Source: a virus
Taxonomy: Duplodnaviria; Heunggongvirae; Uroviricota; Caudoviricetes
DNA length: 64,000 bases
Direction: 5' to 3' (one strand)
IMG/VR virus record: IMGVR_UViG_3300029746_000007
Location: 19,505-83,504 of that record
In this document: positions 1-64,000 of the stretch, piece after piece
Numbering within the stretch: position 1 is the stretch's first letter
Layout of the letters: every line of letters starts with the position of its first letter
The notes under the pieces: generated by a model
Told to the model about the DNA's origin: nothing
The model's input: only the letters and a program-made list of their open reading frames with translations
Databases searched by the model: none
Translations under genes and position numbers: made by a program

Positions 1-430
1 AGGAAAAGCAACTGTTGAAACAAAATATACAGTTGAATACATCACTGACGGAAAAATTGCGGATGAATTAGAACGTACAGGAGATAGCAGTCTATATACT
101 ACAAAAGAATTTGCTAACGTGTCAGAAGCAATGACATTTTATTTCAGGTGGTTTATTGATGATTCTTGTATCATTGTCCATTTATGGGAACAGATTTACA
201 TTAATGACGAAATGGTATTAGAACAAATGATAGAACCTACTGGAAATTTCAAATACTCAATGCAATCAGTTATTGACGATGGCATGAAAAAAGATCTGCA
301 TAAAGCGGAAATAAATAATGATGAATTAAAAAAGTCTAATAGATTATATTCAGACTTTATAAAAGCATTGGGAACACAATATGCGGAAATGTTTAAAGAG
401 TTTTGTAATAAGGAGGCACAAAACATATGA
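1..430 (+). CDS. hypothetical protein (5' partial; reading frame stays open to the window edge)
   Basis: The frame of ORF 119..430 has no stop back to position 2, so the gene starts upstream of the window. Confidence 0.4.
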   Translation, partial: GKATVETKYTVEYITDGKIADELERTGDSSLYTTKEFANVSEAMTFYFRWFIDDSCIIVHLWEQIYINDEMVLEQMIEPTGNFKYSMQSVIDDGMKKDLHKAEINNDELKKSNRLYSDFIKALGTQYAEMFKEFCNKEAQNI

Positions 431-615
431 ATGCAACTACATACAGCAACTATGATACCTACACAGCGGAAAAATTAATGGAGCGAAAGCGAAAATCACG
501 AAAGATTAAAGAAGATCGCCAAGCGGTCGTTGGTGCAGTCATTGGAAGTTTTGCCATGATTGGCATATTTACCGGAATGATAGCATTTTACATTGCTTTT
601 GGTTATCCATTATAG
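427..615 (+). CDS. small membrane protein (hydrophobic C-terminal segment)
   Basis: AGGAGG RBS precedes the ATG; C-terminal stretch VVGAVIGSFAMIGIFTGMIAFYIAF looks like a TM helix. Confidence 0.45.
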   Translation: MNATTYSNYDTYTAEKLMERKRKSRKIKEDRQAVVGAVIGSFAMIGIFTGMIAFYIAFGYPL

Positions 616-632
616 AAAAGGAGTGGAAAACA

Positions 633-1004
633 ATGGCAGAAATAAAAGATTGTATTAACAAGAAAATTAAAATCAGTAAAAACAGTATCACTATTAAAGA
701 TGATAATAATAAAACGTGCAGAGTTATAAGAAATATTACAAGTTTATACAATATGCAACCGAATAAACAGATTGAATATTATAAAACATTAAAGCGGATA
801 GGCTTGCATGGGAAAATAAGTATCAAAGATATCATAGTTAAAGATAATACTATGTATGCATTTAGAGATATTCAATCTAAACTATTTCATCAAAAATATG
901 GCTATTTTTCAGAATCAGAAAAACAAAAAGAACAGGAACAAGATCAGTATTTTGAAACAGCAAATTTAAATGACATTCAGGTAATAGAATGCATTTTCGT
1001 ATAA
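633..1004 (+). CDS. hypothetical protein
   Basis: AAAGGAG RBS; plus-strand ORF in the co-directional gene array. Confidence 0.45.
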   Translation: MAEIKDCINKKIKISKNSITIKDDNNKTCRVIRNITSLYNMQPNKQIEYYKTLKRIGLHGKISIKDIIVKDNTMYAFRDIQSKLFHQKYGYFSESEKQKEQEQDQYFETANLNDIQVIECIFV

Positions 1005-1195
1005 AAAAGGAGATAACACAAAATGAATAACACATATAACGTCTATGCTGATAACGTTCACAGCGGAAAATTTCAGAATGAACAGACAGCTTTTAAGTTT
1101 GCGGATTGTTTCTCAAAATTCCACGGTGTAAAGCGTGTAGCAGTCATTCACAACGGAAAAATAATCAAAAGAATAGATAAAGGGGTGAAGATCTT

Positions 1196-1528
1196 ATGAT
1201 GGAAAATATTAAAAGAATCACGATCACAGACTTTCACAGAATGGAAACTGCTGCTAAACAGTCCGTGAAAAATATTCCTGACGGTCATTGCCGGATTAAA
1301 GAAGAAGCTTATAACAGAAAGCTTGTTAATTTGTGCGAGAGCGCAAAGACACGTACTGACGGGAAAATTAAGTACATAGTAGTTATGGAAAACTACAATC
1401 AAGGCAATGCACGTTATCCACATAATATCAAGAAAGTATCAATGTATTCTGTTGGAAAATTTGCAAAAGAAACAGAAAAGACATTTGCCGGATATCGGAA
1501 AAGCAATATATTGGCATTGGTTAAGTAA
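1196..1528 (+). CDS. hypothetical protein
   Basis: plus-strand ORF preceded by an RBS-like AAAGGGGTG. Confidence 0.45.
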   Translation: MMENIKRITITDFHRMETAAKQSVKNIPDGHCRIKEEAYNRKLVNLCESAKTRTDGKIKYIVVMENYNQGNARYPHNIKKVSMYSVGKFAKETEKTFAGYRKSNILALVK

Positions 1529-1815
1529 TGGAGGGGAAAACGATTATGATAAGATATTCACTTGCATTGTATAACAATCATCCGGCATCGGAAAGAAAAG
1601 AAAATAAGAAGATGCAAAGTAGAATCATTGCGTATTGTACCAATAACAGATATGCAAGCCATTGCAAGAACTATTTTCTATTAGATTTTAGCGATGGTGA
1701 TAGAGAATCAGCTATTAAATTGTGCTTACTTGAAAATCTAATTGAAAAATATTTCAAAATAACTTACAGAAGATCATATTGTTTCATTAGAGAATTGCGA
1801 TATCAGGAAAATTAG
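1528..1815 (+). CDS. hypothetical protein
   Basis: plus-strand ORF; GGAGGGG lies at its start, so the true start may be the ATG at 1546. Confidence 0.4.
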   Translation: MEGKTIMIRYSLALYNNHPASERKENKKMQSRIIAYCTNNRYASHCKNYFLLDFSDGDRESAIKLCLLENLIEKYFKITYRRSYCFIRELRYQEN

Positions 1816-1855
1816 GCAGAAACAGTAAACCATATTATCGGAAAGAAAGTATTGA

Positions 1856-2530
1856 ATGAAGAATAGGAGACAGAAAGAAATGACAAGCGAAAAAATCTTA
1901 GAAATGTTACACGACGGGAAAATTGAAGAACTGGAAAAGATTTTACAGAATGAAATCTATAAGAAGTCTTTGAAAAACAATGGAAGTGCAGTTAAACGCT
2001 ATAAAGCTATGGAAAGATATTTTAAAACGCTTTACGAAAATCAGCGTGAAGAAATGAGTAAACCATGTAAAAATATCTCTGTGTTTGGGAAAAATTATAC
2101 ATGTTTTTTAGATGGATATTGTATTGCTTTAACTACGGAAAGTATTGGAAATATTGAAGAATATGATAACTCTAATAATACATATTTTGACGTAGAAAAG
2201 ATGATAGACTTTAGCATGGCAAATGAAACGAAAGAAGTTAATATATCGGAAATTTTAGCCAATGCAAAAAGTAAAGGTTATAAATATAAAAAATGTGAAT
2301 ATTGGACTGGTGAAAAAGCTAATTACTTATTAAAGATTAATGACTGTTATGTAAAAATCGGTCTATTAGATAAAGCGTTTTCAATCATTAATGACGGAAA
2401 TAATGCAGAGTTGTATTACATAAATAGAGTTTCACCCATTCTTATAAAAAATGAACTAGGTATTGCTCTTGTATTACCCATCAATATGAATGAAACAATG
2501 GAAAAAAATTATACAATTATTAATGCATAG
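1856..2530 (+). CDS. hypothetical protein
   Basis: 224-aa plus-strand ORF, upstream GAATAGGAGA RBS. Confidence 0.5.
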   Translation: MKNRRQKEMTSEKILEMLHDGKIEELEKILQNEIYKKSLKNNGSAVKRYKAMERYFKTLYENQREEMSKPCKNISVFGKNYTCFLDGYCIALTTESIGNIEEYDNSNNTYFDVEKMIDFSMANETKEVNISEILANAKSKGYKYKKCEYWTGEKANYLLKINDCYVKIGLLDKAFSIINDGNNAELYYINRVSPILIKNELGIALVLPINMNETMEKNYTIINA

Positions 2531-2564
2531 AAACACACGACTAGCAGCCATAAAAAGTTGCTAG

Positions 2565-2813
2565 TTGTTTCACTTATTAAAGAGAATAAGACAAAAGGAA
2601 GGAATGAGAAATATGAAAGAATATGAATTTACACCAAAACAATCAGCGGAAAAATTAATGAACTTTATCCGTGATATGGGAGACGATGAAGATCAGATTG
2701 AACAGGAAAAAGAATACGTTGCAGAGCTGTTTGACGAATTGCAGAAGTCGGAAAAATTTGAAGTGTTAGCACATTATTTCGATCTTATGTTTATGGATAG
2801 TGCTTTCAAATAA
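2565..2813 (+). CDS. hypothetical acidic protein
   Basis: plus-strand ORF; a likelier start is the ATG at 2613 after AAGGAAGGAATGAG. Confidence 0.4.
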   Translation: MFHLLKRIRQKEGMRNMKEYEFTPKQSAEKLMNFIRDMGDDEDQIEQEKEYVAELFDELQKSEKFEVLAHYFDLMFMDSAFK

Positions 2814-2829
2814 AAAGGGGTAGTGAGTA

Positions 2830-3021
2830 ATGATGGAAAATAATCTTATCAATGCATTTAATGAAATGAATAATACAAGCTATAGCAGCGTAGAAGAAAT
2901 TCAGGAAATGTATTCTAAAGCGGAAATTTTTCAATCATGGTTAGAATATGAGGGTATTTACGGATATACTACAAAAATACTTCACGTATTGGAAATTTTA
3001 GAGAATAAGGAGTTGTTATGA
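2830..3021 (+). CDS. hypothetical protein
   Basis: plus-strand ORF after AAAGGGGTAGTGAG. Confidence 0.4.
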   Translation: MMENNLINAFNEMNNTSYSSVEEIQEMYSKAEIFQSWLEYEGIYGYTTKILHVLEILENKELL

Positions 3022-3455
3022 ATTATATAGAAATAGCAAAAGCAATAGAAGAGTTTGATTCTATGACATCAGAAGAAATTCAAAATAACATAAAACCCAT
3101 TATTAAAAGTTATAGCAAAGAGTTTCTTTCTGAGTATCTTGGGGTGTCAAAGGAAAATTTATATAGAATGTGTAAAAGCTTATTTGTAAGAAATAATGAA
3201 AAAATTAGATTTACAACATATATTAAAATTATGAGTTTAGGTGTTAATCCAAAATATAACGGGAAAAGATTCTACAAATCAAGAAAAACAAGCGTACAAA
3301 AATCTACTGGAAATAATAATGATATTGTTCATATCAGAACAAGAAAAACGCCGGAAGAAATCAAAGCAAAGCAGAAAGAATATCAGCATAGATATTACGT
3401 GGAAGTAACTAAGAAAAAACGAGCACAAAAGCGAATGGAAACAACAAGGAAATAG
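3018..3455 (+). CDS. hypothetical protein with basic C-terminus
   Basis: overlaps the upstream stop (ATGA coupling); KR-rich tail. Confidence 0.45.
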   Translation: MNYIEIAKAIEEFDSMTSEEIQNNIKPIIKSYSKEFLSEYLGVSKENLYRMCKSLFVRNNEKIRFTTYIKIMSLGVNPKYNGKRFYKSRKTSVQKSTGNNNDIVHIRTRKTPEEIKAKQKEYQHRYYVEVTKKKRAQKRMETTRK

Positions 3456-3476
3456 CAATTTCATTATAGAAATGGA

Positions 3477-4181
3477 GTGAAAATTATGTATGTTAAAAAA
3501 GATTATAGTTATATCAATAACAATAGAATGACGTTGATTAAAAAAGGATATGGAAAATTAACGGTTCATTCTATTAATTTTAATCGGCATTATTCAGAAG
3601 AACAGAAAGAAGAGAATTGTCAGATTGCAAAATCTATGACAGATGCGGAATGGAGTAAACATTGTGAAGATGTCGCAAGAGGCTTTTCAAAATCATTAAA
3701 TGACATTTTAAAGCATTTTGTGGATAAATATGATGTCCATCAAGTTTCAGAAGAAACAAGCACGATGGAACATTACAAAAGTAACTGGGATTTATATTTT
3801 TGGAGTAATGAGGGATGGAATGGGAAAGATTATATGGATTGTTTCAAATTATCTTTTAATAAAAATAGAACACCAGAAGAGAATATCAAACTGTTGGAAG
3901 AAATTATTCCTATGGTAGAAGGTATGGATTATGAAAATATTGGTTGTCGTATTCAATATAATGCTGTTATCAACAATGAAAAAGTAGAAAAAGAAGCGAA
4001 AATAATTTGTGATAGTTTGATTGGGAAATCCATAATTTATTGCGGAATGATTGGGAAAATAAAAGTGGTAAGTGAACGCAATGGAAATAAAGAATATGGA
4101 TTCTTCAAAAAATATGCAAGAAGTAAATACTATCATATATCATATGTTGATATTTTGGCAATGAATATGGAAAAGGAGTAA
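3477..4181 (+). CDS. hypothetical protein
   Basis: 234-aa ORF after AATGGAGTGAAAATT. Confidence 0.5.
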   Translation: MKIMYVKKDYSYINNNRMTLIKKGYGKLTVHSINFNRHYSEEQKEENCQIAKSMTDAEWSKHCEDVARGFSKSLNDILKHFVDKYDVHQVSEETSTMEHYKSNWDLYFWSNEGWNGKDYMDCFKLSFNKNRTPEENIKLLEEIIPMVEGMDYENIGCRIQYNAVINNEKVEKEAKIICDSLIGKSIIYCGMIGKIKVVSERNGNKEYGFFKKYARSKYYHISYVDILAMNMEKE

Positions 4182-4341
4182 TCAAAATGAAAACATGGTG
4201 TATTGATTTTGAAAATGAAGAATTAGGTATATCTGTAGACGCAAGAACTAAGGAACAGGCAGTGGAAATTTCGGAAAATCCTTGTAACTGGAAAGACGGA
4301 AAGAAGAGAAAAGTATCTTCTGTATATGAATTTTAGGGCGG

Positions 4342-4590
4342 TTGATGGAAATGAAAAATATAGATTATGATAAGTTAGCTATGGCAATTATCAATGAGTA
4401 TGAATCAGATCGTGCAGAATCTGGTAGGAAAGAAATTAGAAAAGGAATGAAATATGTGTTAGATAAATATAAATCTGAGCACGATAAAGAGATTATTGAT
4501 GAAATGCTTATGACCTTTACTGGATGGAATTTAGAAACACTTATTCAAAAGTCAGAAAAGATAAGTGATGATGAAGTAGAAGAGGAATAA
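4342..4590 (+). CDS. hypothetical protein
   Basis: plus-strand ORF. Confidence 0.4.
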   Translation: MMEMKNIDYDKLAMAIINEYESDRAESGRKEIRKGMKYVLDKYKSEHDKEIIDEMLMTFTGWNLETLIQKSEKISDDEVEEE

Positions 4591-4593
4591 TTT

Positions 4594-4878
4594 ATGACAG
4601 AAGAGCAGCGGAAATTTAAAGAGAAAATAAAACATGATTTAGGTTATGATGCTGATTTTAACACATATTGCATCACAAGAGGACGTGGATGGTCTAAGTC
4701 AGGTGGATCGTGCGGGGCTTGTATTGATGCAACTTTTACAGGTGATAACGGAATTACTGGAACTGTAACGTTACTACTTTGTCATCCATTAAGAGTATAT
4801 AACAGAAATAAATATAAATTGATAGAAAGAGATAATGAACGTACACATGATACTTTTATTGAGATTGAAGAGAAATAG
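4594..4878 (+). CDS. hypothetical protein
   Basis: plus-strand ORF starting right after the upstream stop. Confidence 0.4.
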   Translation: MTEEQRKFKEKIKHDLGYDADFNTYCITRGRGWSKSGGSCGACIDATFTGDNGITGTVTLLLCHPLRVYNRNKYKLIERDNERTHDTFIEIEEK

Positions 4879-4897
4879 GAAATGGAGATGATAATTA

Positions 4898-5167
4898 ATG
4901 AATGCAACAATACAAAATGGTCAAGTAACGTATGTCGGTTTTAATCCGAATGATAACAACAAATGGCTTATTGAGACAAGAGGCAGTTATACATACGTGA
5001 ACTATCAGAAAGATGAATTCACACAAGTGATCTTTGGATATGTAATAAAACAGTCCAATGGAAAATATAAAGCATTTCATGGATTAGATGAAAAGGATGC
5101 AAAGTATTTTGATACTGTTGATGATGGAATTAAATATGTTAAATCATTTAAAACAGAAATGGAGTAA
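4898..5167 (+). CDS. hypothetical protein
   Basis: plus-strand ORF after GGAAATGGAGATG. Confidence 0.4.
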   Translation: MNATIQNGQVTYVGFNPNDNNKWLIETRGSYTYVNYQKDEFTQVIFGYVIKQSNGKYKAFHGLDEKDAKYFDTVDDGIKYVKSFKTEME

Positions 5168-5391
5168 TGATAATGGAAATTAACAATGTTGTAAATAATG
5201 GAGTACAGATACCAAACGAATGTACTTGTATATGGTGTGGCTCAAAGATGAAACGTGGTGGTGCTAATCGTATTGGTGCAGGAGTCAATAGTTTTTCTTT
5301 ATGGTGTGATAATTGCGGAGCAGTAGTTGTACACGCTTGTGATTTTGGAAAGAAGATTACTGGATATGAAGTGAAATGGGATGTGGAATAG
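5167..5391 (+). CDS. zinc-ribbon protein (CxxC ... CxxC)
   Basis: motifs CTCIWCG ... CDNCG. Confidence 0.4.
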   Translation: MIMEINNVVNNGVQIPNECTCIWCGSKMKRGGANRIGAGVNSFSLWCDNCGAVVVHACDFGKKITGYEVKWDVE

Positions 5392-5430
5392 ACTTGAAAC
5401 AAGATTTTTAATAGGTAAGGAGAAGAGAAT

Positions 5431-5757
5431 ATGACAGTAGAAAGACTGATTAAACAATTGGAAAATTACAATCCAAAGGCAGAAGTTAGGTTGAATGATT
5501 GTAGAGGAACAACCGCTTTATTTGCTGTGGCTTTAGCTGATAACGATGACCTTGTGTGGATTGAAGGCAAAGATGATATTGATCTCGGAGAGGAAATTTC
5601 TGCAAGGTTTGAAAGAGCAAGCGAAATTCAGACGGATGAACTTGATTTCTTTATGGATTTACTTGATATGGGGATCACATTGAAAGATATTGAGTTATAT
5701 TGTCCAGACAAATATGAATACAGTAAGACATTTATGGAAGATCATGGGCTGATTTAA
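5431..5757 (+). CDS. hypothetical protein
   Basis: AAGGAGAAG RBS. Confidence 0.45.
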   Translation: MTVERLIKQLENYNPKAEVRLNDCRGTTALFAVALADNDDLVWIEGKDDIDLGEEISARFERASEIQTDELDFFMDLLDMGITLKDIELYCPDKYEYSKTFMEDHGLI

Positions 5758-5788
5758 TCAGCCTTTGAAACGATGATTTCAGAAACGC

Positions 5789-6055
5789 ATGTATAGAAAG
5801 AAGAGGTGCATAATGGAAACTTTATTCTTTAATAACGAAACGATCATTGTTACGGAAAATATAAATGGAGATATGTATTTATTAAAGTCAAAATATATTC
5901 AAGACATTTTGGATGATTCGGACGGAAATTGTGATTTTGTTCCACCAAACGATGCAAGAGTGTATTTTGCAAGCTGGAACGGAAAACCGATCAGTCCATA
6001 TGAATATACCGATTTTGAATCACTAATTAAATGGTTTAGAGAATTACAGAGATGA
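5789..6055 (+). CDS. hypothetical protein
   Basis: plus-strand ORF. Confidence 0.4.
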   Translation: MYRKKRCIMETLFFNNETIIVTENINGDMYLLKSKYIQDILDDSDGNCDFVPPNDARVYFASWNGKPISPYEYTDFESLIKWFRELQR

Positions 6056-6088
6056 TAAAACAATGATTTCTTAATTGGAGGAAATATT

Positions 6089-6409
6089 ATGTTGGAGTAC
6101 AGAGAAAGAAATGGAAATAAGCATATTGTATCTGATAATGAATTGAATGCTTTTGCATGGGCTGGATACTATGCGAATTGTTCAACTATTTTAATTAATG
6201 GTAAAAGCTACGAAGTTGTTCATGTAACTGATAGCGAAATTGAATTTGCAGATGGGACATACCTTCCATTTGGGTGCTATTCAATTTTCAAAAGTGATGA
6301 TGAAGTGAAATTCTTTGATGACTATAAATTGAGAGAAGTCAGAAAGGAGAACCCGTTAGAACACGAATATTACTGTTTTAATGATGAACAGTTTTTAAAA
6401 GTGGCATGA
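6089..6409 (+). CDS. hypothetical protein
   Basis: TTGGAGGAAAT RBS. Confidence 0.45.
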   Translation: MLEYRERNGNKHIVSDNELNAFAWAGYYANCSTILINGKSYEVVHVTDSEIEFADGTYLPFGCYSIFKSDDEVKFFDDYKLREVRKENPLEHEYYCFNDEQFLKVA

Positions 6410-6434
6410 TGAAACGGAAATTTCAAAAAGGAGA

Positions 6435-6746
6435 TTGATAAGTATGAATAAAGAGATACATTGGTATGAATTATGCTTCTATGGAGACGAGGATGAAGAA
6501 TGTGAAAAATACGATGCAAGTAAAGCTTGTAGTTTTGTAATTAAAACAGAAATACCACCTGTAATTGATCCAGAAGTTGCTCTGAAAATTTTGTTTGGAG
6601 ATCCAAGGGAGCAGTGGGAAAAAGAACTTATGGAAAATTGTACTTGTGTAATGGAAATAACGGAAGATGATGCGAATTATTTTGATATAGAAGATCTTAC
6701 CAAAAGGGTAGAAAGTGAGTACGGAGTATATTACACAAGGCAATGA
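6435..6746 (+). CDS. hypothetical acidic protein
   Basis: AAAGGAGATTG RBS; the likely start is the ATG at 6444. Confidence 0.45.
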   Translation: MISMNKEIHWYELCFYGDEDEECEKYDASKACSFVIKTEIPPVIDPEVALKILFGDPREQWEKELMENCTCVMEITEDDANYFDIEDLTKRVESEYGVYYTRQ

Positions 6747-6773
6747 AAAGCACATTTCAAGGGAGGATACGAT

Positions 6774-7124
6774 ATGGATTTACTTAGTTTTATTACGAAG
6801 AAATATAAAGATAAAATTAAAAAATTGGAAGATCAAATTAAATTTATGAAATGGGAATGGGAACAAGAGCGACAATTATATGGAAAAAAAACAAAAGAAA
6901 GATTTTTAAAACAGAAGGTTGATTGGATAATTGGTGGAGTCGATTTAAAAACACATAGGGAAATACATAGACCTATATATGGATTAACAAAAACAGAAAC
7001 AAAAGAGATATGCGAGGTTACAAAATACCATTTAAACAAAACAGGATTTAAAGCACAAGTTTTATTTCATTGGAGCGAAGATAAATCGTGTTACGTTATT
7101 GATGTAAAAATAATCGGATATTGA
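6774..7124 (+). CDS. hypothetical protein
   Basis: AGGGAGGATACG RBS. Confidence 0.45.
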   Translation: MDLLSFITKKYKDKIKKLEDQIKFMKWEWEQERQLYGKKTKERFLKQKVDWIIGGVDLKTHREIHRPIYGLTKTETKEICEVTKYHLNKTGFKAQVLFHWSEDKSCYVIDVKIIGY

Positions 7125-7377
7125 TGAAAAGTACGTTTCTATAGAAAGGAAAATAAATGGATTATGGAAGATATTGAAGATTGATTGGAGGTAGATGATA
7201 TGTTGAGATGTTTAATTGATGCTTCTATTCCAGAAGATGATAAATGCTCTAAATGTTGTTTTTATTGTGATGAAAAAGATAGTTGCGAACACAGATGTGT
7301 TGGACTTGAAGAATGGAAAACGGAAGAAGAAATTGAAAATAATTGTACAGAATGTTGTTAATGAAAACCGCATTTGA

Positions 7378-7674
7378 TTGGAGGTTAAATATATGGATTC
7401 AAGATTTTTTGAAAGAAAATGTTTTACAACAACGTCAGATTGTTTGTTGGAATTTATGAAAGAACAGGTTGACGATTCATCTTTGACATTTAATATGGAA
7501 AAAGATACTAAAGAAGTGTTTCTATATAGTCCAGCATATGATGTTGAGTATAATGAAGATGATATTATTGATCGGGTTGGAAATGAATTAGGAGTTGAGA
7601 TTAATAATATTTTTGTAGATGGAGATGAATATTGCGCTGCAATTTATTTTACAGTAAGAAAATTAGAGCAATGA
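7378..7674 (+). CDS. hypothetical protein
   Basis: TTGGAGGTTAAAT RBS. Confidence 0.45.
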   Translation: MEVKYMDSRFFERKCFTTTSDCLLEFMKEQVDDSSLTFNMEKDTKEVFLYSPAYDVEYNEDDIIDRVGNELGVEINNIFVDGDEYCAAIYFTVRKLEQ

Positions 7675-7842
7675 AAACAGTATTTCTTGGAGGAAGTTTA
7701 TGGAAGAAAAATATAAAGAATTATTAGACGAATTAGAAGAAAAGTATAATGATTTAATAGAAATTTACCCGGATAAATTTGAGTTAGTGATATTTGCACA
7801 TGAGGTAACAGAAATTTTAATAAAATATGACAAATTAAAACA

Positions 7843-7873
7843 AAGCAGATAACAATATGTTGTCTGCTTTTTA
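7843..7873 (+). terminator. rho-independent terminator
   Basis: stem AAGCAGATA/TGTCTGCTT (8-9 bp, one G-U) with a 9-nt loop, then TTTTT. Confidence 0.6.
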
Positions 7874-7911
7874 AGTTGGAGAATATAAAATTGAAAGGTG
7901 GTAGATAAAAT

Positions 7912-8145
7912 ATGAGCACAGAAAGTATTGAAGGAAGCAAACAGGAAGCAAGAGACTATGAGGAAATCGGAGATTATTTTTCTGAAATTGTAGAGAACAA
8001 CAGTGACAGGTACTCTTTTGAATGGGGAGTTTCTTCATCAGCAAATGTAAAAATGGAAGTTTATGATAAGGAAAAAGAAGTTGGATATATCGTAAAAATT
8101 GAAAAGATCGAATATGATGAAAATGACGAGCCAGTGAATATTTAA
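7912..8145 (+). CDS. hypothetical acidic protein
   Basis: AAAGGTGGTAG RBS. Confidence 0.4.
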   Translation: MSTESIEGSKQEARDYEEIGDYFSEIVENNSDRYSFEWGVSSSANVKMEVYDKEKEVGYIVKIEKIEYDENDEPVNI

Positions 8146-8164
8146 AAAAATGAGGTGTTGAATT

Positions 8165-8392
8165 ATGGCAAAAGAATTTATTTATAACAAAGTAAAAGAA
8201 ATTGGAAAACTTGAAGAAAATACAACGGTGGAAATCGGACATTACAAAGTGGACGGAAAAGATATGCCGGATAAAGTATATCTTGTATCACATTTTACAC
8301 GGAGAAATGGAACGGAAGATAGTAAGGCAACGGCAATTTGCAAAGTTGAAGATGCAAAGCAGCTTGGAGAATTATTGATTGGAATTGAGTAG
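8165..8392 (+). CDS. hypothetical protein
   Basis: GAGGTG RBS. Confidence 0.4.
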   Translation: MAKEFIYNKVKEIGKLEENTTVEIGHYKVDGKDMPDKVYLVSHFTRRNGTEDSKATAICKVEDAKQLGELLIGIE

Positions 8393-8405
8393 ATGAAAGA
8401 GAGGT

Positions 8406-8714
8406 TTGATTGTAATGGAAAGAGCTAAAGCAATTATTATTGCACATGATTTTATTGAAAATATGAATCCTGATCATTGGAATGGGGTTGGAAACAAACC
8501 AAAATCTTTCAAAGATTACTCACAGCAGCGTTCATTAACAAAAAATGTAAATTTGGAAATTACATTTGTATATAATGAAGTAGACGGATGGCATCATTGT
8601 TGTGATTTGGTGAATAAATCAGATAACAGTTCTTTTGATATGTTAAGCGGAAATAGTATTAATTCAGTAATAGATCTTGCAAATACAATTATGGATTTAT
8701 GTAAGGACTATTAA
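8406..8714 (+). CDS. hypothetical protein
   Basis: plus-strand ORF; an intrinsic terminator follows it. Confidence 0.45.
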   Translation: MIVMERAKAIIIAHDFIENMNPDHWNGVGNKPKSFKDYSQQRSLTKNVNLEITFVYNEVDGWHHCCDLVNKSDNSSFDMLSGNSINSVIDLANTIMDLCKDY

Positions 8715-8773
8715 CAAGACAATGAAAGTCGGATTTCAAACGGAGGAAATAATCAAATAAATACATAGAGAAT

Positions 8774-8805
8774 ATAAGAGTGTCAAAACGATACTCTTAT
8801 TTTTT
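8774..8805 (+). terminator. rho-independent terminator
   Basis: 8-bp stem ATAAGAGT/ACTCTTAT with an 11-nt loop, then TTTTTT. Confidence 0.65.
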
Positions 8806-8976
8806 AATATGAAAGGAAAATTACAATGAAAAAAATATTTTGTGAAACCGAAGAAAAATTTTACGAGATGAAAAGAAGATATGACTTGGAAGATTGTGGA
8901 ATGTCTGGGTTGTATCCGGAATACCACTGGTATCAAGATGCAAATGCAAATGTGGCAGTATATAGGAGGTGCTGAT

Positions 8977-9228
8977 ATGTTATACAAAAAAGTTGCCGGA
9001 TTTGAGGATTATGATATTTTGGAACCGGCTATTAAAGACATAGACATTATGGATTTTCAGAAAGAAGTTGTAAATGAATATATAGATGTACCATTCACAA
9101 TCGTTGAGAAAGAAATAGAGACTGAGAAGAATAGACAGAAATACGAGATCAGTGATTCGTTCGTTACCGGTTTTGCAATATTCGTAATAGTTGTCGGACT
9201 AATAATGCTAAAAATTTGTTGGATTTAG
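8977..9228 (+). CDS. membrane-anchored hypothetical protein
   Basis: ATAGGAGGTGCTGAT RBS before the ATG at 8977; C-terminal TM stretch FAIFVIVVGLIMLKICWI; the 8881 start listed in the ORF track is probably too far upstream. Confidence 0.4.
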   Translation: MLYKKVAGFEDYDILEPAIKDIDIMDFQKEVVNEYIDVPFTIVEKEIETEKNRQKYEISDSFVTGFAIFVIVVGLIMLKICWI

Positions 9229-9242
9229 AAAGGAAATGAAAA

Positions 9243-9323
9243 ATGTACGAGTTAGGAAGAATAATTGGATATGTGATATTTTTTGGGTTTATTATTGGTA
9301 TCTTATGGGGAGCAGCACAATAA
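9243..9323 (+). CDS. tiny hydrophobic peptide (26 aa)
   Basis: AAAGGAAATG RBS; single TM helix; first of three tandem mini-ORFs. Confidence 0.3.
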   Translation: MYELGRIIGYVIFFGFIIGILWGAAQ

Positions 9324-9339
9324 GGGAAGGTGATATAAA

Positions 9340-9399
9340 ATGGTTAAAATGATTGTTGCTGGAATATTATATTTAATCGGATGTATTTTAGACAGGTAG
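9340..9399 (+). CDS. tiny hydrophobic peptide (19 aa)
   Basis: AGGGAAGGTGA RBS; second of three tandem mini-ORFs. Confidence 0.25.
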   Translation: MVKMIVAGILYLIGCILDR

Positions 9400-9408
9400 G
9401 TGATAAGA

Positions 9409-9477
9409 ATGTATGGGTTCGGGATAGTTCTACTTATCATCGGATTTGGAATAGCCGGAATTATTAAAGGTGAATAG
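9409..9477 (+). CDS. tiny hydrophobic peptide (22 aa)
   Basis: AGGTAGGTGA RBS; third of three tandem mini-ORFs. Confidence 0.3.
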   Translation: MYGFGIVLLIIGFGIAGIIKGE

Positions 9478-9478
9478 C

Positions 9479-9766
9479 ATGAGCAAAAGAAAAGGGAATC
9501 CGAAGAAGTCATCGGAATTTATTTGTCTAAGATGCTTGAGAACAGAAGGATGTACTTGTAACGGATTGCAGAGAATACACAATATGAGAAAAGAGAATCA
9601 TGTGAAAAATCAATGGTGCGCTTTTGGCAAAGAAGAAGTTAAAGCATTGGAGATTAGAGAAAAGGATTTTTATTGTGAAAAACGTATAGAAGCAGAGATT
9701 TTGCATGAGAAATATTATGGAGGAAATGATTATGCAGGGATTGGCAGTAAAAGATGTAGAATTTAA
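9479..9766 (+). CDS. Cys-rich hypothetical protein
   Basis: CLRCLRTEGCTC motif; probable start is the ATG at 9479 (the ORF track lists 9470). Confidence 0.4.
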   Translation: MSKRKGNPKKSSEFICLRCLRTEGCTCNGLQRIHNMRKENHVKNQWCAFGKEEVKALEIREKDFYCEKRIEAEILHEKYYGGNDYAGIGSKRCRI

Positions 9767-10874
9767 TGGTGCGGTATTGAGAGCTGCACAGGTGGAAGAT
9801 ATTGTATATGTAGGTGTTAGATGGGTATGTCAAGGACTTGGATTAAGTGACGGGAAAGTTAAAAGTGAAAGAAAGAAAATACAAGAAGATTTAGTTTTAA
9901 AGCAAGGGACGAGATTTCTTCCCTTGGGTACAGGTAATTCAGACAGCGAAGTTTTATGTCTAATATTAGACTATCTTCCATTATGGTTAGCAAAGATTTC
10001 TATTACTCCGACAATGAAAAGAGAAAATCCGGAATTGGTCAATAGGTTAATTGAATATCAGCTTAAAGCGAAAAATGTGTTAGCCGAAGCATTTCTTTCC
10101 AAGAGAAAAGAAGAGATTATTCCGGCAGTTAGGAATAATATGATTCAGATTCCTATTCCTGAAGCTCCAAACTATGCAGAAGAATTTGAAATTCTTTATG
10201 CAAAATTAGACGACCTGGAAGAACAGAATCAGAAATTATATAATGGTATGTCAAACATGGCGAAGTTGCTTCTTGACATGAGTTCACGAAAAGAAACACA
10301 ATTGCCGGATATTAAACCTGTAAAAGAAATTTCGGAAGAAGATTCGTGGAAACAGATTGTGTACGGCAAAGCGGAAAACATCGTATGTAATAGTAGTTTC
10401 CGTAAAACAGCAAGTGTCCTGAAACATATCTATGATTATATGAGACAGAATTATGGTATTTGTTGGGAACAGGAGGCAAAAGACTATAAGGAACGGAATA
10501 ATCTCAGCTATTCACCAAAGACCATTGAGGTTGTGTATCAAAATGAAGATCTTCGAAGTATTTTCATAGCTGTGTTGACAGATATGGAATATAAAGCAAA
10601 AGAAGCTAAGGAAAAGAAGAATGAAATTGATTGGTCAGACCAACAGATTCTTCCATTGGTTAAGAAATACAATGATCACAGTAATGGTTTCATGGTTACA
10701 TATAGAAAAGTGTACGTTAGGATGGAAGAAAATAGTCGAATCAGTTGGAAAAATCTAACCACTAGATACATAAATGAATGTGGTGGAAAACCAACCAAGA
10801 AAGATTTGATTAATACACGAAAGTCTTTACAGAAAAAATTTACAAAGGCAATTGAAGAATTGATGGCAGAATAA
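9705..10874 (+). CDS. phage antirepressor-like protein (P22 Ant N-terminal / ORF6N-like domain)
   Basis: N-terminus LAVKDVEFNGAVLRAAQVEDIVYVGVRWVCQGLGLS resembles the antirepressor N-domain family; the true start is probably the ATG near 9724-9731 after GGAGG. Confidence 0.55.
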   Translation: MRNIMEEMIMQGLAVKDVEFNGAVLRAAQVEDIVYVGVRWVCQGLGLSDGKVKSERKKIQEDLVLKQGTRFLPLGTGNSDSEVLCLILDYLPLWLAKISITPTMKRENPELVNRLIEYQLKAKNVLAEAFLSKRKEEIIPAVRNNMIQIPIPEAPNYAEEFEILYAKLDDLEEQNQKLYNGMSNMAKLLLDMSSRKETQLPDIKPVKEISEEDSWKQIVYGKAENIVCNSSFRKTASVLKHIYDYMRQNYGICWEQEAKDYKERNNLSYSPKTIEVVYQNEDLRSIFIAVLTDMEYKAKEAKEKKNEIDWSDQQILPLVKKYNDHSNGFMVTYRKVYVRMEENSRISWKNLTTRYINECGGKPTKKDLINTRKSLQKKFTKAIEELMAE

Positions 10875-11091
10875 TCGGATATTTGATATAATGGAGGTAC
10901 AATTATGAGAGTAATTAGTAGATTTGAGACTTGTGGCAAGAAAATGGTTACAGTTGTGATCGGAAAGAATGTTTCTGTTATGACAGAAAAAGATTATAAT
11001 TGGATTTGCAATAAAGAAAAAAATATGGTGTCCAGATAATAGGACACCTTATGTGATATTATATTAAAAAATATCAGGAGGTTGATGAATT

Positions 11092-11346
11092 ATGAAAATA
11101 AGAAAATATTGGTGCAATGCAATGAGCACCTATAATCAGAAATATGCAGAGTGCCCAGAAATAGACACATTAGAAAATGTGTCAGAAGAAATTGTAGTTG
11201 CGTTAAAGGGAGAAGATCACCCATTGCAAATAAATAAGCTGCCTGGCTTGTTGGCAGAAAGCGAAGCTAGAAAACGTGGTGAACGTATTTGGAGAAACGA
11301 ATATGGCGTATGGTCAGCAACACCGTTTGGAAAATTTGTTGATTAA
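11092..11346 (+). CDS. hypothetical protein
   Basis: AGGAGGTTGATGAATT RBS. Confidence 0.4.
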   Translation: MKIRKYWCNAMSTYNQKYAECPEIDTLENVSEEIVVALKGEDHPLQINKLPGLLAESEARKRGERIWRNEYGVWSATPFGKFVD

Positions 11347-11364
11347 AATGGAGGGCGATAAGAT

Positions 11365-11655
11365 ATGATTAAATATGAATTGAAAGAAAATTCGGTTGAG
11401 GTAAGGAAAAAAGATTTGGCTAAGGGGTGTGCAGTTGAGGATATGAATGCAGATCCGAAAATTATTAAGTCATTCGACAGCAAAGAAGAAGCATTAAATG
11501 AGCTTAAAAAGTATAAAACAGATGTATATGATTTTAGTTCTCCAGTTGGTGCAATGTGTAATGTAACGGAATATTATGTAGAGGAAAACGAATATGACGA
11601 AGACAACGAATGGATATCTGGTGGTGACATATGGGAAATTAGCGAAATAAAATAG
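11365..11655 (+). CDS. hypothetical acidic protein
   Basis: GGAGGGCGATAAG RBS. Confidence 0.4.
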   Translation: MIKYELKENSVEVRKKDLAKGCAVEDMNADPKIIKSFDSKEEALNELKKYKTDVYDFSSPVGAMCNVTEYYVEENEYDEDNEWISGGDIWEISEIK

Positions 11656-11717
11656 ACATAAAAGAATTGTTTCATGCGAGGTAAATGAATAATAGAATAA
11701 TAATTTTATTTAGATGG

Positions 11718-11780
11718 AAATACCACCAAATTAGTGGAAAAATGTGTTGACATACCACTTAATTGGTGGTATTTTATAAT
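11718..11780 (+). promoter_or_regulatory. promoter with a flanking 20-bp inverted-repeat operator (AAATACCACCAAATTAGTGG / CCACTTAATTGGTGGTATTT) around a TTGACA -35 box
   Basis: the two arms are reverse complements at 18 of 20 positions; TTGACA at 11747..11752; the right arm overlaps the spacer and -10; it lies upstream of the HTH gene 11807..12307. Confidence 0.45.
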
Positions 11781-11806
11781 TAGTAAATGACTAGGAGGAA
11801 ATATAT

Positions 11807-12307
11807 ATGGGAACTTGGACAATAAGCGTTGATGATGGTCAAATGAATAGTTTAAGAGAATATGGGACGACATATAAAACAGGCGGTGGAGCTGGTGGGT
11901 GTTTTGAACTTTCCGGCAATACATTGCAAGAGGCTGCCGACAATATATTAAAACCTTTAGCACTGGCATTTTCAAATGATAGTATTTTAGAATATCCAGA
12001 GCATGTACAAATAGAAGATGAACTCTTTGGGTATTCAAATGTTGCAGAAAGGCATATGAAGATCATTATTCCGTGTACATTTGAAGGATATCATGGAGAA
12101 TATAAGAGAGACGTAATTATTTACGTAGACACTCAGAAAATGAATGTTTCTGAGATGAGAGAACTTTTAAACGAGTCAAGAGCAGCATTTTCTAGACGGT
12201 ATAACATTCCAATTCGTACACTTGAAAATTGGGAGTCAGGAAAAAATAAATGCCCTGAGTATGTAAGAGAATTGCTTGAAAGAGCAGTAAAAGAAGACGT
12301 AAAATAG
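11807..12307 (+). CDS. DNA-binding protein with C-terminal XRE-type HTH (possible HicB-like fold)
   Basis: C-terminal NIPIRTLENWESGKNKCPEYVRELLERA matches the HTH_3 pattern; TAGGAGGAAAT RBS. Confidence 0.5.
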   Translation: MGTWTISVDDGQMNSLREYGTTYKTGGGAGGCFELSGNTLQEAADNILKPLALAFSNDSILEYPEHVQIEDELFGYSNVAERHMKIIIPCTFEGYHGEYKRDVIIYVDTQKMNVSEMRELLNESRAAFSRRYNIPIRTLENWESGKNKCPEYVRELLERAVKEDVK

Positions 12308-12402
12308 TATCGGAAGAAATAATAGATTCAAAGATAATGGAATTGTCGTAAGGCAGTTCCATTTCTGATATAATAGAGAATATAATATTGAGGTGATAAT
12401 AA

Positions 12403-12603
12403 ATGTATTATATAAAATGTGGAACAGATTATATTTGCAAAGGTTCTTATATTGTAGGTGGCGAAAAATACAAAGTTCTTGGAACAATTGAAGAAGCGAG
12501 AGCATTTAAAACATATTTAGGCGCACAAATAGCATTGGATACACTGATGGATACCAATGTTTATAACAATTTAATTGATTGTGAGATAGTTGAGGTGATA
12601 TAA
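12403..12603 (+). CDS. hypothetical protein
   Basis: GAGGTGATAATAA RBS. Confidence 0.35.
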   Translation: MYYIKCGTDYICKGSYIVGGEKYKVLGTIEEARAFKTYLGAQIALDTLMDTNVYNNLIDCEIVEVI

Positions 12604-12789
12604 ATGAACAAATTACAAAAAGTATGGAATGATCTGGATAAAGCATATGAACATATGGAAAATGCAATTGAGACATTATCAAAAATGGATACTGTAAGTG
12701 TTGAATTGAAAAATGCGGTCGAAAAATTTGATATGTCAGAAATCTCTTATATGAAGCAGCTTGTAGAAGAAATGATGGAGAATAAATAG
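12604..12789 (+). CDS. hypothetical protein
   Basis: start overlaps the upstream stop; GAGGTGATATAA RBS. Confidence 0.35.
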   Translation: MNKLQKVWNDLDKAYEHMENAIETLSKMDTVSVELKNAVEKFDMSEISYMKQLVEEMMENK

Positions 12790-13056
12790 ATGAAATGTAA
12801 AGTAAATAATTATATGGTTCTGATAGTTAATAACAATAAAGATCTAGTATTTCGTGGATTCGATATTTCTAAAAAATTTTTTTCAAATCATGATAAAGCC
12901 ATAGGATATATGATTGAGTATTCTAAAAAATTTAAAGCAGCAAAAGAAATCAACATAGAAAAAGAAATGGCATATATAAATTGTGGAGAATATTTCGTTG
13001 AAATCCATATTATTGACTGTTCAAAATATATAGAAATAATAGGAGTAGAATCCTAG
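12790..13056 (+). CDS. hypothetical protein
   Basis: plus-strand ORF starting right after the upstream stop. Confidence 0.4.
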   Translation: MKCKVNNYMVLIVNNNKDLVFRGFDISKKFFSNHDKAIGYMIEYSKKFKAAKEINIEKEMAYINCGEYFVEIHIIDCSKYIEIIGVES

Positions 13057-13111
13057 GAAATTTAAGAACAAATGAAACCAAGTTTTTATCCAACGGAATG
13101 GAGAATAGATT

Positions 13112-13327
13112 ATGAAAGAAATGTTAGAAAATAGATTGGCTGCTAAAAAAGAAGAACTGAAAAAGAAACAGGAATATTTTCAGATAGGCATTCAAAATAT
13201 AAAACAGCCTAGTTATGAGGATAATGCAATTAATGATTTGTTATATATGAAGAAACTTAAAACGGAAATTGCTGAGTTGGAACTTATGTTACAGATGTTC
13301 AGAGTGTATGAAGATGGAAATAAATAA
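13112..13327 (+). CDS. hypothetical coiled-coil protein
   Basis: AATGGAGAATAG RBS. Confidence 0.35.
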   Translation: MKEMLENRLAAKKEELKKKQEYFQIGIQNIKQPSYEDNAINDLLYMKKLKTEIAELELMLQMFRVYEDGNK

Positions 13328-13670
13328 AATGGAATTAGATGATTTTATTAAATATTCTAAAGAGAGGTTTGGGGTTGAAGTTTCTGTGAAAGAGAGCGAA
13401 GATCCTGATACGTTTGGTAAGATTTTTGGAGATGTAGTAGAGGATAATGGTATGAAAATAAGTAAAAATGCAATTGAAAATATGATGTTGGTATATATTA
13501 ATCATAAGCAAATTCTTAATGAATATGAATCAGAAATGGATGAAAGAGAAATGGAAGAAGACGCTAACTATAATTTCCATAGAGGATGCTGCGAAACGGC
13601 AGAAACATGGATGAGAGCAATCGGCGTCAGTCCGGATTGTGAGTTTATTAGAGAAAAAATGAGTGAATGA
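13314..13670 (+). CDS. hypothetical acidic protein
   Basis: ATG at 13314 overlaps the upstream stop; the ORF track lists an earlier start at 13269. Confidence 0.4.
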   Translation: MEINKMELDDFIKYSKERFGVEVSVKESEDPDTFGKIFGDVVEDNGMKISKNAIENMMLVYINHKQILNEYESEMDEREMEEDANYNFHRGCCETAETWMRAIGVSPDCEFIREKMSE

Positions 13671-13694
13671 AATCTAAGTTCCAGGAGGTAACTA

Positions 13695-13946
13695 ATGTTT
13701 TTAAATAAAGAAAGAGTTGGCGTAAAAGTAGAACGTTTCGGTAGTAAGCGTGAACACAAATATAAAATTATGGAAGATTCTATTGTGATGGTTAAAAGTG
13801 AGACACTTGTTATGCCAGTAGATTTTATTTCTAATGACTTTGAAGTATATGATAAAGAAGGAAAAGAAGTAATAGAACAAACCGGACGGTTCTTCATTAC
13901 AGCAGAAACGATAGATCCGTATCATATCATTTTAGATATATTTTAA
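13695..13946 (+). CDS. hypothetical protein
   Basis: CAGGAGGTAACTA RBS. Confidence 0.4.
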   Translation: MFLNKERVGVKVERFGSKREHKYKIMEDSIVMVKSETLVMPVDFISNDFEVYDKEGKEVIEQTGRFFITAETIDPYHIILDIF

Positions 13947-13959
13947 AGAGGAGGACAAT

Positions 13960-14184
13960 ATGTGTAAAAAATTTAAAAATTTTGATGGAGGAGAACCATT
14001 TTTAAAACCTGAAAAGCCTTTTATGTTAGTGTATGAAAGTGAAAAGGATGGAATGTCTATTGCATGGTTGGAAACAGAAGAAGATATGATGGAAACTATC
14101 GAAGAAGTAAAATCTTTTGGTAGTACAATTGTTGATGCAATAGAAATTGGAAGTTGTAGAGAATTTGATATTGATGAAATCTAG
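13960..14184 (+). CDS. hypothetical protein
   Basis: AGAGGAGGACAAT RBS. Confidence 0.4.
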   Translation: MCKKFKNFDGGEPFLKPEKPFMLVYESEKDGMSIAWLETEEDMMETIEEVKSFGSTIVDAIEIGSCREFDIDEI

Positions 14185-14203
14185 GTTTCGGGAGGCAAAT
14201 TAA

Positions 14204-14440
14204 ATGAAAAATAGTTGGAAATATTTTATTGTATTAAATGAGATTAAATACGGATTAAGCAATATTGTAGAAAATAAAGATTACTCTGGTAATGGATTAC
14301 CATTATGTCAAGATTTTTCTGTAGCAATTAATTTTTCGTCACCAGATGAACTGCTTAGATGGGTGCAAGAAAATACAGATCTTGAAATGGAAAATGGAGA
14401 TTTTCATATTGAGGGGCATTATTTGCCAGTTGAAATTTAA
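14204..14440 (+). CDS. hypothetical protein
   Basis: GGGAGGCAAATTAA RBS. Confidence 0.4.
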   Translation: MKNSWKYFIVLNEIKYGLSNIVENKDYSGNGLPLCQDFSVAINFSSPDELLRWVQENTDLEMENGDFHIEGHYLPVEI

Positions 14441-14534
14441 CTTTCCTTTGTTATTAAGGATAAAGATTTTTTTGAGATATTTGGAATTGAGGTGAAAGAC
14501 AATTAGTAAATTAATACAGAAATTAAATTGGGAT

Positions 14535-14834
14535 ATGCCATTTATGAAAAATCAGTGTATGTTTGTATATGCTGAAGCTGATTTAGATTCTAATCAAAAA
14601 ATGCAAGAACCACTACAAAAACTGTATCAGTATGAAAATCAATCAGATATGAGAGAAAAGATAAGAGAATACATTAATGAGCTTGATACAGAAATTGACA
14701 GACTTGAATCTGACCTAGAAAAGCAAATGACCTATAATGTAGAAGCTTGCAAGGTTACTGCAACAGAATCAAGGTTGAATACAATAATCGAAGTAAAGAA
14801 TGATTTATTGGGAAGATTGGAAGAGGTGATATAA
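14535..14834 (+). CDS. hypothetical coiled-coil protein
   Basis: plus-strand ORF. Confidence 0.4.
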   Translation: MPFMKNQCMFVYAEADLDSNQKMQEPLQKLYQYENQSDMREKIREYINELDTEIDRLESDLEKQMTYNVEACKVTATESRLNTIIEVKNDLLGRLEEVI

Positions 14835-15293
14835 ATGGATTCAGACAAATATAATGGAGATATCATCAAGATTGACCGACTGATTGAATTTTTACCAACC
14901 GAACATTGGTCTTGGGATGAAACAGGAGAAATTGATCTGGATGATATCTCTGTTGCAATATACGAACCCGTTCCAGAAATACCTGATCCATATGGAGATA
15001 CATGGAAACATCCAGTGTTAGAACAGAGATCAAGAGAATGGCATATTGGAAGAATAATTTATTTTATTAATCATCCAATGGAAATAAGAGATATTGAGAT
15101 TGATAATGAATGCAGTGGTAATTTTATTCTTCCACAACCAATTATTGTAGATGGTTGGCATAGATATGCAGCAGCAAGATGGTTATATGACCAAGGCAAA
15201 CTGACAGAAATTCATTGTAGATATGGTGGTCGAGCTGATGTGCTTGAATATTTACAAGGGAAAACAGATGACTTATTGTGGGAAGCTATATAA
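14835..15293 (+). CDS. ParB/Srx-fold (ParB N-terminal-like) domain protein
   Basis: motif PIIVDGWHRYAAARWL resembles the ParB N-domain DGhhR...A signature. Confidence 0.45.
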   Translation: MDSDKYNGDIIKIDRLIEFLPTEHWSWDETGEIDLDDISVAIYEPVPEIPDPYGDTWKHPVLEQRSREWHIGRIIYFINHPMEIRDIEIDNECSGNFILPQPIIVDGWHRYAAARWLYDQGKLTEIHCRYGGRADVLEYLQGKTDDLLWEAI

Positions 15294-15338
15294 TAAAGAA
15301 ATGACGATTTCATGGTTATGGAAAGCAGGTGAAGTAAA

Positions 15339-15872
15339 GTGAAAATAACAAGATTTAAAGATATTCCTCAATTGACAAGAGCTGGAACGTACAATACCAA
15401 TATTCCATTAACTCATATTTTAAAAACGCTTTCAGAATGGGAAGAAGATGAATATTATCGTTTACAATTAAATCCTAATTTTCAACGTGGGCATGTATGG
15501 ACAGAAATTCAACAAATTGCATATGTTGAATTTTTACTGCGTGGAGGGAAATCAGCAAAGGTAATTTATTTTAACAAACCAAGTTGGCAGATGGTTAAAC
15601 CTATTAATGGATATGATGATTTTGTATGTGTTGATGGTTTGCAAAGAATTACAGCAGTAACTAAATTTTTAAAAAATGAAATTAAAGTCTTTGGTAGTTA
15701 CTATAAAGATTTTGAGGACAAAATACCTCTCAGTGTAGACCTGATTTTCAATGTAAATGATCTTAAAAGTGAAAAAGAAGTTCTTCAATGGTATGTTGAT
15801 ATGAACGCCGGTGGAACACCACATACAAATGAAGAGATTGAGCGTGTTAAGAAAATGATTGGAAAATTATAA
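15339..15872 (+). CDS. DUF262 (ParB-like, GmrSD N-terminal-type) domain protein
   Basis: motifs NFQRGHVW and VDGLQRITAV match the DUF262 QR..VW / DGQQR signatures; GTG start after AGCAGGTGAAGTAAA. Confidence 0.55.
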   Translation: MKITRFKDIPQLTRAGTYNTNIPLTHILKTLSEWEEDEYYRLQLNPNFQRGHVWTEIQQIAYVEFLLRGGKSAKVIYFNKPSWQMVKPINGYDDFVCVDGLQRITAVTKFLKNEIKVFGSYYKDFEDKIPLSVDLIFNVNDLKSEKEVLQWYVDMNAGGTPHTNEEIERVKKMIGKL

Positions 15873-16048
15873 TGAGACGTAGGTAAGTGAAATAATGAAA
15901 GATGAATATGGAAGAACTAATACGAGAGCGCAGGTTATTAGAAATTTAGCAAATTTAAGACTTACATTGCTCTTAGATGATATGGGCTGAATGGCTTGAT
16001 AAAGAAAGCGGAGAAGACATTTTAAATTTATAGGATGGTGTAAGCATA

Positions 16049-16270
16049 ATGAAAATTCCTAAGAAAATTATAAAGCTTCTTGACAAAAGAGAAAAGTTAG
16101 CAATGAATCTGATAAGCACAACAACAGAAATAGATAGATGGCTCGTCAATCACGGTGCAGACTTGAATGATTGTGATTTAAATGATAGTGTATTGACCGG
16201 ATGTATGATTTATTGTGAGCCTGGAAGTGCAAAAGCAAATGTAATAAATTATATAGAAAATAAAATGTAG
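16049..16270 (+). CDS. hypothetical protein
   Basis: plus-strand ORF. Confidence 0.4.
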   Translation: MKIPKKIIKLLDKREKLAMNLISTTTEIDRWLVNHGADLNDCDLNDSVLTGCMIYCEPGSAKANVINYIENKM

Positions 16271-16287
16271 GTTGAAAAATTGCTTTC

Positions 16288-16539
16288 ATGGAGAATTATA
16301 TAATGGGTTATTCAATACAAGAAGAGAATGAGTTAAATAATCAACTTAAAAAATGGCAAGATAAACAAATAAAAGCAGTGAGAAGAAAGAATTTTGATTA
16401 TGCTTGTGAGAAAATGCATCCCGGAGATATGAGTGTTTGGAAAATAATTGCAAATGCAGAATCGTATAAAGATGTGAGCAATGGAGCATGGGATCAGGCA
16501 GAACGTGTGGTTGAAAAATATTATAAGTTGGCAAAATGA
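16288..16539 (+). CDS. hypothetical protein
   Basis: plus-strand ORF. Confidence 0.4.
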   Translation: MENYIMGYSIQEENELNNQLKKWQDKQIKAVRRKNFDYACEKMHPGDMSVWKIIANAESYKDVSNGAWDQAERVVEKYYKLAK

Positions 16540-16549
16540 TGGTGAGAAT

Positions 16550-16852
16550 ATGAGTAACATTGGATATAAACCAAAAGTTTATGATTGTACTATAGACGGA
16601 ATAAAAAGGGTTAAAGGCGAAAATTTATTTGTCTTACATTGGAAAGATTCAAATGGTGTTGGAAGTATGCCGATTCGGGTAGATCAACCACCAGAATTAA
16701 TTCTTAATAGAATGAAAGAGATTGTAAATGGAAAGCGAGATAAATTATACTTAACAAGAGGAATGAGAGATATTGATGTTTTGTATCTCGGTGATAATAA
16801 ATGGCAACTATATGATGAATTTGATTTTTATGAATTTGAAATGGTGGTATGA
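16550..16852 (+). CDS. hypothetical protein
   Basis: ATG at 16550 after GGTGAGAAT; the ORF-track start at 16481 would overlap the upstream gene. Confidence 0.4.
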   Translation: MSNIGYKPKVYDCTIDGIKRVKGENLFVLHWKDSNGVGSMPIRVDQPPELILNRMKEIVNGKRDKLYLTRGMRDIDVLYLGDNKWQLYDEFDFYEFEMVV

Positions 16853-17004
16853 AATATGGTAGAAAAATGGAAAGCACAGGAGATTGTACAATATTTGGAA
16901 GAACAGCTTTCTAATTCATTACTTCATGATGATTTTGAAGCTAATGAAAATGGATATAGATGTGCAATCAATGATATCAAAGAAAAATATATTGATGAGG
17001 TAAA

Positions 17005-17205
17005 ATGATGATGGCGGATGTTTCAACAAAATGTAAATATAGAGATGCTATATTAAATCAAATTAAAAAAGAAATTAATCCATCAGAAAATGACTTAATG
17101 TTGATACGATACAGATTAAATAAGGCAACTCCTGACGAGCTGGAAAGAACGTATGAAGCCTTCGAAAGATTTGGAGTTAAAGTTGTGATGGATTTAATAA
17201 GATAA
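17005..17205 (+). CDS. hypothetical protein
   Basis: plus-strand ORF. Confidence 0.35.
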   Translation: MMMADVSTKCKYRDAILNQIKKEINPSENDLMLIRYRLNKATPDELERTYEAFERFGVKVVMDLIR

Positions 17206-17540
17206 TGAAAGATTGTTTTCATATAAGAGAGGTGAATAATAATGAATGAACGTGTCTTATATAATGCGCAAAAATCTGTTATTGAGGAAGTAAAACAAGA
17301 GTTGCTTAAAAAAGCAGAAACAGAAAGACAGAGAAATGTTATTAAAGAAGTATGCAGAGCCGTGGCTAGAAAACATAAATTTGATGATTTGAAAACCTGA
17401 TGAAACAGACTTTTCTTCAAGAAAATTCTTGAATATTAATAAGTAAAAATGTAATATAAAAGAAAGATCGTCTGTCAAAATGATAAACAGTAACATATTG
17501 ATGTACCGGAAACGGAATATATTTTTAGGAGGATTTTTAT

Positions 17541-17948
17541 ATGAAATCACCAGTAGGAATTATGGCAGATGATGTGCAGAATAGAATTTCTGAAGAGGCT
17601 GCGAAGAAAAAATTTGAATGTAATAATATGGAGGAATGGTATTATATTTGCGGTTTGTGGGCAAATAGGATTCTTAATGGAACGAACTGGTCTTCTGAAA
17701 CACAAACAAAAAAGAGAGCTGAACTCTCAAGACTTGTATCTGCAAAGCAACCTGAATTGTTAAGAAAACAGCTTACAAATCTTTTTACAAGAGAGTACAC
17801 AAATATGTCTTCTAAGTTTCAGAATGATCTGATGGATGGAGTGTTTTATGCAATACTCGATTGGAAGTTTGAAGATGAAGATCAAAATTTTGATGGAGGA
17901 GAAGCTTTTAGTTTTGCCTGTGTCGACTCAAGACATTGGTGGAAATAG
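17541..17948 (+). CDS. hypothetical protein
   Basis: TTTAGGAGGATTTTTAT RBS; followed by a strong terminator. Confidence 0.45.
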   Translation: MKSPVGIMADDVQNRISEEAAKKKFECNNMEEWYYICGLWANRILNGTNWSSETQTKKRAELSRLVSAKQPELLRKQLTNLFTREYTNMSSKFQNDLMDGVFYAILDWKFEDEDQNFDGGEAFSFACVDSRHWWK

Positions 17949-17977
17949 AGATAAAATTAAATAATGCAAAGTATAAG

Positions 17978-18009
17978 GCAATTAACCGTAAAAAGTTAGT
18001 TGCTTTTTT
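17978..18009 (+). terminator. rho-independent terminator
   Basis: 9-bp stem GCAATTAAC/GTTAGTTGC with an 8-nt loop, then TTTTTT. Confidence 0.65.
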
Positions 18010-18163
18010 GTTACTTAAAAATAAATAGACGGAGAATAAATAATAGGAAAGGAAGTGATAGATATGTGTGAAAAGATTGATGAAAAGAATCCGGATGTTC
18101 AGGAGAAAGAAGTCAGGCGAATGGAAGTTTGGGAATATTTAGAATGGAAGGTTGGTGAGAAGA

Positions 18164-19213
18164 ATGAAAAAGACAGATAAATTAAAAAAACAATTACAGG
18201 ATAAAATCATCACAATGGATGAATTAGATATTACAATGGAAGACATCGGATATAATCTGGTAGAAATTGATGACAATGAAAACAACGTGATTAAATATAC
18301 AAATGGAAAGTCATTTATCAATGTATATGTCATGCATGATGGACAAGAATATATGGTAACGGATATTACGATGTCCAATAAGAAACGTGGTAGCACAACT
18401 GTAAGAGCATTTCATACAATTGAAGAAATAAAAGGAATGATGGATTGGTTCAGAGACAATGAGCAATATGATAATTTCTTGACTTTTATGTTAGGCTTAT
18501 TCCTTGCAAGACGTGTTGGTGATACGTTGTCATTAAAGTGGAGAGACTTCTACTTTGAAAATGGTAGAAGAAAAGAAAGTCTTAATACATTAATTGAAGA
18601 TAAAACCGACAAAATAGTTGATATGCATATTTCTGATGTTACGTGGAAATATATTGATTGGTATTGTGAAAAAACAAATATTGATCCAAAAGAACATCTC
18701 AATGAGGATATCTTTAAATCTTTGCATAAAGATTGGTTGCCGAATAATTATACGAAAAAACAATATGATGAAGCTGTAGAAAAAATGGAATCTTCATATC
18801 GTAATCAATTTAAAAAGGCAGCAGAAGCGTGTGGAATCAATGGTGTAAGTACACATAGCACACGTAAGTCATTTGGATATATAGCGCATGAAATTAACAG
18901 ATTTGATCCAGATTGCTATCCGGTATTACAGAGTGTGTATGGTCATGGTTCTGTAGAAACAACAAAAAGATACATTGATTGCATAAGAGAGAAAGCAAAT
19001 AAGATGTTTGAAGATGTAGCAAAATACATTGAAGATGTAGATAATGGGATAACACCTGAAATAAAGAATTTACTCATTGTAGCACTTTCGACAAATGATT
19101 TACGAGATGTATTATATACTGCTCTTAAACTTGGAAGAGAAACGAATGTAGAAGATGATGTTGAAAGTATGAATATGCTATTATCTATGGTAGAAGAAAA
19201 GCGTGTATCATGA
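18164..19213 (+). CDS. int: tyrosine recombinase / phage integrase
   Basis: motifs ARRVGDTLSLKWRDF (Arg I), HSTRKSF (HxxR box) and HGSVETTKRYI (catalytic Tyr) are typical of the tyrosine-recombinase family; the ATG at 18164 follows GGTGAGAAG. Confidence 0.85.
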   Translation: MKKTDKLKKQLQDKIITMDELDITMEDIGYNLVEIDDNENNVIKYTNGKSFINVYVMHDGQEYMVTDITMSNKKRGSTTVRAFHTIEEIKGMMDWFRDNEQYDNFLTFMLGLFLARRVGDTLSLKWRDFYFENGRRKESLNTLIEDKTDKIVDMHISDVTWKYIDWYCEKTNIDPKEHLNEDIFKSLHKDWLPNNYTKKQYDEAVEKMESSYRNQFKKAAEACGINGVSTHSTRKSFGYIAHEINRFDPDCYPVLQSVYGHGSVETTKRYIDCIREKANKMFEDVAKYIEDVDNGITPEIKNLLIVALSTNDLRDVLYTALKLGRETNVEDDVESMNMLLSMVEEKRVS

Positions 19214-19247
19214 TATAATTAGAACATATGTATGGAGGCGATAAATA

Positions 19248-19406
19248 ATGAAAATAAATATTAATGAACCAATTGATCACAAATGGACACCTGAAGACCT
19301 TGTAGAAGATTATAGAAAATATCAAGATAAAAAGAAAGTGGCAAAAATATACGGTATAACAGCAAAAGAAGTCGCACAGATTATTAAGGAGAAATGCTAT
19401 GAATAA
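19248..19406 (+). CDS. small HTH-like protein (possible excisionase/regulator)
   Basis: GGAGGCGATAAATA RBS; VAKIYGITAKEVAQIIK looks like a helix-turn-helix. Confidence 0.3.
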   Translation: MKININEPIDHKWTPEDLVEDYRKYQDKKKVAKIYGITAKEVAQIIKEKCYE

Positions 19407-19514
19407 GATATATTTGTCAGAAGAAGAGATGGAATTCATTTTATCTTATAGGAAGGCTAATTCTAATGATAAAAAGAAAGCAAAAGAAGTGTTAAAGATA
19501 GAAGGTGATGATAA

Positions 19515-19793
19515 ATGTTTGAGCGAGGAGACAAATGCTTCATCGTAGAAAATAATCGAACAGTAAAAGCTGCAAAAGTAATAGGCAGACAAGGAGAATT
19601 TTATACTATTCAGACCGTTGGATCGTGTGGAGCTATCCGGTTAAAAGAAAGCCGGTTGTTTATGACGGAAGAAGAAGCAAATAATCATATTAATGGAAAG
19701 CGTATAATTGAAAACAATAAAGGTAATAATGATGATATAGGATTCATTGACGTATTTGAGGGAAAACGTTTTAAGAAGAATCCTTATATATAG
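19515..19793 (+). CDS. hypothetical protein
   Basis: AGGTGATGATAA RBS. Confidence 0.4.
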   Translation: MFERGDKCFIVENNRTVKAAKVIGRQGEFYTIQTVGSCGAIRLKESRLFMTEEEANNHINGKRIIENNKGNNDDIGFIDVFEGKRFKKNPYI

Positions 19794-19828
19794 AAAAGAC
19801 GATACTTATTTGGTATCGTCTTTTTCGT
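19794..19828. terminator. bidirectional rho-independent terminator
   Basis: perfect 10-bp stem AAGACGATAC/GTATCGTCTT with a 7-nt loop, flanked by an A-run and a T-run; it overlaps the last codons of the minus-strand repressor. Confidence 0.7.
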
Positions 19829-20153
19829 TATATTCTTTTATTAAAGCCTTTACTCGTTCTGAAAATACTTCATCTATAATTTCTCCAAAACTAACGTGTG
19901 CATCTTTAGCGAATTCTTCTTTTGGTAATTGAGAATTATCCTTTTTTGATTTGCTATAATCTGTGAATAAGTCATTGGGTGTACAATGGAATAAAACACA
20001 AAGTTTTTGAAGAGTTTCAAATTGAATACTTGTTGCCTCTCCTTTATATAATGCATAGAAAGTAGATCTTGATATCCCAAGATATTTTATTATTTCTCCT
20101 TTTGATAATTCACAGTCGTTAATAAATTCAGAAATATTTATCTTCATCTTCAT
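19806..20153 (-). CDS. XRE-family HTH transcriptional repressor (CI-like)
   Basis: N-terminus ELSKGEIIKYLGISRSTFYALYKGEATSIQFETLQKLCVLFHCTPNDLF fits the HTH_3 pattern; it is the only convincing minus-strand gene and diverges from the toxin promoter. Confidence 0.8.
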   Translation of the reverse strand: MKMKINISEFINDCELSKGEIIKYLGISRSTFYALYKGEATSIQFETLQKLCVLFHCTPNDLFTDYSKSKKDNSQLPKEEFAKDAHVSFGEIIDEVFSERVKALIKEYNEKDDTK

Positions 20154-20187
20154 ACCTCCTTTATATATGTAAAAGGATGCTCGAATT

Positions 20188-20196
20188 ATTATAACA
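20188..20196 (-). promoter_or_regulatory. candidate extended -10 element (TGTTATAAT) for the repressor gene
   Basis: reverse complement of ATTATAACA; located about 35 nt upstream of the minus-strand ATG. Confidence 0.3.
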
Positions 20197-20270
20197 TATA
20201 CTAAACATATTGGAAAGTATTAAAAATCGAACTAAAAATGATAAAAAGTACGTTATATAAGACAAAATAC

Positions 20271-20299
20271 TTGACAAACAGTCTGAAATATCGTACAAT
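20271..20299 (+). promoter_or_regulatory. sigma-A type promoter TTGACA-17nt-TACAAT
   Basis: exact -35 consensus at 20271..20276, 17-nt spacer, TACAAT at 20294..20299; about 40 nt upstream of the toxin ATG. Confidence 0.65.
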
Positions 20300-20341
20300 A
20301 CATTCAAAGGTAAGCAATACATAACGAAAGGAGGAATACAT

Positions 20342-20743
20342 ATGGAAAGTAAAAGAAATTTACATCGCTACGATATAATTGAAGCAGAAATTATAATGAA
20401 AGAAACATCTGGATCAATACAGAAGAAAAAACGTCCATATGTGATAGTTGGCAATGAGTTAGGCACAGCAACTGCTCCAACTGTAATTGCTATGCCTTTA
20501 ACTCATGTAATAAAAAGAAAAAATATGCCGGTGCATGGTTGTATTGAAGCTAAAGAAGGAAATGGATTACATCTGTACTCGATGGTTCTTGGCGAACAAC
20601 CTCAGACATTGGACAAAAATCATGAAATCATCAAAAAACTTGGTAATATTGCAGATCAAAAACAAAGAGATATTGTAAATAAAGTTTGCTTTAATACATT
20701 GTTTTACGGTGAAAATATTAAATGGGAGGAAGTGTTAGCATGA
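20342..20743 (+). CDS. mazF: MazF/PemK/EndoA-family endoribonuclease toxin homolog
   Basis: aligns along its length with B. subtilis EndoA (recalled from memory): KKRPYVIVGNELGTATAPTVIAMPLTHVIKRKNMPVHGCIEAKEGNGL vs [61 protein letters not shown] RBS. Confidence 0.75.
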   Translation: MESKRNLHRYDIIEAEIIMKETSGSIQKKKRPYVIVGNELGTATAPTVIAMPLTHVIKRKNMPVHGCIEAKEGNGLHLYSMVLGEQPQTLDKNHEIIKKLGNIADQKQRDIVNKVCFNTLFYGENIKWEEVLA

Positions 20744-21030
20744 TGAGTATTAATATTGTAGATAAAAAAACAGCTAAACAAATAATAGATAATGCACCTG
20801 TAGATAAAATTACAATAATCTGCTTGGATAGAAAAACACTTATACATGAGAAACCAGAAAGAAGAGAAAAAAAATATGGAAAAGAATTAGTAGAAATTGC
20901 GAAAAGCATTTCTTATGATGAAAATGATATTTTTGGAATTCTCTCGCTTGATGGAGAATTGAAAAGTAATCGTGATATTCTAAGAAATATTCTTTTCCCT
21001 AAATGGAATAAAACAAACAAATGTTCGTAA
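20740..21030 (+). CDS. hypothetical protein (overlaps the end of the toxin gene)
   Basis: ATG at 20740 preceded by GGGAGGAAG; the ORF-track start at 20722 contains the RBS itself. Confidence 0.4.
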   Translation: MMSINIVDKKTAKQIIDNAPVDKITIICLDRKTLIHEKPERREKKYGKELVEIAKSISYDENDIFGILSLDGELKSNRDILRNILFPKWNKTNKCS

Positions 21031-21093
21031 AGATGTTGACAAGAACATTTGTTCGAAGCTATAATAAACATGTCGAAAATAACAGAATAAAAA

Positions 21094-21134
21094 AGGCAAG
21101 TTCACATAATGGGCTGCCACCCGTGAACTTGCCT
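21094..21134 (-). terminator. hairpin that acts as a rho-independent terminator for leftward transcription
   Basis: 12-bp perfect stem AGGCAAGTTCAC/GTGAACTTGCCT with a 17-nt loop; an A6 run on the plus side gives a T-run on the minus strand. Confidence 0.45.
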
Positions 21135-21358
21135 AGTGAATTAACACCATAGCCGTTAACGACTATAACTATATTATTACATATTATCAAGAATATAGTC
21201 AAGGCAAATTCTGCCAATTTTTCGCAAATGTAATAATTAAATATTGTAACTCTGTGAAAGAGAATACGTTCTTGAACGATAAAAGACGTACAAGGTTTAT
21301 TTCTTGTGTCATTTTATCGAAATCGAGGATTATTTCTTGAAAATATTTTTATGAAAGG

Positions 21359-22078
21359 GTGATTTCTTTGGGCTATTTTATGCTCGTTTGTCGCAAAAAG
21401 AAGCTCTACTTACGCATTGGCGAAGGTGGAAGTCCTATTGTTTGTGGCAAAAAGGAAGCAAAAGTCTTCGATGAAATAAAAGCACAGAATGTTTTAGATC
21501 ATCTGCCAAAAGCATTGCAAAAGATGAATTTTGTAAAAGAGCCGGTAGTACAATCTGAGCTTAATATTTCTGATGAAGAAGAAATTCCAAGAAAAAAGAT
21601 AGTAATTGTTGAAAAAACTGTGGTAAAAAACACTTCTTATAATAAGAAGACAAAGAAAGTTATCAAAAATACTTCTTATAAAACACCACAAAATGTTATG
21701 AATTGGGTCGATAGAGTAACGCAATGCAACGATTTGTTCTTAGATGCCGAAGAGAGAAGACGTGAATTGCTAGACTGCTTATCAAATACGGATAAGAATC
21801 TATCGAATATATTACATAAAATTGAACTTGAAGATGATATGAATGCCTGCATGGGCTTCATGCAATACAAAAAGATAAGAGAATGTCTCCGTCGTAGAAG
21901 AATAGTAAAAGATGAAATATACATATTAGATGTAATTCTTGCGAAGCCAACTGGTGAACATAAAATCCCTTCATCACAAAAAATACTAGGAAGTGTAAAA
22001 CATTTGGAGAATAGAGTATTCAAAGTAAGAGAAACAGAAGATATTGAATGGCTTGACAAATTATGTGAGGGGGAGTGA
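21359..22078 (+). CDS. hypothetical basic protein
   Basis: 239-aa ORF; start uncertain (GTG at 21359 or ATG at 21380). Confidence 0.4.
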   Translation: MISLGYFMLVCRKKKLYLRIGEGGSPIVCGKKEAKVFDEIKAQNVLDHLPKALQKMNFVKEPVVQSELNISDEEEIPRKKIVIVEKTVVKNTSYNKKTKKVIKNTSYKTPQNVMNWVDRVTQCNDLFLDAEERRRELLDCLSNTDKNLSNILHKIELEDDMNACMGFMQYKKIRECLRRRRIVKDEIYILDVILAKPTGEHKIPSSQKILGSVKHLENRVFKVRETEDIEWLDKLCEGE

Positions 22079-22083
22079 TACCG

Positions 22084-22773
22084 ATGGCATCTTTAAAAGA
22101 TATGGAAGATAACAACTTGGAAGACACTGACGAATACAGAAAGAGAGAAGCTTGGATTGAGAAAATTTGTAATGAATATGCGAGTGATAATTTGCGAAAA
22201 CTCAAAATGTTCATTTCGAAAAAAATAAGTGCATTTGGAATTTCGCATAATGATCAAAGATATTTGGACTTTATAAGTATGGCGAATTGGCAATTATATA
22301 TGCTATTAAGAACTTTTGACCCAGATAAAAACGATTCAGTACATGGATACATAGAAGCGAAAATTGTTTATAAGATGAATACTGCATTGAGAGATGTGAG
22401 TACACAAAAACTTGTTAATTATGCAAGAGATGAGAACGGGAATATAAAAGAAGATGAAGATGGATATCGAACAATTATAACAAATGTCTCTTTAGAATAT
22501 AAAAATGAAGATGGATATTCTGTTGGAGATGTTTGTAAATCTAAATTCGATATACATAAAGAAGCATTTGGCGAAGAATATAGCGATGAGTATTACAAGT
22601 ATATGGCGAAACTTGGCAAAAAAGAACGAAGAGTTGCCAAGAAAATTGCGCAAGGATATTCACAACCTGAGATTGCTGAAATTTTACATATGACAATAAA
22701 TGAAGTCCAAGATTGTGTAAGAGAAATGAAAGAAACAAAAAATGTTTCGATATTTTATAAGAGGAAGTACTAG
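22084..22773 (+). CDS. sigma-70 family (ECF-like) sigma factor
   Basis: region-2-like FISMANWQLYMLLRTFDPDKNDSVHGYIEAKIVYKMNTALRD and region-4 HTH KKERRVAKKIAQGYSQPEIAEILHMTINEVQDCV; GGGGGAG RBS before the ATG at 22084. Confidence 0.55.
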   Translation: MASLKDMEDNNLEDTDEYRKREAWIEKICNEYASDNLRKLKMFISKKISAFGISHNDQRYLDFISMANWQLYMLLRTFDPDKNDSVHGYIEAKIVYKMNTALRDVSTQKLVNYARDENGNIKEDEDGYRTIITNVSLEYKNEDGYSVGDVCKSKFDIHKEAFGEEYSDEYYKYMAKLGKKERRVAKKIAQGYSQPEIAEILHMTINEVQDCVREMKETKNVSIFYKRKY

Positions 22774-22775
22774 GT

Positions 22776-24221
22776 ATGTGTATGTATGGAAGAGATAAGA
22801 CAAAAAAAGATCCTTATATGATAAGAATCATAATGAAAATGTTTAGTAGAGGTGAATTACATAAAGATTATATTCTCCAAAGGCAAAGTGGACAGTTTGA
22901 TATAGAAACTCGTGATGGCTTAGTTGCCTCAATTTTACGATCAGAAGATATCGATCCAATTAAATTATGTGAGCAGTTGATTGGAGAAAGAATAATCATT
23001 TGGTTAATTGATGGATTACAGAGAATTACAACCTGCGATGATTTTCGAAATGGAAAATTTAAAATGGGCAAAAATCTCAGGATGCCATATACATATTATC
23101 AGAAAGATGGACAGGTTGTTGAATTCGACATGAGAGGAAAGGGTTGGTCAGATCTTCCAGAAGAATTACAGGATAGATTTGATGACTATTCATTTGATGT
23201 TGTAAAACATCTGGATTGTACAGATGAAGAAATTGCGTATCATATGGCAAGATGTAACCGTTGTGCAAAGATGAATGCAAATCAGAAGGGAATATTATAT
23301 ATGTACAAAATTGCCGGATACGTTAAAAAGCTTTCACAGAATCATAGATTTTTCTTCGATTGTGGAAATTATACATCTACTGAAAAGAAAAAAGGTGTAA
23401 TAGATCGTGTGGTAAATGAAACAATTATGCTGATTTATCATCTTGACGATTGGAAACGTGGAAAAGCAATGAACATTTATTTGAATGAAAATGCAAACAA
23501 AGAAGAATTTGATGAATTTGAAAACGAATTAGACAGATTGAATAAATTTATTGACCAGGGCACAACTGGAAAGCTTTTTAATAGTAAAGATAGTTTGTTG
23601 TGGTTTGCTACATATCATGAGTTCCTTACATATAACCTTGACGATGAAAAATTTGACGGATTCTTAAAAGAGTTTATGTCTACATTAAAAGATAAGAAAT
23701 TTAAAGAGTATGATGACATGTCATTTGAAGAATACGGAAAACAGAAAAGCACGAAGGATAGAAAGGTAATTATTACTAAGATGGACATGCTTGAAAAACT
23801 CATGAAAGAGTACTTACATATTGAAGACATTGACGAAGTTGAATTGCCAGAAGAAGTAAAAAATGAAGAAACCCCGTCACTTGATGATGAATTAGAACCA
23901 ATTGAATTCTTACATAAATACGTAAGTACTGAGATTACAGAAAATGATCTGGACGAATATTATGATGACATTAATTATTTCACTAAAAAAAGGCTGATAC
24001 CAAAGGATCACAACCTTATAAATGAAAAGAATGAGATATCATTCCTTGCTATTGTTGCATATGCGATGAGAAAAGAGAAAGATAATGAATTTGAAATGTG
24101 GCTCAAGCGATATGCGATTACACATAGAAGTGTTACTGCAAAAACGCAGCGAGATAATTATATCGAAATGGTGAATAATTTTGAGAGAGCATTAAATATG
24201 AAAAGAGGTGTGGTTGCATAA
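22776..24221 (+). CDS. DUF262 (ParB-like) domain protein, 481 aa with acidic C-terminal region
   Basis: motifs YILQRQSGQFD and IDGLQRITTCDDF match the DUF262 signatures; no DUF1524/HNH partner domain is visible. Confidence 0.55.
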   Translation: MCMYGRDKTKKDPYMIRIIMKMFSRGELHKDYILQRQSGQFDIETRDGLVASILRSEDIDPIKLCEQLIGERIIIWLIDGLQRITTCDDFRNGKFKMGKNLRMPYTYYQKDGQVVEFDMRGKGWSDLPEELQDRFDDYSFDVVKHLDCTDEEIAYHMARCNRCAKMNANQKGILYMYKIAGYVKKLSQNHRFFFDCGNYTSTEKKKGVIDRVVNETIMLIYHLDDWKRGKAMNIYLNENANKEEFDEFENELDRLNKFIDQGTTGKLFNSKDSLLWFATYHEFLTYNLDDEKFDGFLKEFMSTLKDKKFKEYDDMSFEEYGKQKSTKDRKVIITKMDMLEKLMKEYLHIEDIDEVELPEEVKNEETPSLDDELEPIEFLHKYVSTEITENDLDEYYDDINYFTKKRLIPKDHNLINEKNEISFLAIVAYAMRKEKDNEFEMWLKRYAITHRSVTAKTQRDNYIEMVNNFERALNMKRGVVA

Positions 24222-24757
24222 TGAAAACAATGAAATTATCCGATATTAAAATTACGGAGGCTTTTGAAAGTACTCATCCAAGTCCAGATAAAATTAGGAA
24301 GAAAAAAGAGCAGTGGCTAAAGACTGGTAGACAGGGGAAATACATAGTTGTAAATAAAGATGGATATCTTGTAGATGGATATATTACATATCTTATTATG
24401 AAAGAGTTAGGCGTTGAAAAAGCGAAAATTATTAAAAAGAAATCATGGATGAATCCGATTGAAAGTTTGGAAATTAAAGAACCTGCCTATAGAACAGAGA
24501 ATACTACATATGTGTGGGGTGTTCATCCAAATTCTCCGGATAATAAACTGTATGTTTGGAGAGTTCCGAATGGTGGAAACTGGAATGAATTCAAAAAGAA
24601 TATAACCGTAGGAGATATGATTTTCTGTTACGCAAAAGGGAAGGTGTCTCCGGTGATCATTAAAGCGATTCAGACTACAGATGTTTGCCCGACACCATTG
24701 GATGTGAAGAAGGTTTGTAGTAAGAATATTGTGAAAGAAAGTGAGAACAATGCCTGA
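24221..24757 (+). CDS. ParB N-terminal-like domain protein with C-terminal PUA/EVE-like region
   Basis: GKYIVVNKDGYLVDGYITYLIMKELGVEKAKII fits the ParB N-domain pattern; C-terminal YVWGVHPNSPDNKLYVWRVPNGGNW block suggests an EVE/PUA-type fold; ATGA overlap with the upstream gene. Confidence 0.45.
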   Translation: MKTMKLSDIKITEAFESTHPSPDKIRKKKEQWLKTGRQGKYIVVNKDGYLVDGYITYLIMKELGVEKAKIIKKKSWMNPIESLEIKEPAYRTENTTYVWGVHPNSPDNKLYVWRVPNGGNWNEFKKNITVGDMIFCYAKGKVSPVIIKAIQTTDVCPTPLDVKKVCSKNIVKESENNA

Positions 24758-24922
24758 TATTACGATGTGCATGAGTAAAGATTGTCCCAAAAAGAATGAA
24801 TGTTATCGTTCTATGGCAAAACCAGATAAATATTATCAAAGCTATGCTGATTATGGAAAGATTTGCTTAGAAAATGATTATAAATACTTTTGGGAAACAA
24901 TTGTTCAAAAGAAAGAATAAAT
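24755..24922 (+). CDS. small Cys-rich protein (CxxC-like)
   Basis: MCMSKDCPKKNECYRS; its stop codon lies inside a 22-bp direct repeat. Confidence 0.3.
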
Positions 24923-24929
24923 CAATAGA
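24908..24929. repeat. 22-bp direct repeat copy 1 (AAAGAAAGAATAAATCAATAGA)
   Basis: exact second copy at 25165..25186. Confidence 0.8.
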
Positions 24930-25164
24930 TAATATTTCTGGTAGCCACTAAGCAGGGTAATTATCGTGTCGGATAATTACGCCAGTGTTCACAAACAAGT
25001 TCCCATCTGTTAAGACGGAACCGCTTGTATGCACGTACGTGCACCTTTGGTCTACTCATACAATCAACTCCTTTCATGTGTCGTTAAGGTTTAAATACCA
25101 TACGATCACTTGGGACAAGTTGAAATTGCACTTAGTGACTACCATTAATATACATTATACGTCT

Positions 25165-25186
25165 AAAGAAAGAATAAATCAATAGA
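25165..25186. repeat. 22-bp direct repeat copy 2
   Basis: exact copy of 24908..24929; the pair flanks a 235-bp GC-richer segment. Confidence 0.8.
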
Positions 25187-25422
25187 CATGAATTTTAGGT
25201 TTCAAAGGCAGAAAAGTTTGGCGACCGACCTGCCTAAGAAACCCAGGATAACAAAGGATAAACCTTGTTAGTTCTTATTATAAATAGTTCTAATGGCTTG
25301 GTCAAGTCAGTTTTATCCTTAAGAAATTAAAAATATCGCAGGTGGTTTTGCTCCTGAAGGTGAGTATCAATACAAACCAGAATCTATGTAAATAATATGT
25401 GTAAAGATTTGAGGTTTTGGAT

Positions 25423-25515
25423 ACCTATAGAATTACATTGGTACAAAACCGAAATCCATCTGCAAGTCCTGTCCAAACAGATTCAGACACCTATAGAATT
25501 ACATTGGTACAAAAC
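25423..25515. CRISPR. CRISPR-like minimal unit: two identical 27-bp repeats (ACCTATAGAATTACATTGGTACAAAAC) around a 39-bp GC-richer unique spacer
   Basis: repeat 1 at 25423..25449, spacer 25450..25488, repeat 2 at 25489..25515; the flanks differ; iterons are an alternative reading. Confidence 0.35.
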
Positions 25516-25595
25516 AGAGATATCTAATTTAACATAGTAACAAAAAACATAATTAAAATTAATATACAAATTTATATAAGTAATGAGGTGATAAA

Positions 25596-25745
25596 AATGT
25601 TCATGTTGGTAACACATATTATATTGATGCTATTTTGCATATATGAAGTGGCTTATCAGGATAGAAAATCTCAAAAAGCCATATGGACATGCATGGCGAT
25701 ATGTTGGCTTGGAATGATACTTTGTGATATTCCGACGGTGTTTTG
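25596..25745 (+). CDS. small membrane protein (2 predicted TM helices)
   Basis: AATGAGGTGATAAAA RBS; MFMLVTHIILMLFCIYEV ... AIWTCMAICWLGMILC. Confidence 0.3.
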
Positions 25746-25789
25746 ACAACCGGAAGAAGAAATATATAACAAGAAAGGAAATAAAAAAC

Positions 25790-27847
25790 ATGGAAGGTTT
25801 TATTAAATTTAAGAGTGAATTACAGAAGCATTTTGAAGAAATGCAGGAAAATGTAACGCAGTTATTTGAAGTAGATGTTGATAAAGATGAGCTTTGGAAT
25901 ACATATCTTGATAGTTTTTCGGCTGGAACAAATGAAATTTTCAGAGAAAGAAGAGAACATGATTGTAGTTGCTGTAGACATTTTATTAAGAATATTGGTG
26001 CAGCAGTATCTATTAAAGACAATAAAATACATACGATTTGGGAACTTAATCTTGGTGATACTACATATCAGCCAGTATGCGATGCGCTTGATAAATATGT
26101 AAAAGCTCATTCTGTTATCGGCATGTATACTAGTAAGTTTAAAAATATTGGAACTGATTACAATTACGAAGAAATTAATGGAAAGCCACATAAATGGGAT
26201 CATTTCTTCTTGACGTTGCCTAGAAGATTTGTGAATGAATCAAATAAGTCAAATGAAGAAGTAAAGGGACAGTTCAGAGATACAAGAAATGTATTCAAAC
26301 GATCGCTTGATGAAATCACAATGGATGCGGTTAATACAATTCTTGAATTGATTAATTCTAACACTCTTTATAAAGGAGAAGAATGGAAAGCTGTACTTAC
26401 TGAATTCAAAAAATACAAGAAAGAATATGACAAATTATCAAGCGAATCAGAAAAAGAATTATATGCATGGGAGAAATCAGCAACGGCAGGCATGACGATC
26501 GGAAGAATTAGAAATCATTCTATCGGGACGCTTCTCGTAAATGTAAGTAATGATATGGATCTTGACACTGCTGTTAAAAAATATGAGCAGATTGTAGCTC
26601 CGGCAAATTATAAAAGACCGAAAGCTATTTTTACAAAGAAAATGCTTGAAGATGCTAAGAAAACAATTACAGAACTCGGTTATATGGAATCATTGCAGAG
26701 AAGATTCGCAAACTTAAATGATATTACAGTAAACAATGTACTGTTTTCAAATAAGAGCGCAACAGGAAGGATGCTTGGAGCAGATGACATTTTCGGTCAG
26801 ATGGAAAAAGAAGTAGTCACAAGTCCGAAGAAATTTTCAAAGGTTGAAGAGATTCCTGTGCAAGATTTTATTGATAAGGTACTTCCAACTGCAAAAGAAG
26901 TCGAAGCATATGTAGAGAATAAGCATGAAAAGAATTTTGTATCTATGATTGCTCCTGTGAATCCGAACTCTAAACCGATGTTTAAATGGGGGAATAGACT
27001 TAGCTGGGCATACACAGGTAATATTACCGATTCTGACATGAAACAGAAAGTAAAGGCAGCCGGTGGAAATGTAGAAGGAGTATTAAGATTCTCTATTCAG
27101 TGGAACGAAGACGGACGAGATAATTGTGATCTTGATGCACATTGTATCGAGCCAGACAAGAATCATATTTATTTTGGCAATTGTAGAAAACCACGTCCAT
27201 CTAAGATGACAGGAGAGTTAGATGTTGACGTAATTAATCCTTGTGGTCGTGTTGCTGTAGAAAATATTACTTGGTCTGATTTATCAAAGATGAAACCGGG
27301 TGTGTATAAGTTCTTTGTAAATCAGTTTAGCGGATCTGTTAGGAAAGGATTTAGAGCAGAAATTGAATTTAATGGAGAGTTGTATAAATTTGATTATAAC
27401 AAATCTATGAGAAGTGGAGAAAATGTACAAGTTGCAGAAGTGACACTTGACAAAGATGGTAATTTTTCTATCAAAGAGGAACTTGCTGGAAATTCTTCAA
27501 TTTCAAGCCATGAAGTTTGGGGTGTAAATACAAATAAATTTATTCCCGTTTCTGTCATTAGTTATAGTCCGAATTATTTTGATGGTCAGGACGGAATTGG
27601 ACATAGACATTTGTTCTTTTTCTTAAAAGATTGTGTAAATGCTGAAGAACCAAATGGGTTCTATAATGAATTTTTAAAGCAGGATTTACAAAAGCACAAA
27701 AGAGTATTTGAGGCTCTTGGAGCGAAATGTCATGTAGAAGACACAGAAGATCAGCTTTCTGGAATCGGATTCTCTATGACAAAAAGATCGGATTTGATTG
27801 TAAAAGTCAAGGGTGCGACAGAGCGTGTGATGAAGATTAAATTTTAA
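25790..27847 (+). CDS. large hypothetical protein (686 aa), no recognised domain
   Basis: long uninterrupted ORF; AGAAAGGAAATAAAAAAC RBS before the ATG at 25790 (the ORF track starts at an upstream GTG at 25724). Confidence 0.6.
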   Translation: MEGFIKFKSELQKHFEEMQENVTQLFEVDVDKDELWNTYLDSFSAGTNEIFRERREHDCSCCRHFIKNIGAAVSIKDNKIHTIWELNLGDTTYQPVCDALDKYVKAHSVIGMYTSKFKNIGTDYNYEEINGKPHKWDHFFLTLPRRFVNESNKSNEEVKGQFRDTRNVFKRSLDEITMDAVNTILELINSNTLYKGEEWKAVLTEFKKYKKEYDKLSSESEKELYAWEKSATAGMTIGRIRNHSIGTLLVNVSNDMDLDTAVKKYEQIVAPANYKRPKAIFTKKMLEDAKKTITELGYMESLQRRFANLNDITVNNVLFSNKSATGRMLGADDIFGQMEKEVVTSPKKFSKVEEIPVQDFIDKVLPTAKEVEAYVENKHEKNFVSMIAPVNPNSKPMFKWGNRLSWAYTGNITDSDMKQKVKAAGGNVEGVLRFSIQWNEDGRDNCDLDAHCIEPDKNHIYFGNCRKPRPSKMTGELDVDVINPCGRVAVENITWSDLSKMKPGVYKFFVNQFSGSVRKGFRAEIEFNGELYKFDYNKSMRSGENVQVAEVTLDKDGNFSIKEELAGNSSISSHEVWGVNTNKFIPVSVISYSPNYFDGQDGIGHRHLFFFLKDCVNAEEPNGFYNEFLKQDLQKHKRVFEALGAKCHVEDTEDQLSGIGFSMTKRSDLIVKVKGATERVMKIKF

Positions 27848-27865
27848 TTAAAGGAGAATATAAAC

Positions 27866-28252
27866 ATGAGTGAAGTAAATTTATTTGAAGTAGCAACAAG
27901 AGAGAACTATTTATTTCCATTCAAAGGAATGATTAATGTGATTGATTTATGGAATTTATCTCTCACAAATCTCGATTCTGTATTCAAGACTCTCAATGCA
28001 GAAGTAAAAAAATCAGAAGAAGAAAGCCTTTTAAACGCAAAGACCAAAGAAGATGAAGATTTAACTAATAAAATTGAGATTATCAAATATATCGTCAACA
28101 AAAAATTAGCAGAAAAAGAAGCAAGAGAGAATGAAAAGAAGAACAAAGAAAAGAGACAGCGTATTCTTGAAATCAAAGCAAAAAGACAAGATGAAGCTCT
28201 TGAGAATATGTCTGATGAAGATTTGGATAAGTTGCTTGCGGACTTAAATTAA
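27866..28252 (+). CDS. charged coiled-coil protein
   Basis: AAAGGAGAATATAAAC RBS; KE-rich heptad-like sequence. Confidence 0.45.
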   Translation: MSEVNLFEVATRENYLFPFKGMINVIDLWNLSLTNLDSVFKTLNAEVKKSEEESLLNAKTKEDEDLTNKIEIIKYIVNKKLAEKEARENEKKNKEKRQRILEIKAKRQDEALENMSDEDLDKLLADLN

Positions 28253-28399
28253 TAGTATGTGGTGTGGTTGGTTTCATAACTAGCCACACTATTAGTAGCT
28301 AGATGAAAAGCATGTTTCATTGACAAAATTAATCAATATATAGTGTACGGTAAAGTATAAAACACAATATATAGTATATAAAATAGGAGGTAGTACATA

Positions 28400-28585
28400 T
28401 TGAAGTATAAGGTAGGAGATAAAGTACGTGTCAGACAATGGGATGATATGGTTGAAGAGTTCGGAGGAGGTGCTGGATCGATTGATACACCAGCATGTTC
28501 ATTCGAAGAAGATATGCGTCTATATTGTGGGACAATTGTAACTATAATGAAAACTGCTAAAGAGGAAGGATTAGTAACAGAATAA
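28400..28585 (+). CDS. hypothetical protein
   Basis: TTG start after ATAGGAGGTAGTACAT. Confidence 0.4.
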   Translation: MKYKVGDKVRVRQWDDMVEEFGGGAGSIDTPACSFEEDMRLYCGTIVTIMKTAKEEGLVTE

Positions 28586-28594
28586 CAGTATATT

Positions 28595-28623
28595 ATATGG
28601 CGGTCTGAAATAGATCGCCATAT
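28595..28623 (+). other. 8-bp hairpin (ATATGGCG/CGCCATAT) downstream of gene 28400..28585
   Basis: perfect stem with a 13-nt loop; the downstream T-run is weak. Confidence 0.35.
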
Positions 28624-28802
28624 TTCAAAAAGAGGTGAGAGTATGAAAGATTCTAGTAAGGTTTTGATGTCGGCTTGGATTTGTACGGCTTTAGTAGTGA
28701 TTGAGTCTATGATTATTAATCAAAATGCCGATAATGCATGGGTATTATTGATTCCAGGGTTGATTACCTTGACGAATTTTGTTGGATTTGGCGGTGACAA
28801 AG

Positions 28803-29069
28803 ATGATATGGAATAGAAATTTAGATAGAAAAATTAAAGAAGCAGGATGGCTATTGGATAAAAAAGATGACTATGGAGTCGTATACAAAAAGATTGCATC
28901 GGTTCACATTTATACTAAATATAAAGTTGTAAAAATACTCTATAATCAATTTGCTTTATATTCATCAATTCCAGGAATATCAGAGGAACCGGCAAGACTT
29001 ACATACAAAGAATTAAGGTTATTTGAAAAGAAATTCAAACAACTTAAGAAAGAATATGGGTGGAAGTAA
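28803..29069 (+). CDS. hypothetical protein
   Basis: ATG at 28803; the ORF track lists an earlier start at 28779. Confidence 0.35.
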   Translation: MIWNRNLDRKIKEAGWLLDKKDDYGVVYKKIASVHIYTKYKVVKILYNQFALYSSIPGISEEPARLTYKELRLFEKKFKQLKKEYGWK

Positions 29070-29380
29070 TGAAATATTATGTAGATGTTAGGGTACATGA
29101 AATTGTGCCAGAGACAAAGTTAAACCTTATTTTTATGGCTCCAGAGTTGTATTACGAATATTGTGATTCCGGTGTAGAGAATCAGATTAAAGAGGTCTGG
29201 AAATGTAGAAGTAACAAAGAAGTTGAATATGTATTACCAGTAGAAAACTATGGAACTGATAAGGAAATGGATCTTCGCATGGCTTATTTTAATGCAATTG
29301 GAGAAGTGCCGGTGTATCTTCAGAAATTTGAAGTTCCACATAGCTGGTATGTAAAGAAGATTGAAGAGGTTGGAGAATAA
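29069..29380 (+). CDS. hypothetical protein
   Basis: ATG at 29069 after GGGTGGAAGTA. Confidence 0.4.
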   Translation: MKYYVDVRVHEIVPETKLNLIFMAPELYYEYCDSGVENQIKEVWKCRSNKEVEYVLPVENYGTDKEMDLRMAYFNAIGEVPVYLQKFEVPHSWYVKKIEEVGE

Positions 29381-29422
29381 ATAGATAAACTGATGAAATC
29401 GAAATTTCAGGAGGTGTATTGA

Positions 29423-29992
29423 ATGGATCTTGGAGCATACATGAATATAGGAGAATTGGATAAAATTGCAAAGAATAATGGGATTGAAATTCCACGTATT
29501 CGTGGTTATAGATTAATGGAGAACGAGGAGCCGTTATCTAAAGAAGAGATAAAAGAAATTCAAAACAAATCTGTCATTGATGTAGCAAAAGGATTATGTG
29601 AAGCAGTTCCATTCTGGAGGGCAAACCCAGAATACCATGAATATAGTTCATGGACAAATATCCTAGAAGATTATTATCTTATTAAAGACAAAGATAGTAA
29701 ATATCCAAAATATATCGGAATTCGATGGGATAGAATTCATGGGTGGAAGCGTAAAATTCTAAAATTTGAGATTAAGAAGAAAAAGAAAAAGATTCAAAAG
29801 CAGTATGATCTTTGGAATAAATATGCTGGCGTGGAAAATGTATTATATATTCATTCAAGAATGGGCGGTTGGAATTGGAAAGAATATGATAAGAAAAATG
29901 ATATTCTAAACCAGCCGTGGTTTTTGGATAGAGTAGATGATTACTTTGATTCAACATATTGCGATTTCTATGCGAAGATAAAAGGAGAATAA
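29423..29992 (+). CDS. hypothetical protein
   Basis: CAGGAGGTGTATTGA RBS. Confidence 0.45.
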   Translation: MDLGAYMNIGELDKIAKNNGIEIPRIRGYRLMENEEPLSKEEIKEIQNKSVIDVAKGLCEAVPFWRANPEYHEYSSWTNILEDYYLIKDKDSKYPKYIGIRWDRIHGWKRKILKFEIKKKKKKIQKQYDLWNKYAGVENVLYIHSRMGGWNWKEYDKKNDILNQPWFLDRVDDYFDSTYCDFYAKIKGE

Positions 29993-29995
29993 GAA

Positions 29996-30301
29996 ATGAG
30001 AGATATGTCAATTGAAGGTAAAATCGAAGAAGCAAACATTGGCAATCCATTGTTGCAATTTCTTGGTAAAGAGAATGTTGAAGATATGAAAAAGCGTATT
30101 GTTGATGTGATTGTTGAGCAAGTTAGAGATGACATGCATGATTATCGTGAATATCTTATTAATCCGGATGATATTGTTGAATGTCTTATGGATGATACGA
30201 TTGATCGGGTTCAGGATCGAGTGCATGAGAAACTTGAAAAAGCTGTAATGGAAAGAGCGATGAAAAAGTTAGGACTTGATGTATCGGAGGTTGGTGAATA
30301 A
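29996..30301 (+). CDS. hypothetical acidic protein
   Basis: AAAGGAGAATAAGAA RBS. Confidence 0.4.
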   Translation: MRDMSIEGKIEEANIGNPLLQFLGKENVEDMKKRIVDVIVEQVRDDMHDYREYLINPDDIVECLMDDTIDRVQDRVHEKLEKAVMERAMKKLGLDVSEVGE

Positions 30302-30303
30302 GT

Positions 30304-30603
30304 ATGGGAATATTTAAAAATCACGTATCACGAAATTTATTCTGTGGTATGCCAAATGATAAGTTACAGAAATGTTATAGAAGCCGACAGAAAAGTTTGA
30401 TTGCAGGAGAAGCAATTGGAATTTGGGAAGATATGATTGATGCTTATAAAGAATTTGTGGATTGTAGTGAACACTCAAAAGCAGCCGAAGCACTCTGCGA
30501 AGCCCATATGAATGGAGAAATTGCTCATAGATTCTTCAAAATAATAAATATGAGTAATGATTTATGCGAATTATTTGGAGTTAAAAGAGATGACAGAGAA
30601 TAA
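30304..30603 (+). CDS. hypothetical protein
   Basis: GGAGGTTGGTGAATAAGT RBS. Confidence 0.4.
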   Translation: MGIFKNHVSRNLFCGMPNDKLQKCYRSRQKSLIAGEAIGIWEDMIDAYKEFVDCSEHSKAAEALCEAHMNGEIAHRFFKIINMSNDLCELFGVKRDDRE

Positions 30604-30988
30604 ACAATTAACAGATATCTACCTAATTTGCAAAGGTTGGTATAACAAGAGATTATATGATGATGAACTAGAAGCAATGAATGCTTATTATCATAAACAT
30701 TATTCAGGATGCGACGACATTGTTATGGATATTCCATTTGCGTTGCATTTGTTTCTAAAACCATTAGCATTGGAAATTATAAATAGAGATCCAAATAAAG
30801 CAAGATTTCTTTTTGTGGATGTAACGTTAAATGAAAATACTGAACTATTTCCTAATGCCATGTATAAAAGGATCATTCATATGATTTCTCAATGTACGAT
30901 TGGAATGTTTAATTTGTCTGAATATGAAGATATGTTTGCAAAAGCAAGAGCGTGTAAATACGAAGATGAAACACTCGGAATTATTTGA
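30590..30988 (+). CDS. hypothetical protein
   Basis: in-frame ATG at 30590 (the ORF track starts at 30557). Confidence 0.4.
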   Translation: MTENKQLTDIYLICKGWYNKRLYDDELEAMNAYYHKHYSGCDDIVMDIPFALHLFLKPLALEIINRDPNKARFLFVDVTLNENTELFPNAMYKRIIHMISQCTIGMFNLSEYEDMFAKARACKYEDETLGII

Positions 30989-31003
30989 TATGAGGCGATA
31001 TAT

Positions 31004-31300
31004 ATGATAAATGAATTTATTAATGAGATAAAAGAATTACAAAAATACAAAGAAAAATATTTATATGCAGAGAAAGACAAAGAACGTATGTCTGATTTGT
31101 TATATGAGTATATGATGAGAGAATATAAGAGAATGCCAAAACAAAAAAGAATAGAAAAATATGAAGAAGAATGTTGTAAATGTTGCAGATATAGAGAGTA
31201 TTGTAATTTTGATTTCCCACAAAATATTTATCAACCAATTCAAAGTAACAACGCATGGATTCCTGGCAGAGTAGGGTGCGGAAAATTTGAATGGTCATGA
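31004..31300 (+). CDS. Cys-rich hypothetical protein
   Basis: EECCKCCRYREYC motif; GAGGCGATATAT RBS. Confidence 0.45.
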   Translation: MINEFINEIKELQKYKEKYLYAEKDKERMSDLLYEYMMREYKRMPKQKRIEKYEEECCKCCRYREYCNFDFPQNIYQPIQSNNAWIPGRVGCGKFEWS

Positions 31301-31367
31301 AACCGATATTTCATTGTTAATTTATAACTATATATAGTATGTGACTGTATTATGACATACTATATGT

Positions 31368-31559
31368 ATGGTGTGGAGAGTGATTATGGAAAAACAAATA
31401 GTAGCTTTGGCAATGGGTATTTCTCTTATATATTTCATAGATGGACTAGCAGAAATTATATCAAAGAAAAAAGATGCAGAATATAAATTCTATTATGTTG
31501 CATGTCCTCTATATATAACTTTGGTGCTGGCGTATCTGACGGTAAAATATTTGAGTTGA
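31368..31559 (+). CDS. small membrane protein
   Basis: two hydrophobic stretches; GGTGTGGAGAGTGATT RBS. Confidence 0.35.
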   Translation: MVWRVIMEKQIVALAMGISLIYFIDGLAEIISKKKDAEYKFYYVACPLYITLVLAYLTVKYLS

Positions 31560-31598
31560 TGACTACAAAAGTGGTGGAATATTTTAGGAGATATATAT

Positions 31599-31814
31599 AT
31601 GAAAGTAGAACAAAAAACAATTAGATTAACCGAAGAAGAGAGTAAAACGCTCTGGCGAGCAGAAATGCTTTGTCGTGGTATAGAAAACGAGGTCAACAAG
31701 ATTATTGATTTAAACGATAAAGAGAAAGAAGAAATGACTAAAGAATTAGGAGTTTTTAGACATTTGTTATGTCTTAGTCCATATGATGTGGAAGTGCGAT
31801 TTCCAATCTTTTAA
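31599..31814 (+). CDS. hypothetical protein
   Basis: TTTTAGGAGATATATAT RBS. Confidence 0.35.
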   Translation: MKVEQKTIRLTEEESKTLWRAEMLCRGIENEVNKIIDLNDKEKEEMTKELGVFRHLLCLSPYDVEVRFPIF

Positions 31815-31848
31815 TGGTAACTAAACGGCAGTTTCAAGGTGATAAATT

Positions 31849-32058
31849 ATGAAAATAATTAGTGTTGGAAACATACAAAAGAAATGCCAAAAATGTGGAT
31901 GTCTTATGGAATATGATTTAAATGATATACGCAGGAAGAAAGTTTCTACAAAGACAGGCACATTTGGTAAGCGAGAGTATTGGAATATCGAATATATTAT
32001 ATGTCCTTGGTGCAATAAAGAAATTGAAATCGATGCACATTGTACAAGTAATTGGTAA
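31849..32058 (+). CDS. zinc-ribbon protein
   Basis: CQKCGC ... CPWCNKE. Confidence 0.4.
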   Translation: MKIISVGNIQKKCQKCGCLMEYDLNDIRRKKVSTKTGTFGKREYWNIEYIICPWCNKEIEIDAHCTSNW

Positions 32059-32079
32059 TTTGAGAAAGAGGTAGGATAA

Positions 32080-32451
32080 ATGTTGGATGAAATTACGGTT
32101 AAAGATATAAAAAAGAAATTTGTAAAACCTGAATTTTGGGATTTCATTTTTGAGACGGCATACGGTATGACTGATTCGGAAGCACTGAACAAGGCAGCGG
32201 ATAAACATTATATAAAAACATTCGATACTGTTATGAACACAAATGTAGATGGGCTGATAGATTACATTAATATGCACATTCGTCATAAAGTTCCTATTAC
32301 AAGAAAAGGCATAAATGATTTTATTCTTTATATCATGGACGGTTTAAATGAAAATATTGAATTAACTGGGATGAAAGGTGTTCGTTTTCAGATGATTGTG
32401 TCTTATTTATATGATATGATTTTCGAATCTACATGGCAATACTTTCGATAG
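32080..32451 (+). CDS. hypothetical protein
   Basis: AGAGGTAGGATAA RBS. Confidence 0.45.
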   Translation: MLDEITVKDIKKKFVKPEFWDFIFETAYGMTDSEALNKAADKHYIKTFDTVMNTNVDGLIDYINMHIRHKVPITRKGINDFILYIMDGLNENIELTGMKGVRFQMIVSYLYDMIFESTWQYFR

Positions 32452-32482
32452 GAAAATAAATGATATGAATAAAGAATAGAGG

Positions 32483-32779
32483 ATGGACATTATGAATTTA
32501 CAGGAGAATCTTAAACAAATAAGGAAGAACTCAGAGCAAATGTCATGGTCTGGATGTGGAAATTGCAGCAGAAGAAAATTTTATCAAACCGGATATGAAG
32601 ATGGACTGAAAGAATCAGAAAAAGAATTGCGAGAGCTTAGAGAATATAAGCATAAGGTTGAAAAGTTTATTTCAGAGTATGACGGTAGTATTGTATTGCT
32701 TCCGGGAGAAGTTGTTTTGACTTCGAATCAGTGTATTCAGAAATTAAAAGAGGAACTTGGGTATGAAGAAGAAAGATAA
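32483..32779 (+). CDS. hypothetical protein
   Basis: ATAGAGGATGGACATT RBS. Confidence 0.4.
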   Translation: MDIMNLQENLKQIRKNSEQMSWSGCGNCSRRKFYQTGYEDGLKESEKELRELREYKHKVEKFISEYDGSIVLLPGEVVLTSNQCIQKLKEELGYEEER

Positions 32780-33002
32780 AATTAAAAAATTAGAAGAAGA
32801 ATTGGAGTGGTATAGAAAAAATTATAAAAAAGTGTGTAGCACTGTATACGAGATTAGTGAAGCTCTTATGCCTGGATATTATATTACAGATAGTTGTAAT
32901 GGGACTCAAGCGTGTGAGATTCTCTCCAAAAAGATAATTAAAGATTTTGCTCCAAAGAAAAAGATAAACTGGGGATGCTGGTTCCCAAAATGTATGAAGT
33001 GA
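32757..33002 (+). CDS. hypothetical protein
   Basis: overlaps the upstream gene by 23 nt. Confidence 0.35.
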   Translation: MGMKKKDKIKKLEEELEWYRKNYKKVCSTVYEISEALMPGYYITDSCNGTQACEILSKKIIKDFAPKKKINWGCWFPKCMK

Positions 33003-33117
33003 AAATTACTGTGGAAATAAAAAATCAGATAGAAAAATTTTTACGAGTAAATAGAGGAAAATAAGCGAACGTTGCTTTCATGAGGAGAAATATATAAAAC
33101 AAAAAGGAGATAAAAAT

Positions 33118-33744
33118 ATGATGAATAATTTATTAAATGGAATGTTTGGAAAAGTAGGAAGTGGAATGTGTAGACTGTCGATGAATGGGAATATTGCAGT
33201 TAAAACTTCTAATGGGTATAAAACTTATAATGTAAAAACTGGTAGACTTACAAATTGTAATAATTTTGTATTCGATCTTGGAGAGGAATTCTTCTTTGTT
33301 ATTCCAACAAACAAAGTGTCTAAAGGAGATATTATTCTTGCAAATGATGGAACCGGAAGAAAGCCAAAATGCGTTATGGAAGTAGAAGAAAATAAGATTA
33401 CTGTTATCAATTATGAAGATTCTACAATCGAAACGATTCTTCCGGAAAGACATGTATTTATGGGGAATACATATTTCTATGGAAAAATTGTATCAATGTT
33501 TGGAAATGACGCTGTGAAAGGCAAGAAAGGTACAAATAATATTTTTAAATATATGATGCTTTCTCAGATGATGAAGGGCAACGACGGAAATGCAACTGGT
33601 ATGATTGGTGCAAATAATGGTATGAGCGCAATGTTACCGTTTATGATGATGGGAGGTAATATGGGAGATATGTTTGACGGAATGTTTGATTTCGATATGA
33701 ACGATGAAGATGAAGTAGAGAATACAGAAGAGGAGGACGCATAG
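33118..33744 (+). CDS. Gly/Met-rich low-complexity protein with acidic tail
   Basis: AAAGGAGATAAAAAT RBS; C-terminal NGMSAMLPFMMMGGNMGDMFDGMFDFD repeats. Confidence 0.45.
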   Translation: MMNNLLNGMFGKVGSGMCRLSMNGNIAVKTSNGYKTYNVKTGRLTNCNNFVFDLGEEFFFVIPTNKVSKGDIILANDGTGRKPKCVMEVEENKITVINYEDSTIETILPERHVFMGNTYFYGKIVSMFGNDAVKGKKGTNNIFKYMMLSQMMKGNDGNATGMIGANNGMSAMLPFMMMGGNMGDMFDGMFDFDMNDEDEVENTEEEDA

Positions 33745-33745
33745 T

Positions 33746-34624
33746 ATGGGATGTGGTTCATGGACAAGTGATAGTTTTAAAAGTTATTCAAAATCAGTAG
33801 GAAGATCAGTTTCGAAGTCTGGGGTTATCGATTCAGTCTATAGTAATCAGGAGATGTTTAAGGCAAAATATCTTGATCCGGCATTAGATCCCAAAAATGT
33901 TATTAGAGAGTGTTGTGATTCAGAAGAACATCCAAATACATTGCCGGTTATTTTGGCTTTAGATGTTACTGGAAGTATGGGAAATGCAGCTGTCGAAGTT
34001 GCTAAAAAGTTAAATGTAATTATGACAAAACTTTACAAGGACGTAAAAGATGTAGAGTTTATGATTATGGGAATTGGGGATTTAGCATATGATGGTTGTC
34101 CAATTCAGGTATCTCAGTTTGAGTCAGATATTCGCATCGCTGAACAATTGGATAAAATTTACTTCGAATTTGGAGGAGGTGGAAATAGTTTTGAATCATA
34201 TACAGCTGCATGGTATTTCGGTTCACGTCACACCAAACTTGATTGTTTAAATCGTGGTAAAAAAGGAATTATTATCACGATGGGAGATGAACAACTTAAT
34301 CCATATCTCCCATTAAAAGGCAGAAGAAGTGGTTTAATGGAGGTAACTGGAGACGATCTTCAGTCAGACGTAGAAACAAAAGACTTATACGATGAAGCTT
34401 CTCAGAAATTTAATATTTATCATTTAGACGTAAGTCATGGTTACAGATGGGATGAAGATGAGATTGAAAAATCTTATAAAAAGTATCTTGACGATGTTCA
34501 TTTTAGAAGAGTAACTATGGATAATATTACGAATGAGATTGTGGATATTATCATCAATGAAGCGGAGAATAATATAACAGATACAGTTGTAACACCTTCT
34601 AACTCAGAAGGGATTACTTGGTAA
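33746..34624 (+). CDS. von Willebrand factor A (vWA) domain protein
   Basis: MIDAS-like LALDVTGSMGN plus later ITMGDE and GGGGNS motifs; start overlaps the upstream stop. Confidence 0.6.
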   Translation: MGCGSWTSDSFKSYSKSVGRSVSKSGVIDSVYSNQEMFKAKYLDPALDPKNVIRECCDSEEHPNTLPVILALDVTGSMGNAAVEVAKKLNVIMTKLYKDVKDVEFMIMGIGDLAYDGCPIQVSQFESDIRIAEQLDKIYFEFGGGGNSFESYTAAWYFGSRHTKLDCLNRGKKGIIITMGDEQLNPYLPLKGRRSGLMEVTGDDLQSDVETKDLYDEASQKFNIYHLDVSHGYRWDEDEIEKSYKKYLDDVHFRRVTMDNITNEIVDIIINEAENNITDTVVTPSNSEGITW

Positions 34625-34683
34625 GATAGGAGATAAAAAAGATAAGTAAATTTATAGATATAACAGGTAATAAGTACGGTCAT

Positions 34684-35409
34684 TTGACCGTACTTAGAAG
34701 AGGAGAAGATTTAGTAAAAAAGAATGGAAATAGAGATACAAGATGGTATTGCTCTTGTGATTGTGGAAGCGGTAAAGAAGTATTGGTTCTTGGATACAAT
34801 CTGAAAAATGGAAATACAACTTCTTGTGGTTGTGAACATTTAAAAAATGCAAAAAGAAGTGGAAGTTTGACTGGAAAAATAAATGGAAAAAAGAATAAAA
34901 AATATAATACGTATAATCTTAGTGGAGAATATGGTATTGGATACACAACTAAAGGAGAAGAGTTTTATTTCGACTTAGAGGATTATGACAAAATCAAAGA
35001 TTATTGTTGGTATATAGATGAAAATGGATATGTTGTTAATCGTACAGATAAAGATGATGTATTGATGCATAGATTAATAATGGGATTAACAAAGGGCGAC
35101 AAACGTGAAATAGATCACATATATCACAAAACTAATGATAATAGAAAAGCACAATTGAGAGTGGTTTGTTCTTCTGAAAATAAAATGAATAAAAGACTTC
35201 AATCAAATAATAGTAGTGGTCATAGAGGTGTTTCTTATAATAAGCAATATGGAAAATGGGAAGCAGAAATAAGCGCATATAACTCTAAAGTTCGATTAGG
35301 ATATTTTGATGATATAAATGAAGCTATTCATATTCGTGAGCAAGCAGAAGAAAAATATTTTGGAGAATATAACTATAAAGGAGGTGGTGTATCCTATGAA
35401 GAACATTAA
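34684..35409 (+). CDS. HNH homing endonuclease with AP2 DNA-binding domain
   Basis: HNH block HRLIMGL..REIDHIYH..NDNR..LRVV and AP2-like GHRGVSYNKQYGKWEAEISAYNSKVRLGYFDDINEAIHIREQAEEKYFG; the in-frame upstream stretch IDITGNKYGHL suggests the real start lies before the TTG at 34684. Confidence 0.7.
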   Translation: MTVLRRGEDLVKKNGNRDTRWYCSCDCGSGKEVLVLGYNLKNGNTTSCGCEHLKNAKRSGSLTGKINGKKNKKYNTYNLSGEYGIGYTTKGEEFYFDLEDYDKIKDYCWYIDENGYVVNRTDKDDVLMHRLIMGLTKGDKREIDHIYHKTNDNRKAQLRVVCSSENKMNKRLQSNNSSGHRGVSYNKQYGKWEAEISAYNSKVRLGYFDDINEAIHIREQAEEKYFGEYNYKGGGVSYEEH

Positions 35410-35453
35410 AGTTGTCATAGGAGCCTGAGAACTTTGGAGATGAGGGAAAAGGT

Positions 35454-36509
35454 TTGATGACAGATTATTTCTCGCAAAAACCTAATAGTATTGTTGTTTG
35501 TTCGAATGGTGGAGCGCAAAGAGGACATACTGTAGTTACCTCAACTGGAATCAGACATGTCTTTCATCATTTTGGCTCAGGGACTTTCAATCAAGCGGAT
35601 ACATATCTCTCAGAAGACTTTATTTGCAATCCGATTATTTTTAAGCAAGAATACAATGAATTAAAACAACTAGGCTATTGTCCGAACATTTATATAAATC
35701 AACATTGTATGGTAACAACTCCATATGATATGATGGCTAATCAAATTATAGAAGAGAAACGTGGAAAGAATAAGCATGGAAGTTGTGGTCTTGGAATTTA
35801 TGAGACAATTAAAAGATATAAAGCCGGAGTAACTACTTTGTATGCCTCCGATTATATCCGAGATTATTACTTAAAGATTTTCGACAGAGAAGGAATTGTC
35901 TTAACTAAGAAATGGGAAGATTTGTTCAATGATTCAGGAATTTACGATCATTGTTTGGAAGATTGGGATTTTATGAACGAAGTAGCAACAACGATTTCTG
36001 ATGAATGTTTTCTCAATGAGTACGAGAATATAGTATTTGAAGCTGCACAAGGTCTTTTACTTGATCAAAATAATCTGAAATATTATCCACATCTTACACC
36101 CTCTAACACAGGAATAAAAAATCCAAAGAAAATAATTGAAAATGTGAAATGGGACGATGATATTAACATTGAGACATGTTATGTGTCAAGGACATATTTA
36201 ACAAGGCATGGAGCAGGGCAATTCCCATCTGAATGTGACAAGTCGCTAATCAATCAAAGAATGTATGATAAGACTAATGTTCCAAATCCGCATCAAGATA
36301 CTTTGAGATATGGTTTGCTCGATTTAGATCAATTATACGATAGATGTATAAAAGATGTTGAAGGTTTTGGACATAAAAAATCTATTGTGTTTACACATAT
36401 AAATGAATACTCCATGAGTAAAAAAAGAATTAAGAGTCTATTTGACGATTGGGACATCTATTTTTCAGACGGCGAGACACATAATGATATATATAGAATA
36501 AATAATTAA
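35454..36509 (+). CDS. adenylosuccinate synthetase-family protein (PurA homolog; candidate PurZ-type enzyme); N-terminus unresolved
   Basis: SNGGAQRGHT, FEAAQGLLLD and TRHGAGQFPSE align with PurA motifs GGHNAGHT, FEGAQGTLLD and TRVGAGPFPTE (PurA sequence recalled from memory); the P-loop GDEGKG is encoded in frame at 35436..35453, before the first start codon and after an in-frame TAG at 35418. Confidence 0.7.
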   Translation: MMTDYFSQKPNSIVVCSNGGAQRGHTVVTSTGIRHVFHHFGSGTFNQADTYLSEDFICNPIIFKQEYNELKQLGYCPNIYINQHCMVTTPYDMMANQIIEEKRGKNKHGSCGLGIYETIKRYKAGVTTLYASDYIRDYYLKIFDREGIVLTKKWEDLFNDSGIYDHCLEDWDFMNEVATTISDECFLNEYENIVFEAAQGLLLDQNNLKYYPHLTPSNTGIKNPKKIIENVKWDDDINIETCYVSRTYLTRHGAGQFPSECDKSLINQRMYDKTNVPNPHQDTLRYGLLDLDQLYDRCIKDVEGFGHKKSIVFTHINEYSMSKKRIKSLFDDWDIYFSDGETHNDIYRINN

Positions 36510-36718
36510 TGAAATGTTGGTTTCATTGGGTGGTGATTTTTATAAATTTTCAAGAAATAATCAAAAAAGATGATAAGATCATCGAAATTAAGCTAAGTAG
36601 ATACTTTTATACAGACGAAGAGTTTAAAAACCTTGAAAATAAAGGGTTTTTGGTGTCCTGGATGGAAGATAATATAAAAAATGAGGAAGAAATTTTTGAT
36701 ATTATAATTCCAGAATAA
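36509..36718 (+). CDS. hypothetical protein (doubtful start)
   Basis: its ATG lies inside the recurrent TGAAA...TTTCA hairpin motif. Confidence 0.3.
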   Translation: MKCWFHWVVIFINFQEIIKKDDKIIEIKLSRYFYTDEEFKNLENKGFLVSWMEDNIKNEEEIFDIIIPE

Positions 36719-36933
36719 TAAATAAAAACAAATGAAACACGCATTTCATTGGAGGTGAGTATATGGCGTATAAATCAAAAAAAGATGTTGCAAAAGCATT
36801 AATAATTTGTGCCAATGCAGACTCATGTGAATTATGTCCATATAAAGATTTTGATTATGCAGTAGAGAAAATTCATTGTAGCGAACAAGTAATGATGGAT
36901 GCTGCCGAATATTTGAGCGAAGAATAATTTTGT

Positions 36934-37407
36934 TTGGAGACAGAAATGAATATAGAAAGATATATAGTAAAGGCAAAGACGCTTAGAACTAGAGAATGGG
37001 TAACTGGTTATTATTACAAAATAGCAGAAACAACACATTGTCCGATTGGTGATTGTTCTCCTGTTCCGGTACATCATTACATATTACATGAGACAATGAC
37101 CGATTGGGAACTACCAAATCAAATGTTACAGTATGAAATCGACCAGGATACAATTTGTCAATGTGTTGGATTTGAAGACAAGAACAAGAAAATGATTTGG
37201 GAGAACGATATTATTCATTGTACTACTATTGATTGCGAAGAGTATGCATGGCAAATAGTTTGGGATAAAGAAGAATTTGGCTTTAAAGCGACAAACGGCA
37301 AAGAAAATTACGGAACAGAATTTGGATATTTACCGTGTCTGGAAGACATTAAAATTGTAGGAAATATTTTCGATAATCCAGAATTATTAAGAGGGAGAAT
37401 AGCATGA
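36934..37407 (+). CDS. hypothetical protein
   Basis: plus-strand ORF. Confidence 0.45.
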   Translation: METEMNIERYIVKAKTLRTREWVTGYYYKIAETTHCPIGDCSPVPVHHYILHETMTDWELPNQMLQYEIDQDTICQCVGFEDKNKKMIWENDIIHCTTIDCEEYAWQIVWDKEEFGFKATNGKENYGTEFGYLPCLEDIKIVGNIFDNPELLRGRIA

Positions 37408-37652
37408 GTAAGAACAAAGATTTGTTTGATCTTCTGAATTGGATAGATAAACAATGCAACTTATGCGAAGAAAATCTAGAAAAAGAAAAAACCTTTTTAG
37501 CGGTAGCAGAAAAAGAATGTATTGAAGACGATGAGCAATTTATTATTGAAAAAGCCAAGAAAAGGATAATTAAATGGGAAAACAGACTGGATGCATATCA
37601 GGCGGTAGAGAATCATATCGAAGAACTGATTTGGAAAGATAGAAAAAGATGA
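37404..37652 (+). CDS. hypothetical protein
   Basis: ATGA overlap with the upstream gene. Confidence 0.4.
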   Translation: MSKNKDLFDLLNWIDKQCNLCEENLEKEKTFLAVAEKECIEDDEQFIIEKAKKRIIKWENRLDAYQAVENHIEELIWKDRKR

Positions 37653-37840
37653 ACCTTATTATATTAGAACTATGCATATTATTATTTCTATCAACAGCGC
37701 TCATTATATTTATTTATTGCATACTAGAGGGAGGAAGTACTGTAGAGTCATTTCTAATCTCAATTGTATGTGGAATAATATTCGAGTTGTTTACTTTTAT
37801 GATCATTTTAGCGATATGTAAAATAATAAAAATTATATAA
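37649..37840 (+). CDS. small membrane protein (2-3 TM helices, holin-like topology)
   Basis: LIILELCILLFLSTALIIFIYCIL ... ISIVCGIIFELFTFMIILAIC. Confidence 0.4.
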   Translation: MNLIILELCILLFLSTALIIFIYCILEGGSTVESFLISIVCGIIFELFTFMIILAICKIIKII

Positions 37841-37857
37841 AAACGGGAGAGTATAAG

Positions 37858-38154
37858 ATGACAGAAAGAGAAGTACATATTTGGATGGACAAGGTAGGAT
37901 TTGATGAGTTTGAAAACACAGCCTATCTTTGTACTACATACGCAGAAACTAGAGTGATGATCGATGCGGAGCAAGAAGTGATTCATACTACGCAGCCACA
38001 TTTTTGCCAGTTTGAGTTCGGCAGAATTTTTGTGCATACAAATGGTGAAGTGCATGAGATTACAAAAGGTGAATGTGAAGGAACGGAGCGTGAAATTCGA
38101 CAGGCGCACAATCTTGAGAAGATGCTAATTGCCGGTGAATTTAGTTGGTTTTAG
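37858..38154 (+). CDS. hypothetical protein
   Basis: CGGGAGAGTATAAG RBS. Confidence 0.4.
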   Translation: MTEREVHIWMDKVGFDEFENTAYLCTTYAETRVMIDAEQEVIHTTQPHFCQFEFGRIFVHTNGEVHEITKGECEGTEREIRQAHNLEKMLIAGEFSWF

Positions 38155-38160
38155 GAGAGA

Positions 38161-38448
38161 ATGGTTATGGCAAGTATATATATCAAAGAAAATTTATCAA
38201 AACTTTCAAAAGAACAGCTTATTTATATTATTGAACAATATTATGATGCTTGTTTTATGATTAGTGAAACTCTTGTGGAAGAAAGTAAATGGCATATTGA
38301 GAAGAAAAATGCTATTGAAAAAATCAGAGAATACTTATCTGATACTCATATGGATTTGTATGATGATCATCTTGGAGAATATATTGATATGAAACAAGGC
38401 AAAATTTCAGGGAAAGAATATAGAAGAATTATATTAGGAGGTGACTAA
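38161..38448 (+). CDS. hypothetical protein
   Basis: TTTTAGGAGAGAATG RBS. Confidence 0.4.
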   Translation: MVMASIYIKENLSKLSKEQLIYIIEQYYDACFMISETLVEESKWHIEKKNAIEKIREYLSDTHMDLYDDHLGEYIDMKQGKISGKEYRRIILGGD

Positions 38449-38874
38449 ATGTTATTTGATTGTGAAGAGATTGTAGCACCATATAAAAAGACAATATATG
38501 AATATACAAAGAAAGAAATTGCGATTAAAGATTTATTATTGGAATCTGCACATTATAAAAATCCAGAAAACAAAGTGTGGTATCTTGATCAAATTGCTAG
38601 AATCATGTGTGGCAATAATTATAAACTTCTTGTAGGTTGTTGTTGTGAAAGTGGAGACGGATGGGATTGTGGTATCAGCCCACATCAAAGGAGTGATAAT
38701 ATGGAGAATAATATTAAAGAAGCAATTAAATTGTTAGAAAATAATGGATACTTTGTAACAAAAGTACCGGAAGATAAAGATTTATGTAGCAATGCAAGAG
38801 AATGTATGGAAACAGGACATGGAGAATGTATGGACTGTAGTTGTTTCGCATGCCTTTGCGGTGGAGATATGTAG
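38449..38874 (+). CDS. Cys-rich protein
   Basis: CGNNYKLLVGCCCESGDGWDC and GHGECMDCSCFACLCGGDM. Confidence 0.4.
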   Translation: MLFDCEEIVAPYKKTIYEYTKKEIAIKDLLLESAHYKNPENKVWYLDQIARIMCGNNYKLLVGCCCESGDGWDCGISPHQRSDNMENNIKEAIKLLENNGYFVTKVPEDKDLCSNARECMETGHGECMDCSCFACLCGGDM

Positions 38875-38882
38875 GAGGGTAT

Positions 38883-39131
38883 ATGGATTTTTATTCAGTC
38901 GATTGTAAAAGAGTGATATTTAAAAATGGAAAATGGGAAGCTAATAATCGGACAGAAATGCTAGTTGTGTTAGCAGAAAATGAAGAAGATGCGTTAAAAA
39001 AGATAAATAATAGTCTTAATAATAGGGAAACTGATAATGTGAAATATGTATTATCAAGTGAAATTATTCGTCGTAATGGTTTGCTTTTTGTAAGCTTATT
39101 TGGGGATGGCGATGTCGCTGTGCCTGTTTAA
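38883..39131 (+). CDS. hypothetical protein
   Basis: ATG at 38883 after GGAGGGTAT; the ORF track lists 38841. Confidence 0.4.
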   Translation: MDFYSVDCKRVIFKNGKWEANNRTEMLVVLAENEEDALKKINNSLNNRETDNVKYVLSSEIIRRNGLLFVSLFGDGDVAVPV

Positions 39132-39158
39132 ATATTACTTTCATGGAGGTGAATTTGC

Positions 39159-39587
39159 ATGGGATATGACGGTGGCATAATTATTGTAAAAAAGAAAGCT
39201 ATTGAGAAAGTAAAACATCTATTGATTGCATATTCTTTTTCAGACCTATATAAAAATTATTTATATATGTGGGAATATCCAGAAAATTATGACATTCCGA
39301 AAGACGAGGCATCAATCGTGGCAGATTGGTTCAGTGAAGATATTTTCGAAGAATACTTTATAAAAAAGCCTCTTGAGAACGATGAAGCAAGAATTGTCAC
39401 AAAAGATATCTATGAAGACTTCGTAAAATGGATTGAGAATAAAGTAAAAACTACAACGTTATATGATATCGCAACAAAACGGTTGAATGATAATATGGCA
39501 CACACTTATATAGATGCGTATAATTCATTAAAAGATTTAAAAATTGACTGGGATACAGAATACGTAGTTTTTAGAAATGATTGGTAG
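39159..39587 (+). CDS. hypothetical protein
   Basis: ATGGAGGTGAATTTGC RBS. Confidence 0.45.
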   Translation: MGYDGGIIIVKKKAIEKVKHLLIAYSFSDLYKNYLYMWEYPENYDIPKDEASIVADWFSEDIFEEYFIKKPLENDEARIVTKDIYEDFVKWIENKVKTTTLYDIATKRLNDNMAHTYIDAYNSLKDLKIDWDTEYVVFRNDW

Positions 39588-39597
39588 GAGGTAAAAT

Positions 39598-40026
39598 ATG
39601 GGAAATCCTAAATGGTCTTATGATGACATGGTGCGAGAAGCAGATAGAATTATTACAGAAAGTATGAAAGCAGATAAAGATACTCCAATAGAAGGCTTAG
39701 AATTAAGATTAAAGGCTTGCAATCATGACAATAACTTCTATTTCAACTGCGGAATTGCTGCGTCAAATGTAGCAAATGACATTTGTATGAATGGCAGTTG
39801 CGACGAGATGAATGCAATGGTTGGCGGATTCGCAATGTTTAAAGATTTAATTGAATTGGACGATTCAAATGGAGAAAAGGTCAAGCGCAGACGTATTTTG
39901 TATGGTTTCAATGATAAACCATATGCAATTAAAGGTGATTGTCCTCGCTGTGGCGATCAAGAACTTATATCTATATCAGAACAGTATTGTCCTAAATGTG
40001 GTTTAAAGTTAGATTGGAGTGAGTAA
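39598..40026 (+). CDS. Cys-rich zinc-binding protein
   Basis: TAGGAGGTAAAAT RBS; CPRCGDQ...CPKCG. Confidence 0.45.
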   Translation: MGNPKWSYDDMVREADRIITESMKADKDTPIEGLELRLKACNHDNNFYFNCGIAASNVANDICMNGSCDEMNAMVGGFAMFKDLIELDDSNGEKVKRRRILYGFNDKPYAIKGDCPRCGDQELISISEQYCPKCGLKLDWSE

Positions 40027-40028
40027 AA

Positions 40029-40343
40029 ATGATTAGTGCAGAAAAAATGAGAAAGTATTTTTCTAGAAAATATTCTGATAGAAATACTGCAAAAATGATA
40101 ACAAAAGAGATAAAAATTAATATCGAATATGGTGTAGTTGATCCTACATTTGTTGGAAAATGGTATAAGGGATTATCTGAAGGCACTATAAGAATTCTAA
40201 TGAAAAAAGGATACATCATAAGGGTTGGAGAAGATAGGCATGAGGGTGAATTAGGCGTATTATTTAGAGACGTTGATGAAGACAATTATATTGGACGGCT
40301 TTATACGTTACCGGATGAAAAATCTGTTTCAAATGAGGAATAA
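40029..40343 (+). CDS. hypothetical protein
   Basis: plus-strand ORF. Confidence 0.4.
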   Translation: MISAEKMRKYFSRKYSDRNTAKMITKEIKINIEYGVVDPTFVGKWYKGLSEGTIRILMKKGYIIRVGEDRHEGELGVLFRDVDEDNYIGRLYTLPDEKSVSNEE

Positions 40344-40348
40344 TTAAT

Positions 40349-40576
40349 ATGAAAATTGAGAGAACGAACAGAACAAAAAACTACAAAGATTTTGAGGTTT
40401 CAAAAGAAGTTAAATTGTACAAAGTCACGATGCCTTGCAGTAGATGTGATGGAGAAATGGAGTTTACTGGCGAAAGCTTTTGTACATACCCTCCATGTAA
40501 TATACATGAGTGCAACAAATGCGGATATAAAGAAGAATTTTTGGGTGTTGAGTATCCAAGAATGGAGTATAGATAG
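40349..40576 (+). CDS. zinc-ribbon protein
   Basis: CSRCDGEM ... CNKCGY. Confidence 0.4.
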   Translation: MKIERTNRTKNYKDFEVSKEVKLYKVTMPCSRCDGEMEFTGESFCTYPPCNIHECNKCGYKEEFLGVEYPRMEYR

Positions 40577-40615
40577 CGGTAGAAATTCCGCTTTCAACTG
40601 GAGGTGAATCATAAG

Positions 40616-40873
40616 ATGATTAAAGAATATTGTGATATTTGTGGAAATAAAGCAAAAACAAAGAAGTATTATTTGCCAAAACGCAAAGACAATGGGGACG
40701 TAGTAAAAACAAAGAAATATATATGTCAAGAGTGCGAAAGTATATTGGATGTATTCGCTAATAATTTTAAATCGTTGGCGAAAGATAAAAATATATATTA
40801 TTGCACATCAAGATATAGAATTTCTGTTGAAGACAATAGACCTATGACACATCCTTTTATATGTAGAGAATAA
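40616..40873 (+). CDS. zinc-ribbon protein
   Basis: ATG at 40616 after CTGGAGGTGAATCATAAG; CDICGN...CQECES. Confidence 0.4.
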   Translation: MIKEYCDICGNKAKTKKYYLPKRKDNGDVVKTKKYICQECESILDVFANNFKSLAKDKNIYYCTSRYRISVEDNRPMTHPFICRE

Positions 40874-40935
40874 AATCTTAGAGCGATTCGCTCAAAATTT
40901 CAAAAAAAATAACAATTGAATAGAGGTGAGAAATA

Positions 40936-41484
40936 ATGTCTAATTTGTATGTCTATTTAATTCGTTCTAGAAACAAGGACAACAAGAATGTTCCCAATTT
41001 CAAAGAACGTGCAAAGACTATCTTAGAATACAAAGAAAACGAGGATAGGATTATCAAAGAATTTCATAGATTTGCAGCGGATGGAGTTCCTGGCGAAAAA
41101 ACAAGATTATATCGGTCTGTAAATTCTAGAAATGAAGAAAAGATAAGAGAAGAATTCATCATTAGATTGCTTAGAGATAAACCAAGTATGACAAAGCTGA
41201 ATCGTACATTAGCTTCGGTTGCACAGCATGTAGAAAATCGTGATGAAAGTAAATGGTTGTTTGATTTCGACGTAGATGATGAAAAAAAAGTAGATGATTT
41301 TATCGATGATATTTACTTTTGTTCTGAAACAGAAAATCATGAATTGCATAAAACTCCACATGGCTACGCAATTGTAGTTCCTCATGGGTTTGATACAAGA
41401 GAATTGATGGATAAGTGGAAAGATTGTGAGATCAGTATACACAAAGATAGATTACTGTTCTTAGATATGATTGTGAAGGAGTAA
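40936..41484 (+). CDS. hypothetical protein
   Basis: TAGAGGTGAGAAATA RBS. Confidence 0.45.
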   Translation: MSNLYVYLIRSRNKDNKNVPNFKERAKTILEYKENEDRIIKEFHRFAADGVPGEKTRLYRSVNSRNEEKIREEFIIRLLRDKPSMTKLNRTLASVAQHVENRDESKWLFDFDVDDEKKVDDFIDDIYFCSETENHELHKTPHGYAIVVPHGFDTRELMDKWKDCEISIHKDRLLFLDMIVKE

Positions 41485-41490
41485 AGTGGA

Positions 41491-41841
41491 TTGACATTTG
41501 AAGAAAGAATACGTGAACATTGTCTACAATCAGACACTGTGTATGAAAGAGTCCTTTCGTTATCATGTGAAAAAGATTTGTATATTTTGTACCCATTGGA
41601 ATTAGCAGATGAGCAGATTCTTAAAGATAATATTCCAAAAATGTTGAAAGTAATAAGAGAATATATTCATGAATCAGAAACATATCTAAGATGTATGGAT
41701 AAGTCTAAAGAATTTTATTTTAATTCACAGATGAAAAGTTTTGTAGACGAAGCACACAACCATCAAGAAAAAGTAGATGAACTAGCTGAAATTATGAATG
41801 AAGGAATTAGTCCTTATGCTTGGGTTATTACAATACTATGA
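41491..41841 (+). CDS. hypothetical protein
   Basis: TTG start after GAAGGAGTAAAGTGGA. Confidence 0.4.
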   Translation: MTFEERIREHCLQSDTVYERVLSLSCEKDLYILYPLELADEQILKDNIPKMLKVIREYIHESETYLRCMDKSKEFYFNSQMKSFVDEAHNHQEKVDELAEIMNEGISPYAWVITIL

Positions 41842-41893
41842 ATGGATATATCGTGTTTTTGGTTAAAATTTAATGTTTAGGAGGAATAAATAT

Positions 41894-42364
41894 ATGATTT
41901 ATAAATTAGTATTGGGCGATTGGTCAGAAGATGGACATGGAATTTCAGAGGATTTTTTATTTGAGTGTAATTATGATGTACATAAAATTAGACAAGCGTA
42001 TAAAGATAGTTGTAGAAAATTAGGTGTTACATTCAATTATAATGAAGATTATACAGGTCTTGGACTAGGATATGGAAGCGAGAGACAAGTGTGGACTGAA
42101 TATGGAGAAGATGGCATTACCAGAACAGCATTTGAAATTTTAAATCAGGCTGGTTGCTTTGATGAAATTGATTACTACGAAGACAGAGATGAATATTACA
42201 TTGAAAAGGATGAAGACTGTGCGAAACTTATTATGAATTTTATTTCTTTGTCAATGCCGGAAGATTTTACGTATAAGCTAATTGAGCAACAGGATTATGA
42301 ATGTATCAATGGTTTTTGGAATGAAGAATTAAATCATCAGTTTGGATATGGGTTGTTTGATTAG
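41894..42364 (+). CDS. hypothetical acidic protein
   Basis: ATG at 41894 after TTAGGAGGAATAAATAT. Confidence 0.45.
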   Translation: MIYKLVLGDWSEDGHGISEDFLFECNYDVHKIRQAYKDSCRKLGVTFNYNEDYTGLGLGYGSERQVWTEYGEDGITRTAFEILNQAGCFDEIDYYEDRDEYYIEKDEDCAKLIMNFISLSMPEDFTYKLIEQQDYECINGFWNEELNHQFGYGLFD

Positions 42365-42503
42365 AAATAAAATGAATTGAAATTTTTCTTTCATTCGGTA
42401 GTCATGAATGCTGCGTGAAAGAGCAAATAATTAATTACATATGGAAGGAAAGTAGAGTAATTCTAGATAAGATGCTTACGTAAGCCTTGAAAAATAAGGC
42501 AAT

Positions 42504-42755
42504 TTGAGCAATATAAATGAAAGAAAAACTTCCACTGATGGACTTAGAGTGTTAAGTCTATGTGGAGGAGTAGAAACTGGATTATATGCTTTACAAAAGT
42601 TGGGCATTCCGGTGAAAGAATATCATACATATGAGATTCTGCCTGAAGCTATTGCAGTTTCTCAGTACCATTTTCCGTTTGTGGTACATCATGGAGATTT
42701 ATATAAAGCGGATTTTGATCAATTCAAAGGATTTGACTTTTCAGATGTCTTATAG
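42504..42755 (+). pseudogene. N-terminal fragment of a C5 cytosine DNA methyltransferase (motif I region only)
   Basis: LRVLSLCGGVETGLYALQKLGIPVKEYHTYEILPEAIAVSQYHFPFVVHHGDLYKADF resembles Dcm motifs I-III (FxGxGG-type loop as LCGG); the ORF stops after 83 aa. Confidence 0.5.
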
Positions 42756-42808
42756 ATACAATCCAGACACAGTAGTGAATACATATAAGAAATTCCGTGG
42801 CATGGATG

Positions 42809-43299
42809 GAGACGATATTGTAGAAAGTAGAATCAAGCCGGTTCTTAAATCTAAGATTTCGGAAGTAACAACTGATTATTCCATGATGGATATCTATTCT
42901 GGAAACAGATCTAAGATTAATTCTGATATTACAAAATATTTGAATAAAGATTTTACTAAAAAATACGGTATTGAAGTTCTTGATGCTTCGATTATTGATG
43001 TTCATCCAGATGATAAATTAAAAACTGCAATTGATAATCGTGTAACCGCATTGCAGGAAAAACAGCAGGCAGAAGCAGAACAGCAGAAAGTGAAAGTGCA
43101 GAAAGAGACAGAAAAGATTCAGGCAGAGACAGATGCTCAGATTCAGATTACAAAAGCCAATGCTGAAGCAGAGTCGAATAGAGTCATTTCTTCATCTATT
43201 ACAGATGAGCTTATTCATATGAAAGAAGCAGAAGCAAGACTTAAATTCGGATGGGTAACTACCACCGGAGCGAATACTGTTGTTGCTGATAACAAATAA
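42809..43299 (+). pseudogene. C-terminal portion of an SPFH/band-7 (prohibitin/HflC-like) protein
   Basis: GIEVLDASIIDVHPDDKLKTAIDNRVTALQEKQQAEAEQQ ... ANAEAES is typical of SPFH C-terminal/coiled-coil regions; the frame is open from 42757, right after the MTase fragment; first ATG at 42809. Confidence 0.4.
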
Positions 43300-43384
43300 T
43301 CAAAAATAATTCCAACCATACAGAGCCTAAAAACTCTGCATGGTATTCAAAAGAAATATAAAAATAGAAGGAGAATATACAAAT

Positions 43385-43744
43385 ATGAGGTCTGATTTGT
43401 ATTTGGATGATCCAAAATCTATGGAAGTAATTGGAAAGAAATTTTTGAAAGATGAAGACGTTCAAAAAGTCCAATCCAGATTAGCTTCTTTAAGATATGG
43501 TTCTATGAGAAAAGGACTCTTTTATCAGAAAATTAAAGAATTCCAGAAACAAAATGGTTTACTGACGGATGGATTGCCTGGCAAATTGACATTGCGAGCT
43601 ATGGGGTATTCAGATGAAGGGATAGAAAGTCTAATGAAAGTATATTGTTCTTATTACAAAAGTGCAGGTTTATTTTCTATAAAGAATGAATATCTGAAAA
43701 CTTTTTACGAGAATGTAAAAATGCTATTAGGAATAGGAGAATAA
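43385..43744 (+). CDS. peptidoglycan-binding domain protein
   Basis: VQKVQSRLASLRYGSMRKGLFYQKIKEFQKQNGLLTDGLPGKLTLRAMGY fits the PG_binding_1 pattern; ATG at 43385 after AGAAGGAGAATATAC. Confidence 0.5.
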   Translation: MRSDLYLDDPKSMEVIGKKFLKDEDVQKVQSRLASLRYGSMRKGLFYQKIKEFQKQNGLLTDGLPGKLTLRAMGYSDEGIESLMKVYCSYYKSAGLFSIKNEYLKTFYENVKMLLGIGE

Positions 43745-43761
43745 ATAATTACAGATAGGAG

Positions 43762-44799
43762 ATGAAAATATTGACTGTAGAGAAAATAAAGAAGAAATTG
43801 AACAATCAAGAATATGATTTCCTTAGGACGAATGAACATCTTGGAGAGAATATTATACTGCTTGGTCTTGGCGGTAGTTATTCATATGGCACAAATATAG
43901 AATCCAGTGATGTTGATTGCAGAGGTGTGGCATTGAATTCAAAGAAAGAAATTCTATTTGGGAACGGATTTGAGCAAGTAGAGAATAAAGAAACAGATAC
44001 CGTGATTTATTCATTTGTAAAAATTGTAAGTCTCTTGTCTAATTGTAATCCAAATGTAATTGAAATGCTTGGACTTAAGCCAGAACATTACTTATACATA
44101 TCACCAATAGGGAAAGAACTTTTAGAGAATAAAAAAATGTTCTTATCTAAGAAGGCAGTAAATTCTTTCGGTGGTTATGCCAATTCTCAACTGCGACGTT
44201 TGGATAACAAGGCAGTAAGACTTGTGGGACAAGAACAACGAGAGAGACATATTTTGAATAGTATTAATAATGCTTCTGTGAATTTCAAAGAAAGATATTT
44301 TCAATACCCAGATGATGCAATCAAATTGTACATTGACAAATCTGATAGTGAGGATCTTGATTCAGAAATCTATATGGATGTAAAACTTACAAAATATCCT
44401 CTTAGAGATTATAAAGCAATGTGGTCTGAAATGAATAATGTAGTAAAAGATTATTCCAAGATTGGTAAAAGGAATAAACATGCAATTGAGCATGGAAAGC
44501 TTGGAAAACACATGATGCATCTGATTCGACTTTATATAATGTGTCTTGATATTCTGGAGAATAAAGAAATAGTGACATATAGAGAGAAAGAACATGATCT
44601 TCTGATGTCGATTAGAAATGGCGATTATTTAGATGATAATAGACAACCAATTCCAGAATTCTTTGAGCTGGTGGATGAATATGAAAAGAAAATGGAATAT
44701 GCAAAAGAGAATACAGATTTACCAGATAAACCGAATTACAAAGCCATTCAAGAGTTTGTGATGAGTGTGAATGAGAGAATTGTAAAAGGCGAGATTTGA
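43762..44799 (+). CDS. predicted nucleotidyltransferase-fold protein
   Basis: LLGLGGSYSYGTNIESSDVDCRGV resembles the minimal NTase G[SG]x(9-13)DxD motif. Confidence 0.4.
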   Translation: MKILTVEKIKKKLNNQEYDFLRTNEHLGENIILLGLGGSYSYGTNIESSDVDCRGVALNSKKEILFGNGFEQVENKETDTVIYSFVKIVSLLSNCNPNVIEMLGLKPEHYLYISPIGKELLENKKMFLSKKAVNSFGGYANSQLRRLDNKAVRLVGQEQRERHILNSINNASVNFKERYFQYPDDAIKLYIDKSDSEDLDSEIYMDVKLTKYPLRDYKAMWSEMNNVVKDYSKIGKRNKHAIEHGKLGKHMMHLIRLYIMCLDILENKEIVTYREKEHDLLMSIRNGDYLDDNRQPIPEFFELVDEYEKKMEYAKENTDLPDKPNYKAIQEFVMSVNERIVKGEI

Positions 44800-44833
44800 C
44801 AAAGAGACAGTAAAGAAAGGAGAATACATAATT

Positions 44834-45262
44834 ATGAATTTTACGGAAGCAATTAAAGCTATGCAAGAAGGTAAGATATGTTTCAGAAAACTAGATCCAG
44901 ACATACTTTTTAAAATTAAAGATAGGAATACTTATTTCAAAGAGAAAGGATGTGAATGGGAATTAGAAAATAATATATTCGAACTGCCGGATTATATAGC
45001 AATCGATTGGGAAGTGTCTTCTAAGGAATATATAAAAGATGCGTCTGTTGGAGATATCCTTTTAGATAATGAAGAAGATATTTTAATGGTTGTAATTGAT
45101 GTGGATGGAGATTATTACTATACGGCAATTAACGAAAATGGATGTATAGAAACAATTGACTTGGATTGCAATTGTTATGAAAAAGTAGGCGAATATACAT
45201 TAATCGAAACTGTTATTCGGTTGTTAAATAGATGCAGAGAAGATTTAAAAAATAGAGAATAA
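44834..45262 (+). CDS. DUF2829-family protein (Tad2-like fold candidate)
   Basis: MNFTEAIKAMQEGKICFRK start and PDYIAIDWEV block are characteristic of DUF2829. Confidence 0.5.
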   Translation: MNFTEAIKAMQEGKICFRKLDPDILFKIKDRNTYFKEKGCEWELENNIFELPDYIAIDWEVSSKEYIKDASVGDILLDNEEDILMVVIDVDGDYYYTAINENGCIETIDLDCNCYEKVGEYTLIETVIRLLNRCREDLKNRE

Positions 45263-45307
45263 ATAAGTACAAAGTTTAAAATTTAAAGATAAAAAGGAGA
45301 AATTATT

Positions 45308-45946
45308 ATGACAAAAGAGACAATGACAATTCATCAGGGATTAGCAGAACTTAAGATTCTTAATGACAGAATCTATAAAACAGTTACAGAATCTACATTC
45401 TGTAAAGAAAACATCCATTCAAATCAGAAGATTAATGGAGTAAGTATTGAAGAGTTCAAAAAAACAGTCGTTTCCGGATATGACAAGTCCAACGATTTGA
45501 TTAAACGAGCAATCGCAATTAAGAGAGCAATTACGAATTCCAATGCAGAAAAACATCTTAAAGGAGAATATGAAAAATATACAGTTGCGGAAGCTATCTA
45601 TATGAAACAGCATGGTATTGCTTTAAAAGAAACTCTTTTACTAGAAATGAAAGATCAGTATGCAAAAGCTTGCAATAAGATCAATGATGAGAATGCCAAT
45701 GTTGCTGAAAAGGCAAAGATTCATCTGGATGGTATTTATGGTTCTAAAGAAGGTAAAATCAACGCAAGCGAATATGAAACCATGAGAAAGGCTTACATTG
45801 AAGCACATACATATGAGATGGTTGATCCAATTGGTATCAAGGATAAAATCGACGAACTGGAAGATGAGATTTCTAAATTTAAAGCCGGAATCGACGCTGC
45901 GCTGAGTGTTAGCAATGCAACAACAGATATCACTATTGAGTATTAA
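45308..45946 (+). CDS. hypothetical protein
   Basis: AAAAGGAGAAATTATT RBS. Confidence 0.45.
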   Translation: MTKETMTIHQGLAELKILNDRIYKTVTESTFCKENIHSNQKINGVSIEEFKKTVVSGYDKSNDLIKRAIAIKRAITNSNAEKHLKGEYEKYTVAEAIYMKQHGIALKETLLLEMKDQYAKACNKINDENANVAEKAKIHLDGIYGSKEGKINASEYETMRKAYIEAHTYEMVDPIGIKDKIDELEDEISKFKAGIDAALSVSNATTDITIEY

Positions 45947-46690
45947 TTCAATAGAGAATATATAAATAGGTAATTATTCATTGTTTACTGGAAACTTTAG
46001 ACTATGACTCATCTGAGTTTTTATCAGTTACTCCGATGTAAAAAGATAAACAAACTGATACATAAAGAATATAATTTTTACAAAACAGATGGCTTACTAT
46101 GCTAAAGTAAATACCAAATATTAAGATATATTAAGATAACAAAAGCCTCCGGCATGAGAAGTAAACTGCTATAAAGCTAAAAGTTATAAATCTCAAAGAG
46201 TAAAGTTAAAGATTCAAAGTTTTTCATTAGTACAAAGTTCAAACAGTAAAGATAAAAGATATAAAGATTTATAAAATCCCAGATAAAAGGTTGCGAGTAT
46301 AGTTGTAATTGACTTTGGGTTGTCCTCTGGGCTGGTAAATGGTGAATATATTATAAATAATGTTTCCTCCTGTATGATGATACACGGGATACAAATTTTT
46401 CCATACTAAATATATGAGAGTGGAGTATAAATCTCTCACATCAAAATCCAATTGGTTAAGCAGTGGGTTGCGATTGGCATCAATATAGAGAATATATAGA
46501 TGAAGAAACTACTGTAAATTACAATGGGCTGTGGTGAATAAGTAAACACATATGGCTTTGACCCATATATTAGTGGGGGCAGTACCCACCAGCCTAGTTT
46601 GTCTGAATTATCAATCAGACACTCCTTTCTAAAATTGATGCTTTATCACAAATAGGTTGGCAACTTACCTCATAAAAGTTGTAAGTTTCT

Positions 46691-46764
46691 GGAGCGTTAG
46701 CATAGTTGGTTAATGCATGTGCCTCATAAGCATAAGATCACCCGTTCAAGTCGGGTACGCTCCA
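46691..46764 (+). tRNA. tRNA-Met/fMet-like (anticodon CAT)
   Basis: manual fold: acceptor GGAGCGT/ACGCTCC, D-arm GCAT-AGTTGGTTAA-TGC, anticodon stem TGTGC/GCATA with loop CTCATAA, T-arm ACCCG-TTCAAGT-CGGGT. Confidence 0.6.
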
Positions 46765-46880
46765 TGAGAGATACTTGACCTTACACTTTTCCAAAGCACT
46801 CTGGAACAAAGGTTAGCGAAAAGTGCGCTTAAGACATTGCGTATTAGTCATGTGCGAAAACATGGGTGCGCTTATAATAC

Positions 46881-47027
46881 GGTGGATGACAGCAACGGAA
46901 CGAATTTTGTTGTGCATGACAGGTTCTAGTATGAGTAGGAACGCTGTGGTTGTAAGTGAAGTTATCGAGAAGATGCGCCTTTGAGGTAATGAATCTTATA
47001 AAGGTGGTTCGAATCCACCATCCATCT
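46881..47027 (+). ncRNA. tRNA-like element: canonical T-arm plus 7-bp acceptor pairing, but 147 nt long (tRNA with a large insertion, or another structured RNA)
   Basis: GGTGG-TTCGAAT-CCACC at 47003..47019; 3' strand ATCCATC (47020..47026) pairs perfectly (one G-U) with GGTGGAT at 46881..46887. Confidence 0.25.
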
Positions 47028-47198
47028 TTTGTGGATTGATACAATGCTAGTTGTTGAGATTCACATATCCGAACGAAAGTATGCCATGAGAAAGCATATT
47101 TGAATTGTATAAGTGTCGTTAAACAGCAAACTTTCTCCGACATTTATATTTCATAGGTTGTAGCGCGCATAATCTGTGACGGAACTATTACATTAGTG

Positions 47199-47276
47199 TG
47201 GCAATTAGCTCAGTAGGGAGAGCAAAGAACAAGGTATACTTTTCTACGGTCGGTGGTTCGAGTCCATCATTGTCAC
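47199..47276 (+). tRNA. tRNA (anticodon unresolved; anticodon stem has a mismatch and the variable region is extended)
   Basis: acceptor TGGCAAT/ATTGTCA, D-arm GCTC-AGTAGGGA-GAGC, T-arm GGTGG-TTCGAGT-CCATC. Confidence 0.5.
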
Positions 47277-47340
47277 ATCGGTTAGATAATAACCGAAATC
47301 ATAGTTTTTCATACTTTTCATTGACGTTTGTTTACGGGTT

Positions 47341-47408
47341 TGGCTGTTGGTGTAAATGGATAGCACGTTATTGCCGTAAAGATAAAGGTTCGAATCCTTT
47401 ACAGTCAA
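47341..47408 (+). other. tRNA-like degenerate element (too short for a canonical tRNA)
   Basis: T-arm AAAGG-TTCGAAT-CCTTT and acceptor TGGCTGT/ACAGTCA pair, but only 17 nt lie between the D- and T-arms. Confidence 0.3.
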
Positions 47409-47629
47409 TTAAAAATAAGCAAAAAGGAGTGAAAATTTACAATGAAATTTGAATTTCAAATGGAACAAGATGAGCAGATGATTCATGGCAAAATCGAAGC
47501 GGATAGCGAAGAAATTGCTACAGAAATGGTAAAGAATGGTGAATATACAGATAAGGATATTATCAGCAGAGAGCCATATAACAAGCACGATTCGTACTTT
47601 GCTATTTGGTCTATATAGGAGGTGAATGT

Positions 47630-47944
47630 TTGAAAGATACAGAAAAATTCGAAAAAGAATTAGAAGATATGGTCAAGTATGTTTTCGGTGAAGAAGACTT
47701 CAAACCTCTTGTAGAAACATTAAAAAAATTATCAGAAGCCGGAGAGCATGAAGATAATTTAAATCTCAATATTTCTCAATTAAAAAAGAGAATAAAGTAT
47801 TGTAGAAATCCATTAGAAAAACAATCTCTACAGAGAGAATTAAATACATTATATAAGAAAAGAAAGAGAGGACTTAATTATGGGAACACATTATGGAAAG
47901 ATGAAAAGTATTTTTGCAAAACTGGACAATCAGTTAGGAGCTAA
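47630..47944 (+). CDS. hypothetical protein
   Basis: TTG start after TAGGAGGTGAATG; alternative upstream starts would overlap the RBS. Confidence 0.35.
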   Translation: MKDTEKFEKELEDMVKYVFGEEDFKPLVETLKKLSEAGEHEDNLNLNISQLKKRIKYCRNPLEKQSLQRELNTLYKKRKRGLNYGNTLWKDEKYFCKTGQSVRS

Positions 47945-48006
47945 TAAAGCTGCGATGGCAAAGAAGAAACATGATAAAGAGAATGCTAAGAAGGAGAATA
48001 AATAAT

Positions 48007-48351
48007 ATGGATACAATGACAAAAATGGCACTTAGAAAAATGCTTTCAGAGGGATTAGATACAGAAGAACCAAAGGATACATCAATGGATGATATGATTA
48101 AAGAATATATCAACAAATATAAGCCTACTGTATATATGGTATGTAAAGAAATGCTTGAGATTATGAAGGACTTTGTGAAGAACGATGACTATTACAAAGT
48201 AGTCGCAGAGAATAAAAGAAATATGTATGATGCATATGTAAAAACAGGATTCTCGGAAGATCAGGCAATGGCATTAGTTCTTAATGACAACCTCCAGCTT
48301 ATGAAATCCATTCAGAATGCTAAAACAACGACGAATTCAAAGAATAAATAA
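48007..48351 (+). CDS. hypothetical protein
   Basis: ATG at 48007 after AGAAGGAGAATAAATAAT. Confidence 0.4.
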   Translation: MDTMTKMALRKMLSEGLDTEEPKDTSMDDMIKEYINKYKPTVYMVCKEMLEIMKDFVKNDDYYKVVAENKRNMYDAYVKTGFSEDQAMALVLNDNLQLMKSIQNAKTTTNSKNK

Positions 48352-48386
48352 CCGGATGAAAGTGACATTTTAGGAGGAGATAGAAT

Positions 48387-48788
48387 ATGAATTTTGGAAA
48401 AGCAATTGAAGCATTAAAAGATGGTAAGAAAGTGGCACGTAAAGGATGGAATGGTAAAGGAATCTATCTGGAAATGTATTCGCCAGAAGTCAATCTTGAA
48501 ACTATTGCAGAAGCAGTGCATAACGCATGGTGGGAAGAAAAGAAAAAACAGGGAGTTACAGATCACCCGGATATGATTCCGTATTCTGAACTGAGTGAAG
48601 AAGTGAAAGAATACGACAGAGTTACAGCAAGAACAACTATTGAAGCATTCAATTATATGACGCATTCGTTCATATATATCAACACTACTGGATTACAGAC
48701 AGAAAATCCTTATGCGCCTAAAAATAAAGTGCCGTGGACACCGTCTCAGACAGATATGCTATCTGAAGACTGGATGATTGTAGAGTAA
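48387..48788 (+). CDS. DUF2829-family protein with an inserted RyR-like domain
   Basis: MNFGKAIEALKDGKKVARKGWNG start and SQTDMLSEDWMIVE end match DUF2829; the internal IAEAVHNAWWEEKKKQG...HPDMIPYSELSEEVKEYDRVTARTTIEAF matches the RyR-domain pattern. Confidence 0.5.
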   Translation: MNFGKAIEALKDGKKVARKGWNGKGIYLEMYSPEVNLETIAEAVHNAWWEEKKKQGVTDHPDMIPYSELSEEVKEYDRVTARTTIEAFNYMTHSFIYINTTGLQTENPYAPKNKVPWTPSQTDMLSEDWMIVE

Positions 48789-48833
48789 ACATAGATTTCA
48801 TTTTGGATTGGAGAATAACAAGGTGGTGAGATT

Positions 48834-49100
48834 TTGAAAAAGAAAATTGCAGCGATTGTTCTTGGGTTGTCAATATGTTTTTGTATGACAGGGTGTGGTA
48901 ATGGAGACATAACGCCAACAAACAACAAGCTTGGAAATAAATATTTTGATCTTGTTGATATTTATGAAGCTGGGTACACGACTGTTGCCTATGATAAAAA
49001 TACTAATGTAATGTATTATATGGTAGAATCTGGAAATGCTTTTGGTATAACACCAATTTATAATTCAGATGGAACTTTGAAATTATATGAAGGAGAATAG
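48834..49100 (+). CDS. lipoprotein
   Basis: signal peptide MKKKIAAIVLGLSICFCMTGC with lipobox MTGC. Confidence 0.55.
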   Translation: MKKKIAAIVLGLSICFCMTGCGNGDITPTNNKLGNKYFDLVDIYEAGYTTVAYDKNTNVMYYMVESGNAFGITPIYNSDGTLKLYEGE

Positions 49101-49102
49101 AA

Positions 49103-49597
49103 ATGGCAAAAAGTATATTTGTACAACGAGAAGTTGAAGAAATATATGAAAGTTATGTCAAGTATGATTGGATTTATGGTACTACTTCTTCAAGAGAACA
49201 TTATATCAAAAAACCAAAAAAGTATGATATGCGATATTCTTGTAAAGATAATGTACTAAGTCAAAAAATTATTGGAGAATATAATATTGACAATCCTCCA
49301 CTAAAAGTTGGAGAAGAATTTTTTCTGTGTGACATAAAAAAGTTGGTAAAAATTCATAAAAGATGTCGTAACTCAGATGGTTCATTTACATATTATATTG
49401 AAGATAAATATATCGAAACAGAGAATACAAAATTATCAAAAGAAAAATGTGAAAAAGATTTTGATAGATATTGCGCTTGTGTAGATGAGCTTGATGAATT
49501 ACGTAAAAAATTTTGTGATTACAAAAGAGAATATAAGTATAAACACAGATTCTTCAATTTTAGATCAGATAAAGCACCAAATGATAAGAACCGATGA
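49103..49597 (+). CDS. hypothetical protein
   Basis: plus-strand ORF starting right after the upstream stop. Confidence 0.45.
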   Translation: MAKSIFVQREVEEIYESYVKYDWIYGTTSSREHYIKKPKKYDMRYSCKDNVLSQKIIGEYNIDNPPLKVGEEFFLCDIKKLVKIHKRCRNSDGSFTYYIEDKYIETENTKLSKEKCEKDFDRYCACVDELDELRKKFCDYKREYKYKHRFFNFRSDKAPNDKNR

Positions 49598-49840
49598 ATC
49601 TAATCTTTCATTCGGACTAACATAAATATAAAAATCACGGATCAATTCGATCCATAAATTCCAAATATTCAAACAACCGAATAGAGAATAAATATGGGTG
49701 GACAGGCATACCCTTGGGTTTTTGCACTCAAAAATCACCTTTTACATAGAAATTCACATAAATTTATTTCTGTGTTCCGTCCGTATGGGCGTTTAAATAA
49801 ATAACAAAAAAATTATACATATATAAGGAGGATTCATTTA

Positions 49841-51070
49841 ATGAATTATGACATGATTGGAAAACTCAGTATTTCTAAGGAAACTGAGAAATTCAAGCCG
49901 TACACAGAAAACAAATATCCGTCTGGTTGGGTAAGAAAGCAGTTACTTTTTAACGCTACCTGTGGTGATAATCGGCATATGCTTTCAGTTACAGCCGGTG
50001 CTTTTGAAGACGGTCATGGTGATATTTACACATTCACAAAAGGCGGTACTGATGAAAATGGAAACAAAGTAAAAGGTGAGTCAATTCAGATTCCTTTCAA
50101 AGAAAGATTAACTTCTCCTAGACTTGCAGAAGTTGCAGAATTTAAGAAGTTTATTTTCGATCTTGAAAAACCAGGACGCAGATATAAACTTCAGAATATG
50201 GCGGAGAAACTTCATGAAGGAAAAGAACTTACAGATGAAGAATTAAAAGAAGTAGGTCTTGAATCAAAAGATGAAGTTGTAGAAGCTTACGAGAAGAGTA
50301 AAAAAAGAAGACATGAGTTTATTTCAGAATGGGACTACATCGACTTTATTAAAAAGGTAATCAATAGCGAGAAGTATAAAGATAAGATGTTCCTTATTAA
50401 AGGAAATGGTGACTATAATTATTCAGAAAAAAATCAGAGAGTTTATGAGTCATATGTGCCAAGCAGAATTTACCTTGCAGCAGACGATGCAGAGCCATCT
50501 TCGACAGCGACGATTAACATTATCTTTAATAAAGATAGTTTAGATGATTTAAGCGTAGAAGAAAAAGGTAAGTATTTCGTAAATGGATATATGATGGAAT
50601 ACGATCAGGGACGTAAATCTAACATCCCAGTACCAGTTACAATTACAATTCCAGTCCCATCGGATGATAGCGATCCAAAAGCAAAGAAAAAAGCAGAAGC
50701 AATTAAACATAAATTTATTGTTGAGGATGATTCATTTAAAGAATACGGAGCAATTGTAAATATGCTTAATGGAGCACAGAAGACGGAAATTACTGAGGAC
50801 ATGCTTACAGATGAACAGAAAGAAGACCTTGATCTAGGAATTATTACTATGGAGGACATTCGGGCGGATCTTGGAGGAGATGTTTATGGAGAGCGAATTA
50901 GAGAATACCAGTTTGCAAAACCTGCTCGTGGATTTACAAAAGGTCGTCAAGATACAGTTTGGACTGAAGAGGATATGATCATTAAACCTATCGAAGAAGA
51001 GGTTCAGGATGATGAGGATCTTTTTGAAGATGAAAAAGTAGATGATGTAGACGATGATGATGAATTATAA
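49841..51070 (+). CDS. replication-module protein with acidic C-terminal tail ending DDDDEL (possible ssDNA-binding or accessory protein)
   Basis: AAGGAGGATTCATTTA RBS; C-terminal QDDEDLFEDEKVDDVDDDDEL. Confidence 0.45.
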   Translation: MNYDMIGKLSISKETEKFKPYTENKYPSGWVRKQLLFNATCGDNRHMLSVTAGAFEDGHGDIYTFTKGGTDENGNKVKGESIQIPFKERLTSPRLAEVAEFKKFIFDLEKPGRRYKLQNMAEKLHEGKELTDEELKEVGLESKDEVVEAYEKSKKRRHEFISEWDYIDFIKKVINSEKYKDKMFLIKGNGDYNYSEKNQRVYESYVPSRIYLAADDAEPSSTATINIIFNKDSLDDLSVEEKGKYFVNGYMMEYDQGRKSNIPVPVTITIPVPSDDSDPKAKKKAEAIKHKFIVEDDSFKEYGAIVNMLNGAQKTEITEDMLTDEQKEDLDLGIITMEDIRADLGGDVYGERIREYQFAKPARGFTKGRQDTVWTEEDMIIKPIEEEVQDDEDLFEDEKVDDVDDDDEL

Positions 51071-51134
51071 GTTAGAGGGCTTCGTGCTCTCTAATCAACA
51101 AAACAAATTATATACAAGAGGAGAATAAATACAT

Positions 51135-52283
51135 ATGGCATTTAAGAAACCAGAAGTTAATGTAATTAAACCAGATATCAAAAACCTTTCAATTTATCTT
51201 AGAAGTACAAAGAAATTTGGTAAGTCCACACTTTTCAGAGACGTTATTCTCGCAAAATATGGTGATCCATCAAGAGGACTTCTTGTTGGCTGTGGTAACG
51301 AGATCGGATATAAAATGCTCGATAATTTAAATGTTACGCAGGTGACATCATATAAGGATATGACTGAGCTTGAAAAATGGTTAATTGAGAAGAAAGGTAT
51401 TGAACATAATATTGAAATCGTAGCATTTGATACAGGGGATGAGCTTGCACTTCTTGCTGATGCAGAAACAATTCGTCAGTCAAACGTAGAAAATCCTAAT
51501 AAGAAATGCAAATCAATTAAAGCAGCATTTGGAGGATATACGGCAGGGGAAAAATATTCTGCAAATGATATTATTAAGCCTTATATGTCAAAACTTCAGG
51601 CTGCTGGATTTGGTGTGTGGGTAATTGCACATACAAAATTCAAAACCATTAAAGAAAAGGGCGGTCTCGATGAAGATGGATATATGCAGTTATCTTCCAA
51701 TATGGGCGCAGATTATGAAGCTGCTTTCGGGGATATCTTCGATGTGACTCTTACAGGAGTAATTGATCGTGATCTTGAAGAGAAGAAAGTTGGAGATAAA
51801 ACTAAGAAATATGCTACAGACGAAGTAAGAAAGCTTTACTTTAGAGGTACGACACTCATTGATGCAGGTGGAAGATTTGCAGATGGGGCAGTGCCAGAAT
51901 TTATGATTTTCGACAAACCAGATATGGGAGCAGAATTCGTCAAAGTAGTGGAAGAAGGCATGGAGAAATCTAAAACTGAACTTAGTAAAAGACCTAAAGT
52001 AAGCGCAGAAGTTAAACCCACCGTTCAGACTCCATTGAGCACAGAACCATCTAACTCAGTTAGTGAAGATATTGATGATATTGACATGAAAGATAGCGTC
52101 GATACATCAGAAGAAGTAGCATCAGATTATCCAGATGATCTTAATTCTGTAATTAGAACAATGTTTAAAGAGTGTCAGGATAAAGAGCTTAAATCTCAGG
52201 TGAAATCAGTTATTGCTGAGTATGGAAAACTCAACGATGTTGATGAAGATGGTCTGAAAAAAATTTATGACATGATGAAATAG
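51135..52283 (+). CDS. RecA-fold ATPase, Sak4/AAA_24-like recombination protein
   Basis: Walker A TKKFGKSTLF and Walker B-like IEIVAFDTGDE. Confidence 0.5.
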   Translation: MAFKKPEVNVIKPDIKNLSIYLRSTKKFGKSTLFRDVILAKYGDPSRGLLVGCGNEIGYKMLDNLNVTQVTSYKDMTELEKWLIEKKGIEHNIEIVAFDTGDELALLADAETIRQSNVENPNKKCKSIKAAFGGYTAGEKYSANDIIKPYMSKLQAAGFGVWVIAHTKFKTIKEKGGLDEDGYMQLSSNMGADYEAAFGDIFDVTLTGVIDRDLEEKKVGDKTKKYATDEVRKLYFRGTTLIDAGGRFADGAVPEFMIFDKPDMGAEFVKVVEEGMEKSKTELSKRPKVSAEVKPTVQTPLSTEPSNSVSEDIDDIDMKDSVDTSEEVASDYPDDLNSVIRTMFKECQDKELKSQVKSVIAEYGKLNDVDEDGLKKIYDMMK

Positions 52284-52285
52284 GA

Positions 52286-52777
52286 GTGTGCACTACTATG
52301 GGAAGGACAGTAAAATGTCGTAAATGTGGTGCGAGAATAGATCAAAAAACAGCATTCAAAGTAGTAGTAGGTAAAGTCAATACCTACTACTGCAATGAAC
52401 AAGAATACAATGAGATTATTTCTGCACGACAAATGAAAGATGATACATATGAATGCATTAATAAAATATTTGGATATGTTGTTACAAATACAGCGATTTT
52501 CAAAGAAATAAATGCTCTCGTTAAAAATTATAACTATAGTTTGATTTTATCTTATTTGCAAGAAAATTTTGATTATTTATACGAAGTAATGCATCGAGAT
52601 TTTGAAAAAGAATATGGTAAGATTCGATACTTTTCTGCCATCTTAAACAATAATCTTAGAGATTATAAGAAAGAAAAAGAAGAGGAATACACTCCTGTAA
52701 AACAAGTAGAAGTAGAGATTATAGAAAATCATTATAAACGGAAGAAGAAACGTAGAGGACTTGATGAAATTGAATAA
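52286..52777 (+). CDS. hypothetical protein with N-terminal zinc ribbon
   Basis: VKCRKCGARID. Confidence 0.4.
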   Translation: MCTTMGRTVKCRKCGARIDQKTAFKVVVGKVNTYYCNEQEYNEIISARQMKDDTYECINKIFGYVVTNTAIFKEINALVKNYNYSLILSYLQENFDYLYEVMHRDFEKEYGKIRYFSAILNNNLRDYKKEKEEEYTPVKQVEVEIIENHYKRKKKRRGLDEIE

Positions 52778-52782
52778 GGAAG

Positions 52783-54342
52783 GTGATTAACATAGCAGAA
52801 TATATTTCTGGTGTAAAAGAAAAATATCCGGCACAATTATTAAAAAATCGGATAGAGACAGAGGGAAATGTAGTAAGTTGCTTTTTTAAAGATATGTTGT
52901 TGTTGGACGATACATGTTTTGAGCGAGACAACTTCATTACAGCAGATGGAAGATTCTATTTTGCAATGCTTAATCAACTTCGTAAAAAAGGATTCTACTC
53001 ATTAGATGAAGTGACTATTTTATCTAATCTTCCAGAAGAAACCATTGAAATATATGAAGATAAGGGTGGATGGGAAGCTATTCAGCATCAGATAGATATT
53101 ATCAATGTGCAGAATTTTGATACATATATAGATATTTTATATAGAGAGAATATTATCTTGAAGATGCATGATGATGGATTTAATCTTCTCAAAGAAATAG
53201 AAAGTAAAGGTAAGAAGATTGTTCCGTTAAAATTATTTCGTAAGATGACATCAGAAGAAGTAACTGATTGGTACGAATTGAGAATAAGTTCTTATGGAAC
53301 AGGTTACTCAAGCAAGATTCTTGAAGAAGAAGAAATTGACTTTGACGATGAATTCATAGAATCATGTGCTGAAGGAGAAGAAAATGGCGTACCATTTGAT
53401 ACTGCTGGATTTGATAAAAATGGTGAAGAGATAAATTGTTTTCCATTTCTATCTCGTCAGATAATGGGATTTCTTGAAGGTACTTTATCTATGATGGGTG
53501 GATTTTCTAGTGCTGGTAAGTCAACATGGTGGATCACTGTTCTAATGGCACTTCTGAATTATGATAGAAAAATCTTAATTATTTCCAACGAAGAAAATGT
53601 TAAGAAATTTAAAATCAAGTTTATAATCTGGTTGCTAGGAAAACGTAATCGATACTTTAAGTTGACAAAAAAGAAAATGATCTCTGGCGATATTTCCACT
53701 GAAAGTAGAGAACAGTTAGCAAATGTACAAAAATTTTGGAGAGAAAATTATAAGGGAAGAGTCAAGTTCATCTCTATCAACGAAGCGAATATGAATGTTG
53801 TAAAAAAGAAGATTCGTGAAAACGTATTAAGATATGGGTACGATACAGTGCTTTACGATACATTTAAAATCCAAGAAAGTGATTTTTCATCTGCAAGACA
53901 GGATCTTTCACTTGTAAGGGATAGCCGTGAGCTAGATAAGCTTGCAAAAAAATACAATCTTATTGTTTTGGCTTCTGTACAGTTAGCAGAATATATGAAA
54001 GGTAAGTTATTTCTGGATGCAGGAGTTCTTTCTAATGGTAAACAAATTAAAGAGGTACTTGAAAATCTATTTTTGATGCGCACTGTTTACACAGAAGAAT
54101 TAGATGAAAAAAATAAATTCTATTGTCGTCCATTCAGATTAAAGAAAGTAAACGATAAATGGATTGAAGAAGAATATAAACCAGATCCGACAGCGGTATG
54201 GAGAATGGTATTTACAGAGAAGTGTCGAAGCGGTGCAAATTCTAGTGATAACGGAATTGCCTATTTACTCAAATATGATGGAGATCACTGTATTTTCAGA
54301 GAGGCAGCACAATGCCGACCAAAACACGGAGAAATAAAATAA
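52783..54342 (+). CDS. DnaB-like replicative helicase (RecA-like C-terminal domain)
   Basis: Walker A GGFSSAGKSTWW; sits beside the primase gene. Confidence 0.55.
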   Translation: MINIAEYISGVKEKYPAQLLKNRIETEGNVVSCFFKDMLLLDDTCFERDNFITADGRFYFAMLNQLRKKGFYSLDEVTILSNLPEETIEIYEDKGGWEAIQHQIDIINVQNFDTYIDILYRENIILKMHDDGFNLLKEIESKGKKIVPLKLFRKMTSEEVTDWYELRISSYGTGYSSKILEEEEIDFDDEFIESCAEGEENGVPFDTAGFDKNGEEINCFPFLSRQIMGFLEGTLSMMGGFSSAGKSTWWITVLMALLNYDRKILIISNEENVKKFKIKFIIWLLGKRNRYFKLTKKKMISGDISTESREQLANVQKFWRENYKGRVKFISINEANMNVVKKKIRENVLRYGYDTVLYDTFKIQESDFSSARQDLSLVRDSRELDKLAKKYNLIVLASVQLAEYMKGKLFLDAGVLSNGKQIKEVLENLFLMRTVYTEELDEKNKFYCRPFRLKKVNDKWIEEEYKPDPTAVWRMVFTEKCRSGANSSDNGIAYLLKYDGDHCIFREAAQCRPKHGEIK

Positions 54343-54362
54343 AAATGGAGTATTAAGGTGAT

Positions 54363-55388
54363 ATGCTTGAAGATATTAAGAAAGAATTATTAAATCACCC
54401 GGATAAACTCAAAGATGTCTTAGAACATTTCGGATATTGTAATATTATCATTCGAGAAAAATATATGCAATTCGGTAGAGATGAAGTCTCATCAAAAAAA
54501 TCAATCGTAATTAAATTAAAAGAGAATAAATTTTTATACGTTCATGATTATGCCAGAAATATTCAAAAAGATTTATTTTCTTATATTATGTCACAGCGAC
54601 ATGTGGAATTTTCTGATGTTTTAAATGAAGTAAAAAAGGTTATTGGAATCACTGATTATTATGATTTTTTTGAAAGAAGAGGTATCTTTGGAGGATTTTA
54701 TGAAAGGGTTAGGAAAAGACGTACAAATTCAGAATCTAAAATATATGACGAGTCTGTATTAAATGAATTTTCTCATTTTGGTAATCTGAGATTTCTTCAA
54801 GACAATATATCCCTTAATGCTCAAAAGTTTTTCGAGATAGGATATGACGTTGAATCTCAAGGTATTACCATACCAATACGCAATCAATTTGGTCAATTAA
54901 TGGGAATAAAAGAAAGATTTAATTATGATACCGAAGACGGAGAAATGAAATATTTTTATAAATATTCTTGCCAGATGAGCAACACATTATATGGATTCTC
55001 ACAAAATTATAACTTTTTGGCAGATGGAGTGATTCTAATTTTTGAGAGTGAAAAATCAGTTATGCAATGTTATACATACGGAATAAGAAATTGTGTTGCA
55101 CTTGGGAGCGGAAGTATAAGTAAAAAGCAGATACAAATACTTCTTGAGCTTAATCCACAAAAGATAATTTTTATGCATGATGTAGGCTACAAAATGGAAT
55201 ACATCATGAGAAATATAGAATTGCTGCAAGGGTATTCGAGATTTATTGAATTAGAGATTGGATATTGGGATTTTTTTGGAAAAGATTATTCGGATAAAGT
55301 TTCTCCATCCGACATGGGGAAAGAAAAATTGGATTACATATTAACAAATGAGATAAAGATGATAGGGGATGATGATGACGAATTATAA
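54363..55388 (+). CDS. DNA primase (TOPRIM / DnaG-like catalytic core)
   Basis: ILIFESEKSVMQCY...ALGSGS...IIFMHDVG resembles TOPRIM E...DxD spacing; the C-terminus also ends DDDDEL. Confidence 0.5.
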   Translation: MLEDIKKELLNHPDKLKDVLEHFGYCNIIIREKYMQFGRDEVSSKKSIVIKLKENKFLYVHDYARNIQKDLFSYIMSQRHVEFSDVLNEVKKVIGITDYYDFFERRGIFGGFYERVRKRRTNSESKIYDESVLNEFSHFGNLRFLQDNISLNAQKFFEIGYDVESQGITIPIRNQFGQLMGIKERFNYDTEDGEMKYFYKYSCQMSNTLYGFSQNYNFLADGVILIFESEKSVMQCYTYGIRNCVALGSGSISKKQIQILLELNPQKIIFMHDVGYKMEYIMRNIELLQGYSRFIELEIGYWDFFGKDYSDKVSPSDMGKEKLDYILTNEIKMIGDDDDEL

Positions 55389-56976
55389 TATCAAGAACGA
55401 TTGCAGAGGAATGTATGAAGAAGAGATTTTTAATACAATTCTCGAAGAACGTGGAATTAATAATATAGATAAATTTTTAGAACCAACAGAAGATGCATTA
55501 TTGCCACTTAAAGATTTGGTCAATATTGATAAAGCAGCAGATAGAGTTATAGAAGCTATTAAAAATGAAGAAAGCGTTGCGATATTGTGGGATACTGATA
55601 CAGATGGTACGACATCCGGTGCAATAATGACGAGATATTTACAGCATTTTATAAGTTATCCAGTGGTTCCATTTATTGATGAAGGCAAAATGCATGGATT
55701 AAAGGGTCAGAATTTGGACAAGTTTAAAAGTTTTGACCTATTAATTATCGTAGATAGTTTGGATAAGAATGAAAAACAATATAAAAAATTATTTGAAATG
55801 GGTGTAGATATTATTATTCTTGATCATCATGCTATTAAACCCAATATCCCATATGACGAATATACAATATTTGTATCTTCTCAGAGATTTTATGATAATC
55901 CACAATTATCTGGCGCAGGGGTAGTATGGAAGTTTTGTAAATATTTAGATGAGTGTTTTGAAACTGATTATGCTGATGAATTAATTGATTTAGCAGCTTG
56001 TGGAATTGTTGCAGATATGATGGATATGACAATCATGGAGAATAGATACATAGTATATCAAGGACTTCAGAAGATATATAATCCTGCCATTAAAAAAATT
56101 ATTGGAGGATTTCAGTTTAATAGTACAGCAATTTCATTTAGTATTGCTCCAATTATAAATGCTGCAAATAGAATGGGTAAAAATGAGATTGTTGTAAAAG
56201 CTTTTCTTGCTGATGAGAATAAAACGGTCTTGAAATATATTAAGGAACTGAAAAAATGTAAAGAAGATCAGAATGAAGAAGTTAATAGACTTATGCCGGA
56301 TGTAATAAGCCAGTGTGAGAGTCAAAAAAATAAAAAGATGCTTACTGCTATTATTGATACTCCGTATGGCGTTGCAGGATTAATTGGTAATAAGTTATTA
56401 GAAAAATATCAAAGACCGGTATTAGTTTTGAAAGATGTTGGTAAAAAATATTCTGGTTCTATGAGAGCTATTGGAGTCGATGATTTTAGAGAAATATGCA
56501 ACGATAGTAAATTAGCAGAAGCTGACGGACACGAATTGGCAGCCGGTATTCAAATTAAAAAGGACAATTTCAATAAATTCTTGTCTTATATCGAGACAAA
56601 TCTTCCTGAATTAAAATCAGATACAACAATTAATATAGATGTTCAAATAGATATTTCTGATGTAACACGTAAATTGGTTGATTATATTAAAAAGATTGAT
56701 TTCGTGTCTGGCGAAAACTTTAAACCTGTAAGGTTTTACATCAATGATATCAGAGAATATGAAATTGGGCAGATGAGCAACTATAAGCATTTAGTAGTTA
56801 AACCTAATGATTATCTCCAGATTATTAAATGGAATTTCAATGGATCATTTGATGAAATGGATGATCATGCAATGATGAATGATGGGCTTGAGATTTGTTG
56901 CACATTAGATTCTGGTTTTCTTGGAAGAAAATTTGTTTTAAAAGCAGTATGTGATGAGATTGAGGAGGTTGATTAA
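55369..56976 (+). CDS. recJ: DHH-family phosphoesterase, RecJ-like ssDNA exonuclease
   Basis: motifs ILWDTDTDGTTSG (DxD), LLIIVDSLD and IIILDHHA (DHH). Confidence 0.75.
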   Translation: MMMTNYNIKNDCRGMYEEEIFNTILEERGINNIDKFLEPTEDALLPLKDLVNIDKAADRVIEAIKNEESVAILWDTDTDGTTSGAIMTRYLQHFISYPVVPFIDEGKMHGLKGQNLDKFKSFDLLIIVDSLDKNEKQYKKLFEMGVDIIILDHHAIKPNIPYDEYTIFVSSQRFYDNPQLSGAGVVWKFCKYLDECFETDYADELIDLAACGIVADMMDMTIMENRYIVYQGLQKIYNPAIKKIIGGFQFNSTAISFSIAPIINAANRMGKNEIVVKAFLADENKTVLKYIKELKKCKEDQNEEVNRLMPDVISQCESQKNKKMLTAIIDTPYGVAGLIGNKLLEKYQRPVLVLKDVGKKYSGSMRAIGVDDFREICNDSKLAEADGHELAAGIQIKKDNFNKFLSYIETNLPELKSDTTINIDVQIDISDVTRKLVDYIKKIDFVSGENFKPVRFYINDIREYEIGQMSNYKHLVVKPNDYLQIIKWNFNGSFDEMDDHAMMNDGLEICCTLDSGFLGRKFVLKAVCDEIEEVD

Positions 56977-59900
56977 TATTTCAGATATCGAATTAATCAA
57001 AGAAATAATTCCAACATTGACTTTTAATTTCCCTTATTCAGCAGAAGATTATGAAAAGAAGTTATATCTTGAAAATTATCATTGTCATAAAGATTTCAGC
57101 AATACTTCTACTCCAGATTGTGCGGAATTAATTAACACATATGCTGATAGAATACATGAATTTGGAGCAAAGTGTTTATATTCTGGTGAACATGGATCTC
57201 AAGGAAATCAATTCCAAGTATATAAGGTAGCAGAAAGTGAACATCTTAAATATGTACATTCTTCTGAAGTATATTGGGTAAAAGATAGAAAAGAAAAAGA
57301 TCGAACAAATTGCCATATGATTATAGCAGCAAAAAATGCTGAAGGTCGTGGTGATATTAATTTTGCTTTATCTATGGCAAATATAGATGGATATTATTAT
57401 AAACCACGTATTGATTTAGAATTATTATTCAACATTCCGAAAGATAACATAATTGTAACATCAGCATGTGTGGCTGGTTGGAATTATGAAGATGCAGAAG
57501 ATATATGGTTGAAAATACATGAATATTTTGGGGATAATTTTTTCTTAGAAGTGCAGTATCATAATACAGATAAACAAAAGGAACTCAATAAAAAAATTTT
57601 AAGAATTGCAAAAGAAAATAATATTCAAATTATATGTGGTCTTGATAGCCATTATATTAAAGAAGAAAACTCAATTAAGAGAGATCAGATTTTAAAATAC
57701 AAAAATATTAATTATCCAGATGAAGCAGGATGGTATCTAGATTATCCAGATACTAAAACAGTTATTAAGAGATTTGAAGAACAAGGGATTTTAAATAAAG
57801 AGGAAATATATAGAGCAATTATGAATACAAATGTTTTCGTAACGCAATGTGATGAAATTACTCTTGATAGGAAATTTAAAATTCCAAGTGTTCATAAGGA
57901 TAAAACGTATAAAGAAAAATGCAATATTTATAAAAATATTCTTAACAAGGCTTATTCAAAAGAAAAGGAAAAATCAAAAGAGAAGGCTGACGGTATTCGA
58001 TATGAAGCTAAACAAGTAATGGAAGCAGGTGTTGTTGATTATTTCTTGACCAGTAAAGCAATTGTAGATGATGCAGTAGAAAATGAAGGAGGCATTTTAA
58101 CAACTACTTCAAGAGGAAGTGCTGCCTCATATATCACAAATAAATTATTAGGACTTACAACAGTAGATAGATTTAATGCTGATATTCCAATCTACCCAGA
58201 ACGTTTTCTGACAAAAGAACGTGTGTTAGCTGGACAAATGCCAGATATTGATCTAAATGTAGCCACACAAGAACCATTTGTTAAAGCAGCAAGAAAATTA
58301 CTTGGAGAGCATGGTTGTTATCCATTAATGGCAGTAGAAAAACTTAAAGAAAAAGCAGCTTGGCAATTATATGCAGGAGCAAATGATGTAAAGCCAGAAG
58401 ATGCAAACCAAATTTCTAAATATCTTGATGAGTATAATAAAGCTTTAAAATATGCAGACGAAGATGAAAAAGATGATATTCATGTAGAAGACTATATTCC
58501 AGAAAAATATACAGAATTATTTAAACAGAGTAATGAATATCAAGGAATCACAATTAATTTAAAAGTTCATGCATGTGGTCATTTTATTTTTGATGGAGAT
58601 ATTCGTAGAGAAGTAGGGTTAATAAGTGCAGTTTCTGAATCGACAGGCAAAAGAACAGTATGTGCTGCTATTGAAGGTGGTTTCCTTGATGAATTTGGAT
58701 ATGTGAAAGAAGATTTTCTTATTGTAGATAGCGTTTATCTTACATATAAATTCTTTCATAGTATTGGAATGGAAGTCCCTACTTTTGATGAACTAAGACA
58801 CATGATTGCTGGGGACAAAAAAACATGGGATATTTACGCAAATGGCATTACATGTTGTGTTAATCAATGCGAGAAAGAAGCAACTACTAATCGAGTTAAA
58901 AAATATAAGCCACAGAATTTGGCAGAATTAAGTAGTTTTATTGCAGCTATTCGACCAGGATTTGCTTCATTACTTAGTACATTTTTGAATCGTGAACCAT
59001 ATACCACCGGAGAAAAAAAGATTGATGATTTACTATCGGATACAGCCCACTTCATGATATACCAAGAATCTATTATGAAAGTTTTATCTTTCTTGCAATT
59101 ACAAATGGGTGAAACATATGGTGTTATAAAGTCAATCTCAAAAAAGAAACTAAAAGGTGAGAAGAAAGAACATCTATTGGCTGAATTAAATCAATCATGG
59201 AATGATGAATTTGGAAATACTGATAATTTTAGAAATGTATGGAATGTAATTGAAGATTCTGCAAGATACGCTTTTAATTCACCACATGCTTACTCGATGG
59301 GTGGAGATTCCGCTTACCAAGCATGGTTTAAAGCGCATCATACTAAGACATTCTATGAAGTAGCAATTAATCATTATCAAGAAAAGAATAAAAAAGATAA
59401 AATAGATTCTTTGGTCAAAGAAGCAATCAGGTTTTGGGGATATAAATTAGGTGATTATGAATTTGGAGCAGATAACAGGAAAGTTACAATTAATGAAGAG
59501 AATAAATTAATATATCCTAATTTATCTAGTGTAAAAGGATTTGGAGAAGGAGTTGTCAATACTCTTTATGAATTAGGGAAAAATGAATATAAATCATTTA
59601 CAGAAGTTTTAAAAGCACTTACTTCAAATTCAATTAATAAGACAATTATAAACAAGTTAATTCGTCTTAATTACTTTAAAAAATATGGAGATGTAAATAC
59701 ATTACTTGAAACGACCAGATATTATGATTTATTGAATGGAACAAAACAGATATCTAAAGATAAAGCTGAAAAAAATAACATTCCATTTAATATCTTGAAT
59801 GAATATGGGAATGAAACAGCAAAGCAATTTAATAAATTGGATTCTGAAAAAATAATTCTCAAATTAATTTCTATGATTCCATATAGGAAATTATCTTTGA

Positions 59901-60265
59901 AAGAAATGTTAGATAATCAGCAACAAATTCTCGGAATTATAAATATCTTCGATTCGACAATAAATAAACGTTTTTATTATGTGTCCAATATAGAAGAAAA
60001 GAAAACAGTAGTTAATATTTCTTTATACGAAATCTATAGCGGTAAAACACGCCAGGTAAAAATGTGGACAAGTCAATTTTCAAAGCAAAGATTCGAACAA
60101 GGACAAATTCTATATATTATTTCCTTAGATAAAAAGAATAAAAAAGAACCAACTGGTGAAATCAATCCGAATACAGGAAAGAAAATATACAAAGAGGTTC
60201 CGGATAAATATGAATATTGGCTCAAGAAATTTATTGTAAAAGATGATTTGGAGGAAGAAGAGTGA
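56951..60265 (+). CDS. dnaE: DNA polymerase III alpha subunit (DnaE-type, PHP domain)
   Basis: 1104 aa; N-terminal PHP motif YHCHKDFSNTS; overall size and layout of a Pol III alpha; start codon unclear (no in-frame ATG near GAGGAGG at 56965). Confidence 0.75.
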   Translation: MMRLRRLINISDIELIKEIIPTLTFNFPYSAEDYEKKLYLENYHCHKDFSNTSTPDCAELINTYADRIHEFGAKCLYSGEHGSQGNQFQVYKVAESEHLKYVHSSEVYWVKDRKEKDRTNCHMIIAAKNAEGRGDINFALSMANIDGYYYKPRIDLELLFNIPKDNIIVTSACVAGWNYEDAEDIWLKIHEYFGDNFFLEVQYHNTDKQKELNKKILRIAKENNIQIICGLDSHYIKEENSIKRDQILKYKNINYPDEAGWYLDYPDTKTVIKRFEEQGILNKEEIYRAIMNTNVFVTQCDEITLDRKFKIPSVHKDKTYKEKCNIYKNILNKAYSKEKEKSKEKADGIRYEAKQVMEAGVVDYFLTSKAIVDDAVENEGGILTTTSRGSAASYITNKLLGLTTVDRFNADIPIYPERFLTKERVLAGQMPDIDLNVATQEPFVKAARKLLGEHGCYPLMAVEKLKEKAAWQLYAGANDVKPEDANQISKYLDEYNKALKYADEDEKDDIHVEDYIPEKYTELFKQSNEYQGITINLKVHACGHFIFDGDIRREVGLISAVSESTGKRTVCAAIEGGFLDEFGYVKEDFLIVDSVYLTYKFFHSIGMEVPTFDELRHMIAGDKKTWDIYANGITCCVNQCEKEATTNRVKKYKPQNLAELSSFIAAIRPGFASLLSTFLNREPYTTGEKKIDDLLSDTAHFMIYQESIMKVLSFLQLQMGETYGVIKSISKKKLKGEKKEHLLAELNQSWNDEFGNTDNFRNVWNVIEDSARYAFNSPHAYSMGGDSAYQAWFKAHHTKTFYEVAINHYQEKNKKDKIDSLVKEAIRFWGYKLGDYEFGADNRKVTINEENKLIYPNLSSVKGFGEGVVNTLYELGKNEYKSFTEVLKALTSNSINKTIINKLIRLNYFKKYGDVNTLLETTRYYDLLNGTKQISKDKAEKNNIPFNILNEYGNETAKQFNKLDSEKIILKLISMIPYRKLSLKEMLDNQQQILGIINIFDSTINKRFYYVSNIEEKKTVVNISLYEIYSGKTRQVKMWTSQFSKQRFEQGQILYIISLDKKNKKEPTGEINPNTGKKIYKEVPDKYEYWLKKFIVKDDLEEEE

Positions 60266-60795
60266 TAGATCATTTTAAATATACAGATAAGGAATTAGCA
60301 GAATTAATATCTTCTATGGTCATTTTGATTGACACGAGGGAGAAGAAGTGTGAGCATATCACGAACTACTTTGATAGAAAGAAAGTTGTTTATAAGAAGA
60401 AAGCTTTAGATTTTGGGGATTATAGTTTTATGATTCCCAAGAACGAAGCATTATCAATTCCAAGAGATTTGTATTTTAATAGGAAGACATGTATCGAGCG
60501 AAAAGCAAGTCTTGAAGAAATAAGCGGAAATTTGACCAATGGTAGGGATAGGTTTGAAAAGGAATTAAGTCTTGCGCCGGAAACTAAAGTTCTTCTTATT
60601 GAAAATGCTGACTATGGAGATATCGCAGCTGGCAATTACAATACACAATATAATAAGAAGTCTTTCGTAGGATCATTGCATAGCTTTTGGTTTAAATATA
60701 ACGTTCCGGTATTTTTCATGAAGGAGAATAAATACTCAGGACTTTTTATTCGAATGTATTTTGAATATTACTTTAAAAATTATCTGAAAGGATAA
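60262..60795 (+). CDS. ERCC4/XPF-type nuclease-like protein
   Basis: LIDTREKKCEH...ALDFGDYSF resembles the ERCC4 VDxRE...GDY signature. Confidence 0.45.
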   Translation: MIDHFKYTDKELAELISSMVILIDTREKKCEHITNYFDRKKVVYKKKALDFGDYSFMIPKNEALSIPRDLYFNRKTCIERKASLEEISGNLTNGRDRFEKELSLAPETKVLLIENADYGDIAAGNYNTQYNKKSFVGSLHSFWFKYNVPVFFMKENKYSGLFIRMYFEYYFKNYLKG

Positions 60796-60799
60796 AGCT

Positions 60800-61057
60800 A
60801 TGAATTATGAGACTCAGTATTATAAAGGAATACCATTAAATCTTGTAAGAAGAAAATATGGTAATAGGAATGCAAAGCGATTTGTAATAAACCATACAAA
60901 TCAAAATGTATGGATTCCAAACAAACATCTTAAAGAAGATGGAACAATTAAGATCACGGAGAATATAGATTATGTATTTAGAAGATCGATAAGGCAATTG
61001 GAATTAGCTGGAATTACTCAGCCAATTATAGGAATCAAAAAAAGAACAATAAAATAA
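60800..61057 (+). CDS. hypothetical protein
   Basis: plus-strand ORF. Confidence 0.4.
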   Translation: MNYETQYYKGIPLNLVRRKYGNRNAKRFVINHTNQNVWIPNKHLKEDGTIKITENIDYVFRRSIRQLELAGITQPIIGIKKRTIK

Positions 61058-61073
61058 GGAAAGAGGAGAATAA

Positions 61074-61829
61074 ATGGATAAAGTATTAGTATTTGAAACA
61101 CTTTTAAATAAATTTGAAATAGAAGAAATGAAAGATTATTGTACAGATATGATTAAAGAAATCCCTGATTATATCTTCGTAATTCCTAGTAGTACATCAT
61201 TAAAATATCACAATAAAACCCAGTGTCAACCTCATGGTCAGATTTTACATATGTTAATGTTTGGAGAAGTAATGAATTATATTCTTGACTTGGAATATGT
61301 AAAAGAAAAGACTAATGAAAGACAAAGAGATTGTCTAAGATGTACCCCAATTTTTCACGATGCTATTAAGTGTGGGACAAATGGATCTCAGTACACAGTA
61401 CATGATCATCCGTTGCTTGCTGGTGAATGGATCAGAGATACAGTCGTAGAACACGATATTGATAAAGAGACAAAAGCATATATTGCAAGATTATGTGAAA
61501 GTCATTCTGGACAGTGGATCTCAAACAGACGAAGCAGCGTTGTATTACCTAAACCAGAAAACGACGAGCAGTTTTTGGTTCATCTGTGTGATTACTTATC
61601 AAGCAGATCAAATATTGATATGACATATTCAGATGAGGTATATGATGCGCTTGGTGGTATTAAGGTTGCGAAAGAAGATCTTCCAGATATTAATGAATAT
61701 AAATTAACTTTTGGCAAACATGCCGGTATGACGTTGCCAGAAATTCAGAATGTTGCTCCTGGATATATTAGATGGGCAAAAGAGAATATTACTAGAGAGC
61801 CTGTAAGAAGTTTATTGGCTCAAATGTAA
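61074..61829 (+). CDS. HD-domain phosphohydrolase
   Basis: ILHMLMFGE (H), IFHDAIKCG (HD) and VHDHPLLAGE (H...D) blocks. Confidence 0.6.
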   Translation: MDKVLVFETLLNKFEIEEMKDYCTDMIKEIPDYIFVIPSSTSLKYHNKTQCQPHGQILHMLMFGEVMNYILDLEYVKEKTNERQRDCLRCTPIFHDAIKCGTNGSQYTVHDHPLLAGEWIRDTVVEHDIDKETKAYIARLCESHSGQWISNRRSSVVLPKPENDEQFLVHLCDYLSSRSNIDMTYSDEVYDALGGIKVAKEDLPDINEYKLTFGKHAGMTLPEIQNVAPGYIRWAKENITREPVRSLLAQM

Positions 61830-62169
61830 AAAATTAAAAATCTATGTCAAAAATTTCCCTTAAAATGGGGCTTTTTTGGACGTGATTTTCGGATGAAAGG
61901 TCGATTTCATTATGTGGGGTGAAGAATAAATGAATATAGAATTAAGTGAAGGATTTTGTAAAACAATTGCTGATATTCTTGACTACTGTGTAGAAGGACA
62001 TACTGATAGTTGTACTATAAAAATGAATGTAAATGAAAATACGGACATTAAGATTAATATGCATTTCGAAGTATTAAAAACAGAAAGAGAATAGCAGAAC
62101 AAGGAAGATATGAAAAAGCTGCTATATTGAATTAAGTTATGGGAATAAAGAATAAAGGAGTATAGACCA

Positions 62170-62730
62170 ATGGGAACTAAAGATAATACTTATGCAAACA
62201 CAGGAAAGAGGTTATATTTTCTATCTGATGATGTAGATAATGAATCAATTGGACAACTTACATGGAACATCTTGCATCAGCTTGCAGAAGATGACGAGAA
62301 AGACAAGAAAGAAAAAGATTATAAACGTGAGCCAATTAAAATCTATATTAATTCGTATGGTGGAGAAGTTTATGACATGTGGGGATTGATTGACATTATT
62401 GTAAATAGTAAAACACCAATCTATACATATTGTACTGGCTATGCTATGAGTGCAGCTTTCAATATCTTCTTAGCAGGTCATAAGAGATATTGCTATAAAC
62501 ATTCTACATTTATGTTCCATCAGCCTGCTTGTTGGATTAGTGGAAAATATACAGATATTAAAGAAGACATGGCAGAACATGATCGAATGAATGAATATAT
62601 TATCCAGTATATTCTTGACAGAACATACTTTAAAAAAGAAAAATTGGATAATATTTGGGAGAAAAAACAAGATTTTTATATTAATTCAGAAGGTGCTGAG
62701 AAATATGGAATTGTTAATGAAGTTTTGTAA
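62170..62730 (+). CDS. clpP: ClpP-family serine protease
   Basis: INSYGGEVYDMWGLID, catalytic Ser in GYAMSAAF and His in FMFHQPA. Confidence 0.8.
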   Translation: MGTKDNTYANTGKRLYFLSDDVDNESIGQLTWNILHQLAEDDEKDKKEKDYKREPIKIYINSYGGEVYDMWGLIDIIVNSKTPIYTYCTGYAMSAAFNIFLAGHKRYCYKHSTFMFHQPACWISGKYTDIKEDMAEHDRMNEYIIQYILDRTYFKKEKLDNIWEKKQDFYINSEGAEKYGIVNEVL

Positions 62731-63051
62731 AAACGAATGTGGTAGTGAACGATCTATTATTATTAGAAATAACAAAAGTAAAACCTTGGGCTATATATTT
62801 TAATTATGGAAACAAACATTATTTGCTTCATGGTAAAGCTAGTATGTTTGAAATTTTTCTAGAAGTATGGAGGACGGAGAATAAAAAGCATGAGTAACGT
62901 AAAAATATACACAGTCGATGACGAAGAACCAAATTGTAATAGATGTGATCATGTATGTGATTCCGATATAGTGTGTCAACAGTATTGTGGAAACGAGCAT
63001 TATTGGAATGGATATTCACGAACTGAATTTATCGAAGATGGAGAATAAAAA

Positions 63052-63864
63052 ATGACAGAATTTATTTCATGTAAAGAATATGCAGCCAATCTAAAAGAAG
63101 AACTAAAAGAGTTATGCAAAAACTCACTAAGACAGCGTTGCCTTACAGTAATTCAGATTGGAGACAACAAAGCAAGTAACTCTTATATAAAAGGTAAAAG
63201 AAAAGATTGTGAATATGTTGGTATAAAGTTTAATCATATTCATATTACAGATTATGAAAATCTTGATGAATCAGATTTATGTCAAATTATTAAAGGTCTA
63301 GACAATTCTAAAGAAGTTGATGGAATCATTATTCAACTTCCTATTCCGGATAAATACAATATAAAAATATTACAACAGTTTATTAGTCCAGAAAAAGATG
63401 TTGACGGATTTAGAAAAGATTCACTTTATAATCCATGTACACCACAGGGAATTATTGACTGGCTTGAAGTTAATGACATTGATCTAAGAGGTAAATTAGT
63501 AACTGTATTAGGAAGAAGCGAGATAGTAGGAAAACCACTTGTAAATATGCTTATTGATAAAGGCGCAACAGTTATTAGTTGCAATAGCAAGACACAAAAA
63601 TATCACATGGAGAATTTTATGAAAATGTCAGACATTGTTATTTCTGCAATTGGCAAGCCTAAGAAGTTTGATTCATCTTATTTCGGCATCGATACTATTA
63701 TTATAGATGTTGGTATAAACAGAGATGAAAACGGAAAGTTATGTGGAGATATTGATCAAAAAGATGTTGAAGATTATTTTGGTAATTGTTGTTATGTAAC
63801 ACCTGTGCCTGGAGGGGTGGGATTGCTTACAAGAGTCACGTTGTTAAAAAACGTAATGAAATAA
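63052..63864 (+). CDS. folD: bifunctional methylenetetrahydrofolate dehydrogenase / methenyl-THF cyclohydrolase
   Basis: aligns along its length with E. coli FolD (recalled from memory): IQIGDNKASNSYIKGKRKDCEYVGI, DGIIIQLPIP, PEKDVDGF, PCTPQGI, SEIVGKP, AIGKP, IIDVGINR, VTPVPGGVG. Confidence 0.9.
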   Translation: MTEFISCKEYAANLKEELKELCKNSLRQRCLTVIQIGDNKASNSYIKGKRKDCEYVGIKFNHIHITDYENLDESDLCQIIKGLDNSKEVDGIIIQLPIPDKYNIKILQQFISPEKDVDGFRKDSLYNPCTPQGIIDWLEVNDIDLRGKLVTVLGRSEIVGKPLVNMLIDKGATVISCNSKTQKYHMENFMKMSDIVISAIGKPKKFDSSYFGIDTIIIDVGINRDENGKLCGDIDQKDVEDYFGNCCYVTPVPGGVGLLTRVTLLKNVMK

Positions 63865-64000
63865 TCAAGTAGGAGAGAATATCTATAATAAATATCATCG
63901 ATGTGTAAAAATGGAGGAATAATAGTAAGCGCTTAAATTTTAGACATGGATACAAAAATCCCCGGCCACATTTCTGCAACCGGAGCACCTTGATAATTCA

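Follow-up and report, generated by a model that had tools for sequence, protein, structure and literature searches.

Organization of the variable interval

The DNA analyzed here (the window) is a 64-kb stretch of a phage genome in which the interval between a gene for a 56-amino acid protein and a gene for a 685-amino acid protein constitutes a hypervariable accessory slot. The same gene pair is separated by 332 bp to 6 kb in relatives, and the phage family with this slot is from the human gut and has genomes of roughly 90-220 kb. The left-hand gene (g56; positions 24750-24920, plus strand), taken from the list of open reading frames and matching phrog_20586 (E = 2.4e-6), codes for a small Cys-rich protein. 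Its start overlaps the stop of a 178-amino acid gene (ATGCCTGA), to which it is translationally coupled, and its last codons and stop fall within the left copy of a 22-nt direct repeat. Homologues of g56 were found in 33 of the 81 relatives compared, and the exact protein is recorded in 101 blocks of public assemblies. The original prediction of a 1-kb non-coding island has to be narrowed because of this gene: the non-coding DNA comprises positions 24921-25596 (676 bp), and one-fifth of the proposed island is coding. Nor was a ParB domain found in the 481- or 178-amino acid proteins upstream, which had been taken to be ParB-like.

On the right-hand side, the protein described as an orphan of 686 residues is 685 residues long and matches phrog_1735 (E = 5e-262). 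Matches by tblastn were obtained in 558 phage records, and the products of relatives are labelled DUF8224. This conserved phage gene (25790-27847, plus strand) delimits the variable interval on the right and lies outside the CRISPR system described below. Between the CRISPR array and a gene for a 49-amino acid hydrophobic peptide (25597-25746, plus strand) is an AT-rich stretch (25516-25596; 16% GC) that includes the ribosome-binding site of the peptide gene. The latter had been correctly anticipated as encoding a peptide with two transmembrane segments, apart from coordinates that were one base off; two hydrophobic stretches are present, and the ribosome-binding site is GAGGTGA. Wherever the downstream array occurs, this gene accompanies it on its 3' side. 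Both the AT-rich stretch and the peptide are 100% identical in four relatives (L004, L143, L148 and L153); the peptide is 93-94% identical in L149 and L150, and a weakly similar peptide occupies the same position in L140.

The interval of the window holds two independent modules, a guide-RNA module (module 1, 25187-25515) and a cassette termed block A. A second structured segment and a repeat-spacer-repeat had been listed as separate items, and these together form one functional unit. Comparison with related phages, which had been proposed as a check, revealed that block A is a presence/absence cassette and that the array locus is shared with sister gut phages. The proposal that the interval carries horizontally acquired non-coding cargo is upheld insofar as discrete parts of the non-coding RNA, mini-array and cassette types occupy a hypervariable slot, but the array is a remnant of deletion and not newly acquired cargo.

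The mini-array, its leader and the nuclease-bearing relatives

The CRISPR-like unit proved to be a genuine mini-array (25414-25515) of 36 + 30 + 36 nt with a period of 66 nt, and has the composition asked of a CRISPR array, namely at least two direct repeats of 23-55 nt with unique spacers of similar length. A 27-nt core is identical in both repeats, and none of 100 shuffles gave any match. Comparison with the repeats of L143, L004 and L148 showed that the first repeat (R1, GTTTTGGATACCTATAGAATTACATTGGTACAAAAC; 25414-25449, plus strand) is chimeric, combining the 5' part of an A-type repeat with the 3' part of a B-type repeat. The second (R2, GATTCAGACACCTATAGAATTACATTGGTACAAAAC; 25480-25515, plus strand) is a B-type terminal repeat, and an identical repeat is present in L143. 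The intervening 30-nt spacer (CGAAATCCATCTGCAAGTCCTGTCCAAACA; 25450-25479, plus strand) has no second copy within the 64-kb window, and an identical spacer is found in array B of L143. Repeats of the family represented by R1 and R2 flank Cas12f- or TranC-like genes in 13 relatives (L004, L015, L026, L029, L060, L068, L140, L143 and L148-L152). Spacers differ between the window, L153 and L140, and array B of L004, the downstream array, is reduced to a single repeat with no spacer. The family thus displays variable spacers, conserved repeats and foreign protospacers. B-type repeats in IMG/VR are confined to two nuclease-bearing contigs, and the 27-nt core had no exact match in 185,579 bacterial and archaeal species (one genome each). 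A type II (Cas9) array on the minus strand had been suggested by the GTTTT...AAAAC termini and the 36/30 geometry; this reading was dropped, given the type V nucleases of relatives, the plus orientation of all leaders and arrays, and the G-U pairs of the leader helices, which fit the plus strand.

The segment directly upstream of R1 (leader A; 25187-25413, plus strand) was recognized as a tracrRNA-like RNA gene by identity, alignment and covariation with relatives. It had been described as structured and GC-richer. Structure is supported by covariation in relatives, but GC content is barely raised (0.34), and the single-sequence fold is weak (z = -1.0 on the plus strand and -2.6 on the minus strand). 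Leader A contains a hairpin (25197-25244) with the conserved loop AAGTTTGGCGACC (25214-25226), a long-range pairing of 25254-25265 with 25309-25320, a second hairpin (25339-25356) and an anti-repeat (ATCTATGTAAAT; 25382-25393), and terminates in ATTTGAG, which abuts the first repeat. It is 100% identical in L004, L143, L148 and L153 and aligns over its full length with the region 5' of array I in Cas12f-bearing phages. Compared with these counterparts, the hairpin has a covarying stem and a loop that is conserved apart from one substitution.

The anti-repeat pairs with positions 19-29 of the 36-nt repeat, and RNAalifold independently predicted this 11-bp helix together with a 6-bp hairpin. For helix and hairpin combined, 96.8% of positions were paired, compared with 78.8% in shuffled controls (0 of 500) and 20-42% when the sequences were slid, and nine pairs had changed on both sides. 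The 11-bp helix itself exhibited compensatory changes in five pairs across 11 leader/repeat pairs. Pairing in the window occurs at 10 of 12 positions. The duplex of leader A with the B-repeat has one internal U-U and one terminal A-A mismatch, and the window is the only one among the 11 sequences with internal mismatches in this helix, as would be expected from a chimera of leader A and B-repeat. Complementarity to the 3' part of the repeat is the property by which a tracrRNA anti-repeat is recognized, the published threshold being at least 6 of 10 bases within the last 16 of the repeat (bioRxiv 10.64898/2026.03.27.714800). The anti-repeat is preceded by approximately 195 nt in which three to four helices are supported; the reference form has 120-200 nt and 4-5 stem-loops and is located between the effector gene and the array. 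By virtue of an anti-repeat that covaries with the repeat, leader A is, at the level of sequence, tracrRNA-like. Leaders B and III of relatives are located between the nuclease and an array, and leader A is located upstream of the array that precedes the nuclease. The suggested Rfam search, performed with the whole island and with each element alone, returned no family for leader or block A (best E-values of 0.05-8, all far below gathering).

This slot holds, in relatives, nucleases of two lineages whose relationship is distant and whose leaders and repeats are homologous. Cas12f-like genes flanked by 66-nt-period arrays of the same repeat family were found in L015, L026, L029, L060 and L068 (match to PDB 8hr5, E = 1e-87), and a TranC/TnpB-like gene flanked by this family was found in L004, L140, L143 and L148 (LaTranC 9jfo, E = 7e-35; ISDra2 TnpB, 2e-30). 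Around each nuclease lie two or three mini-arrays, all with a covarying leader of their own, and in every relative examined the nuclease is encoded at this locus only. No cas1/cas2 adaptation module was seen in ORF maps or Pfam labels, either in the window or beside the arrays of relatives. Searches by tblastn, and by phmmer with six-frame translations, detected no Cas12f, TranC or TnpB nuclease in the 64 kb of the window, the genome as a whole being perhaps 150-175 kb in size, and the effector gene that adjoins the array in a type V locus is absent from the window.

The gene order in L143 is leader A, array A, a 503-amino acid TranC/TnpB-like nuclease, leader B, array B and the 49-amino acid peptide gene. 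Array B, downstream of the nuclease, holds the exact spacer and terminal repeat of the window, and the window corresponds to the L143 arrangement minus 1,816 bp. On this alignment, R1 is the deletion junction. The first repeats of arrays A and B recombined, and the 1,816 bp were lost, comprising the spacers of array A together with the nuclease gene and leader B. Leader A was left joined via the chimeric repeat to array B. The flanks are 97-100% identical between the window and nuclease-bearing relatives, and a nuclease is present at this locus in sibling phages whose neighbouring genes are identical. The nuclease-less arrangement of the window recurs in ENA ERZ28563853 scaffold_2829. L153 is a second nuclease-less variant, with the same flanks and a different junction and spacer. 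As a separate observation, this variant could mean that the nuclease-less state is recurrent and selected and is not a dead end.

The spacer matches a protospacer in IMGVR_UViG_3300045988_158504 at 30 of 30 positions (∼1e-7 expected by chance), with a 5' flank of TTTTT (GAATTTTT). This protospacer lies at the 3' end of a gene for a tyrosine integrase of 311 amino acids (phrog_1, E = 2e-33), which adjoins four tRNA genes on a contig that also codes for scaffold and major head proteins. In the majority of 53 small viral contigs, relatives of the integrase are encoded close to the ends, and the target family consists of small (mostly 10-19 kb) integrative elements encoding capsid proteins. An unrelated spacer from Cas12f-bearing phages matches the same element family at 29 of 30 positions in at least 10 contigs. 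Its protospacer flank is CCCT, not TTTT; a T-rich 5' PAM is a guess from the one protospacer (n = 1) available for the repeat type of the window spacer. When protospacers of 20 other spacers were sought in the collected loci, only one further spacer had a target. The L153 spacer and one L140 spacer gave no informative match in phage collections. Against isolated phages the target element gave only tRNA matches, the protospacer had no match in species-representative genomes, and none of the collected spacers matched the window or its relatives.

The block A cassette

The perfect 22-nt direct repeats noted in the original prediction (AAAGAAAGAATAAATCAATAGA; left copy 24908-24929, right copy 25165-25186) were recovered in a repeat search with shuffles and extend to 25 nt with one mismatch; shuffled sequences averaged 0.04 matches and never reached two. 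They enclose block A (24930-25164, 235 bp), which is indeed GC-richer (0.40, with 0.43 in the core) than the window (0.32) and within which the GC skew changes sign. Relatives without block A (L004, L143 and L146) have one copy of the repeat. L146 represents an exact empty site, differing from filled sites by block A plus one repeat, and the cassette is accordingly 257 bp in length (24930-25164 plus one 22-nt repeat). It is always located directly 3' of g56. Near-identical copies are present in nine relatives (L002, L003, L137, L138, L144, L145, L147, L151 and L153), and the seven copies scored by BLAST are 99.6-100% identical, compared with 80-93% for the neighbouring genes. Each genome has one copy, with none further in the window, in 1.2 Mb of relatives, in IMG/VR or in the metagenome scan. 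As judged from filled and empty sites, block A is a discrete presence/absence cassette bounded by the 22-nt repeats.

The structured core of block A (24940-25143) is closed by the stem GGTAGCCACTAAG / CTTAGTGACTACC and contains a perfect 14-nt palindrome, TGCACGTACGTGCA, at 25030-25043. Fold z values for the block were -5.0 on the plus strand and -6.8 on the minus strand. The core folds with -76.0 kcal/mol and nine G-U pairs as the minus strand, and with -64.9 kcal/mol and four G-U pairs as the plus strand. Block A most likely encodes a highly structured RNA of ∼200 nt, and probably does so on the minus strand, a tentative assignment favoured by fold z and G-U pairs. The proposed structure is a purely thermodynamic one because there is almost no sequence variation among copies. 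A covariance model applied to 76 loci (1.2 Mb of relatives) identified no homologue, six-frame protein comparison matched only the copies of block A itself, and blastn against phages and plasmids returned nothing. Exact-word scans of IMG/VR and metagenomes encountered block A solely as the same cassette at the same site. Sigma-70-like promoter hexamers around block A and the leader were no commoner than in shuffles. A resemblance of block A to a degenerate repeat/anti-repeat (duplex z of -2.7 to -3.3; local-alignment z of 3.0, 3 of 300 shuffles; 16 tests) was taken as chance.

Block A might instead act as DNA, either as a miniature mobile or recombination cassette, in which the 22-nt repeats would be a target duplication or att-like cores and the ends would be formed by a 13-bp inverted repeat, or as a regulatory region bound by protein at the palindrome TGCACGTACGTGCA. 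We regard this as possible but doubtful. Filled and empty sites that differ precisely by the block and one repeat are in keeping with it, as are the inverted repeat close to both ends, the perfect palindrome, and near-identity among phages whose flanks differ by 7-20%, which suggests recent spread. However, the sole insertion site is that after g56, with one copy per genome, and the inverted repeats lie 10 and 21 nt inside the direct repeats without abutting them, so that block A does not have the make-up of a MITE or IS-derived miniature element. The multi-branch fold (z to -6.8) and the strand-asymmetric G-U pairs also fit RNA better. Block A, as a strongly folded and nearly invariant cassette, is put forward as a candidate new non-coding RNA.

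Interpretation and relation to known systems

The explanation considered probable for the interval as a whole is a guide-module relic, left by deletion of a nuclease gene, together with the separate block A cassette. Module 1 represents the guide-RNA portion of a miniature type V CRISPR system that is carried by phages and has no adaptation genes; a tracrRNA-like leader of ∼230 nt and then the repeat-spacer-repeat would be transcribed from the plus strand and processed. With a nuclease, the crRNA:tracrRNA complex would cut the integrative element beside a T-rich 5' PAM, and such cutting would amount to phage-versus-mobile-element warfare. Without a nuclease in cis, module 1 is most likely a recent, still intact relic, and any present-day activity could be exerted only with a nuclease supplied in trans. 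The locus would then provide a base-resolved case of a virus-borne CRISPR system losing its nuclease, in which leaders and arrays, the defining direct repeats on either side of the gene, drive deletion to an orphan tracrRNA and mini-array, and a concrete route by which at least some of the "mini-arrays" of viruses arise.

A guide-only module that is still functional, loading a Cas12f or TranC nuclease from an unseen part of the genome, a co-infecting sibling phage or the host, would supply an extra guide directed at the integrative element and spare the phage the cost of a nuclease gene. The perfect match of the spacer to a real target suits such a role, as does the state of the leader, repeats and flanks, which are intact and do not differ from those of relatives with a nuclease; yet flanks this similar mean that decay has had no time to set in, and nothing can be concluded from intactness. 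The differing junction and spacer of L153 imply that the nuclease-less state arose or was remodelled more than once, but repeated deletion is expected without selection when the nuclease gene is flanked by direct repeats. Siblings with identical neighbouring genes could provide a nuclease from this locus, and the duplex of leader A with the B-repeat is retained with its two mismatches. Conversely, the cognate leader B is gone, no nuclease is encoded within the 64 kb, and the locus is the only position at which relatives encode one. On balance, continued function in trans seems unlikely, if worth considering. Less likely still is a broader version in which guide cassettes are maintained in a phage swarm, borrowing the Cas12f/TranC of co-infecting siblings via interchangeable scaffolds, with block A as a new class of defence-slot non-coding RNA. 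The sharing of one slot by two nuclease lineages with homologous leaders and repeats was noted beside this reading.

Two further readings are given very little credence. Viral CRISPR mini-arrays and solitary repeat units copy host repeats and mostly target related viruses (PMC11656645), and the one-spacer size and non-self target of the present array fit a classical mini-array of this kind, built from a copied host repeat and using host Cas proteins against a competitor. Such an origin is highly improbable, because the 27-nt core has no exact counterpart in the species-representative genomes searched, the homologous arrays found are all on phage contigs beside phage-encoded nucleases, and origin by deletion from a nuclease locus is directly visible. 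An equally remote prospect is an RNA anti-CRISPR decoy, whose repeat transcripts would sequester the Cas12f/TranC nucleases of sibling phages or of the host. Viral repeat-only RNAs are known inhibitors (PMC11656645), and the downstream array of L004 has shrunk to a single repeat; against this, a bona fide spacer, a perfect target and a tracrRNA-like partner are the make-up of a guide, and no collected spacer is directed at the window or its relatives.

TranC (transposon-CRISPR intermediate) and Cas12f (type V-F) systems, including Caudoviricetes-borne examples, have been described (PMC13565253; bioRxiv 10.64898/2026.03.27.714800). The relatives resemble these in having a TnpB-derived nuclease of 460-550 amino acids with a RuvC/TNB zinc ribbon, 36-nt repeats, very short arrays, an array-adjacent structured RNA with anti-repeat pairing to the 3' part of the repeat, and no cas1/cas2/cas4, the absence of adaptation genes being typical of TranC and phage type V loci (bioRxiv 10.64898/2026.03.27.714800). 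Leader, repeats and spacer of the window are orthologous to those of the L143 locus. The points of difference are the lack of a nuclease gene in the window, the two to three mini-arrays around each nuclease of the relatives, with each leader directly abutting the first repeat, and the sharing of one slot and homologous RNA modules by two distant nuclease lineages. Like viral mini-arrays, the window array is virus-borne, has one spacer and no adjoining cas genes, and targets another mobile element. It differs from them in that its repeats derive from a phage-borne system with a tracrRNA-like gene alongside, in that it is a demonstrable product of deletion, and in that its target is an unrelated small integrative element.

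The comparison reveals a human-gut phage family with miniature TnpB-derived nucleases, of which two lineages swap in one slot. Multiple arrays with their own covarying leaders should be useful for understanding the split of TnpB-type RNA on the way to Cas12 and for guide RNAs of compact editors. Judging by the spacers, these phages come repeatedly into conflict with a family of small integrative elements that code for an integrase and capsid proteins. The CRISPR-Cas system of Vibrio phage ICP1, reportedly found by Seed et al. in 2013 to act against the PLE satellite, is said to be of type I-F and complete, adaptation module included. Both cases share one logic, that of a lytic phage with CRISPR spacers against an integrative element in the host chromosome. 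In contrast to ICP1, the system here is a miniature type V without adaptation genes, its nuclease is gone, and its target is known as an integrative element and not as a satellite of the phage.

A further likeness is to the omega RNA, or right-end RNA, of TnpB, in which a structured scaffold just 3' of the nuclease ORF is contiguous with a repeat-like 3' segment and then the guide. Here, unlike in TnpB loci, there are true arrays with variable spacers that match foreign DNA, and neither transposon ends nor TnpA. A leader that abuts the first repeat, also 5' of nuclease-preceding arrays, is unusual for a tracrRNA and would also fit a single omega-RNA-like transcript.

Layout of the interval and its flanking genes

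In this large phage of low GC content (31.9% across the window), the interval lies between a gene for a 56-aa Cys-rich protein (24750-24920; phrog_20586), its start overlapping the stop of the gene before it, and a 685-aa gene (25790-27847). The original prediction described a 1-kb non-coding island upstream of an orphan protein. Neither description held: the left part of the island is the coding ORF 24750-24920, the non-coding DNA being 24921-25596, and the 685-aa protein matched phrog_1735 (E=5e-262) and, by tblastn, 558 phage records, with Clostridioides and Bacillus myoviruses as the best matches (~59% identity). By contrast, the elements predicted were all found within the non-coding stretch or at its borders. 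Perfect 22-nt direct repeats (24908-24929 and 25165-25186; 0.04 matches on average in shuffles) enclose a GC-richer 235-bp block (block A, 24930-25164), in which GC reaches 40% and the GC skew is reversed. The right repeat is followed by a second segment of 227 nt (the leader, 25187-25413), a repeat-spacer-repeat unit of 36, 30 and 36 nt (25414-25515; matches in 0/100 shuffles) and a 49-aa hydrophobic ORF (25597-25746). An Rfam search over the island features matched no family.

Relatives were collected as 80 gut-phage contigs via the 685-aa protein (81-97% identity), and further ones by exact-word scans and a search of public assemblies with the small proteins of the window. The distance between the 56-aa and 685-aa genes ranged from 332 bp to 6 kb, and this interval is an accessory hot spot. 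In one relative (L004 2911-4377, same contig as L001 4134-2665), an extra TnpB-like 489-aa ORF followed by ~170 nt of non-coding DNA separates the 178-aa-type gene from the 56-aa gene, whose first codons it replaces; this looks like a separate IS-type insertion at the same hot spot.

Several other features of the window were observed. A few kb upstream of the island are a MazF/PemK-family toxin gene (20342-20743, E=1.5e-15) and a tyrosine-recombinase-family ORF (18152-19213, E=4e-9); the window spacer has no match in the latter. A 351-aa adenylosuccinate-synthetase-like protein (35454-36509, Pfam E=9e-30) may be PurZ-like, and this would point to modified (2-aminoadenine) DNA; the adjoining ORFs gave no MazG or HD matches in support of this reading. 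The top sigma-70-like site of the island (TTGACC-17-TATAAT, 11/12; 25305-25277, minus strand) lies inside the leader, oriented away from the array, and such sites were no more frequent in the island than in shuffles.

The array, its leader and the nucleases of relatives

Repeats of 36 nt related to those of the window, with a 66-nt period, occupy the same slot in five relatives (L015, L026, L029, L060 and L068), where up to three short arrays surround a 462-aa protein. This protein was assigned as Cas12f from its matches to PDB 8hr5 (E=1e-87), to Cas12f entries (1e-62 down to ~1e-25) and to the Pfam Cas12f1-like TNB domain. In four others (L004, L140, L143 and L148), a 503-aa protein stands in place of Cas12f, its nearest solved structures being LaTranC (E=7e-35) and ISDra2 TnpB (E=2e-30), and three (L149, L150 and L152) encode Cas12f-like proteins of 545-548 aa. 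Examples of the Cas12f-like nuclease are at L068 2179-3567 and L150 4570-6207, and of the TranC/TnpB-like nuclease at L143 4218-5729 and L140 2501-4009. The two types share only ~31% identity over 74 aa, and the neighboring genes of their carrier phages are identical. Homologous leaders and repeats flank both types: either the RNA modules are interchangeable or one nuclease replaced the other in situ.

A conserved leader precedes each array. The 227-nt segment of the window aligns over its full length with the array I leader of the Cas12f-bearing phages, with which it shares a long-range pairing (AGGATAAAC/GTTTATCCT), a second hairpin and the motif ATCTATGTAA. Also shared is a leader hairpin, the stem of which covaries (AGGCAG/CTGCCT versus CAGATTG/CAATCTG) around a conserved loop, AAGTTTGGCGACC, with one substitution in L068. 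Independently, RNAalifold paired the shared motif with repeat positions 19-29 in 11 leader-plus-first-repeat sequences. In this 11-bp anti-repeat helix and a 6-bp hairpin, 96.8% of cells were paired versus 78.8% after shuffling (0/500 reached the observed value), nine pairs had changes on both sides, and sliding the helix partner lowered pairing to 20-42%. The G-U pairs of helix and hairpin are standard pairs on the + strand only.

What defines the tracrRNA of Cas12f/TranC systems is a structured RNA next to the array that contains an anti-repeat (bioRxiv 10.64898/2026.03.27.714800), and TranC systems have been described as intermediate between TnpB and Cas12, their omega RNA being split into tracrRNA and crRNA (PMC13565253). 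Judged by sequence comparison, the array and the second segment of the window appear to belong together as a single unit that makes up the RNA half of a type V CRISPR system. The predicted mini-array and ncRNA were well founded.

Viral mini-arrays and phage-encoded compact type V/TranC systems are already known (PMC11656645; bioRxiv 10.64898/2026.03.27.714800); the new features in the relatives are loci with multiple arrays and leaders and the swapping of the nuclease. The Cas12f-bearing relatives carry three mini-arrays with three repeat variants (separate mini-arrays at L029 2327-2800 and 4340-4440, and L068 1536-2130 and 3678-3713), and the anti-repeat of each leader covaries with its own repeat. 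Array II of L068 holds one spacer in two consecutive copies, a spacer it has in common with array III of L015.

Loss of the nuclease gene and presence/absence of block A

A 175.5-kb ENA scaffold (L143), located via the 49-aa peptide, carries the 56-aa gene, a single 22-nt repeat, a leader 100% identical to that of the window, an A-type array of three repeats, the 503-aa nuclease and a leader B with anti-repeat ATCAATGTAAT. These are followed by GTTTCAGACACCTATAGAATTACATTGGTACAAAAC, CGAAATCCATCTGCAAGTCCTGTCCAAACA and GATTCAGACACC...CAAAAC in that order, and then by the AT-rich flank of the window and the genes for the peptide and the 685-aa protein. Its downstream spacer and terminal repeat are those of the window, and the first window repeat (R1, 25414-25449; GTTTTGGATACCTATAGAATTACATTGGTACAAAAC) is a chimera, to which the first A repeat supplies the 5′ end and the first B repeat the 3′ end. 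Because the spacer and terminal repeat are common and R1 is chimeric, the window corresponds to L143 minus 1,816 bp, a stretch that holds the spacers of array A, the nuclease and leader B. Consistent with such a deletion, the window alone among the 11 sequences has mismatches in the anti-repeat helix (U-U and A-A), the only two IMG/VR contigs with B-type repeats both bear the nuclease, and neither tblastn nor phmmer against six-frame translations found a nuclease in the window. From these alignments, the window array and leader are best read as what a deletion of the nuclease left of a phage-borne miniature type V CRISPR locus, beside an unrelated structured cassette and inside a hypervariable slot. 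Both the visible deletion mechanism and the retention of a tracrRNA-like leader with the array are new. The remnant may still act in trans, though this is rather doubtful.

In a second nuclease-less variant (L153; ENA ERZ28563853 scaffold_2829, 4438-4847), block A, the leader, the AT-rich flank and the peptide gene each match the window at 100% identity. This variant differs in having an intact B-type first repeat, a junction at the leader end and another spacer, TCTTTGCAAAGGTTGCAGAAGAATGTGTTA; a target search with this spacer found none. The differences in junction and spacer imply that the nuclease was lost more than once or that the array was later exchanged.

The predicted insertion of acquired cargo was a good guess for block A, a presence/absence cassette, and not for the CRISPR module, read here as a remnant. 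Together with one repeat copy, the 235-bp block forms a clean presence/absence polymorphism. The site is exactly empty in L146, which has an identical 56-aa gene, and filled in the window and nine relatives (L002, L003, L137, L138, L144, L145, L147, L151 and L153). Block A always sits directly 3′ of the 56-aa gene, whichever of three elements comes next (leader, 685-aa gene or 152-aa gene), and does not depend on the CRISPR module. Only a few positions differ between its copies, three of them inside the cassette, and nearby genes diverge more (~93% identity for the adjacent 685-aa gene and ~80% for the 178-aa gene), suggesting either recent exchange or strong constraint.

The predicted fold of block A is multi-branched, with a 13-bp closing stem (z -5.0 for the + strand, -6.8 for the - strand). 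Folding favours the minus strand (-76.0 kcal/mol and 9 G-U pairs versus -64.9 and 4 for the plus strand), and block A is a candidate ncRNA cassette of ~200 nt. Searches with it yielded no Rfam family, protein signal, other copy or covariance-model homologue. A repeat-like tract on its + strand (25089-25119, GTTTAAATACCATACGATCACTTGGGACAAG) was rejected as not significant (local-alignment z 3.0, 3/300 shuffles, 16 tests); the complement of this tract duplexed with R1 at -23.4 kcal/mol.

Target family of the spacers

The window spacer matched 30/30 in IMGVR_UViG_3300045988_158504 (an estimated ~1e-7 such matches expected by chance), with the 5′ flank GAATTTTT and no repeats flanking the match. 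The protospacer lies in the gene for a 311-aa tyrosine integrase (phrog_1, E=2e-33), in codons just past the catalytic-Tyr region, and this gene is beside a cluster of four tRNA genes. The protospacer is kept with 2-4 mismatches in 18 further contigs (19 counting the exact match). An array I spacer of the Cas12f-bearing L029 and L068 matched 29/30 at a different site in at least 10 contigs of the same element family, and targeting of this family, itself a new one, is thus recurrent. Given that the 5′ flank of this second protospacer is CCCT, unlike that of the first, any PAM assignment is only a candidate. The family comprises 53 small viral contigs (L084 1-11423 and L085-L136); most are 10-19 kb long, and most carry a homologous integrase close to a contig end. 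Scaffolding and major head proteins are encoded by the family, and the target contig has both, along with an Ig-domain protein. The element may be either a small temperate phage or a satellite that forms capsids.

Follow-up and report, generated by a model that had tools for sequence, protein, structure and literature searches.

A 235-bp segment that lies between two perfect 22-bp direct repeats was analysed in a 64-kb stretch of phage DNA, which we call the window. The account that we consider probable as a whole is that of a repeat-flanked cassette, which carries an accessory small-protein gene on the strand opposite to its neighbours (Table 1). That the segment is a minus-strand protein-coding cassette can be said with high confidence. 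All credible genes of the window otherwise lie on the plus strand. The original prediction had taken the segment for an element with no role in coding, and this idea had to be given up, as the segment was found to have a predicted minus-strand promoter, a predicted Shine-Dalgarno (SD) sequence and a conserved 32-aa ORF. The promoter and the ORF, as well as a long-range inverted repeat of 13-15 bp (24940-24952 and 25131-25143) that closes the whole segment, had been overlooked.

Table 1. Positions of the features of the cassette and its borders in the 64-kb window. Promoter, SD, anti-SD, helix and transcript features are predictions.
Feature	Position	Strand	Remark
Cys-rich small ORF, 56 aa, MPDITMCMSKDCPKKNECYR...ETIVQKKE*	24750-24920	+	ATG at 24750, TAA at 24918-24920; last codons and stop in left repeat
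Left 22-mer copy	24908-24929	.	3' end of the Cys-rich gene; in relatives its sequence depends on which allele of the gene is present
235-bp segment	24930-25164	-	Body of the probable small-gene cassette: -10 box, 5' UTR, ORF, 3' UTR
Closing helix, 3' arm GCUUAGUGGCUACCA	24939-24954	-	Begins 7 nt past the stop codon
32-aa ORF MSRPKVHVRAYKRFRLNRWELVCEHWRNYPTR and stop	24961-25059	-	Modelled as a four-strand beta-meander
SD AAAGGAG	25068-25074	-	8 nt upstream of the ATG (25059); type B: AAAGGAGG
Anti-SD UCAACUU	25117-25123	-	Paired, in the predicted fold, to GAGUUGA in the ribosome-binding region
Closing helix, 5' arm AUGGUAGUCACUAAGUG	25129-25144	-	In two pairs (25-233, 32-226) both partners differ between types A and B
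Sigma-70-like promoter, TTGATT (25182-25177), 17-nt spacer, TATAAT (25159-25154)	25154-25182	-	10/12; start predicted around 25146-25149, at the base of the closing helix
Right 22-mer copy	25165-25186	.	Displaced copy of the Cys-rich gene end; on the minus strand, -35 box and most of the spacer

The perfect repeats around 235 bp were confirmed. The 22-mer AAAGAAAGAATAAATCAATAGA occurs in two exact copies in the window, and no third copy was found there even when three mismatches were allowed. Two matches were obtained in none of 100 dinucleotide shuffles. If one mismatch is allowed the repeat extends to 25 nt (24905-24929 and 25162-25186). No further copies of the insert or of its peptide were detected in the window. 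The segment, described earlier as markedly GC-richer than the phage, is indeed GC-richer (0.396 for 24930-25164 and 0.427 for 24940-25145, against a window mean of 0.319), but the excess is moderate. Among all 235-nt windows the standard deviation is 0.034 and the 95th and 99th percentiles are 0.375 and 0.404, with the segment at about the 98th percentile. The reported hairpin is real and consists of GTAATTATC/GATAATTAC (9 bp, then a bulged G and two further pairs); its letters had been slightly misquoted, the 3' arm being GATAATTACG and not ...ACC. Similarly, the left repeat does overlap the last codons (..QKKE*) and the stop of the Cys-rich ORF, which had been placed at 24755-24922 instead of the position in Table 1.

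Relatives were drawn from IMG/VR, ENA and Logan gut metagenomes by means of the neighbouring 178-aa protein, the Cys-rich ORF and exact DNA patterns. Among GenBank phages, blastn with the locus and with the insert gave no match. The exact-pattern scan of IMG/VR returned three relatives only, and that of the metagenomes 19 loci with 3 true homologues among them; 11 of the 19 were rejected as a GC-rich conserved coding region sharing a 19-20-nt chance match, and 5 as isolated chance hits. In at least 12 loci the segment was present between two repeat copies, and at least 10 had a single-copy empty site. Segments of type A were 98.3-100% identical to that of the window (L001/2, L004, L022, L025, L028, L029, L032, L037, L039, L040, L042, L043), and type B segments showed 75% DNA identity at the same site (L003/L007, L013, L052). 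The empty sites L005, L030, L031, L033-L036 and L044/45 had one 22-mer and flanks 98.8-99.6% identical to those of the window, the sequence running ...GTTCAAAAGAAAGAATAAATCAATAGA directly into CATGAATTTTAGG... with the single 22-mer. As relatives with such nearly identical flanks (about 99%) hold one 22-mer and no insert, the proposal that the segment is a discrete inserted or deleted unit was upheld. Filled and empty forms were found in at least three backgrounds, one of which has a CRISPR-like locus downstream. Where DUF8224 is downstream, L031 is empty and L002 filled, with the right flank identical over about 120 nt; with the P0012 allele of the Cys-rich gene, L041 is empty and L039, L040 and L042 are filled. 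The cassette was at one and the same site in every relative, with one copy per genome.

The minus-strand gene has its predicted -35 box and 12 nt of the spacer within the right 22-mer, and the -10 box just inside the insert. The hexamers and their spacing are unchanged in type B, based on the alignment and the L003 sequence. The ORF, which appears in the ORF listing as 38 aa from an upstream ATG, was intact in 16 of the 16 filled loci. The type B ORF is of equal length (MENQRVHVRAYKRFRRNRWEYVCEHWRSYPSR). Types A and B differ in fifteen codons, with 7 synonymous and 8 non-synonymous differences, and over codons 6-33 there are 1, 4 and 9 nucleotide differences at codon positions 1, 2 and 3, respectively. 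A plus-strand ORF of 66 aa that ends in the right repeat was rejected, as it is not conserved in type B. No clean intrinsic terminator was found in the window 3' of the 3' arm of the closing helix.

The encoded peptide is basic, with a charge of about +7 (9 K/R versus 2 E) and no hydrophobic stretch. Its AlphaFold2 model had a mean pLDDT of 88. Foldseek with this model against the PDB gave nothing significant, the PDB sequence search returned noise only, and neither Pfam nor NCBIfam had a model for the peptide. A match to phrog_21154 was obtained over profile positions 19-46 of 47 (E 1.6e-4 for type B, 4.8e-3 for type A), which is marginal if taken alone. In one protein homology search the type A and type B peptides were concatenated, and its E-values are indicative only. 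A profile of the window peptide and three homologues found 241 clusters at E<=1e-3 among 1.84 billion representatives, mostly of 30-50 aa; the source names recovered for the clusters were all 'hypothetical protein'. In an alignment of 53 sequences 10 columns were invariant, and all 10 are present in the window peptide, which carries the motif V-x-V-x-x-Y-x-R-x-R...E-x-V...R..P and falls within the length of about 30-50 aa. For the family as a whole the consensus reads KxVHVRAYxRFRxGxWExVxxHxRSxPxR. With phrog_21154 and with H0092 of VT2-Sakai the peptide shares the motif VHVxAYxRxRxGxxExVCEHxRSxPxR and a size of 30-50 aa.

Using tblastn, members were found in 56 phage records including Ralstonia phages and Stx2 phages, the enterobacterial and Ralstonia phage homologues having 53-57% amino-acid identity. 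With a 4-sequence alignment as the query, close relatives were found in 15 bacterial genomes from Cyanobacteria, Proteobacteria, Firmicutes and Elusimicrobia. The members from Proteobacteria and Cyanobacteria (L068-L079) bear a C-terminal extension, PGQLxLF/FDF, and most are without a flanking inverted repeat. In VT2-Sakai the homologue H0092 (MSTYNLNDQFDREVHVNAYERIRHGNLEHVCEHYRSRPHR) follows cI and H0093 as the final gene of the series, and the annotated pRM terminator comes just after it. At the place of the Stx2-prophage homologue no feature is annotated in the RefSeq E. coli records that were listed.

Strong RNA structure was predicted for the segment, with fold z-scores against shuffled controls of -5.2 for the plus and -6.0 for the minus strand. 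The minus strand was more stable in both types (-81 vs -70 and -91.6 vs -86 kcal/mol). For the window sequence, the minus-strand structure has 10 G-U pairs, which would be A-C mismatches on the plus strand, compared with 4 such pairs in the plus-strand structure. In the minus-strand consensus structure 8 of the 79 pairs are changed on both sides between types A and B. The anti-SD helix joins positions 28-34 with 81-87 of the 219-nt fold, and the GAG of the SD is paired in this minimum-energy, in silico structure. Taken together, the predicted structure is best read as that of a small minus-strand mRNA. Conservation of the peptide could partly be entangled with that of a hairpin over the codons for KRFR..WExV.

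The same layout was seen in three unrelated gut-phage groups (P0022, P0021 and P0020; loci L054-L067). In L055, L062 and L067 the homologue is opposite in strand to all called neighbours and has a putative sense-strand promoter matching at 9-11 of 12 positions. These sigma-70-like promoters are TTGCAA-16-TATAAT, TTGACG-17-TATAAT and TTGAAT-17-TATTAT with an extended TG. The ORF is flanked in these three loci by inverted repeats of 11-32 nt, 188-229 nt apart and unrelated in sequence, and between subfamilies the complementarity of the arms is conserved, not their sequence. The fold z-scores ranged from -5.1 to -6.0, or from -5.1 to -6.4 when the 219-nt fold of the window itself is included. According to the predicted folds the SD of L055 is fully sequestered (CCUUUCC/GGAAAGG), and in L062 and L067 the purine-rich region 5' of the ATG is at least partly paired. 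These homologous gut-phage genes also have the hairpin over the codons for KRFR..WExV. The Neobacillus, Clostridium, Elusimicrobia and one gammaproteobacterial locus likewise have inverted repeats of 9-12 bp on either side of the gene, which are absent in Pseudomonas-type members.

This architecture resembles that of type I toxin mRNAs. In hok/Sok and AapA1/IsoA1 a 5'-3' long-distance interaction is combined with sequestration of the SD. The cassette might accordingly be the toxin half of a type I toxin-antitoxin-like module, with an inert folded mRNA silenced by antisense RNA and a peptide that harms the cell or a competing phage when silencing lapses; the silencer would be either a dedicated antisense transcript or the convergent plus-strand transcription of the phage through the cassette. 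We consider this unlikely, but it has several points in its favour. T1TAdb (PMC8594479) defines type I toxin mRNAs by their small ORF, by SD/anti-SD pairing and by a 5'-3' long-distance interaction, and the cassette has a 30-40-codon ORF on a predicted mRNA of about 220 nt with paired ends and an SD partly paired to an anti-SD. The mRNA features are common to four subfamilies that are unrelated in sequence. In every case the gene runs convergent with, or antisense to, the genes next to it, as an independent transcription unit, and type I modules are frequent in prophages. However, typical type I toxins are hydrophobic with few exceptions, whereas this peptide is strongly basic, not membrane-like and without a hydrophobic segment, so that the resemblance lies in the mRNA architecture only. 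Neither an antitoxin RNA nor a convincing conserved antisense promoter was found; the plus-strand promoter-like sites are weak, and the site TTCAAA-18-GATAAT at 24904-24933 (9/12) is not conserved in L004 or L039. In addition, proteobacterial family members have neither the flanking inverted repeat nor the closing helix, and the Stx2-phage homologue is an ordinary gene that ends the cI operon, co-directional with cI, whereas the gut phages have a stand-alone antisense unit with a strongly structured mRNA. We describe the cassette as working like a translation-restrained small mRNA and do not file it as a type I toxin, because the peptide is basic and not hydrophobic and no conserved antisense promoter was identified.

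Homologues of the Cys-rich ORF (P0001-P0019) were found, and the ORF matches phrog_20586, of unknown function, with an E-value of 2.4e-6. The right 22-mer together with the preceding TCT reads SKERINQ*, and the Cys-rich alleles P0009, P0013 and P0014 end in ..SK(E/K)RINQ, which indicates that the right copy is a displaced duplicate of the 3' end of that gene. The right copy is nearly constant, with 0-1 nt difference from that of the window across all type-A loci, while the two copies differ from each other at 0-5 positions depending on the Cys-rich allele, as listed in the allele table of the relatives. It follows that the cassette and the right copy travel together, and the promoter role of the right copy may explain its near constancy.

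Perfect or near-perfect repeats of 22-25 bp suffice for spontaneous deletion and this would account for the recurrent empty sites. We lean towards the view that the repeats mediate loss of the cassette through recombination. The P0012 allele does not fit easily. Here the left copy departs from the right one at 4-5 of 22 positions, and to produce the empty site L041 the crossover would have to fall within no more than 'ATA', at the right-hand end of the imperfect repeats. The L041 site is not a simple homologous deletion, and the short crossover region leaves room for an enzyme-mediated, site-specific reaction. A second explanation was considered, in which the 22-mers are attL and attR of a miniature integrative element and a 257-bp unit is moved site-specifically by a recombinase acting in trans, such as the Phage_integrase-family tyrosine integrase encoded at 18152-19213, 6 kb from the cassette. 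The circle junction predicted by this model is ..CGTCT (...ACATTATACGTCT), followed by the 22-mer and TAATATTTCTGG... The empty sites are precise, the unit holds the 3' end of its target gene in the same way as elements that target gene ends, and both junctions in the P0012-allele background are at the same 'ATA' in spite of the imperfect repeats. Still, the two alleles lead to attP sequences that do not agree, an indel and a substitution setting them apart, and neither a circular junction nor a second insertion site was seen. No dedicated enzyme is needed for perfect 22-bp repeats to be deleted readily, and the integrase is more plausibly the phage's own. On balance the integrative element appears doubtful. 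To an equal degree it is improbable that the cassettes form a new class of translation-locked, type-I-toxin-like phage modules, with a basic beta-meander effector, convergent transcription as the antitoxin and a 257-bp circle formed via the repeats, as which the module would leave its site and pass between co-infecting phages.

The segment could instead be a gene for a non-coding structured RNA on either strand, with a fortuitous ORF. The very strong fold z-scores on both strands and the compensatory pair changes between types A and B would fit this, but no Rfam family matched, the substitutions are of the coding type with ORF length kept, and protein searches recovered homologues of the peptide in those 241 clusters; the non-coding reading is accordingly very unlikely. 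With Rfam, the whole window at gathering score gave two tRNAs elsewhere, and the region itself at E<=10 gave noise. The identities first suggested for the segment, namely a MITE-like element, a mini-intron, an IStron remnant or an ncRNA gene, did not hold, since there was no Rfam match, each genome had one copy and the segment is coding. A group I intron or IStron remnant was rejected also for the reason that the Cys-rich ORF stops within the left repeat and splicing is not needed. Retron ncRNA, guide RNA (omega/tracr-like) and bridge RNA had been considered since TnpB/Cas12-like genes are nearby in relatives; they were rejected as the cassette occurs without those genes in L002, L004, L028 and L029 and its conservation is explained by the minus-strand ORF. 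That the unit is a non-autonomous, MITE-like transposon, having terminal inverted repeats and a target-site duplication, is hardly credible: there are imperfect inverted repeats near both ends and a direct repeat at the borders, but the element is single-copy in each genome and always at the same site, a duplication of 22-26 bp far exceeds those of known bacterial transposases, the inverted arms lie 10 and 21 nt inside the borders and keep only their complementarity between subfamilies, and the repeat copies differ at 1-5 positions in L001/L002, L004, L039, L042 and L043, whose inserts are 98-99.6% identical to that of the window.

For the repeat-flanked accessory gene cassette, a comparison can be made with the PeSLs of T4-type phages, which are promoter-plus-terminator motifs abundant in hyperplastic genome regions (Arbiol et al. 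2010, PMC2839356). As in PeSL and moron regions, a small non-essential ORF with its own sigma-70-like promoter is located in a hypervariable region, the direct repeats include promoter sequence, and recombination between repeats would explain indel differences between close relatives. In contrast to PeSLs, the 22-mer occurs only twice in 64 kb, also with 3 mismatches allowed, and is derived from the end of a coding gene; only the right copy is part of the promoter, and the cassette is antisense to its neighbours. By analogy, the PeSL system is the closest described counterpart for shuffling of repeat-bounded small genes, apart from the multi-copy promoter-terminator motif.

The proposed mechanism is as follows. 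The cassette would form a minus-strand transcription unit antisense to every neighbouring phage gene, as an accessory ('moron'-type) gene whose expression would be independent of the rightward transcription of the phage. Its promoter would drive an mRNA of about 210-230 nt, the extreme 5' end of which is predicted to pair just past the stop codon in a closing helix of 13-15 bp. A hairpin in the 5' UTR would pair part of the SD region with the upstream anti-SD. This fold may restrain translation in the way that type I toxin mRNAs do, and convergent phage transcription could possibly silence the gene. As the Stx2-phage homologue is the terminal gene of the cI (lysogeny) operon, a role outside the lytic programme is indicated, possibly host modulation, exclusion or addiction. 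The right copy of the duplicated Cys-rich 3' end would have been co-opted as promoter sequence and would move with the cassette. Recombination or slippage between the 22-mers would delete the cassette and leave one copy, and the cassette may spread by exchange between co-infecting phages.

The region to the right of the cassette was also inspected. In all related loci about 20 nt directly to the right of the repeat (CATGAATTTTAGGTTTC, in 25187-25210) are conserved, whether the next module is a CRISPR-like locus, a 152-aa gene, DUF8224 or an HU-like gene, so that a hypervariable region seems to have a fixed junction here. After a conserved non-coding block (25187-25400) come two direct repeats of 30 nt (25420-25449 and 25486-25515) with a 36-nt spacer between them. 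In relatives (L005 6347-8360, L006 5090-7273, L030, L033-L036) the same block precedes arrays of 2-3 repeats and a 503-547-aa OrfB_IS605/Cas12f1-like_TNB protein, so that the whole has the appearance of a compact TnpB-derived or type V CRISPR-like locus. The window retains the block and the mini-array (region 25187-25521) and has lost the effector gene. The mini-array spacer had no match in any fetched locus. The 235-bp cassette was present in none of the six effector-bearing loci. In L005, a second TnpB-like ORF of 489 aa (4543-6012) is located at the 5' end of the Cys-rich ORF and replaces its normal start. The best promoter-like match of the region, TTGACC-17-TATAAT (11/12), is at 25277-25305 on the minus strand inside the conserved non-coding block, and for this reason the block might be transcribed leftward, towards the cassette.

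Elsewhere in the window, a 351-aa adenylosuccinate-synthetase-like protein is encoded at 35454-36509 (Pfam E 9e-30), and the same phage encodes Pol III alpha (56951-60265), a DnaB-like helicase and a RecJ-like DHH protein. We take this short phage PurA homologue to recall PurZ of phages with 2-aminoadenine genomes. A tRNA-Met at 46690-46765 was found by both ARAGORN and Rfam, and the two disagreed on another tRNA, with ARAGORN calling tRNA-Pro(AGG) at 47198-47277 and Rfam a tRNA at 47341-47408.

The cassette is ordinary in kind, being a moron-type insertion/deletion of a widespread, uncharacterised phage peptide family, which has no assigned function and extends through its many clusters to phages of several bacterial phyla. 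Its gene of 32 codons had been missed by the gene callers in the window, as was the Stx2-prophage homologue in the RefSeq E. coli records listed, and repeat-bounded "non-coding" phage inserts should consequently be checked on both strands. In gut phages the conserved and, by prediction, strongly folded mRNA looks built to restrain translation, and the conservation of this architecture suggests regulated, possibly toxin-like expression. The pairs of filled and empty sites provide a natural deletion series, and the family member in the lysogeny operon of Shiga-toxin phages provides a handle on both the function of the small protein and its control at the RNA level.
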